This document shows positions 1 through 21,366 of a stretch of 21,366 nucleotides of DNA, one piece after another (position 1 is the stretch's first letter; each line of letters opens with the position of its first letter). The notes beneath the pieces were generated by a model, which saw only the letters and a list, made by a program, of their open reading frames with translations, did not search any database and had not been told where the DNA came from. Origin of the DNA: a virus (taxonomy: Duplodnaviria; Heunggongvirae; Uroviricota; Caudoviricetes); the IMG/VR virus record IMGVR_UViG_3300017992_000015, positions 1-21,366 of that record; one strand, 5' to 3'. Position numbers and translations under genes: made by a program.

Positions 1-266
1 AGCTGCTTGGCCAGCTGGACCTCGCCGAGAGATGGTACGCTGGTCCAAATTACGTTATTTAGCGTGCGTACCCAGTGACGGTAAGGATGCGTTTTGTTCG
101 ACAGAACTCGGTTGTCCCAGCTCCCCGAGACCTCGCGGCGACACACGTCGCGTGCCAGCATCGACACAGGGATGCCTTGGTTCGTGGCTGTCTCAGCCAG
201 CATGATGGTTGCCTGGGTCGTTTCGTGCTGGTAGTAACGGCCGTAAAGCCCTAGCCGCTCAGCCAT
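1..266 (-). CDS. Hypothetical protein, runs off the window start (not in the ORF track)
   Basis: Manual translation from ATG at 266: MAERLGLYGRYYQHETTQATIMLAETATNQGIPVSMLARDVCRREVSGSWDNRVLSNKTHPYRHWVRTLNNVIWTSVPSLGEVQLAKQ..., no stop to position 1. SD GAGGAG 8 nt upstream. Confidence 0.7.
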   Translation of the reverse strand, partial: MAERLGLYGRYYQHETTQATIMLAETATNQGIPVSMLARDVCRREVSGSWDNRVLSNKTHPYRHWVRTLNNVIWTSVPSLGEVQLAKQ

Positions 267-283
267 ATTGCTGCTCCTCGCTG

Positions 284-313
284 TTGCCAAACCAGCAGGA
301 ATTATCGTAAAAT
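284..313 (+). promoter_or_regulatory. Putative sigma70/sigmaA-type promoter for the EndoVII gene
   Basis: TTGCCA (284-289), 18-nt spacer, TAAAAT (308-313); about 65 nt upstream of the ATG at 378. Confidence 0.5.
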
Positions 314-330
314 GGCGAACCGAGGGTCAA
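301..330 (-). promoter_or_regulatory. Putative sigma70/sigmaA-type promoter for the minus-strand gene starting at 266
   Basis: Minus strand TTGACC (330-325), 18-nt spacer, GATAAT (306-301); overlaps the divergent plus-strand promoter. Confidence 0.45.
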
Positions 331-359
331 GATGGGCTTGCCCTCAGTTCTAACCAGTC

Positions 360-375
360 TACCCATAGAGGGGTA
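360..375 (+). promoter_or_regulatory. Small hairpin covering the SD of the EndoVII gene
   Basis: TACCC-ATAGAG-GGGTA; the SD-like AGAGGGG lies in the loop and 3' arm, and the hairpin ends 2 nt before the ATG. Confidence 0.35.
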
Positions 376-377
376 TC

Positions 378-890
378 ATGGCTGAGAAACAGTGTACCAA
401 ATGCGGTGAGACCAAGCCAGTCGAGGCGTTCTCACGCGCCTCCCAAAAACGCCATGGCCGAGACTCCCACTGTAAACAATGCAGGGCGGATTACCAACGA
501 GAGTATCGCCGTAAGAATCCGCAGCGAAATAGAGACTCAAGCAAACGCTGGCGCGATGCCAACAAGGCACGCTATCAAAAGCACAACCGTAAACAGGGAC
601 TCAAAAAGTACGGTCTTGATCAGGAAGCGTTCGATAAGTTGCTGCGGGAGCAAGATGGTCGCTGCGCCATCTGCCGTAAAGCCAGCGATAGGACGCTCCA
701 TGTCGACCATGACCATGTAACAGGTAAAGTGCGTGGCCTGCTGTGCACACGCTGCAATCCTGGTCTGGGATATTTTCAAGACGACCCGGCACTGTGCCGA
801 GCCGCTGCCGATTACCTCGAAGCTACATCATCCCACCACCCGGCCCCATCGGCGGGGGTGGAGCCATGCTCTGCTGTTGCATCTGCATAG
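378..890 (+). CDS. Endonuclease VII-family (His-Me finger/HNH) nuclease, probably a free-standing homing endonuclease
   Basis: N-terminal CTKC...CKQC Zn finger; KYGL...QDGRCAIC...LHVDHDHVTGKVRGLLCTRCNPGLG...AADYL matches the EndoVII signature. SD present. Only plus-strand gene in the window. Confidence 0.9.
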   Translation: MAEKQCTKCGETKPVEAFSRASQKRHGRDSHCKQCRADYQREYRRKNPQRNRDSSKRWRDANKARYQKHNRKQGLKKYGLDQEAFDKLLREQDGRCAICRKASDRTLHVDHDHVTGKVRGLLCTRCNPGLGYFQDDPALCRAAADYLEATSSHHPAPSAGVEPCSAVASA

Positions 891-2820
891 CTTGCTCTTG
901 GCCCATCATGCGGCCTTGGGACTCAGCCTGCGAGTCTTTCTGTTCGAGAAGGCTCTTGACCAGGCTGTGAATGGTGGGCGACGCCTGCTTGAGTTGTCGC
1001 AGCGCGGATACACGTTGCCCGCCGGGCAGTCCGTAGATCTGCTCGGCAACCGTGTTGGCGATCTGCTCCAGCTCTGGCGGCGTGAGGCTTTGCTCATTGC
1101 CCAGAGGTATTTGTGCCATGATGGCCTGAATCGGGTCCATCGGCGCCATTCCGGCTTCTGCGCCTGGAGGAGGCATAGCGCCACCCGGTGCGCCGCCGGC
1201 CGGAGGTGCACCGCCTTGCGGAGGTGCGGAACCACCAGGGCCACCCATGCCTGCCGCAGCAGGATCGGTCGGTTGGCCTCCGGGGCCCATCATGCCTTGC
1301 GCCATTGCATCGCCCATGCCCGAGGCTTCCAGCTCCTCTTGTGTCTTCTGCGATTCCTCGGCGATGAACTTCTGCTCGTCGAGCATGCGGCGCTGCTCGT
1401 CCTCGAACTTGAGGCCGACGCTCTTGAGGCCAGTCGTCTGGCTGATCGACTGTCCCATCATGAGCTGGAGCTTGGCCAGCTGACGGTTCAGATCGTCCGC
1501 GTGCGACGGCTTGGCCAGGGTGGCCGTAACCTCGTCCCAGGACAGCGCCACGCTGATTTTGTTGACCAGCCACTGGAGGTAGTTGTTCAGCATCGTCGTC
1601 AGGTGGCTCCAGGTGCTCTCCAGGAGCCGCAGCGCGGCCGGGGCAGCCTGGAGACTCATCGTACCCTTGTAGAGCTCCACAGGGACGCCTACGGACGTCA
1701 GGAGGCCATCCACGGCCTGGTCCATGAGCTGATACGGGGCCAACTGGCTAGCTTCCCCCCCGAGAGTCTGGTATTTCAGCGGGAACGGCATGGTGAACCA
1801 CATGGTCGGGTCACGCCGCCGTTGGCGCAGCATCGAGTTGACTTGGCCTACGAAGCCGCCGAGGTCAGCGGTGAACAGCGGGTCCGTTGACTCACCACCA
1901 CCGCCGGCCCCGCCCGGACGCGGCTCGGGCGTAATCACCCTGAATGGGATGATGTAGTCGAGGCCGATCGCCTCGTTGTAGCGGTGAAGCACTTGGACGT
2001 ACCACGCCTGCCGGAAGTTCGTCAGGATACGGCTGACGCCCCAGCCCTTGTTCAGCACGCCAGCCAGGGTATCTTCCTTGCCGTGGTAGATGATGTCCTT
2101 GTTGAACTGGATATGCGTGTTGTTCTTGATCGCCTGCAGGACCTCCCACGGCGCACGCTCCAGATGGAACAAGGTTCCTTGGTTGATGTACTTCTTGTAG
2201 TGATTCGGGATGCGCCACACGTGCCCGACTTGGTCGGTGTACGGGTCCCAGACGAGTTCCATCTCGTGCGGGCTCCAGCGCTTGATGATGATGTCGTCTT
2301 CCTCGGTCGATCGCCTGTCCTTGTGCGCCCACTTGCCGTGGTAGCTGCAGAAGGGGCAGTTGGCGTTGAACTCGAAGCCGCTCCACGAGAAGTTGAACTT
2401 GTCGTTGCCGTGGATCCGGTCGAGAGGCGCCTCGAAGCCGCAGCCTGGGCAGCGCAGGTGCCGTCTGAATGGCACAACCAGCGAGTTGAAGAAGTTCCCG
2501 TAGGTGACGTAGTCGAGCGCCGTCTGCCGAAGGATCGAGTTGATGCCCAGCGTGTTGTTCAGGAAGTCAAGGTACTTCTCCTTGCCGTCCCGATCGGTCC
2601 CATCGATCTCCACCTCGGTAATGAAGTACGAGACCACTCGGTCCACCGCCGATCGGTAGATGCCGTTGGCCAGCATGATGTACTCGCACCACCGGAGAGC
2701 ATTCTCCAGGGACTCGGGCATACGCGTCGACGCGTAGTCGCAGAAGGGGTCGGGGAAGGGCTCGATGTTCTGCGAACCCCGATTGGTCCCGCCAGCAAAC
2801 GATGGGATGAGGAAGCTCAT
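823..2820 (-). CDS. Probable phage portal protein with Zn-ribbon insertion and low-complexity C-terminal extension
   Basis: 665 aa. Portal-like segments IYRSAVDRVVSYF, LDYVTYGNFF, IIYH...GWGVSRIL and a helical C-terminal half; SD AAGGA upstream. Fold assignment is by motif resemblance only. Confidence 0.7.
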   Translation of the reverse strand: MSFLIPSFAGGTNRGSQNIEPFPDPFCDYASTRMPESLENALRWCEYIMLANGIYRSAVDRVVSYFITEVEIDGTDRDGKEKYLDFLNNTLGINSILRQTALDYVTYGNFFNSLVVPFRRHLRCPGCGFEAPLDRIHGNDKFNFSWSGFEFNANCPFCSYHGKWAHKDRRSTEEDDIIIKRWSPHEMELVWDPYTDQVGHVWRIPNHYKKYINQGTLFHLERAPWEVLQAIKNNTHIQFNKDIIYHGKEDTLAGVLNKGWGVSRILTNFRQAWYVQVLHRYNEAIGLDYIIPFRVITPEPRPGGAGGGGESTDPLFTADLGGFVGQVNSMLRQRRRDPTMWFTMPFPLKYQTLGGEASQLAPYQLMDQAVDGLLTSVGVPVELYKGTMSLQAAPAALRLLESTWSHLTTMLNNYLQWLVNKISVALSWDEVTATLAKPSHADDLNRQLAKLQLMMGQSISQTTGLKSVGLKFEDEQRRMLDEQKFIAEESQKTQEELEASGMGDAMAQGMMGPGGQPTDPAAAGMGGPGGSAPPQGGAPPAGGAPGGAMPPPGAEAGMAPMDPIQAIMAQIPLGNEQSLTPPELEQIANTVAEQIYGLPGGQRVSALRQLKQASPTIHSLVKSLLEQKDSQAESQGRMMGQEQAMQMQQQSMAPPPPMGPGGGMM

Positions 2821-2834
2821 GATCCGTCCTTGGA

Positions 2835-3011
2835 TTATTTGGAGCGCTTGGCCACACCGTCAGCGAGACGCCCGTTGGGGTCGTCCTGCTCAAGCCGGCG
2901 GGCTGCCTGTTTGAGAGTCTCGGCTGCAGCATCGGCCGCGGTCTTCTCTTGCTTCTCCTCGATCTCCGGGGTCGTGCCCCGGCGAACCACTCCCTGTTTT
3001 TCCATGCTCAT
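2835..3011 (-). CDS. Small hypothetical protein (58 aa), possibly head-associated
   Basis: MSMEKQGVVRRG...EKTAADAAAETLKQAARR...; SD GGGGAG 6 nt before ATG 3011; ends 14 nt before the portal start. The track ORF's extension to 3221 overlaps the next gene and is unlikely. Confidence 0.6.
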   Translation of the reverse strand: MSMEKQGVVRRGTTPEIEEKQEKTAADAAAETLKQAARRLEQDDPNGRLADGVAKRSK

Positions 3012-3105
3012 CGGAATCTCCCCATAGGGCAATGATCTGTGCCATCTGTTGCTTATTGACGTAGATATCCACCATCTTACCCCTTGGCTGCCAGTACTGC
3101 TACGC

Positions 3106-4299
3106 CTATTGCAATCCCACGATATTGTGTTGCCCGCCGGCAACCGCAGCCTGAGGCGTGCTGTCAACGACAGCGCCAGGCAACGGGCGCTCGCGTTTGA
3201 TGAGAAAGATTTGCAGCTCATCGTGCCCGTGAACGAACTTGATTGCGGGGTCCGTCACGTCGTAGACCATGTCGCTGCCGTCGAGATGGATGGCGATATC
3301 TTCCTCGGTGGGCATGAGGTTGATCCGGGGATAACCGTGGGTGCGCGTGTCATAGCACATCACGAGCACCTGGTTGTCCTTGACGATCTCGTGGTACCAC
3401 GCTTCGATAGCCGCGGGCGCGCCGCGGACCTCGAACGTGACCTTGTAGCTGGGCGCAGAGGGTCCAGCGGCAGCCGGTGTCTCGCCGGTAGGGCCGCACG
3501 GGCCGAACAACGACGGGGCAGGCATGGGTGCGCCTACCGGAGCCACAGGGGCTGCCGGAGCGGCCGGGGCCGGTTGCGGTGGCGCAGCGTACACAGCCTG
3601 CTGCGGCTGTGGCTGCGGGGGACCTTGCGGCACGGGCGGCGGAGACTGCGGAGGCGGCGCAGGGGCCTGCGGGACGGTTGCGGGCTCCTGGGGCTGCTTC
3701 GCAGATGGTTGATCGTTGCGGCCTGTGGCCACGCCCTGGGCGAGGTCATAACCGCTGACGATGTCGTTCACATGCTCGTTGGCTGTGGGCACTTCTTGTC
3801 CTCCTCCTTCGGTGGCCTTGGGCACGACATAGACGCCAGGCAAAGCAATCGGTGCCTCTCGAGGACGCTCACGTGCGGTCATGGCCGGGGTATCTGGAAC
3901 GTTGCTGATGGCGAACTGCTGATAGGCTCTCGCACCGGCGAAGCGCAGGTCCTCTACCGTCGAAGCGTGCCGCACACCGGCATCTTTGACGGCCTTGAGG
4001 GCTGCATCCTTCTGGATCTGCCTGGGGTCGATCACGAAGCCTTGCCCGGGGATGTCTGGATCGACATTCACCCGGGTGGCGACTTCGAAAGGATCCCATC
4101 CGATCGGTGCTCCATCCATCGTAGAACGCCTGATGACAGTGCCCTGTGCCCCCCAAACGCCGGGCGGCAGCACACTCGCCATCGATTGTTTGCTTATCGG
4201 CAGTATCTCTTCTGCCGGATTATGGTACTGCGAGGGATCCAGTTGGGAATCCATTACGGCGTTCCCGCGGTCCCAAAACGAGTCTTTTTCTAGTGGCAT
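3106..4299 (-). CDS. Hypothetical two-domain protein with a Pro/Gln/Ala-rich linker
   Basis: 397 aa, SD GGAGG/AAAGGA upstream. Globular-looking N- and C-terminal parts are separated by about 90 aa of PQA-rich sequence. Confidence 0.85.
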   Translation of the reverse strand: MPLEKDSFWDRGNAVMDSQLDPSQYHNPAEEILPISKQSMASVLPPGVWGAQGTVIRRSTMDGAPIGWDPFEVATRVNVDPDIPGQGFVIDPRQIQKDAALKAVKDAGVRHASTVEDLRFAGARAYQQFAISNVPDTPAMTARERPREAPIALPGVYVVPKATEGGGQEVPTANEHVNDIVSGYDLAQGVATGRNDQPSAKQPQEPATVPQAPAPPPQSPPPVPQGPPQPQPQQAVYAAPPQPAPAAPAAPVAPVGAPMPAPSLFGPCGPTGETPAAAGPSAPSYKVTFEVRGAPAAIEAWYHEIVKDNQVLVMCYDTRTHGYPRINLMPTEEDIAIHLDGSDMVYDVTDPAIKFVHGHDELQIFLIKRERPLPGAVVDSTPQAAVAGGQHNIVGLQ

Positions 4300-4322
4300 G
4301 GCATCCTTTCCTCCGGCCCATC

Positions 4323-4351
4323 AGTCTATCCTCAGACTGTTTTGCCGCCAA
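4323..4351 (-). promoter_or_regulatory. Putative sigma70-type promoter with overlapping inverted repeat (candidate operator)
   Basis: Minus strand TTGGCG-N17-TAGACT, immediately downstream of a terminator. CAGTCT-N6-AGACTG (4322-4339) overlaps the spacer and -10. Confidence 0.5.
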
Positions 4352-4356
4352 TAGCT

Positions 4357-4393
4357 AAAAAAATCCCTGGGCCGTGACGGAACGACCCAGGGA
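4357..4393 (-). terminator. Intrinsic terminator
   Basis: Minus strand TCCCTGGGTCGT-TCCGTC-ACGGCCCAGGGA (12-bp stem with one G-U) followed by T7. Confidence 0.75.
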
Positions 4394-4421
4394 CAAGTTT
4401 ACCCTTTTTTTCTCCTTGATA

Positions 4422-4568
4422 CTAGACCTCGACGAGGTCGGCCGCCACCGGTTCCTCATCGCGTGCTTTGTGGATTGTCCACTCTGTCTCGGCCTCCTGG
4501 AGGGCCGAAGGTTCAACAATCTCAATCAACGCCTGTATGGCGTCGTCGACCAATTGGTCGTCGTCCAT
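4422..4568 (-). CDS. Small acidic hypothetical protein (48 aa, not in the ORF track)
   Basis: MDDDQLVDDAIQALIEIVEPSALQEAETEWTIHKARDEEPVAADLVEV*; SD GGAG 7 nt upstream; fills the gap between the upstream stop and the terminator. Confidence 0.6.
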   Translation of the reverse strand: MDDDQLVDDAIQALIEIVEPSALQEAETEWTIHKARDEEPVAADLVEV

Positions 4569-4572
4569 GGGT

Positions 4573-4842
4573 CTACTCCAAAGTCGTGTGGTCATCGAAT
4601 TCTGCCTTGGGTACGCGGCAGAACCACAATCTCCCTATACAGCAGGCGTAGAGCATCGCCTGCCTGCTCTGCGGGACTCCGAGCTCATCCTCGGCTGTGA
4701 GATATACCGCCAGATAATTCGGGAAGTCATCTGGCCACAGGGGAAACAGCCTAGGTGCGTCGCATTCATCGAGTCCCTCAAGCCACACCGACAGATCTTC
4801 ATCTCCGGTGTACAGCGGCCTCAAGATTTCTTCGGCTGGCAT
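4573..4842 (-). CDS. Hypothetical protein (89 aa)
   Basis: SD GAGAGG 8 nt upstream; fits the minus-strand gene tiling. Confidence 0.7.
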   Translation of the reverse strand: MPAEEILRPLYTGDEDLSVWLEGLDECDAPRLFPLWPDDFPNYLAVYLTAEDELGVPQSRQAMLYACCIGRLWFCRVPKAEFDDHTTLE

Positions 4843-6386
4843 TGGTTGAACCTCTCGTTCACGTCTTCGTGCGAGATGGCAAAGCTGACCCCGTTGGAGA
4901 CGCCCTGCATATCTTCGGCGAAGAGCCTTTTTCGATTGAAGTTCACCACCATCGGAACAAATCGGACGCTGGTCTTGCGGAAGAAGTCGGCTTTCGGCAT
5001 GTCGGCTGGTTCTTCGCCGACGAGCCGGTAGCGGATGTAATCCTCAGAGCCGGCCGCTCCCGCATCCTTTTGAATTTCGTCTAGTTCGTCTACCATCTTG
5101 CCGTGGAGGGTAGAAATGCCACACGCGTCGATGAGCGGCGTGAGGTCCTCCACTTCGGGCAGAGCTGCCGCGTGCTTACGCAGCACAGGAATGTCGAACC
5201 GAGATGCCAGATACTCGGAGCCGACGGCGACACCGGACACGCCAGTGAGTTCAACACGGACCTCAGGCGGGACGTGGTCAGGTATACCCGTTTCCGAGAA
5301 CACCATGTACCCGCGCGGGAAGACGAACTTCCCGAGTTCCGCGAAGCACGCCTGCGCTTGGCGGCGACGCTGTAGATGGTAAAGGAACGCTTCCTGTTCG
5401 TCCCCTGCGAGCGACGGATCGTCAAGCAAGGCGAACTTGGAATTGTCATGGCGCGCTGCGATCTCGTCCAAGGTCTGGTTTTCCTTGTAGACGATCGTTT
5501 GTGCGAGCAGCGCCCTTACGCTGGCCAGGGTAGCGACCATGATGTTCTTGTTCTCAAGGTCGAGGCGTGCACCGTGCGCCTTACTAAACTGGTCAGTGCT
5601 TATGCCGGCGGATTGCCGACTGGCCTTCAGCTTCTTTTCGAGGTTCTTGCAGGTCCGGTTGATGTTCTGCAGCTCGCCTTTCGGTGGATTGCCATTTGGC
5701 ATCATCTTGCGGCGTTTGGCCGCGACGATTGCAGACACCTCTTGGAGCCCGGGCGTGAGCCACAGGTCCTTGGACCACTTGTTGCCTTCCTTGCCGCCGA
5801 GCTTCCAGCCCTGGTCGGTGAACCGCAACAAGTACCCCCTGCTGAAAATCCTATCGCCCAGTACGTGCGTGACCACATAGTGAGTCTTGCTCACGTGGTC
5901 AGCTGGGCGCCCCAATCTCACGCTACCGCATGGCGGCATCGGGACCATCGATACCAGTCCCAGAAGCTCCCGCCGCAGCCGCCCAACGCCGATCCTCACG
6001 AGGACGATCCAGCGACAGAGGGTCTGCAGCGGTAGTGCCAACGAGACGGCTTGCTTGGCGACCACTTCCTCAAGCTCGAGAGCGTTGAGGACTGGTTCGT
6101 CGGAGCTAACCCTGTCCACGTCAACCTTCTGGGCCCACAGGCGCAAGGCCTGAATCAGCTGAGAACCACTACGGCCGTTGAAAAGCTTCTTCGACCAAGC
6201 CGTTCCCTTTTTGTAGTCCTGAAACAGCTGCTCCGCCAACTCGATGGTGTCGGTAGCCAGATTAGCCGTTTGTGGCTCATCTGCTGTTTCACGGACTTTG
6301 GTAGTGACCTCGCGGCCACCCATTTTCAATTGTTGGAACTCATCCAAAGCTGTACTCCGAGTGGAGAAGTAGAAATGCTTACGCAT
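4821..6386 (-). CDS. Hypothetical protein (521 aa)
   Basis: Long ORF coupled to the upstream gene (8-nt overlap); no motif recognised. Confidence 0.85.
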   Translation of the reverse strand: MRKHFYFSTRSTALDEFQQLKMGGREVTTKVRETADEPQTANLATDTIELAEQLFQDYKKGTAWSKKLFNGRSGSQLIQALRLWAQKVDVDRVSSDEPVLNALELEEVVAKQAVSLALPLQTLCRWIVLVRIGVGRLRRELLGLVSMVPMPPCGSVRLGRPADHVSKTHYVVTHVLGDRIFSRGYLLRFTDQGWKLGGKEGNKWSKDLWLTPGLQEVSAIVAAKRRKMMPNGNPPKGELQNINRTCKNLEKKLKASRQSAGISTDQFSKAHGARLDLENKNIMVATLASVRALLAQTIVYKENQTLDEIAARHDNSKFALLDDPSLAGDEQEAFLYHLQRRRQAQACFAELGKFVFPRGYMVFSETGIPDHVPPEVRVELTGVSGVAVGSEYLASRFDIPVLRKHAAALPEVEDLTPLIDACGISTLHGKMVDELDEIQKDAGAAGSEDYIRYRLVGEEPADMPKADFFRKTSVRFVPMVVNFNRKRLFAEDMQGVSNGVSFAISHEDVNERFNQCQPKKS

Positions 6387-6612
6387 GCTGTAATGGCCGC
6401 CCTAAAGCGGCCTGAGCTGCTTTGAGCTCATCTAGTTCGTCCTGGGTCAGATCCTCGTACGGCCTGCGTTTGCCAGCAGTATGGTCCATCAGGTCTGACC
6501 CCTTAAAGGGACCTTTGTACACAACACGCAGTAGCTTCGTTCCCTCCACCCATCGCACGTTGATCGCGCCATGTTGCGGACCACGTGGTCTGTGGGGAGA
6601 TAACTTGAACAT
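6379..6612 (-). CDS. Hypothetical protein (77 aa)
   Basis: Strong SD GGAGGAG 4 nt before the ATG. Confidence 0.75.
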   Translation of the reverse strand: MFKLSPHRPRGPQHGAINVRWVEGTKLLRVVYKGPFKGSDLMDHTAGKRRPYEDLTQDELDELKAAQAALGRPLQHA

Positions 6613-6629
6613 GCGTCTCCTCCTTCTGC

Positions 6630-6660
6630 AAAAGGAAAACGCCAGCAGATATGCTGGCGT
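6630..6660 (-). terminator. Hairpin with T-rich tail (terminator, attenuator or processing stem)
   Basis: ACGCCAGCA-TATC-TGCTGGCGT, a perfect 9-bp stem, followed by TTTCCTTTT on the minus strand. Confidence 0.5.
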
Positions 6661-6696
6661 CTACCTTATAATGCCTTGTTATGTTAGTCAGATTGA

Positions 6697-7194
6697 CTAG
6701 CCCGACTCGGGCGGCCCCGGAACGACTTCAACGTCGCCGTCCGGTTCATCATCTTCGGTCTCCGGCTCGTCCGGCGGGGACGGTACGACCGTGTCGAAGT
6801 CGATGGGTTCTCGCAGGCTGCCTGTCTGATCGACGCGCATGTCGATGTTCTCGCTGGTCACCGGAATCATCCGCTCACCAGCGCAGACGTACCAGACGCG
6901 CCCCTTCTGAATAGGCCACTGCTGTCCAACGAAGATATGCATGTAGCGCTCATTCTCGGGATCGGCGTTCTGGGCCACGCGAGCCTCCATGATGGCGTCA
7001 CACAGCGCCTGCTCGTTCTGCACGGTGCTGATGTTCGGCCGGTCGCCTACGACGCCGTAGACGATGTAGATAGTTTGCTGCGGACGTTCCGGCGGATCGG
7101 CAGCCTGTAGGAAAGCACTGCCAAGGCGCCGCATGATCTCCGCGAGCTGTTCGTCAGTCAGGCCCTCTTCTTCGGGCGGGGTATCAGCTGCCAT
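6697..7194 (-). CDS. Hypothetical protein with acidic tail (165 aa)
   Basis: SD AAGGAG 7 nt upstream. Confidence 0.8.
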   Translation of the reverse strand: MAADTPPEEEGLTDEQLAEIMRRLGSAFLQAADPPERPQQTIYIVYGVVGDRPNISTVQNEQALCDAIMEARVAQNADPENERYMHIFVGQQWPIQKGRVWYVCAGERMIPVTSENIDMRVDQTGSLREPIDFDTVVPSPPDEPETEDDEPDGDVEVVPGPPESG

Positions 7195-7513
7195 TCGTTG
7201 GCTCCTTAGGTGCTGACTTCTTCGGTTCCTTCTTGTCGAAGTGCGGTTCGATCGGCTTGGGCACCTTGCCAGCGGACTCAGCAGTCAGCTTGCCGGTGGT
7301 GGCCGAGACCCGAATCGTCTGGTCGACGGTGAGGCCCTTTTTGCCAGCGTTAGTAGAACGTAGTAATGCTTGCGAGTGCATGCCCTTGTAGAAATGCGGC
7401 TCGAGCACGATCATCGCCCCTGGGGGCGTGTTGTCGCAGATCGGTTTGCCATCACCGTCCACCAAGGTCCAGTTTCCCTCGATTTTGCTGGGCAGCTCGA
7501 TGTAGAGCTTCAT
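7184..7513 (-). CDS. Hypothetical protein (109 aa)
   Basis: SD GGAG upstream; Lys/Pro-rich C-terminus. Confidence 0.75.
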   Translation of the reverse strand: MKLYIELPSKIEGNWTLVDGDGKPICDNTPPGAMIVLEPHFYKGMHSQALLRSTNAGKKGLTVDQTIRVSATTGKLTAESAGKVPKPIEPHFDKKEPKKSAPKEPTNGS

Positions 7514-8195
7514 TGCTCGCTTCTCCGGGTGTAACTATGGATTTGAACTTATCCTGCAGCGGTTTGAACGCCGGATTGTCCTTGTACTGGAGGTGCTCCA
7601 TGTCGCCGGACAGCACCGCTTGCCCCATATCGATGACCTCCTGGCGGGGGTCGACACGATAGAAGCGTGGCGGCATGCCACCAACACTGGGCGTCACCTG
7701 CCACCGGTCCTTCATGCCATCGACACAGAACACAGTGACCGTAATCTTCGGCAGGTCGAGACTCCACACGCTGTGGCGTTGTGCCTCGCCTGGGTCGACG
7801 ATTTCGATGTCGCCGCTGAATAGCTGGAAGTAGTCCTTGTCCTTGGAGTCCAAGGCGACAACGCCGCCGAGGAAAGGAAAGAGATCCTCCCAATCGTGGT
7901 TGCGCACGCCACAGATGACGTGGCCCCACGGAACGCCCAGCGCCGTGGGGCGCGTAAGCCCCTCGATCACTGGACGCTTAAACGGTGTGCGGATGACACG
8001 TGTGCCCGGCTCTTGCTGGGCATACCAGTCACCCACGGGATCGGTATCGATCGTGGTGTATTCGAACAGTGCGCCGTGGTTGAAGAAATGCCAGTCGTCT
8101 GCCATTTCATGCAGTGCGAATTTCGCGTCGCTGCTCGGAACAGGCAGACGCTCGCGCTTCTCCATCCATCCTTCGCCTGGTTCAAAGACGTCCAC
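7452..8195 (-). CDS. Hypothetical protein (247 aa)
   Basis: GTG start with AAGGAG 7 nt upstream. Confidence 0.8.
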   Translation of the reverse strand: MDVFEPGEGWMEKRERLPVPSSDAKFALHEMADDWHFFNHGALFEYTTIDTDPVGDWYAQQEPGTRVIRTPFKRPVIEGLTRPTALGVPWGHVICGVRNHDWEDLFPFLGGVVALDSKDKDYFQLFSGDIEIVDPGEAQRHSVWSLDLPKITVTVFCVDGMKDRWQVTPSVGGMPPRFYRVDPRQEVIDMGQAVLSGDMEHLQYKDNPAFKPLQDKFKSIVTPGEASNEALHRAAQQNRGKLDLGGR

Positions 8196-8301
8196 GATGA
8201 GTCTCCTTGTACTTTTGCTTGCAAGCGTCGCAAGGCTTTCCGCGGTTACACCGCGGGGGGTGTATCCCCTTGTACCTCTTGTGGTTCTTGCACTTCGTCA
8301 T
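8182..8301 (-). CDS. Small basic Cys/His peptide (39 aa), candidate Zn-binding protein
   Basis: MTKCKNHKRYKGIHPPRCNRGKPCDACKQKYKETHRGRL; SD AAGGAG 6 nt before ATG 8301 (shorter than the track ORF). Confidence 0.65.
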   Translation of the reverse strand: MTKCKNHKRYKGIHPPRCNRGKPCDACKQKYKETHRGRL

Positions 8302-8686
8302 CTTTCGCTCCTTGTGTAGCGAACGCCGGCAGCTCTTCTTGCACCAGCGCGAGTACCGTCGCGGGGTCGATGCCGTCGCCACGGTTGTCGATGGCGTGGT
8401 TCAACTCTGCGGATGATAGCATACCAAGCTGGTGGCCACGAAGCAACGCTATTGTCAGCGTCAGATCCTCGCCGCACACGTCCTTGTACAGCATCCAAAT
8501 GCGGGGGCCGTAGATCTCGAGCGTGTCGAGCGACAGCAACGGTCCCATACCGCCCAGGGCGCTGTCCGGGTCAATGTTGGCGGACTGTTGCATCAGCTCC
8601 ATACAGACGCGCAGCGCGCCGGGATTACCCTCGCCGAGCGCTTGAAAGATGTCCATCACGGAGTGATGTAATTCGATGCGAGACAT
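8246..8686 (-). CDS. Phage-type hypothetical protein (146 aa; GNPGAL...IYGPRIWMLYKDVC)
   Basis: Start moved to ATG 8686 (SD CAGGAG). The track extension to 9031 runs through the tRNA-like element and is not credible. The motif looks like a recurrent phage hypothetical family (from memory, unverified). Confidence 0.8.
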   Translation of the reverse strand: MSRIELHHSVMDIFQALGEGNPGALRVCMELMQQSANIDPDSALGGMGPLLSLDTLEIYGPRIWMLYKDVCGEDLTLTIALLRGHQLGMLSSAELNHAIDNRGDGIDPATVLALVQEELPAFATQGAKDDEVQEPQEVQGDTPPAV

Positions 8687-8715
8687 TGGGTCTCTCCTGT
8701 AGTGGTGGTAAACAC

Positions 8716-8756
8716 GAGGGCGGGCCGCGGCGTGGGGATACCGCGACCCGCCCCTC
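8716..8756 (-). promoter_or_regulatory. Strong GC-rich hairpin in the leader between the tRNA-like RNA and the gene at 8686
   Basis: GAGGGGCGGGTCGCGG-TATCCCCACG-CCGCGGCCCGCCCTC (13-15 bp), followed only by GTGTTT, so at best a weak terminator. Confidence 0.5.
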
Positions 8757-8797
8757 CTTCCCCGGGCTTGACTACACTGTAACTTCCGTCGATCCAA

Positions 8798-8903
8798 AGC
8801 ACTCGTTAGGGAGTCGAACCCCACCGCTGGGGAAGATCCGATAACTTCAGCAGCGGCCATGCGGGTTATGAGCCCGCTGACGTAACCACTACGCGACGAG
8901 CGC
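8798..8903 (-). tRNA. Non-canonical tRNA-like RNA, anticodon CAU, initiator-type anticodon arm, very long variable arm
   Basis: GCGCTCGT/ACGAGTGC acceptor (8 bp); D arm GCGT-AGTGGTT-ACGT; GCGGG-CTCATAA-CCCGC anticodon arm; 37-nt variable region; TGGGG-TTCGACT-CCCTA T arm; no CCA. Confidence 0.75.
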
Positions 8904-8927
8904 CCGGCCTCCGGGTTGGCCAGTGTG

Positions 8928-9650
8928 TCAAGACCCCAACGGCAATAGCTGAGCTGCCAAGACGAGCTCCCGGGCCACCTGGGCCTGGAGGAGCGCACTC
9001 GTGGCCAGCTCTTCGGGCGATGCCTCGGCAATGCCGAAGTAACGCATCAAGGAGAAAATATCCAGATCCTTTTGGTCAGGCGAGGGCAACAGCACATCGT
9101 ACGGGTCGTAACACCCGATCGGATTGTGCCACATGCGCACCGGTACCTGGATCTTTGTATCTTCGCTTTGATTCCGCTTCAGTACTTCGAATGCAGCGAT
9201 CCGAAGCACCTGTTTGATGTTGAATCCGAAAATCGCGGCGTCGGGCGTGCCGTCGCTGTATCGCAGATTGTCGGAGAACTGATGCGGGTATGCTTCCTTC
9301 AAGTAGCTCAGCAGCGGGACGGCAACCTTGCCACGCAGTTGGGGACCTGTGGTCTCCTGTGCGTAGACTTGGTTGCCGTTGCGATCGAGGATGATCACGC
9401 TGGTAAGCATGGCCAGGCCGGGCCGCTGGATACGGTTCTCGTATCGGCGATCCCCGGCCAACGTCGAATCAGCGTACGCCTGCGGCGGTGCAGCCGCATC
9501 ATTCTGGCGCTGCTGATTGACTTCGGCAATATGGGCATTGATGGTCGTGGCCTTCGACATCGATCGAGGCACACGGACCGGGCCCATGTAAGTGGACGCG
9601 TCACCGGCGGCACGCATGATGGCGCCGATGTAGAGTGCTGTGCCGGGCAA
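8928..9650 (-). CDS. Hypothetical protein, possibly a catalytically dead DnaQ/PolB-type 3'-5' exonuclease fold
   Basis: Likely TTG start at 9650 (GGAGG 5 nt upstream; the track uses 9662). AIFGFNIKQVL, CYDPYDVL and LDIFSLMRYFGI resemble ExoII and downstream segments but lack the catalytic acidic residues. Confidence 0.6.
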   Translation of the reverse strand: MPGTALYIGAIMRAAGDASTYMGPVRVPRSMSKATTINAHIAEVNQQRQNDAAAPPQAYADSTLAGDRRYENRIQRPGLAMLTSVIILDRNGNQVYAQETTGPQLRGKVAVPLLSYLKEAYPHQFSDNLRYSDGTPDAAIFGFNIKQVLRIAAFEVLKRNQSEDTKIQVPVRMWHNPIGCYDPYDVLLPSPDQKDLDIFSLMRYFGIAEASPEELATSALLQAQVARELVLAAQLLPLGS

Positions 9651-9689
9651 GAGAGCCTCCAATTTTATTCACAGCAATAAGATTGGGGC

Positions 9690-10316
9690 TCAAGCCAGCC
9701 CCTTGGCGTATCCTTCAACGCTCATGGCGCAGATGTGCATCGCGTCTGCGATGTTGTCCGTGCCGGATGATTCGTAGTTGTCGGGGTCGAGGTCAGCGCC
9801 GAAGCGCTCGTTGGCGGCTGCGATCATCGCAGGCTTGCCAGCGTTGCCTTTCCCGGTAGCGTACTTCTTGATGGTGCCGATGGCGTACCCTTGGCAGGGC
9901 ACCTCGTTCTCCTCGGCCCAGGTGCAGAGGGTGATCTTGAAACCACCCAGGAGCTCAGCGGCTGTGGCCACACGGGCCATGATCATGCCGAGCTTCTTCC
10001 CGCCGAAACCTTTAACGGTGGGGGTGTTCTTGACGTCCTCGAACCCAATAAAGCTTGGGTGCATGACGGCCATGAACTGCTTGAGCCGGATATGACGGAC
10101 GGGACCGGTGTCATACGGTCCGAGTCCGAGGTCAAGCTGGCCGGCGTACATCTGGATATCGTCCCAGACGATCGGCTTTTCGGGATCCACGTCACACCAG
10201 GCAACCCCGCAGTTGGTACCCAGGTCGAGCCCAACGATGCGGACGTAACCGGGTATGAGTCCTGCGAGTTCACTCTGAAGGATCTCCGGATCCTTGTGCT
10301 GCTTCGCTTTCGCCAT
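9690..10316 (-). CDS. ruvC: RuvC-like Holliday junction resolvase
   Basis: IVGLDLGTNCG, IGFEDV, TIKKYATGKGNAGK and DNIADAM carry the RuvC acidic residues. Confidence 0.9.
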   Translation of the reverse strand: MAKAKQHKDPEILQSELAGLIPGYVRIVGLDLGTNCGVAWCDVDPEKPIVWDDIQMYAGQLDLGLGPYDTGPVRHIRLKQFMAVMHPSFIGFEDVKNTPTVKGFGGKKLGMIMARVATAAELLGGFKITLCTWAEENEVPCQGYAIGTIKKYATGKGNAGKPAMIAAANERFGADLDPDNYESSGTDNIADAMHICAMSVEGYAKGLA

Positions 10317-11199
10317 TGACGATCACCTGCGTGTGGTCAGTGACTTCTTCAACGAGAGGGGCAACGCCCGCAAGCTTGCGGTGCTCCTCAACCAAATAGT
10401 GCAGGACGAGGCTGTCCACGCCCGCGGCGTGTGCCTCTTCCTTGCCGACGCCCGCCTTCTCAAAGATGCGGTACTTGTCATCGCAGTGGCCCTCGAGGGA
10501 CCACATGACGCCGCGCCGACGGAGTTCGCCGATGCGCCACGCCCACTGCTGCATGGTCTCGCCAGGCAGAGGCAGCGGGTCGTCGTAGTCGTCAAGCTGA
10601 CTGGCCTTCTCGACGATCCCGGAGTCGTAGACGAGCTCAGGCTCGAAGACGAACGGGATGCGCAGGAAGTTGTGGAAGTGCGCTTGGAAGAGCTCGATGT
10701 CGAACCGCCACCCGTTGTGGGCAACGACGACCTCTCGACGCTCCTCCATGTCCTCGAACATCGTGAGATATTGTTCGAGGGTGGCGATGGGGTCTTCACC
10801 CTCGTTGCGCAGCCGCTCCCACGTGTGGTGGAAGCCCTTGCCGCGCGACTGCATCGCCTGCTGAGTCTGGTACAGCTTTCGCTGGAAGTCTTCGTGGTCA
10901 ATGTCAGGGAAGTCCGGCCAGTTCAGGTAGACCTCCCGGGTTTCAATAGGCACGCCATCACGTACGATCGTGTGCCCGATAGAGCAGATGAGACTGCGTT
11001 CTACGTCCACGCCGTTCGTCTCGCAGTCCACGCAGGTGTAATTTGCGGGAAAGCCGTAACGGTCGGCGAACTCTTGAAACCATCGTTCTGACATTTTAGC
11101 AACCAACTGTAGCTGTCGGCTCAGCGCGATAACGCGGGTCATCGCACTTCGTAAGTTATTGGGATTGGCTTGGATCAGGGGTGCTCCCGTCCGCGGCAT
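10270..11199 (-). CDS. DEDDh (DnaQ-like) 3'-5' exonuclease
   Basis: ExoI VDCETNG, ExoII AHNGWRFD, ExoIII HAAGVD (H-x4-D). Confidence 0.88.
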   Translation of the reverse strand: MPRTGAPLIQANPNNLRSAMTRVIALSRQLQLVAKMSERWFQEFADRYGFPANYTCVDCETNGVDVERSLICSIGHTIVRDGVPIETREVYLNWPDFPDIDHEDFQRKLYQTQQAMQSRGKGFHHTWERLRNEGEDPIATLEQYLTMFEDMEERREVVVAHNGWRFDIELFQAHFHNFLRIPFVFEPELVYDSGIVEKASQLDDYDDPLPLPGETMQQWAWRIGELRRRGVMWSLEGHCDDKYRIFEKAGVGKEEAHAAGVDSLVLHYLVEEHRKLAGVAPLVEEVTDHTQVIVNGESEAAQGSGDPSE

Positions 11200-11683
11200 C
11201 TTCGTCCTCGTCGCTCCCTTCCAGGAACGTTTTGAAACCGTCCTCGACGTCCGTCAGCAGGCTTACAACCGTCGCTGGCGGTGCGTCGTCAGGCTTGGAC
11301 ACATCCTTCACACCCGCCCAGATCATGGCCAAGCAGACCTGCCCGATGCGGGTATAGAAAAGCATTTGAATCGCCGACGGCAGCTCGTGGAAGCCTTCGG
11401 CCTCCAGCGCCACCTTGGGATTCTCTGCCTTGACAATGCGGTTGAACGCCCGTGCCAGGATGACAGGAGCATTCGTATCCACAATCGTCTGGTAGCTGAT
11501 GCCTTGCTCCAGCATGAACTGCTTGAGCCAGGGCTCCCAGTACGTCTCCTCGCACGAGACCATCGCGCCCCGGAGCAAGTTCGGCCCCAGGTGAGCGATG
11601 TCCCGTTCGGGATTGTAAAAGGGATCGCGAGCACCCGCCCGCGCTTCCTTACGTCGAAGTTGAAACATTCTACGTTTAGCCAT
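11156..11683 (-). CDS. Hypothetical protein (175 aa)
   Basis: Fits the tiling, 9 nt after the upstream stop; no clear SD. Confidence 0.75.
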   Translation of the reverse strand: MAKRRMFQLRRKEARAGARDPFYNPERDIAHLGPNLLRGAMVSCEETYWEPWLKQFMLEQGISYQTIVDTNAPVILARAFNRIVKAENPKVALEAEGFHELPSAIQMLFYTRIGQVCLAMIWAGVKDVSKPDDAPPATVVSLLTDVEDGFKTFLEGSDEDEDAADGSTPDPSQSQ

Positions 11684-11692
11684 GGTGTGATC

Positions 11693-12478
11693 TTAGCGGA
11701 AATCGTCCAGCGATACAAGTAGCCGGGTATCCTCTTCTTCGAACACATGCGACCAGTAGCGCGTGCTATCCGCACCCTGGAGGCGATCCCACACAATGTG
11801 GCGGGCCATGGCCGGCGAAATGCCGATTTGATGGCAGACGTACTGCCAGTGATTCTCCATCTCCCCATACTGCAGAGGGGTGACGTTGTCAGGGTCCACG
11901 CCGTAGAGCCGTGCGCCATGCCTGTCGAAGCAGGTGACGCCGCACTCGGCCGGATAGCACATCTCTTGGGCAAACGCGATCTTGGCGATGCCGATGCCCT
12001 TGATGTCCTCCATATCGATCAGGCGGTTACGCCACCCGGACCAGGTCTTGAAGCCCACTTCTTTTGGGCCGCGCAGAACGCGCGGCGCAGACGTACACAG
12101 CTCGGTGAACCTCCAGATATAGTCAGCGTGGCGGTTGTGCAGTCCGGCTTTGCAGCCCCGCAGCACATCCTCCAACTCAGACTGGGATGTCCAAGGGAGC
12201 TCCATAACGCATTCGTACGCTTCATAGTTGGCGCGCCAGTTGCGCTGGATAGACAGGAAAGCGAAAACCCACCTACGCCAACGTGCGTCGTCGGTGGTGG
12301 GTCTTATGCTTTCCCAGTAGTCGAGATACTCGGCAGCTTGCTGGATATCGATATCACATAGCATCTGCTCTACGGCGTCTCGGCCTTCCTTAGTAACGGT
12401 CCCAGAATTCCGAATCTTCGATGCTCGGCCGCGTTTCTTCTGGCGGCGAGACTTGGGCGCTGTCGCTGTTGGTGGCAT
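11693..12478 (-). CDS. HhH-superfamily DNA glycosylase/AP lyase (OGG2-like)
   Basis: HhH motif IKGIGIAK followed by CFDRHGAR (Lys/Asp catalytic pair pattern); SD GGAGG 6 nt upstream; no Fe-S Cys cluster. Confidence 0.7.
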   Translation of the reverse strand: MPPTATAPKSRRQKKRGRASKIRNSGTVTKEGRDAVEQMLCDIDIQQAAEYLDYWESIRPTTDDARWRRWVFAFLSIQRNWRANYEAYECVMELPWTSQSELEDVLRGCKAGLHNRHADYIWRFTELCTSAPRVLRGPKEVGFKTWSGWRNRLIDMEDIKGIGIAKIAFAQEMCYPAECGVTCFDRHGARLYGVDPDNVTPLQYGEMENHWQYVCHQIGISPAMARHIVWDRLQGADSTRYWSHVFEEEDTRLLVSLDDFR

Positions 12479-13136
12479 CTGATGCCTCCTGCGTGCGGCG
12501 AGTGAGTTCGGCCTGCGCGGCCACTACTGCCCGCATCTGCTCCTCATCCAGCGTATTTAACATACCGCTGCCGTGGATACGATTGAGCGTGTCGCGCAGT
12601 TCCTCGGTGGAGAAGTCGTCAAAGGTTTCGCGTGTTTCCGACGGCGATGGGCTTACAGGCACTGGCCCGTCCACCCAACCCGTAGCCGCATCCATCTCTG
12701 CTTCCTCCTCCTCGCCTTCTTCCTCGGTATTACGTAGACGCACACCACGGGGCGTGCGGTCACCTATGCCTGCACTGTGCTCACGGTCTTCGTTAGCCAG
12801 ATCGCATAGATAGTCCTCGTAGTCTTGCTGGTACTTATCACGCCACTTCTGCAGCGTTGTCTGTACCACGTCCAAGATGCCGACACGAAGCTCGTGCCGC
12901 ACTGCCAGCCACTCAGAAAGCGCCGAGGGCGGGCCACTGTATACCGTTTGGCTGCTGCGCCCGAGCTCCAAGTAGTCACGGGAGTCGAGCTGGATGTGTA
13001 GCGGTTCCCCGTCACGCAGCGCTCCGAGGATCATATCGAGAAACCGGTTGATGTCTTCGCGGTTTGTGAGCAGCTGCAGCACCCGTTCTGCGTTATTCCG
13101 CTTGCTCTCCAACTGCTTCAGTCTTTTCGTCTCCAT
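12390..13136 (-). CDS. Acidic hypothetical protein (248 aa)
   Basis: Start moved to ATG 13136 (GGAG 7 nt upstream). Confidence 0.75.
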   Translation of the reverse strand: METKRLKQLESKRNNAERVLQLLTNREDINRFLDMILGALRDGEPLHIQLDSRDYLELGRSSQTVYSGPPSALSEWLAVRHELRVGILDVVQTTLQKWRDKYQQDYEDYLCDLANEDREHSAGIGDRTPRGVRLRNTEEEGEEEEAEMDAATGWVDGPVPVSPSPSETRETFDDFSTEELRDTLNRIHGSGMLNTLDEEQMRAVVAAQAELTRRTQEASDATNSDSAQVSPPEETRPSIEDSEFWDRY

Positions 13137-13554
13137 CGGTAGCTCCGGGCAGACGCAATCCACGCGGACGCCGTCTGTCCTCTTCTTCGGGTTCTTCTTC
13201 TAACGGGACAACCGCAAGAAGCCGACGTTCGTAGTCGGCGTCGGCGTCACTGCAGCACTCAGCAACGAGTGCTTTAAGCATGAGAGGAAAGGCAGTATGC
13301 AACCGCGCCATGAAATCACTCTGATACATGGTGTCTTTCTCTACGGAGCGGTTATTACCTTCGCTGATGCGGACGTTTAGCCAGATGTCACCCTCTGTGC
13401 AGGTGAGCTCAACACGCTCGTCCTCGTTGATTGCGTTCATAAAGTCGTGCATTCTCAGCCGCGACTTCCGCCGTTGCTCTATATCACCGAGCTCCTCACC
13501 GAGCTCATGTGTGCGCTTCTCCAGCTTCTGTATTTGTTTGTGACTCAGGGGCAT
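13093..13554 (-). CDS. Hypothetical protein (153 aa), probable paralog of 12390..13136
   Basis: Start moved to ATG 13554 (GGAG 7 nt upstream). The track extension to 13854 would overlap the upstream gene by 350 nt. Confidence 0.75.
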   Translation of the reverse strand: MPLSHKQIQKLEKRTHELGEELGDIEQRRKSRLRMHDFMNAINEDERVELTCTEGDIWLNVRISEGNNRSVEKDTMYQSDFMARLHTAFPLMLKALVAECCSDADADYERRLLAVVPLEEEPEEEDRRRPRGLRLPGATDGDEKTEAVGEQAE

Positions 13555-14338
13555 CTTCGCACTCCTTTGTGGTTCTGTGCGTCGCCGCCGGGCACTGGTC
13601 GTACCCAACGTGGCACTTGTAACAGTGTCTCTCGTAGCCTCGTGGACATTCCCAGCCGTGTCGGAATCGTTTGCGGATGATCCCCCGATTCCAGTTCCGT
13701 AGAGTCTGCGTACAAGACACCTCTCGAAAACCCGGGCGTCCCTGTTGGCAGTAAGCTGGGTCGATGAGCGCCCAGAGTCGGAGACCAACAAGCTCGGAGG
13801 GATGCCCAAACGGATAATCATGTCGGTAAGAAGTATATCCCGCACCTCTTGCAATGAGATTGCTAAATCCCCTTGTCCAGAAGGTTATGATTCGCATGGG
13901 GCACGCCGATCCGGCCAGGATGCGCATGGCAAACAGACCGCCGGGCTTGCCCCACTTGTTCTGCGAGAATTCCCAGCCGGTGACCTGCACCGGCATCCAC
14001 TCTCGCTCTGACTGTACGTGCCACGGGGGCACAGCAACACCGCGCCGCAGGCTGTCGGTGTTCCCGGCCAGTCGCCAAAACAGCGTACGCAGCCTTGCCT
14101 CGGTGAGGTACTCCCCAGCGAGACAGGTACAGCTGTCGTACACCGCTTGGCGTTTGGCTCGAGGTATCGCTTCGGTGAGTTGGTCGACGAATTGGTCGAA
14201 GTGCTCTCCGATGGCAGTAAAACCAAACCACTCGGTCATCGAGTCCGTGCACAGCTTGTCGCGCAGTTGGATGATGCGCCCCAGGTTGTACCGCGGAATG
14301 GCAATCTTGACATCAGAGGTGCGGGTCGACTGAGTCAT
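13505..14338 (-). CDS. Hypothetical protein with C-terminal Cys/His cluster (277 aa)
   Basis: SD GGAGGAGG; motif CPRGYERHCYKCHVGYDQC...H. Confidence 0.85.
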   Translation of the reverse strand: MTQSTRTSDVKIAIPRYNLGRIIQLRDKLCTDSMTEWFGFTAIGEHFDQFVDQLTEAIPRAKRQAVYDSCTCLAGEYLTEARLRTLFWRLAGNTDSLRRGVAVPPWHVQSEREWMPVQVTGWEFSQNKWGKPGGLFAMRILAGSACPMRIITFWTRGFSNLIARGAGYTSYRHDYPFGHPSELVGLRLWALIDPAYCQQGRPGFREVSCTQTLRNWNRGIIRKRFRHGWECPRGYERHCYKCHVGYDQCPAATHRTTKECEDAPESQTNTEAGEAHT

Positions 14339-14864
14339 CTTCCTCCTCCCCTAAGTGTACGGGTTCTGGGTGCCGTGCAACCATGTCGGTACAATCCGAC
14401 ACGTCGGGCAGCCCTGATACCTCCGCTTCGTCCGCCCAGTGGTCAACCACGACCTCCACGTACTTACCGTCTTTGGATTCGTAGTAGAGGACTCGATCGA
14501 CCTGTTCGTAGGCAAGGATCAGCTCGAAGCCAGGCGTTTTCACCGGCTCCAGCTGTCGGACTTGGTCCGCAATCTCACAGACTACCTCCGGATCGCCTCC
14601 GGAGTTGATGTAGTCCAGCATGGCCGCGAGAAGCAGCGAATCGCGTGTTAGCGACGTGCGCTCCTCGGGCGTATTTCCAAACACGAGCATCGCAGGATAC
14701 TCAGCGATTGATTGGCCACGATCCAGCCGCCTGACATGGGCGAAGTTCGTCCCCAGGCGCGCACCGGCCGGTGCCCATTCGACGTGCATGCGATAACCGT
14801 CGAATGGTAGCCGGTACATTGGATCAATCAATTCGGAGGCGTTGATGTCGCCATCATCCGCCAC
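14313..14864 (-). CDS. Hypothetical protein (about 183 aa)
   Basis: GTG 14864 with GGAGG upstream and an 11-nt overlap with the preceding gene is preferred over the track start at 14909. Confidence 0.7.
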   Translation of the reverse strand: MADDGDINASELIDPMYRLPFDGYRMHVEWAPAGARLGTNFAHVRRLDRGQSIAEYPAMLVFGNTPEERTSLTRDSLLLAAMLDYINSGGDPEVVCEIADQVRQLEPVKTPGFELILAYEQVDRVLYYESKDGKYVEVVVDHWADEAEVSGLPDVSDCTDMVARHPEPVHLGEEEDDSVDPHL

Positions 14865-15357
14865 TGGTCGCTGCCTCCATTGCTTCCACAACGGGCCGTG
14901 TCTCCGCATCCAGCTGGTAGAAACCTTTCATGGCAGCGATGAAGTCAGCGCCGCAGGTTTGCTGCAGTTGGTCGAAGAGTGGCCTGATGGCCGCAAGTAC
15001 GGAAGTCGGCATGGTGTTGAGATCGAGCTTGAGCTCGCCCGGCACCGTGCCGTCCGTTACGGGAAACGTAAACGTGACGAACGGTAACCCGTTGGGCGCT
15101 TGCCCTGGGTTCTTGATCAGCTCGTCGATCCTGGTCACCACGTTCCGAAAGTGTCCGTACGCATCGTTCTGACGCGTCAGCTCGCGTGCGAGCTGTGCGT
15201 ATCCAGACGCATACTCTTGCAAGCTCCGCTGTCGCTGCTGTGGCGGCTCAGCGGGGGTTTGCGGCTGGGGCGCCTCCTGTTGGGGAGGCTGCTCCACCTG
15301 CGCCGGCAGCTGCATGAATTGTTGTGGCGGCTGCGGCGCCATTGGGTTCTCGCTCAT
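14854..15357 (-). CDS. Hypothetical protein with Pro/Gln-rich N-terminus (167 aa)
   Basis: TAATG stop/start coupling at 15357. Confidence 0.8.
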   Translation of the reverse strand: MSENPMAPQPPQQFMQLPAQVEQPPQQEAPQPQTPAEPPQQRQRSLQEYASGYAQLARELTRQNDAYGHFRNVVTRIDELIKNPGQAPNGLPFVTFTFPVTDGTVPGELKLDLNTMPTSVLAAIRPLFDQLQQTCGADFIAAMKGFYQLDAETRPVVEAMEAATSGG

Positions 15358-15755
15358 TAGCCTTGGGCCTCTTGAGTCTGCACTGCAAAACCGATCCAGT
15401 AGCGGTACACGCCTTCGGCGTCGAGCCGCTCGATTGGATCACCTAAGATGATATGGGTACGCTCAGCATGCGGCTGCCGCTCAACGTACCTCTGGATCAC
15501 ATCCATTGCCCCGAGCAACATGTGCATAAGATCGAGGCGACTGCGGTACGGGATCAGCGGGATGTTGACCAGCTGTCCCGATTCGACGATCGCCCAATCC
15601 AGCGGATCTTCTGCGCCTGGCTGGTCGAGGTTTAATGGTTCTTTGCGAACTATCCAGGCGTCGCCCTCTCGCAGCCGCAGTGGCCGTTGAGGCTTAACGC
15701 CGGCATCCAGGAATTCCTGGATAGGAAAGATCTCTGCAGTATGCTTTCTACTCAT
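15357..15755 (-). CDS. Hypothetical protein (132 aa)
   Basis: ATG 15755 with GGAGG 5 nt upstream; ATGA overlap with the glycosyltransferase stop. Confidence 0.8.
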   Translation of the reverse strand: MSRKHTAEIFPIQEFLDAGVKPQRPLRLREGDAWIVRKEPLNLDQPGAEDPLDWAIVESGQLVNIPLIPYRSRLDLMHMLLGAMDVIQRYVERQPHAERTHIILGDPIERLDAEGVYRYWIGFAVQTQEAQG

Positions 15756-16615
15756 TCTCGCCTCCGGCGGTAACGGCTTCGTGAGAGCTGCCACTCGTCG
15801 TTCGGCGAACGGTGATTAGCTGGCCGCACGTAGTTGGTACCGCAAGGGTCCTGGGAGTGTCCGCGCCGTGGCGCTGTCGAGCATCTGCCGCTTGCATCGC
15901 AGTTGATGCCCAGTCCCTTCGTAAAGTGCTTTATACGATATCCCTGCTGATGACACAACTCCCCGAGTAGCAAATCTCCGCCGTTGTGCTGTAAGTCCTC
16001 TGACGGCCAGTTCCATTGTTGGATAATCGGGGTACGGATTGTCCACCAGCCACCGGTAATGAACCCGGGGCGCCGGGCTATTGGTTTGCCCGCGTACCAC
16101 GGTTGGTCTTCGATGTACTGTCGTTGATTGCCCCGCAGGGCCATCACGTACTTGGCGCCGATCATGTCGGCAGTGTCTGCCGGCGTAAGCGTGCCGTCGG
16201 GCTTTCGCTTACGCGCACCATACTCCATGAAGTCCTGAATGCCCCGGAAGAAACCGTTGGCACAGGTGTTGATGAACGAGTCGTCATCGAACCACATGAT
16301 GTAGGGCGTCTTGATCGGCATCTCGTAGAACATCCGGCGCATCGTCGGATACTTGAAGAAGGGGGAATGCCCTTTCAGACACATCTCCAACGGATCGCGG
16401 CACGCGCCACGCAGCTTAGCCGTCTGCCATTTAGCGACGTGGCTCAGTAAGTCCGTCTCCGACTGCACGCCGAGGCCCTGCCAGCCGATACGGAGATTAA
16501 ACCACGGGTACCACTCCGGGTTGCTCAACGAGTCGAGACACCTATTGAGCAACTCCGGATAGTTCCCGTAGAGTAAAACGCACACCGTAAACTGCGGTGT
16601 TATGGGCGTTTTCAC
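15752..16615 (-). CDS. GT-A fold (GT2-like) glycosyltransferase
   Basis: FTVCVLLYG...LLNRCLDSL N-terminus, DxD motif WFDDDS, FITGGWW and GGDLLLG; GTGA coupling to the upstream gene. Confidence 0.8.
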   Translation of the reverse strand: MKTPITPQFTVCVLLYGNYPELLNRCLDSLSNPEWYPWFNLRIGWQGLGVQSETDLLSHVAKWQTAKLRGACRDPLEMCLKGHSPFFKYPTMRRMFYEMPIKTPYIMWFDDDSFINTCANGFFRGIQDFMEYGARKRKPDGTLTPADTADMIGAKYVMALRGNQRQYIEDQPWYAGKPIARRPGFITGGWWTIRTPIIQQWNWPSEDLQHNGGDLLLGELCHQQGYRIKHFTKGLGINCDASGRCSTAPRRGHSQDPCGTNYVRPANHRSPNDEWQLSRSRYRRRRE

Positions 16616-17739
16616 TTGCTTACTCCCACTCGCCCCTTGCGGCGAGCTGCAGCGCGAGCTTCACGTTTCTTTTTCTTTTCCCGCTCTGCGGCAGACTTGG
16701 CTCGCCGTTGAGCGTTTCGTTGTTTGCCAAGGTTGACAGTCTCTTCCTCTTCCCAGTCCTCTTCGTCTTGGGCGGAATCTTCCTCAACCTCGTCGTCCTC
16801 TTCCTCCTCCGCGTCTTCCGCTTCGTCTTCAGCGTAGACGTCGTCGTTCGGATCGAAGTCGTCATCGTCGTCCTCCCCCTCGTCGATATCGTCTTCGTAG
16901 TCCTCTTCGGCAGCTTCGGCAGCCGCGGCTTCTTCCTCAGCCTCCGCCTGGGCCTTACGACGGGCCTCGATGTCCTCCTCAACTTGCATGAGCTGCTCTT
17001 CGAGGGAGGCGGCGCACTCCTGCATGGACACGAGCTTCGCACGCGTGTCGGCGACGGCCTGGACGAGCTTGTCGTTCAGCTTGTCGGCCGGGATGCTGGC
17101 CACCTCGCCGCAGATGTCGTAGACGTCGCCCGTCCACGCCTCCTCGAAGTTCTGGACGAACTTGTTGGCCTGCGAACGTACATGGCTGAACATGCCGACC
17201 GGCGATGCCGGGATCTTGGTCTTCACCTTGGCGCCGGAACCGCGTTTCTTGCGGTTGGCCAGCTCCTTGACACGGTCCCAGAGGTCCTTGGCGTTCCAGC
17301 TCTGTTCGAGCGTGGAGGCGGCCAGCTGGTTCCGCAGCTTGTCGTCGCCAATCTGGGCGAGGTACACGAGGTGCGACCAGTTCAACGTGTTCTGCGCTTC
17401 GCCCTTCAGCCGGACGAGCTTGTTGAACTCCTTCTTCGTCTTGAAAGTCTCCACAACAGTCATGGTGTTGCGGAGCTGTTGGTCTGTCTTGTAGCCGAGA
17501 GCCTTGGCCATGCGCAGCAACACGCGCTTGCCGTAGATGTCCTCACGGTCTTTGGCGTCTTCATAGATCTTCTTGACCTTTTGACCGAGCTCCCAATACC
17601 ACCAGATGTCGTCCTTGGCGCGCTTGGTGATATATTCGTTTAACTCCTTGAAGGCCTTCTCTTCGGCCTTCGTGAAGGTGGATTGTGCTTGAAGAGCGGT
17701 GTACTCTTCGACCTTGGCGGGTAGAGTGGTTTTTGCCAT
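16612..17739 (-). CDS. DUF1016 (YhcG) N-terminal-like domain protein with coiled coil, acidic tract and basic tail
   Basis: YWELGQKV, YGKRVLLRMAKAL, LNWSHLVYL...DKLRNQL...SWNAKDL match the DUF1016_N pattern. No PD-(D/E)xK domain follows. Confidence 0.65.
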   Translation of the reverse strand: MAKTTLPAKVEEYTALQAQSTFTKAEEKAFKELNEYITKRAKDDIWWYWELGQKVKKIYEDAKDREDIYGKRVLLRMAKALGYKTDQQLRNTMTVVETFKTKKEFNKLVRLKGEAQNTLNWSHLVYLAQIGDDKLRNQLAASTLEQSWNAKDLWDRVKELANRKKRGSGAKVKTKIPASPVGMFSHVRSQANKFVQNFEEAWTGDVYDICGEVASIPADKLNDKLVQAVADTRAKLVSMQECAASLEEQLMQVEEDIEARRKAQAEAEEEAAAAEAAEEDYEDDIDEGEDDDDDFDPNDDVYAEDEAEDAEEEEDDEVEEDSAQDEEDWEEEETVNLGKQRNAQRRAKSAAEREKKKKREARAAARRKGRVGVSK

Positions 17740-17754
17740 TACTGAAAATAGCTC

Positions 17755-18855
17755 CTACAGTGGGATGCGCTTGGCGAGGACGTCGTACGCCGCTCGCTCA
17801 AGACTTTCGCGAACTTCGGGATATTGGCCGTCGGCATGCTCCATGATTACCACGAAGAAGTCTTCGACCGTACGCTCTGCCACGCGCCGCATCCGTTCTT
17901 TCAACGGATCGTCACGCACGTCTGTGTAAATGGCTTGGCGTATCATAGCGTCAGCAAGGCCCTTGTCGACATAGTTGGACAACCTGGTTGCCACTCGTCG
18001 CTGCCATGTGCGCTTGATCTTACCCGTGTCGTCGAGGACATCCAGCGTGGTCGCCAGATGCTCGATGTCGTTAACCACATCGACGATACCGTCCCAGTCG
18101 TGCAATACCTTCATCACCATGCGCTGGAGCCGTTTCATGAAGCTCTTTCCCACATGGGTTATGCTGTGTAGCTTGGATATGCATCGGAGGGGTGTATCGT
18201 CGTACTGGAGCAGCAATGAGCTGCGTACGCCGCACTCACCTGCTTCGCTGTTCGTCACGTAGCAGCCACCGTAGAGATCCTGTCCGGCTGGCGTGGTAGC
18301 CAGGGCCTCGGGGGCCAGGAAGGTAACGCTCATGCGGCGGCCGGTCAACGTTCCGCCCCAGAACTCCATCGGCACAGAGTGTGTGGCCAGGAGGTCAGAG
18401 GCGCCGTCGAGCAGCAGGTGATTGGCGAGGTACTGATAGCGGACACCGACGACACCGTCGATGACCTTCGTATTGTGGTTCTGGATCAACAGTCGTCCGC
18501 AGATCCCATCTTTTACACGGAATCGGAGCTGCACGCAGTCATTGAAGATGCGTGCTGCCAACGCTGGCGAGATCACTCCATCGAAGGATCTCGAACCACG
18601 CGTGACACCACCGATATCCATGATCAGCGGCCAAAGTCCCTTGGCCACAAACATGCAGATTTGCTTGAAAGCAAGCGGAGAGAGGCGAAAGCCACTCTCT
18701 ACGAGACAGCCGGCATCGTCCAGGAGCAGGTCTTCCGGATGGTTGATCGGCACCTGGACGGTGTACTGATCGGCTGTGTTCAGCGCTTCGAGGAACCCGT
18801 CGAACTGGTCCGGCGCGTACACCTCGGCTTTTGGTTTGACTAGGAATTTATTCAT
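17755..18855 (-). CDS. DUF932-like protein
   Basis: DGVVGVRYQYLAN and GCYVTNSEAG...ITHVG resemble the DUF932 conserved blocks; the usual CxNG is not seen. Confidence 0.5.
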   Translation of the reverse strand: MNKFLVKPKAEVYAPDQFDGFLEALNTADQYTVQVPINHPEDLLLDDAGCLVESGFRLSPLAFKQICMFVAKGLWPLIMDIGGVTRGSRSFDGVISPALAARIFNDCVQLRFRVKDGICGRLLIQNHNTKVIDGVVGVRYQYLANHLLLDGASDLLATHSVPMEFWGGTLTGRRMSVTFLAPEALATTPAGQDLYGGCYVTNSEAGECGVRSSLLLQYDDTPLRCISKLHSITHVGKSFMKRLQRMVMKVLHDWDGIVDVVNDIEHLATTLDVLDDTGKIKRTWQRRVATRLSNYVDKGLADAMIRQAIYTDVRDDPLKERMRRVAERTVEDFFVVIMEHADGQYPEVRESLERAAYDVLAKRIPL

Positions 18856-18865
18856 GGAAACAAAA

Positions 18866-19381
18866 TCAGGCGCACCACTCCTCGGCTGGGCCGAAGCGTT
18901 CCACCAGATTGTCCAGGGTTTCCAGATAGTAACATCTTCCGTTGATGCGCCAGTAGCGCAACGACGTGCCTAGATCGGTATGCATGGAGAAGTCGTGCAG
19001 GACGTACCAGCGGCCGTGGTTCAGCCAGTTGAACACGACGCCCTGGTATGTGCACTCGCCCTTCGGCGTGCCGTCAGTGATGTCCAAGAACTGCATGAAC
19101 ATCGGCGTGCGTAGTGGACGCTGCTCCAAGGTTTTTTCGATGTCCGCCGGTGAGCGGATTTTGATGGCGTGCAAGAGCAGCGGAAAATGTGCATGCTCAT
19201 GCAACGCCTCAAACGTCATTAGATCGCCATCTGAGACGAGGAGCGCGCGCTCGGCAGTGCCGACCTTTGCTCGTTTGACAATTCTGTCCACGGCGCCGTG
19301 CTCATACTGCGCGAGCTTGTTGCCCTCCGCCTCGTGATCTGTTTTGTCCCAAAAGTCCATTGGATTGATGGGATTACTCAT
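18866..19381 (-). CDS. Hypothetical protein (171 aa)
   Basis: ATG 19381 overlaps the recombinase stop by 8 nt and is preferred over the track start at 19474. Confidence 0.75.
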   Translation of the reverse strand: MSNPINPMDFWDKTDHEAEGNKLAQYEHGAVDRIVKRAKVGTAERALLVSDGDLMTFEALHEHAHFPLLLHAIKIRSPADIEKTLEQRPLRTPMFMQFLDITDGTPKGECTYQGVVFNWLNHGRWYVLHDFSMHTDLGTSLRYWRINGRCYYLETLDNLVERFGPAEEWCA

Positions 19382-20729
19382 TGGATGGCCATTCCACCTG
19401 GCTGGGGTAGGCATCGTGGTCGATGATGTTCTGCTGGATCTCTCGCAAACGCTGCTGGTTGAGATCCGAAGCATCGGCTTGCGCGATCACATGCGCCTGA
19501 GCCTCTTGCTGCGCCAGGAAATCGACGCCGGGTCGGAAGAACTGACGGCGCTGAATGCCGGTAACATTGTACAGGTCCTTCAGCACATCAGGCTTCGTCT
19601 CGAGGATCATGCCGAGATCGTGCGGCGGCATCGCCTCCGAAGAGGGGACGCCCAACGCGTTCGACCAGTATAGCTTCCCGCGGCTGCCGCCCGACTTCTC
19701 GTGGATGTCGCAGGCTTCCTTCATCTTGGGCACAAGCCTTTGGGCCTTAGCGGCCGACAGCCCGTTGCCAGTGGCGATGAAGAGGATGGAGGCTTCCCAC
19801 CACTCAAAACGAGAGTGGAGCCTGAACGTATCAGGCGCGTCCTCCTGCAGCCACGTCTTGAACCGCACCTTGATCTTGGAGTCATCAGCTCCATAAGAGT
19901 TCTTCAACATGGAGAAGCGGATGGTAGCCGCCTTGTAGTTGTTGAACTCCTTGATCCCGCCCATCTTCTCCAACTCGAAGATAGCAGAGCACTGGAACTT
20001 CAGCGCCCAACCACCTGGGATGTTGTAGTCGACGGTGCCGTCAGGATTGCGGTTGATCTTCATGTGGTTGACACCCACGAAGGTGAACGGCCACCCGAGA
20101 AGCATCTGCGGATAGGCACGCATGTAGTCGGCCATCTGTCGCGCTTCCACGGGGAAGTGCAGATTGGCATGACCAACCTTCTGGATGTTCTTCAGCGTAT
20201 GCTCACTGGCCTTGCCGGTCAGCGAGTCGACGACAGCGCACCACGGGATGTCCCGCGTACCCGCCTTCTCCATCCGCTTTTGCAAGCCGACGGTATAGCG
20301 AGTCAGCTTGCGCTGCCAGTCTTCAAAGGTTTCGCAGTCCTCGATATCGACTGCTTTCAGGTCCCAGTTCAGGACACTGTTGCGTAACTCAGATGTCGGC
20401 TTCGTCTCAGCCTCACACAACAATCCACGCCCACCGCACAGGCGGTGCCAGCGAACTACTTCCATCGCGAACGTGGATTTGTAGGACGCCTCCGGTCCTA
20501 CTGCTTGATACATACAACTCAACGGCAGGCCTTCGTTCTGAATGAGATACCTCATACTGAACGCAGGCACGGGCAGCACTTGCATCACCGGATTGTGACC
20601 GACAAGCATGCCCTCCTTCTGCAGCTTCGTTTGGACTGTTTCTACCACTGAATCGAACAGTTCGTCGTTCGGGCAGAAGTCCTCAACAGGCAACTCTTCA
20701 GCTGGATTGGGCTTCTTTTTCTTAGCCAT
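19374..20729 (-). CDS. recA: RecA/UvsX-family recombinase
   Basis: Walker A GPEASYKST, Walker B VVDSL, FVGVNH and PGGWALKFQCS (RecA signature region), LKNSYG. Confidence 0.9.
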   Translation of the reverse strand: MAKKKKPNPAEELPVEDFCPNDELFDSVVETVQTKLQKEGMLVGHNPVMQVLPVPAFSMRYLIQNEGLPLSCMYQAVGPEASYKSTFAMEVVRWHRLCGGRGLLCEAETKPTSELRNSVLNWDLKAVDIEDCETFEDWQRKLTRYTVGLQKRMEKAGTRDIPWCAVVDSLTGKASEHTLKNIQKVGHANLHFPVEARQMADYMRAYPQMLLGWPFTFVGVNHMKINRNPDGTVDYNIPGGWALKFQCSAIFELEKMGGIKEFNNYKAATIRFSMLKNSYGADDSKIKVRFKTWLQEDAPDTFRLHSRFEWWEASILFIATGNGLSAAKAQRLVPKMKEACDIHEKSGGSRGKLYWSNALGVPSSEAMPPHDLGMILETKPDVLKDLYNVTGIQRRQFFRPGVDFLAQQEAQAHVIAQADASDLNQQRLREIQQNIIDHDAYPSQVEWPSNE

Positions 20730-20743
20730 TGGATATTGGTCCT

Positions 20744-20779
20744 AAGAAACGCTCCGCCCGGCCACGGACCGGGCGGAGC
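20744..20779 (-). terminator. Hairpin between the upstream gene and recA (terminator or attenuator)
   Basis: GCTCCGCCCGG-TCCGTGG-CCGGGCGGAGC, a perfect 11-bp stem, followed by GTTTCTT. Confidence 0.5.
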
Positions 20780-20801
20780 TGAGGTGCAGAAATAGTAACG
20801 T

Positions 20802-21366
20802 CTATCCGCCGGCGTCAGCAGCACGCGCACGAGCCCTTGCGAGGGCATCCTGCGTAGCCGCCGATCGCTCCGGCGTAGTGTGCGTCGGCTGCGCCTGCGG
20901 CGCTGCTTCTGCATTCGTCATTGTCTGCTGTGGCGCAGGAGCAGCCTCTGGAGGAGGCGTTTGCTCGGGTTGCGTCACGGAAGCCATGGGATTCCCAGCT
21001 GCCTCAGGAGCGGCCGTAGGCGGCGGCGTGGTAGCCGCCGGCATGGCAGGATCCTGCTGCGTAGCTGCGGGGGAAGCACCCATCGGCGACGGGGCTTCCT
21101 GTGATTGCATTGGATTTGGTGTCCCACCACCCTCAGAGGCAACGCTCTGGAACGGAACCGTCGTCTGCGTGTTTTGGGCACGCGCCTGATCGAAGATGTG
21201 TTGCGGGATGAACTCCTGGTACACATCACCGAGGGCGTAGACGATGGCCGTCGCTGGAATGCCAGCGCCGCACAACATGCGGACCTGGTCCTCAATGGTG
21301 GGGATTCGTACGATCTCGTCCCAGGGACGAACGTGGGATTCGGCCAGGCCGTGGATCCCTTCGAAC
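20802..21366 (-). CDS. C-terminal part of a protein starting outside the window; possibly a phage ssDNA-binding protein
   Basis: The frame stays open upstream of the track start at 21278 (FEGIHGLAESHVRPWDEIVRIPTIEDQVRM...) to the window edge; long Pro/Ala/Gln-rich tail. The SSB guess rests on its position next to the recombinase. Confidence 0.6.
   Translation of the reverse strand, partial: FEGIHGLAESHVRPWDEIVRIPTIEDQVRMLCGAGIPATAIVYALGDVYQEFIPQHIFDQARAQNTQTTVPFQSVASEGGGTPNPMQSQEAPSPMGASPAATQQDPAMPAATTPPPTAAPEAAGNPMASVTQPEQTPPPEAAPAPQQTMTNAEAAPQAQPTHTTPERSAATQDALARARARAADAGG

Follow-up and report, generated by a model that had tools for sequence, protein, structure and literature searches.

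A conserved tRNA-like RNA with an initiator-type CAU anticodon arm in a small family of phage loci

Analysis of a 21,366-nucleotide stretch of an IMG/VR phage record (the window) and of related phage loci revealed a small syntenic family of tRNA-like RNAs with an initiator-type anticodon arm. To judge from the covariation among its members, this is very probably a real, selected structured RNA. The reading that we put first, with a probability of about 45%, is that the element is a genuine, maintained tRNA-derived RNA gene whose product would be transcribed, processed, charged and used by the ribosome as a non-canonical methionine, initiator-type tRNA(CAU), the figure covering this full chain. 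Rather than a broken gene, the element is either an unusual methionine or initiator tRNA or a mimic of a tRNA. The usual explanations for tRNA genes in phages are codon supply and escape from defences that cleave tRNAs. In the present family, one genomic position has retained a tRNA-shaped RNA during the divergence of the neighbouring protein to ~45% identity, while the tRNA core and the discriminator drifted and an extra arm of 20–33 nt came or went. The family is a natural experiment on the parts of an initiator tRNA that are required for the phage's use, and it offers a compact candidate case of initiation without formylation, of a tRNA decoy or of bacterial mRNA processing guided by a tRNA.

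Structure and detection of the element

The unconstrained MFE fold of the element is a five-arm cloverleaf (−44.6 kcal/mol, z −2.7; Table 1), and the 33-nt hairpin of its variable region gives −12.7 kcal/mol (z −2.95) when folded by itself. This hairpin occurs once in the genome, which argues that it is not a repeated or mobile element. An initial annotation of the DNA had described a cloverleaf with a CUCAUAA loop closed by three G-C pairs, a T loop UUCGACU and a 33-nt variable-loop hairpin beside 4 further nt of variable loop, and all of these are present on the minus strand between 8903 and 8799, with the three consecutive G:C pairs at positions 29–31:39–41 of the anticodon stem. The D stem, for which an extension to 5–6 bp had been claimed, consists of 4 bp and can be extended to 5 (GCGUA/UACGU) but not to 6, with a loop of 5–7 nt. 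As the annotation had also stated, CCA is not encoded, which is equally true of all four canonical tRNAs of the phage, and there is no C1:A72 mismatch but a paired G1:C72. Together with U73, a C:G pair at 11:24 and G3:U70, this pairing bears out the view that the element is not a normal fMet tRNA.

Table 1. Features of the tRNA-like RNA and of the flanking region; positions are those of the window.
Feature	Position	Strand	Evidence or remarks
Whole tRNA-like RNA (105 nt + discriminator U)	8798..8903	(-)	sequence, MFE cloverleaf, RF00005/RF01852 matches, covarying syntenic homologues; nt 1 = 8903, nt 105 = 8799, discriminator U at 8798
Acceptor 5' strand GCGCUCG	8897..8903	(-)	pairs with 8799..8805; G1:C72, G3:U70
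Acceptor 3' strand CGAGUGC	8799..8805	(-)	partner of 8897..8903
Extra A between T stem and acceptor 3' strand	8806	(-)	can pair with U8 at 8896 as an eighth pair
D arm, stem GCGU/ACGU, loop with GG	8880..8894	(-)	sequence and MFE fold
Anticodon arm GCGGG-CUCAUAA-CCCGC	8861..8877	(-)	anticodon CAU at 8870..8868
Variable region, 37 nt: AUGG (8860..8857) + 33-nt hairpin (8856..8824; CCGCUG/CAGCGG, CU/CC internal loop, GAAG/CUUC, 9-nt loop)	8824..8860	(-)	
T arm UGGGG-UUCGACU-CCCUA	8807..8823	(-)	
Upstream 240-aa gene	8928..9650	(-)	gene call in strain copies; stop codon 24 nt upstream of the element
G+C-rich hairpin 40 nt downstream of the element	8714..8758	(-)	-38.5 kcal/mol; followed by GUGUUUA, RBS GGAGAG and ATG at 8686
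Downstream 146-aa gene	8246..8686	(-)	very large uncharacterised phage family

The element escapes standard tools, as the initial annotation had anticipated. ARAGORN in its default mode makes no call in the window, while a relaxed threshold gives hundreds of false calls, and Rfam reports nothing for the element at gathering cut-offs. Below these cut-offs, it matches the tRNA model RF00005 with 25.1 bits (E 4.2e-4 within the 161.8-kb record; gathering cut-off 29 bits) and the tRNA-Sec model RF01852 with 30.8 bits (E 2.5e-5 within the same record; cut-off 47 bits). The match to tRNA models is more than chance, though sub-threshold. The Sec score is not specific, since the ordinary tRNA-Glu of the same genome reaches 32.0 bits on that model and so outscores the element. 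The element further differs from bacterial tRNA(Sec) in its anticodon (CAU, not UCA), its discriminator (U73, not G73) and its D stem (4–5 bp instead of 6 bp with a 4-nt loop), and neither an eighth acceptor pair nor the long arm is a family-wide feature, so that the tRNA-Sec-like body proposed at the outset is not supported for the family and is either particular to this single sequence or read into it. Neither the locus nor the window as a whole had a BLAST match among 50,697 deposited phage genomes. Being invisible to ARAGORN and Rfam at default thresholds, such elements are probably under-counted.

Relatives and covariation

The element is identical in the strain copies L266–L268, which show 2 SNPs in 5.4 kb; being identical over the element, these copies are uninformative on covariation. 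The 240-aa protein encoded upstream has ten homologues with 42–56% identity, and for eight of them the DNA was examined. Five of these relatives, whose 240-aa protein is 43–54% identical, bear the element directly after the gene. In L270, L272 and L274, a tRNA-like structure with a long arm lies in the gap right after the homologous gene, while L271 and L396 have a compact 67-nt element from which the long arm is absent. The other three comprise L269 and L273, which have no intergenic gap and no element and in which the covariance model finds nothing at this place, and L275, whose contig stops inside the element. With the window itself, the family so far has six members (window, L270, L272, L274, L271 and L396), each of which, when folded singly, shows the same arrangement of arms.

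R1, a covariance model derived solely from the sequence of the window, detects L270, L272, L271 and L396 (E 2e-6 to 4e-4) as well as L274 (E 0.39), all of them in the syntenic gap. The generic tRNA model leaves the relatives undetected at E ≤ 1; the best score of L271 is obtained with the mascRNA-menRNA model (27 bits, below the cut-off of that model). A pattern search for CAU plus a long arm also picked L012, which is the same contig as L270. With a family-specific pattern, L012 was the sole match in viral contigs, and 185,579 species genomes gave none; a search for related loci with the upstream ORF and the RuvC-like gene returned no relatives. The elements are 106, 99, 95 and 67 nt long, and the L274 copy measures ~100 nt; because the lengths do not differ by multiples of three, the overlapping reading frame is excluded as the source of the conservation. 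A 261-aa ORF that runs through the element in the window (8246..9031) is the 146-aa gene with a spurious upstream extension.

Covariation was assessed in five sequences (window, L270, L272, L271 and L396) using a CM-guided alignment, because MAFFT had aligned the homologues incorrectly with respect to structure. In this alignment, which is fitted to the model structure and leans towards it, standard pairs occupy 96% of the cells, compared with 40–51% when the partners are slid by 1–3 columns, and 17 of the 31 pairs have changed on both sides; the observed values were not matched in any of 500 column shuffles. Both-side changes affect six of the seven acceptor pairs, three of the four D-stem pairs and four of the six outer pairs of the extra arm, and in the anticodon stem the pairs 27:43 and 28:42 covary. 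The long arm differs in sequence among the four members that have it (window, L270, L272 and L274) and shows compensatory change there, but it is dispensable, as its absence from L271 and L396 demonstrates.

These results bear on the possibility of a tRNA pseudogene in decay that received a hairpin by chance, which the initial annotation had associated with homologues that lack the arm or show no compensatory changes. The sub-threshold scores with standard tools and the irregular junctions would fit such a history. However, four members keep the long arm with compensatory changes, substitutions of this kind occur in every helix, blocks of letters are invariant, the strain copies are identical, and the element has been retained at one place in phages that differ in their flanking protein to the extent given above. 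Compensatory change throughout the fold thus contradicts a decaying pseudogene, and we regard this explanation as extremely unlikely.

Four features have stayed fixed in the aligned members. The anticodon CAU is the same in all six members; GGG:CCC at 29–31:39–41 and the loop core UCAUA are invariant in the five CM-aligned sequences, and both were found by eye to be kept in L274, the T loop of which is deviant. G1:C72 does not vary in the aligned members (5/5), nor does their T-stem core GGG/CCC, with the T loop reading UUCRAnU; the 3' strand of the T stem, CCCUA, is common to the window, L270, L272 and L274. Other parts have drifted. U8 and the 8/9 linker are lost in most relatives, the D stem is weak and variable, and the discriminator is U in the window and A, U, C and C in the other aligned members. 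The pattern suggests that selection has held the initiator-type anticodon arm, the paired first base pair, the T arm and the helices.

The extra nucleotide at the junction of the T stem and the acceptor belongs to the variable features. An 8-bp acceptor stacked on a 5-bp T stem had been proposed for the window, and the possible pairing of U8 with the extra A makes this '8/5' reading one legal option, the alternatives being 7/5 with the extra A unpaired and 8/4 with a bulge, which requires an unpaired A. In the relatives, the extra nucleotide is G (L270), U (L272), absent (L271 and L396) or ambiguous (L274), and it can pair with nucleotide 8 in the window only, so that the relatives argue against an eighth acceptor pair. 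A GAU triplet in the arm loop of the window was considered as a 'decoy anticodon' and was dropped, as the arms of the relatives do not have it.

A further position with a possible meaning is 3:70, since G3:U70 is the dominant AlaRS identity element. Charging by AlaRS would make the RNA an alanine-accepting or dual Met/Ala CAU tRNA, through which AUG might occasionally be read or started as alanine. Three of the five aligned members have G3:U70, namely the window, L271 and L396; the pairs on either side of it, 2:71 and 4:69, changed while G3:U70 stayed, which suggests that the wobble pair itself was kept in that sub-lineage. It is not a feature of the family, however, because 3:70 is C:G in L272 and U:A in L270. 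In addition, N73 in the members with G3:U70 is U or C, not A, and no alanine-specific context was found, which makes alanine charging very unlikely.

Genomic context

The IMG/VR record comprises 161.8 kb with 59% G+C and is ~75% complete. The same DNA was recovered in sediment and seawater runs of eight studies, and none of the runs listed as carrying the locus is an RNA run. The element sits in a minus-strand run of genes, within a replication/repair module with RuvC-like and DnaQ-like genes. The 240-aa protein encoded upstream (AF2 model, pLDDT 84) shows a weak likeness to 3'-5' exonucleases of the DEDD type, among them RNase T, DnaQ and ISG20 (E ~0.02 in the PDB and down to 9e-5 in AlphaFold clusters), but a conserved DxE motif at the first strand is absent from the alignment of its family; given this absence and the weak fold likeness, a functional link to the RNA would be conjectural. 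Pfam, PHROGs and the protein atlas returned nothing useful for the neighbouring proteins. The 146-aa gene is not the downstream neighbour of the element in the relatives and is therefore not part of the module. An attP or integration site was also considered and rejected: there is no integrase among the ten window proteins scanned, the whole tRNA-like structure differs between phages, and it is syntenic inside the replication/repair module.

Throughout the family, the element lies 24–45 nt past the same stop codon, and downstream of it come a hairpin or a U-rich tract and then the next RBS. The G+C-rich hairpin of the window has comparable counterparts downstream of the element in L270 and L274; a terminator scan did not call it, owing to its weak U tract. 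No sigma-70-like promoter was seen near the element, and in view of this and of the short distance between the stop codon and nucleotide 1 we assume co-transcription, such that the RNA would be made as the tail of the operon of the 240-aa gene.

This arrangement could also be that of a cis-acting 3'-end element, in which the tRNA-like structure would recruit RNase P or RNase Z for cleavage of the polycistronic transcript directly behind the 240-aa gene, or would stabilise the 3' end of the mRNA together with the G+C hairpin. A precedent for the former is the mascRNA element of MALAT1, a tRNA-like structure that directs cutting of its transcript. The constant place between the stop codon and the hairpin or U-rich tract is in keeping with such a role, as are the acceptor helix and the T arm, which are the best-kept structures, the extension of the acceptor helix into a leader–trailer pairing in L270 and L274, and the sub-threshold preference of L271 for the mascRNA-menRNA model. 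Yet processing needs neither an invariant UCAUA nor an invariant GGG:CCC, and it is here that the letters of the element are conserved best; moreover, L269 and L273 do without the element. A cis-acting role is unlikely.

The phage also encodes four canonical tRNAs between 71 and 75 kb, for Gln, Glu and two with the anticodon CAU. A 1:72 mismatch occurs in both CAU tRNAs and GGG/CCC in one of them. In view of these mismatched tRNAs and of the bacterial-type RBS, a reading as an archaeal BHB intron was rejected for this phage. CAU tRNAs in phages are often of the tRNA-Ile2 type, as is the tRNA-Ile of phage T4, in which case C34 of the element would be converted to lysidine by TilS and the tRNA would read AUA. 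TilS was not found in the 162-kb contig (~75% complete), nor were a formyltransferase or a CCA-adding enzyme, and AUA is rare in the long ORFs of the phage (~3 per 1000 codons, 7% of Ile codons). The invariant GGG:CCC is furthermore a mark of initiators and not of Ile2 tRNAs, and decoding of AUA by the element is highly improbable.

Possible functions

The features that are fixed in the family are most readily connected with a methionine, initiator-type tRNA. CAU is the main MetRS identity element, and the three G:C pairs, which are read by the 30S P site and IF3, let an initiator tRNA occupy the P site. The fixed letters of the family are thus determinants for MetRS and for the P site and IF3, while the fixed structures are determinants for RNase P, the CCA-adding enzyme and T-loop enzymes, and from this combination we infer an excised, trans-acting RNA. 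A mechanism is proposed in which the tRNA-processing machinery of the host, with RNase P, 3' trimming and CCA addition, would excise the RNA from the operon transcript by way of the conserved acceptor helix and T arm, after which it would act in trans through the invariant anticodon stem-loop. The eroded D/variable core and the large arm would have to be tolerated in an initiator-type tRNA body, which could be explained by the fact that entry into the P site by-passes EF-Tu and A-site accommodation.

Several points stand against this reading. The acceptor marks of bacterial initiator tRNAs are absent, as 1:72 is paired, N73 varies and 11:24 is C:G. With U8 and the 8/9 linker mostly lost, the core of the canonical L-shape is not conserved, and the generic tRNA model misses the relatives, L271 scoring best on a mascRNA-menRNA model instead. 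Where it is present, G3:U70 would compete with methionine identity at MetRS. Moreover, two canonical CAU tRNAs, both mismatched at 1:72, are already encoded by the phage.

Some of these points would fit a tRNA mimic or decoy, which would be processed like a tRNA but, instead of translating, would soak up a factor that reads the initiator anticodon arm. Candidate targets may include a host PIN/VapC-type nuclease that cleaves initiator tRNA or some other defence aimed at tRNAs, MetRS, or, in host shut-off, the 30S P site. That phage tRNAs counter tRNA-targeting defences is an established idea (PMC10264068). Only the anticodon stem-loop and the processing features of the T arm and acceptor are fixed in the family, whereas the determinants of the tRNA core (U8 and D arm) and of a constant amino-acid identity (N73) drift; this selective conservation, the failure of the generic tRNA model with the relatives and the ordinary CAU tRNAs encoded by the phage would all be compatible with a decoy. 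On the other hand, no defence or toxin partner was identified, and no tRNA-repair or related enzyme was found in the examined genome; T4 Rnl1 in particular was not found in the 162-kb contig (~75% complete) in a search that had no positive control. The invariant G1:C72 and the well-kept acceptor helix also exceed the needs of a pure anticodon-arm decoy. Taken as a whole, the decoy explanation is possible but doubtful. Its more specific form, a conserved mimic family that presents nothing but the initiator anticodon stem-loop on a processing-competent, translation-incompetent scaffold and serves as a decoy against host nucleases or toxins directed at initiator tRNA, or as a P-site blocker that stops initiation in the host, is unlikely.

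Comparison with known tRNAs and tRNA-like RNAs

With bacterial initiator tRNA(fMet) of the E. coli metY/metZWV type, the element shares CAU in the loop CUCAUAA, the three G:C pairs at 29–31:39–41 and the T loop UUCGAnU. A mismatch or weak pair at 1:72 is a formylation determinant in initiator tRNAs. In contrast, the element has a G1:C72 pair that is invariant in the family, U73 in place of A73 with variation among the relatives, C:G instead of A:U at 11:24, and the additional G3:U70, a 37-nt variable region and the extra nucleotide at the T/acceptor junction.

A likeness of another kind exists to mascRNA of MALAT1 and to the 3' TLS of the TYMV type, which are likewise mimics of an acceptor and T arm at the 3' end of a longer transcript and have a degenerate D region; the TYMV TLS retains an anticodon that is read by its synthetase. 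Those are eukaryotic or plant-virus elements, whereas the present one is from a phage, and we know of no counterpart in bacteria or phages whose initiator anticodon arm is conserved.

Closest in the literature is the work on allo-tRNAs and selC* tRNAs (PMC5389517). What defines allo-tRNAs, selC* tRNA(Cys) and tRNA(Sec) is an acceptor branch of the 8/4, 9/3 or 8/5 kind, which in allo-tRNAs measures 12 bp (8/4 or 9/3), together with G73 or U73 identity (Mukai et al. 2017, PMC5389517). The element has in common with them the long variable arm and, in the window, a possible eight-pair acceptor and U73, which is also a mark of selC* tRNA(Cys); like the allo-tRNA and selC* families, it comes from metagenomes and phages and is missed by standard finders. 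It departs from these families in that its own relatives have not conserved the eighth pair and differ in their discriminator; compared with allo-tRNAs, it has U73 in place of G73 (Ser identity), and two relatives are armless.

A wider class of phage CAU tRNAs with an extra arm emerged from a search with the pattern GGGCTCATAACCC followed by a 16–29-nt gap and GGTTCGA, which matched 70 IMG/VR loci. When these were pooled with long-gap matches and the element of the window to give 76 matches, nearly all of them on viral contigs, 52 proved to be complete initiator-type CAU cloverleaves with an extra arm; the 52 include the element of the window and a metagenome locus (L118). The variable arm measures 12–24 nt in the cloverleaves from the 70 IMG/VR loci. 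Among the 52, a 1:72 mismatch is present in ~48 and A73 in 34, and most have a 7/5 branch. In species genomes, eight of the first 80 matches were complete. The cloverleaves with an arm (52 of the 76 pattern matches) show that phage CAU tRNAs tolerate such arms, and no description of a class of extra-arm phage initiator-type CAU tRNAs was found in the literature searched.

With this class, the element shares its occurrence on a viral contig, CAU, the GGG:CCC stem and a paired arm in the variable region. The tRNAs of the class are otherwise canonical and are called by standard tools, whereas the element has G:C at 1:72, a variable N73 and an eroded D arm and core; its arm of 33 nt without a 3' spacer likewise contrasts with their variable region of 12–24 nt. 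As a separate observation, many pattern matches in soil metagenomes are archaeal initiator tRNAs with such inserts.

Other CAU tRNAs and tRNA-like genes

Comparison of the tRNA-like RNA of the window with other CAU tRNAs identified the phage tRNA-Met(CAU) at L020 as its structurally closest analogue outside its own family. This tRNA is called by both ARAGORN and the generic tRNA model RF00005 (53 bits). Its G1:C72 is paired, its acceptor stem may reach 8 bp with a linker of 1 nt, and its variable region measures approximately 25 nt. L118, by contrast, is a true Sec-bodied CAU tRNA, which the element of the window is not: it passes the Rfam tRNA-Sec model (RF01852) with 55.2 bits against a cut-off of 47, and combines a 9/4 branch and a 6-bp D stem with a 4-nt loop with the CAU anticodon and GGG/CCC anticodon stem (coordinates are listed in the table).

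Within the element's own family, the terminal helix of the L270 and L274 RNAs runs five pairs further into leader and trailer, past a single AxC mismatch that lies at the same relative position in both, giving 11–12 bp in total. The phage's own genome (contig G000:C1) carries two canonical CAU tRNAs, one with C1xA72 and an anticodon stem without GGG/CCC, the other with U1xU72, GGG/CCC and the loop CUCAUAU. Two degenerate tRNA-like pieces also lie inside its canonical tRNA cluster.

Two tRNA-like genes, L068 and L065, are near-identical though they come from two different phages. Each combines normal acceptor, D and T arms with an anticodon arm stretched to approximately 8 bp around a small internal hairpin, adding about 25 nt. 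ARAGORN called neither gene, and they score 21–26 bits with the Sec model. Many soil metagenome contigs (among L076–L155, for example L076, L128 and L143) contain dozens of archaeal-type initiator tRNAs with A1:U72, the sequence AGCGGGG and a 20–40-nt insert 3' of the anticodon arm; the inserts presumably represent introns of soil archaea that occupy a non-canonical site. An initiator tRNA gene in a Pseudomonadales MAG (L316, contig_2609) has an internal tandem duplication of approximately 31 nt: the anticodon arm's 3' half is present a second time, together with the variable loop and the greater part of the T arm.

Coordinates of the tRNAs, tRNA-like features and neighbouring gene
Feature	Location	Strand	Remarks
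Phage tRNA-Met(CAU), L020	3009-3105		97 nt; IMGVR_UViG_3300037308_000220
Sec-bodied CAU tRNA, L118	2688-2788		metagenome contig Ga0307434_1002579
tRNA-like, L270	2251-2356		extended terminal helix
tRNA-like, L274	2233-2343		extended terminal helix
Canonical CAU tRNA	G000:C1:73635-73708	minus	
Canonical CAU tRNA	G000:C1:74574-74648	minus	
Degenerate tRNA-like piece	G000:C1:74242-74312	minus	Sec model 23.5 bits; T arm GGGGUUCGAUUCCCC
Degenerate tRNA-like piece	G000:C1 about 75414-75429		lone T-arm match
tRNA-like gene, L068	G006:C1:19517-19613	minus	~97 nt
tRNA-like gene, L065	G018:C1:61897-61992	plus	~97 nt
tRNA-like, L036	3787-3904		T arm; other phage
tRNA-like, L026	around 3900-3990		T arm; other phage
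tRNA-like, L033	around 3774		T arm; other phage
Conserved 240-aa protein gene	window 8928..9650	minus	upstream of tRNA-like RNA

Neighbouring genes

Genes for tRNAs or tRNA-like RNAs may be regular companions of the protein family to which the 146-aa gene (window 8246..8686) belongs. Directly upstream of homologues of this gene at L036, L026 and L033 are tRNA-like structures, each of which combines a T arm of canonical form with a small GUGG..CCAC hairpin and a 10–12-bp terminal helix; none of the three has an anticodon-like loop. At L030, L037, L038 and L042, canonical tRNAs lie at most 4 kb away.

The 240-aa protein gave a confident AF2 model with weak likeness to the DEDD-exonuclease fold (RNase T/DnaQ/ISG20) but shows no conserved DxE motif. 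Beside its gene lies another DnaQ-like gene (10270..11199), of a more typical kind.
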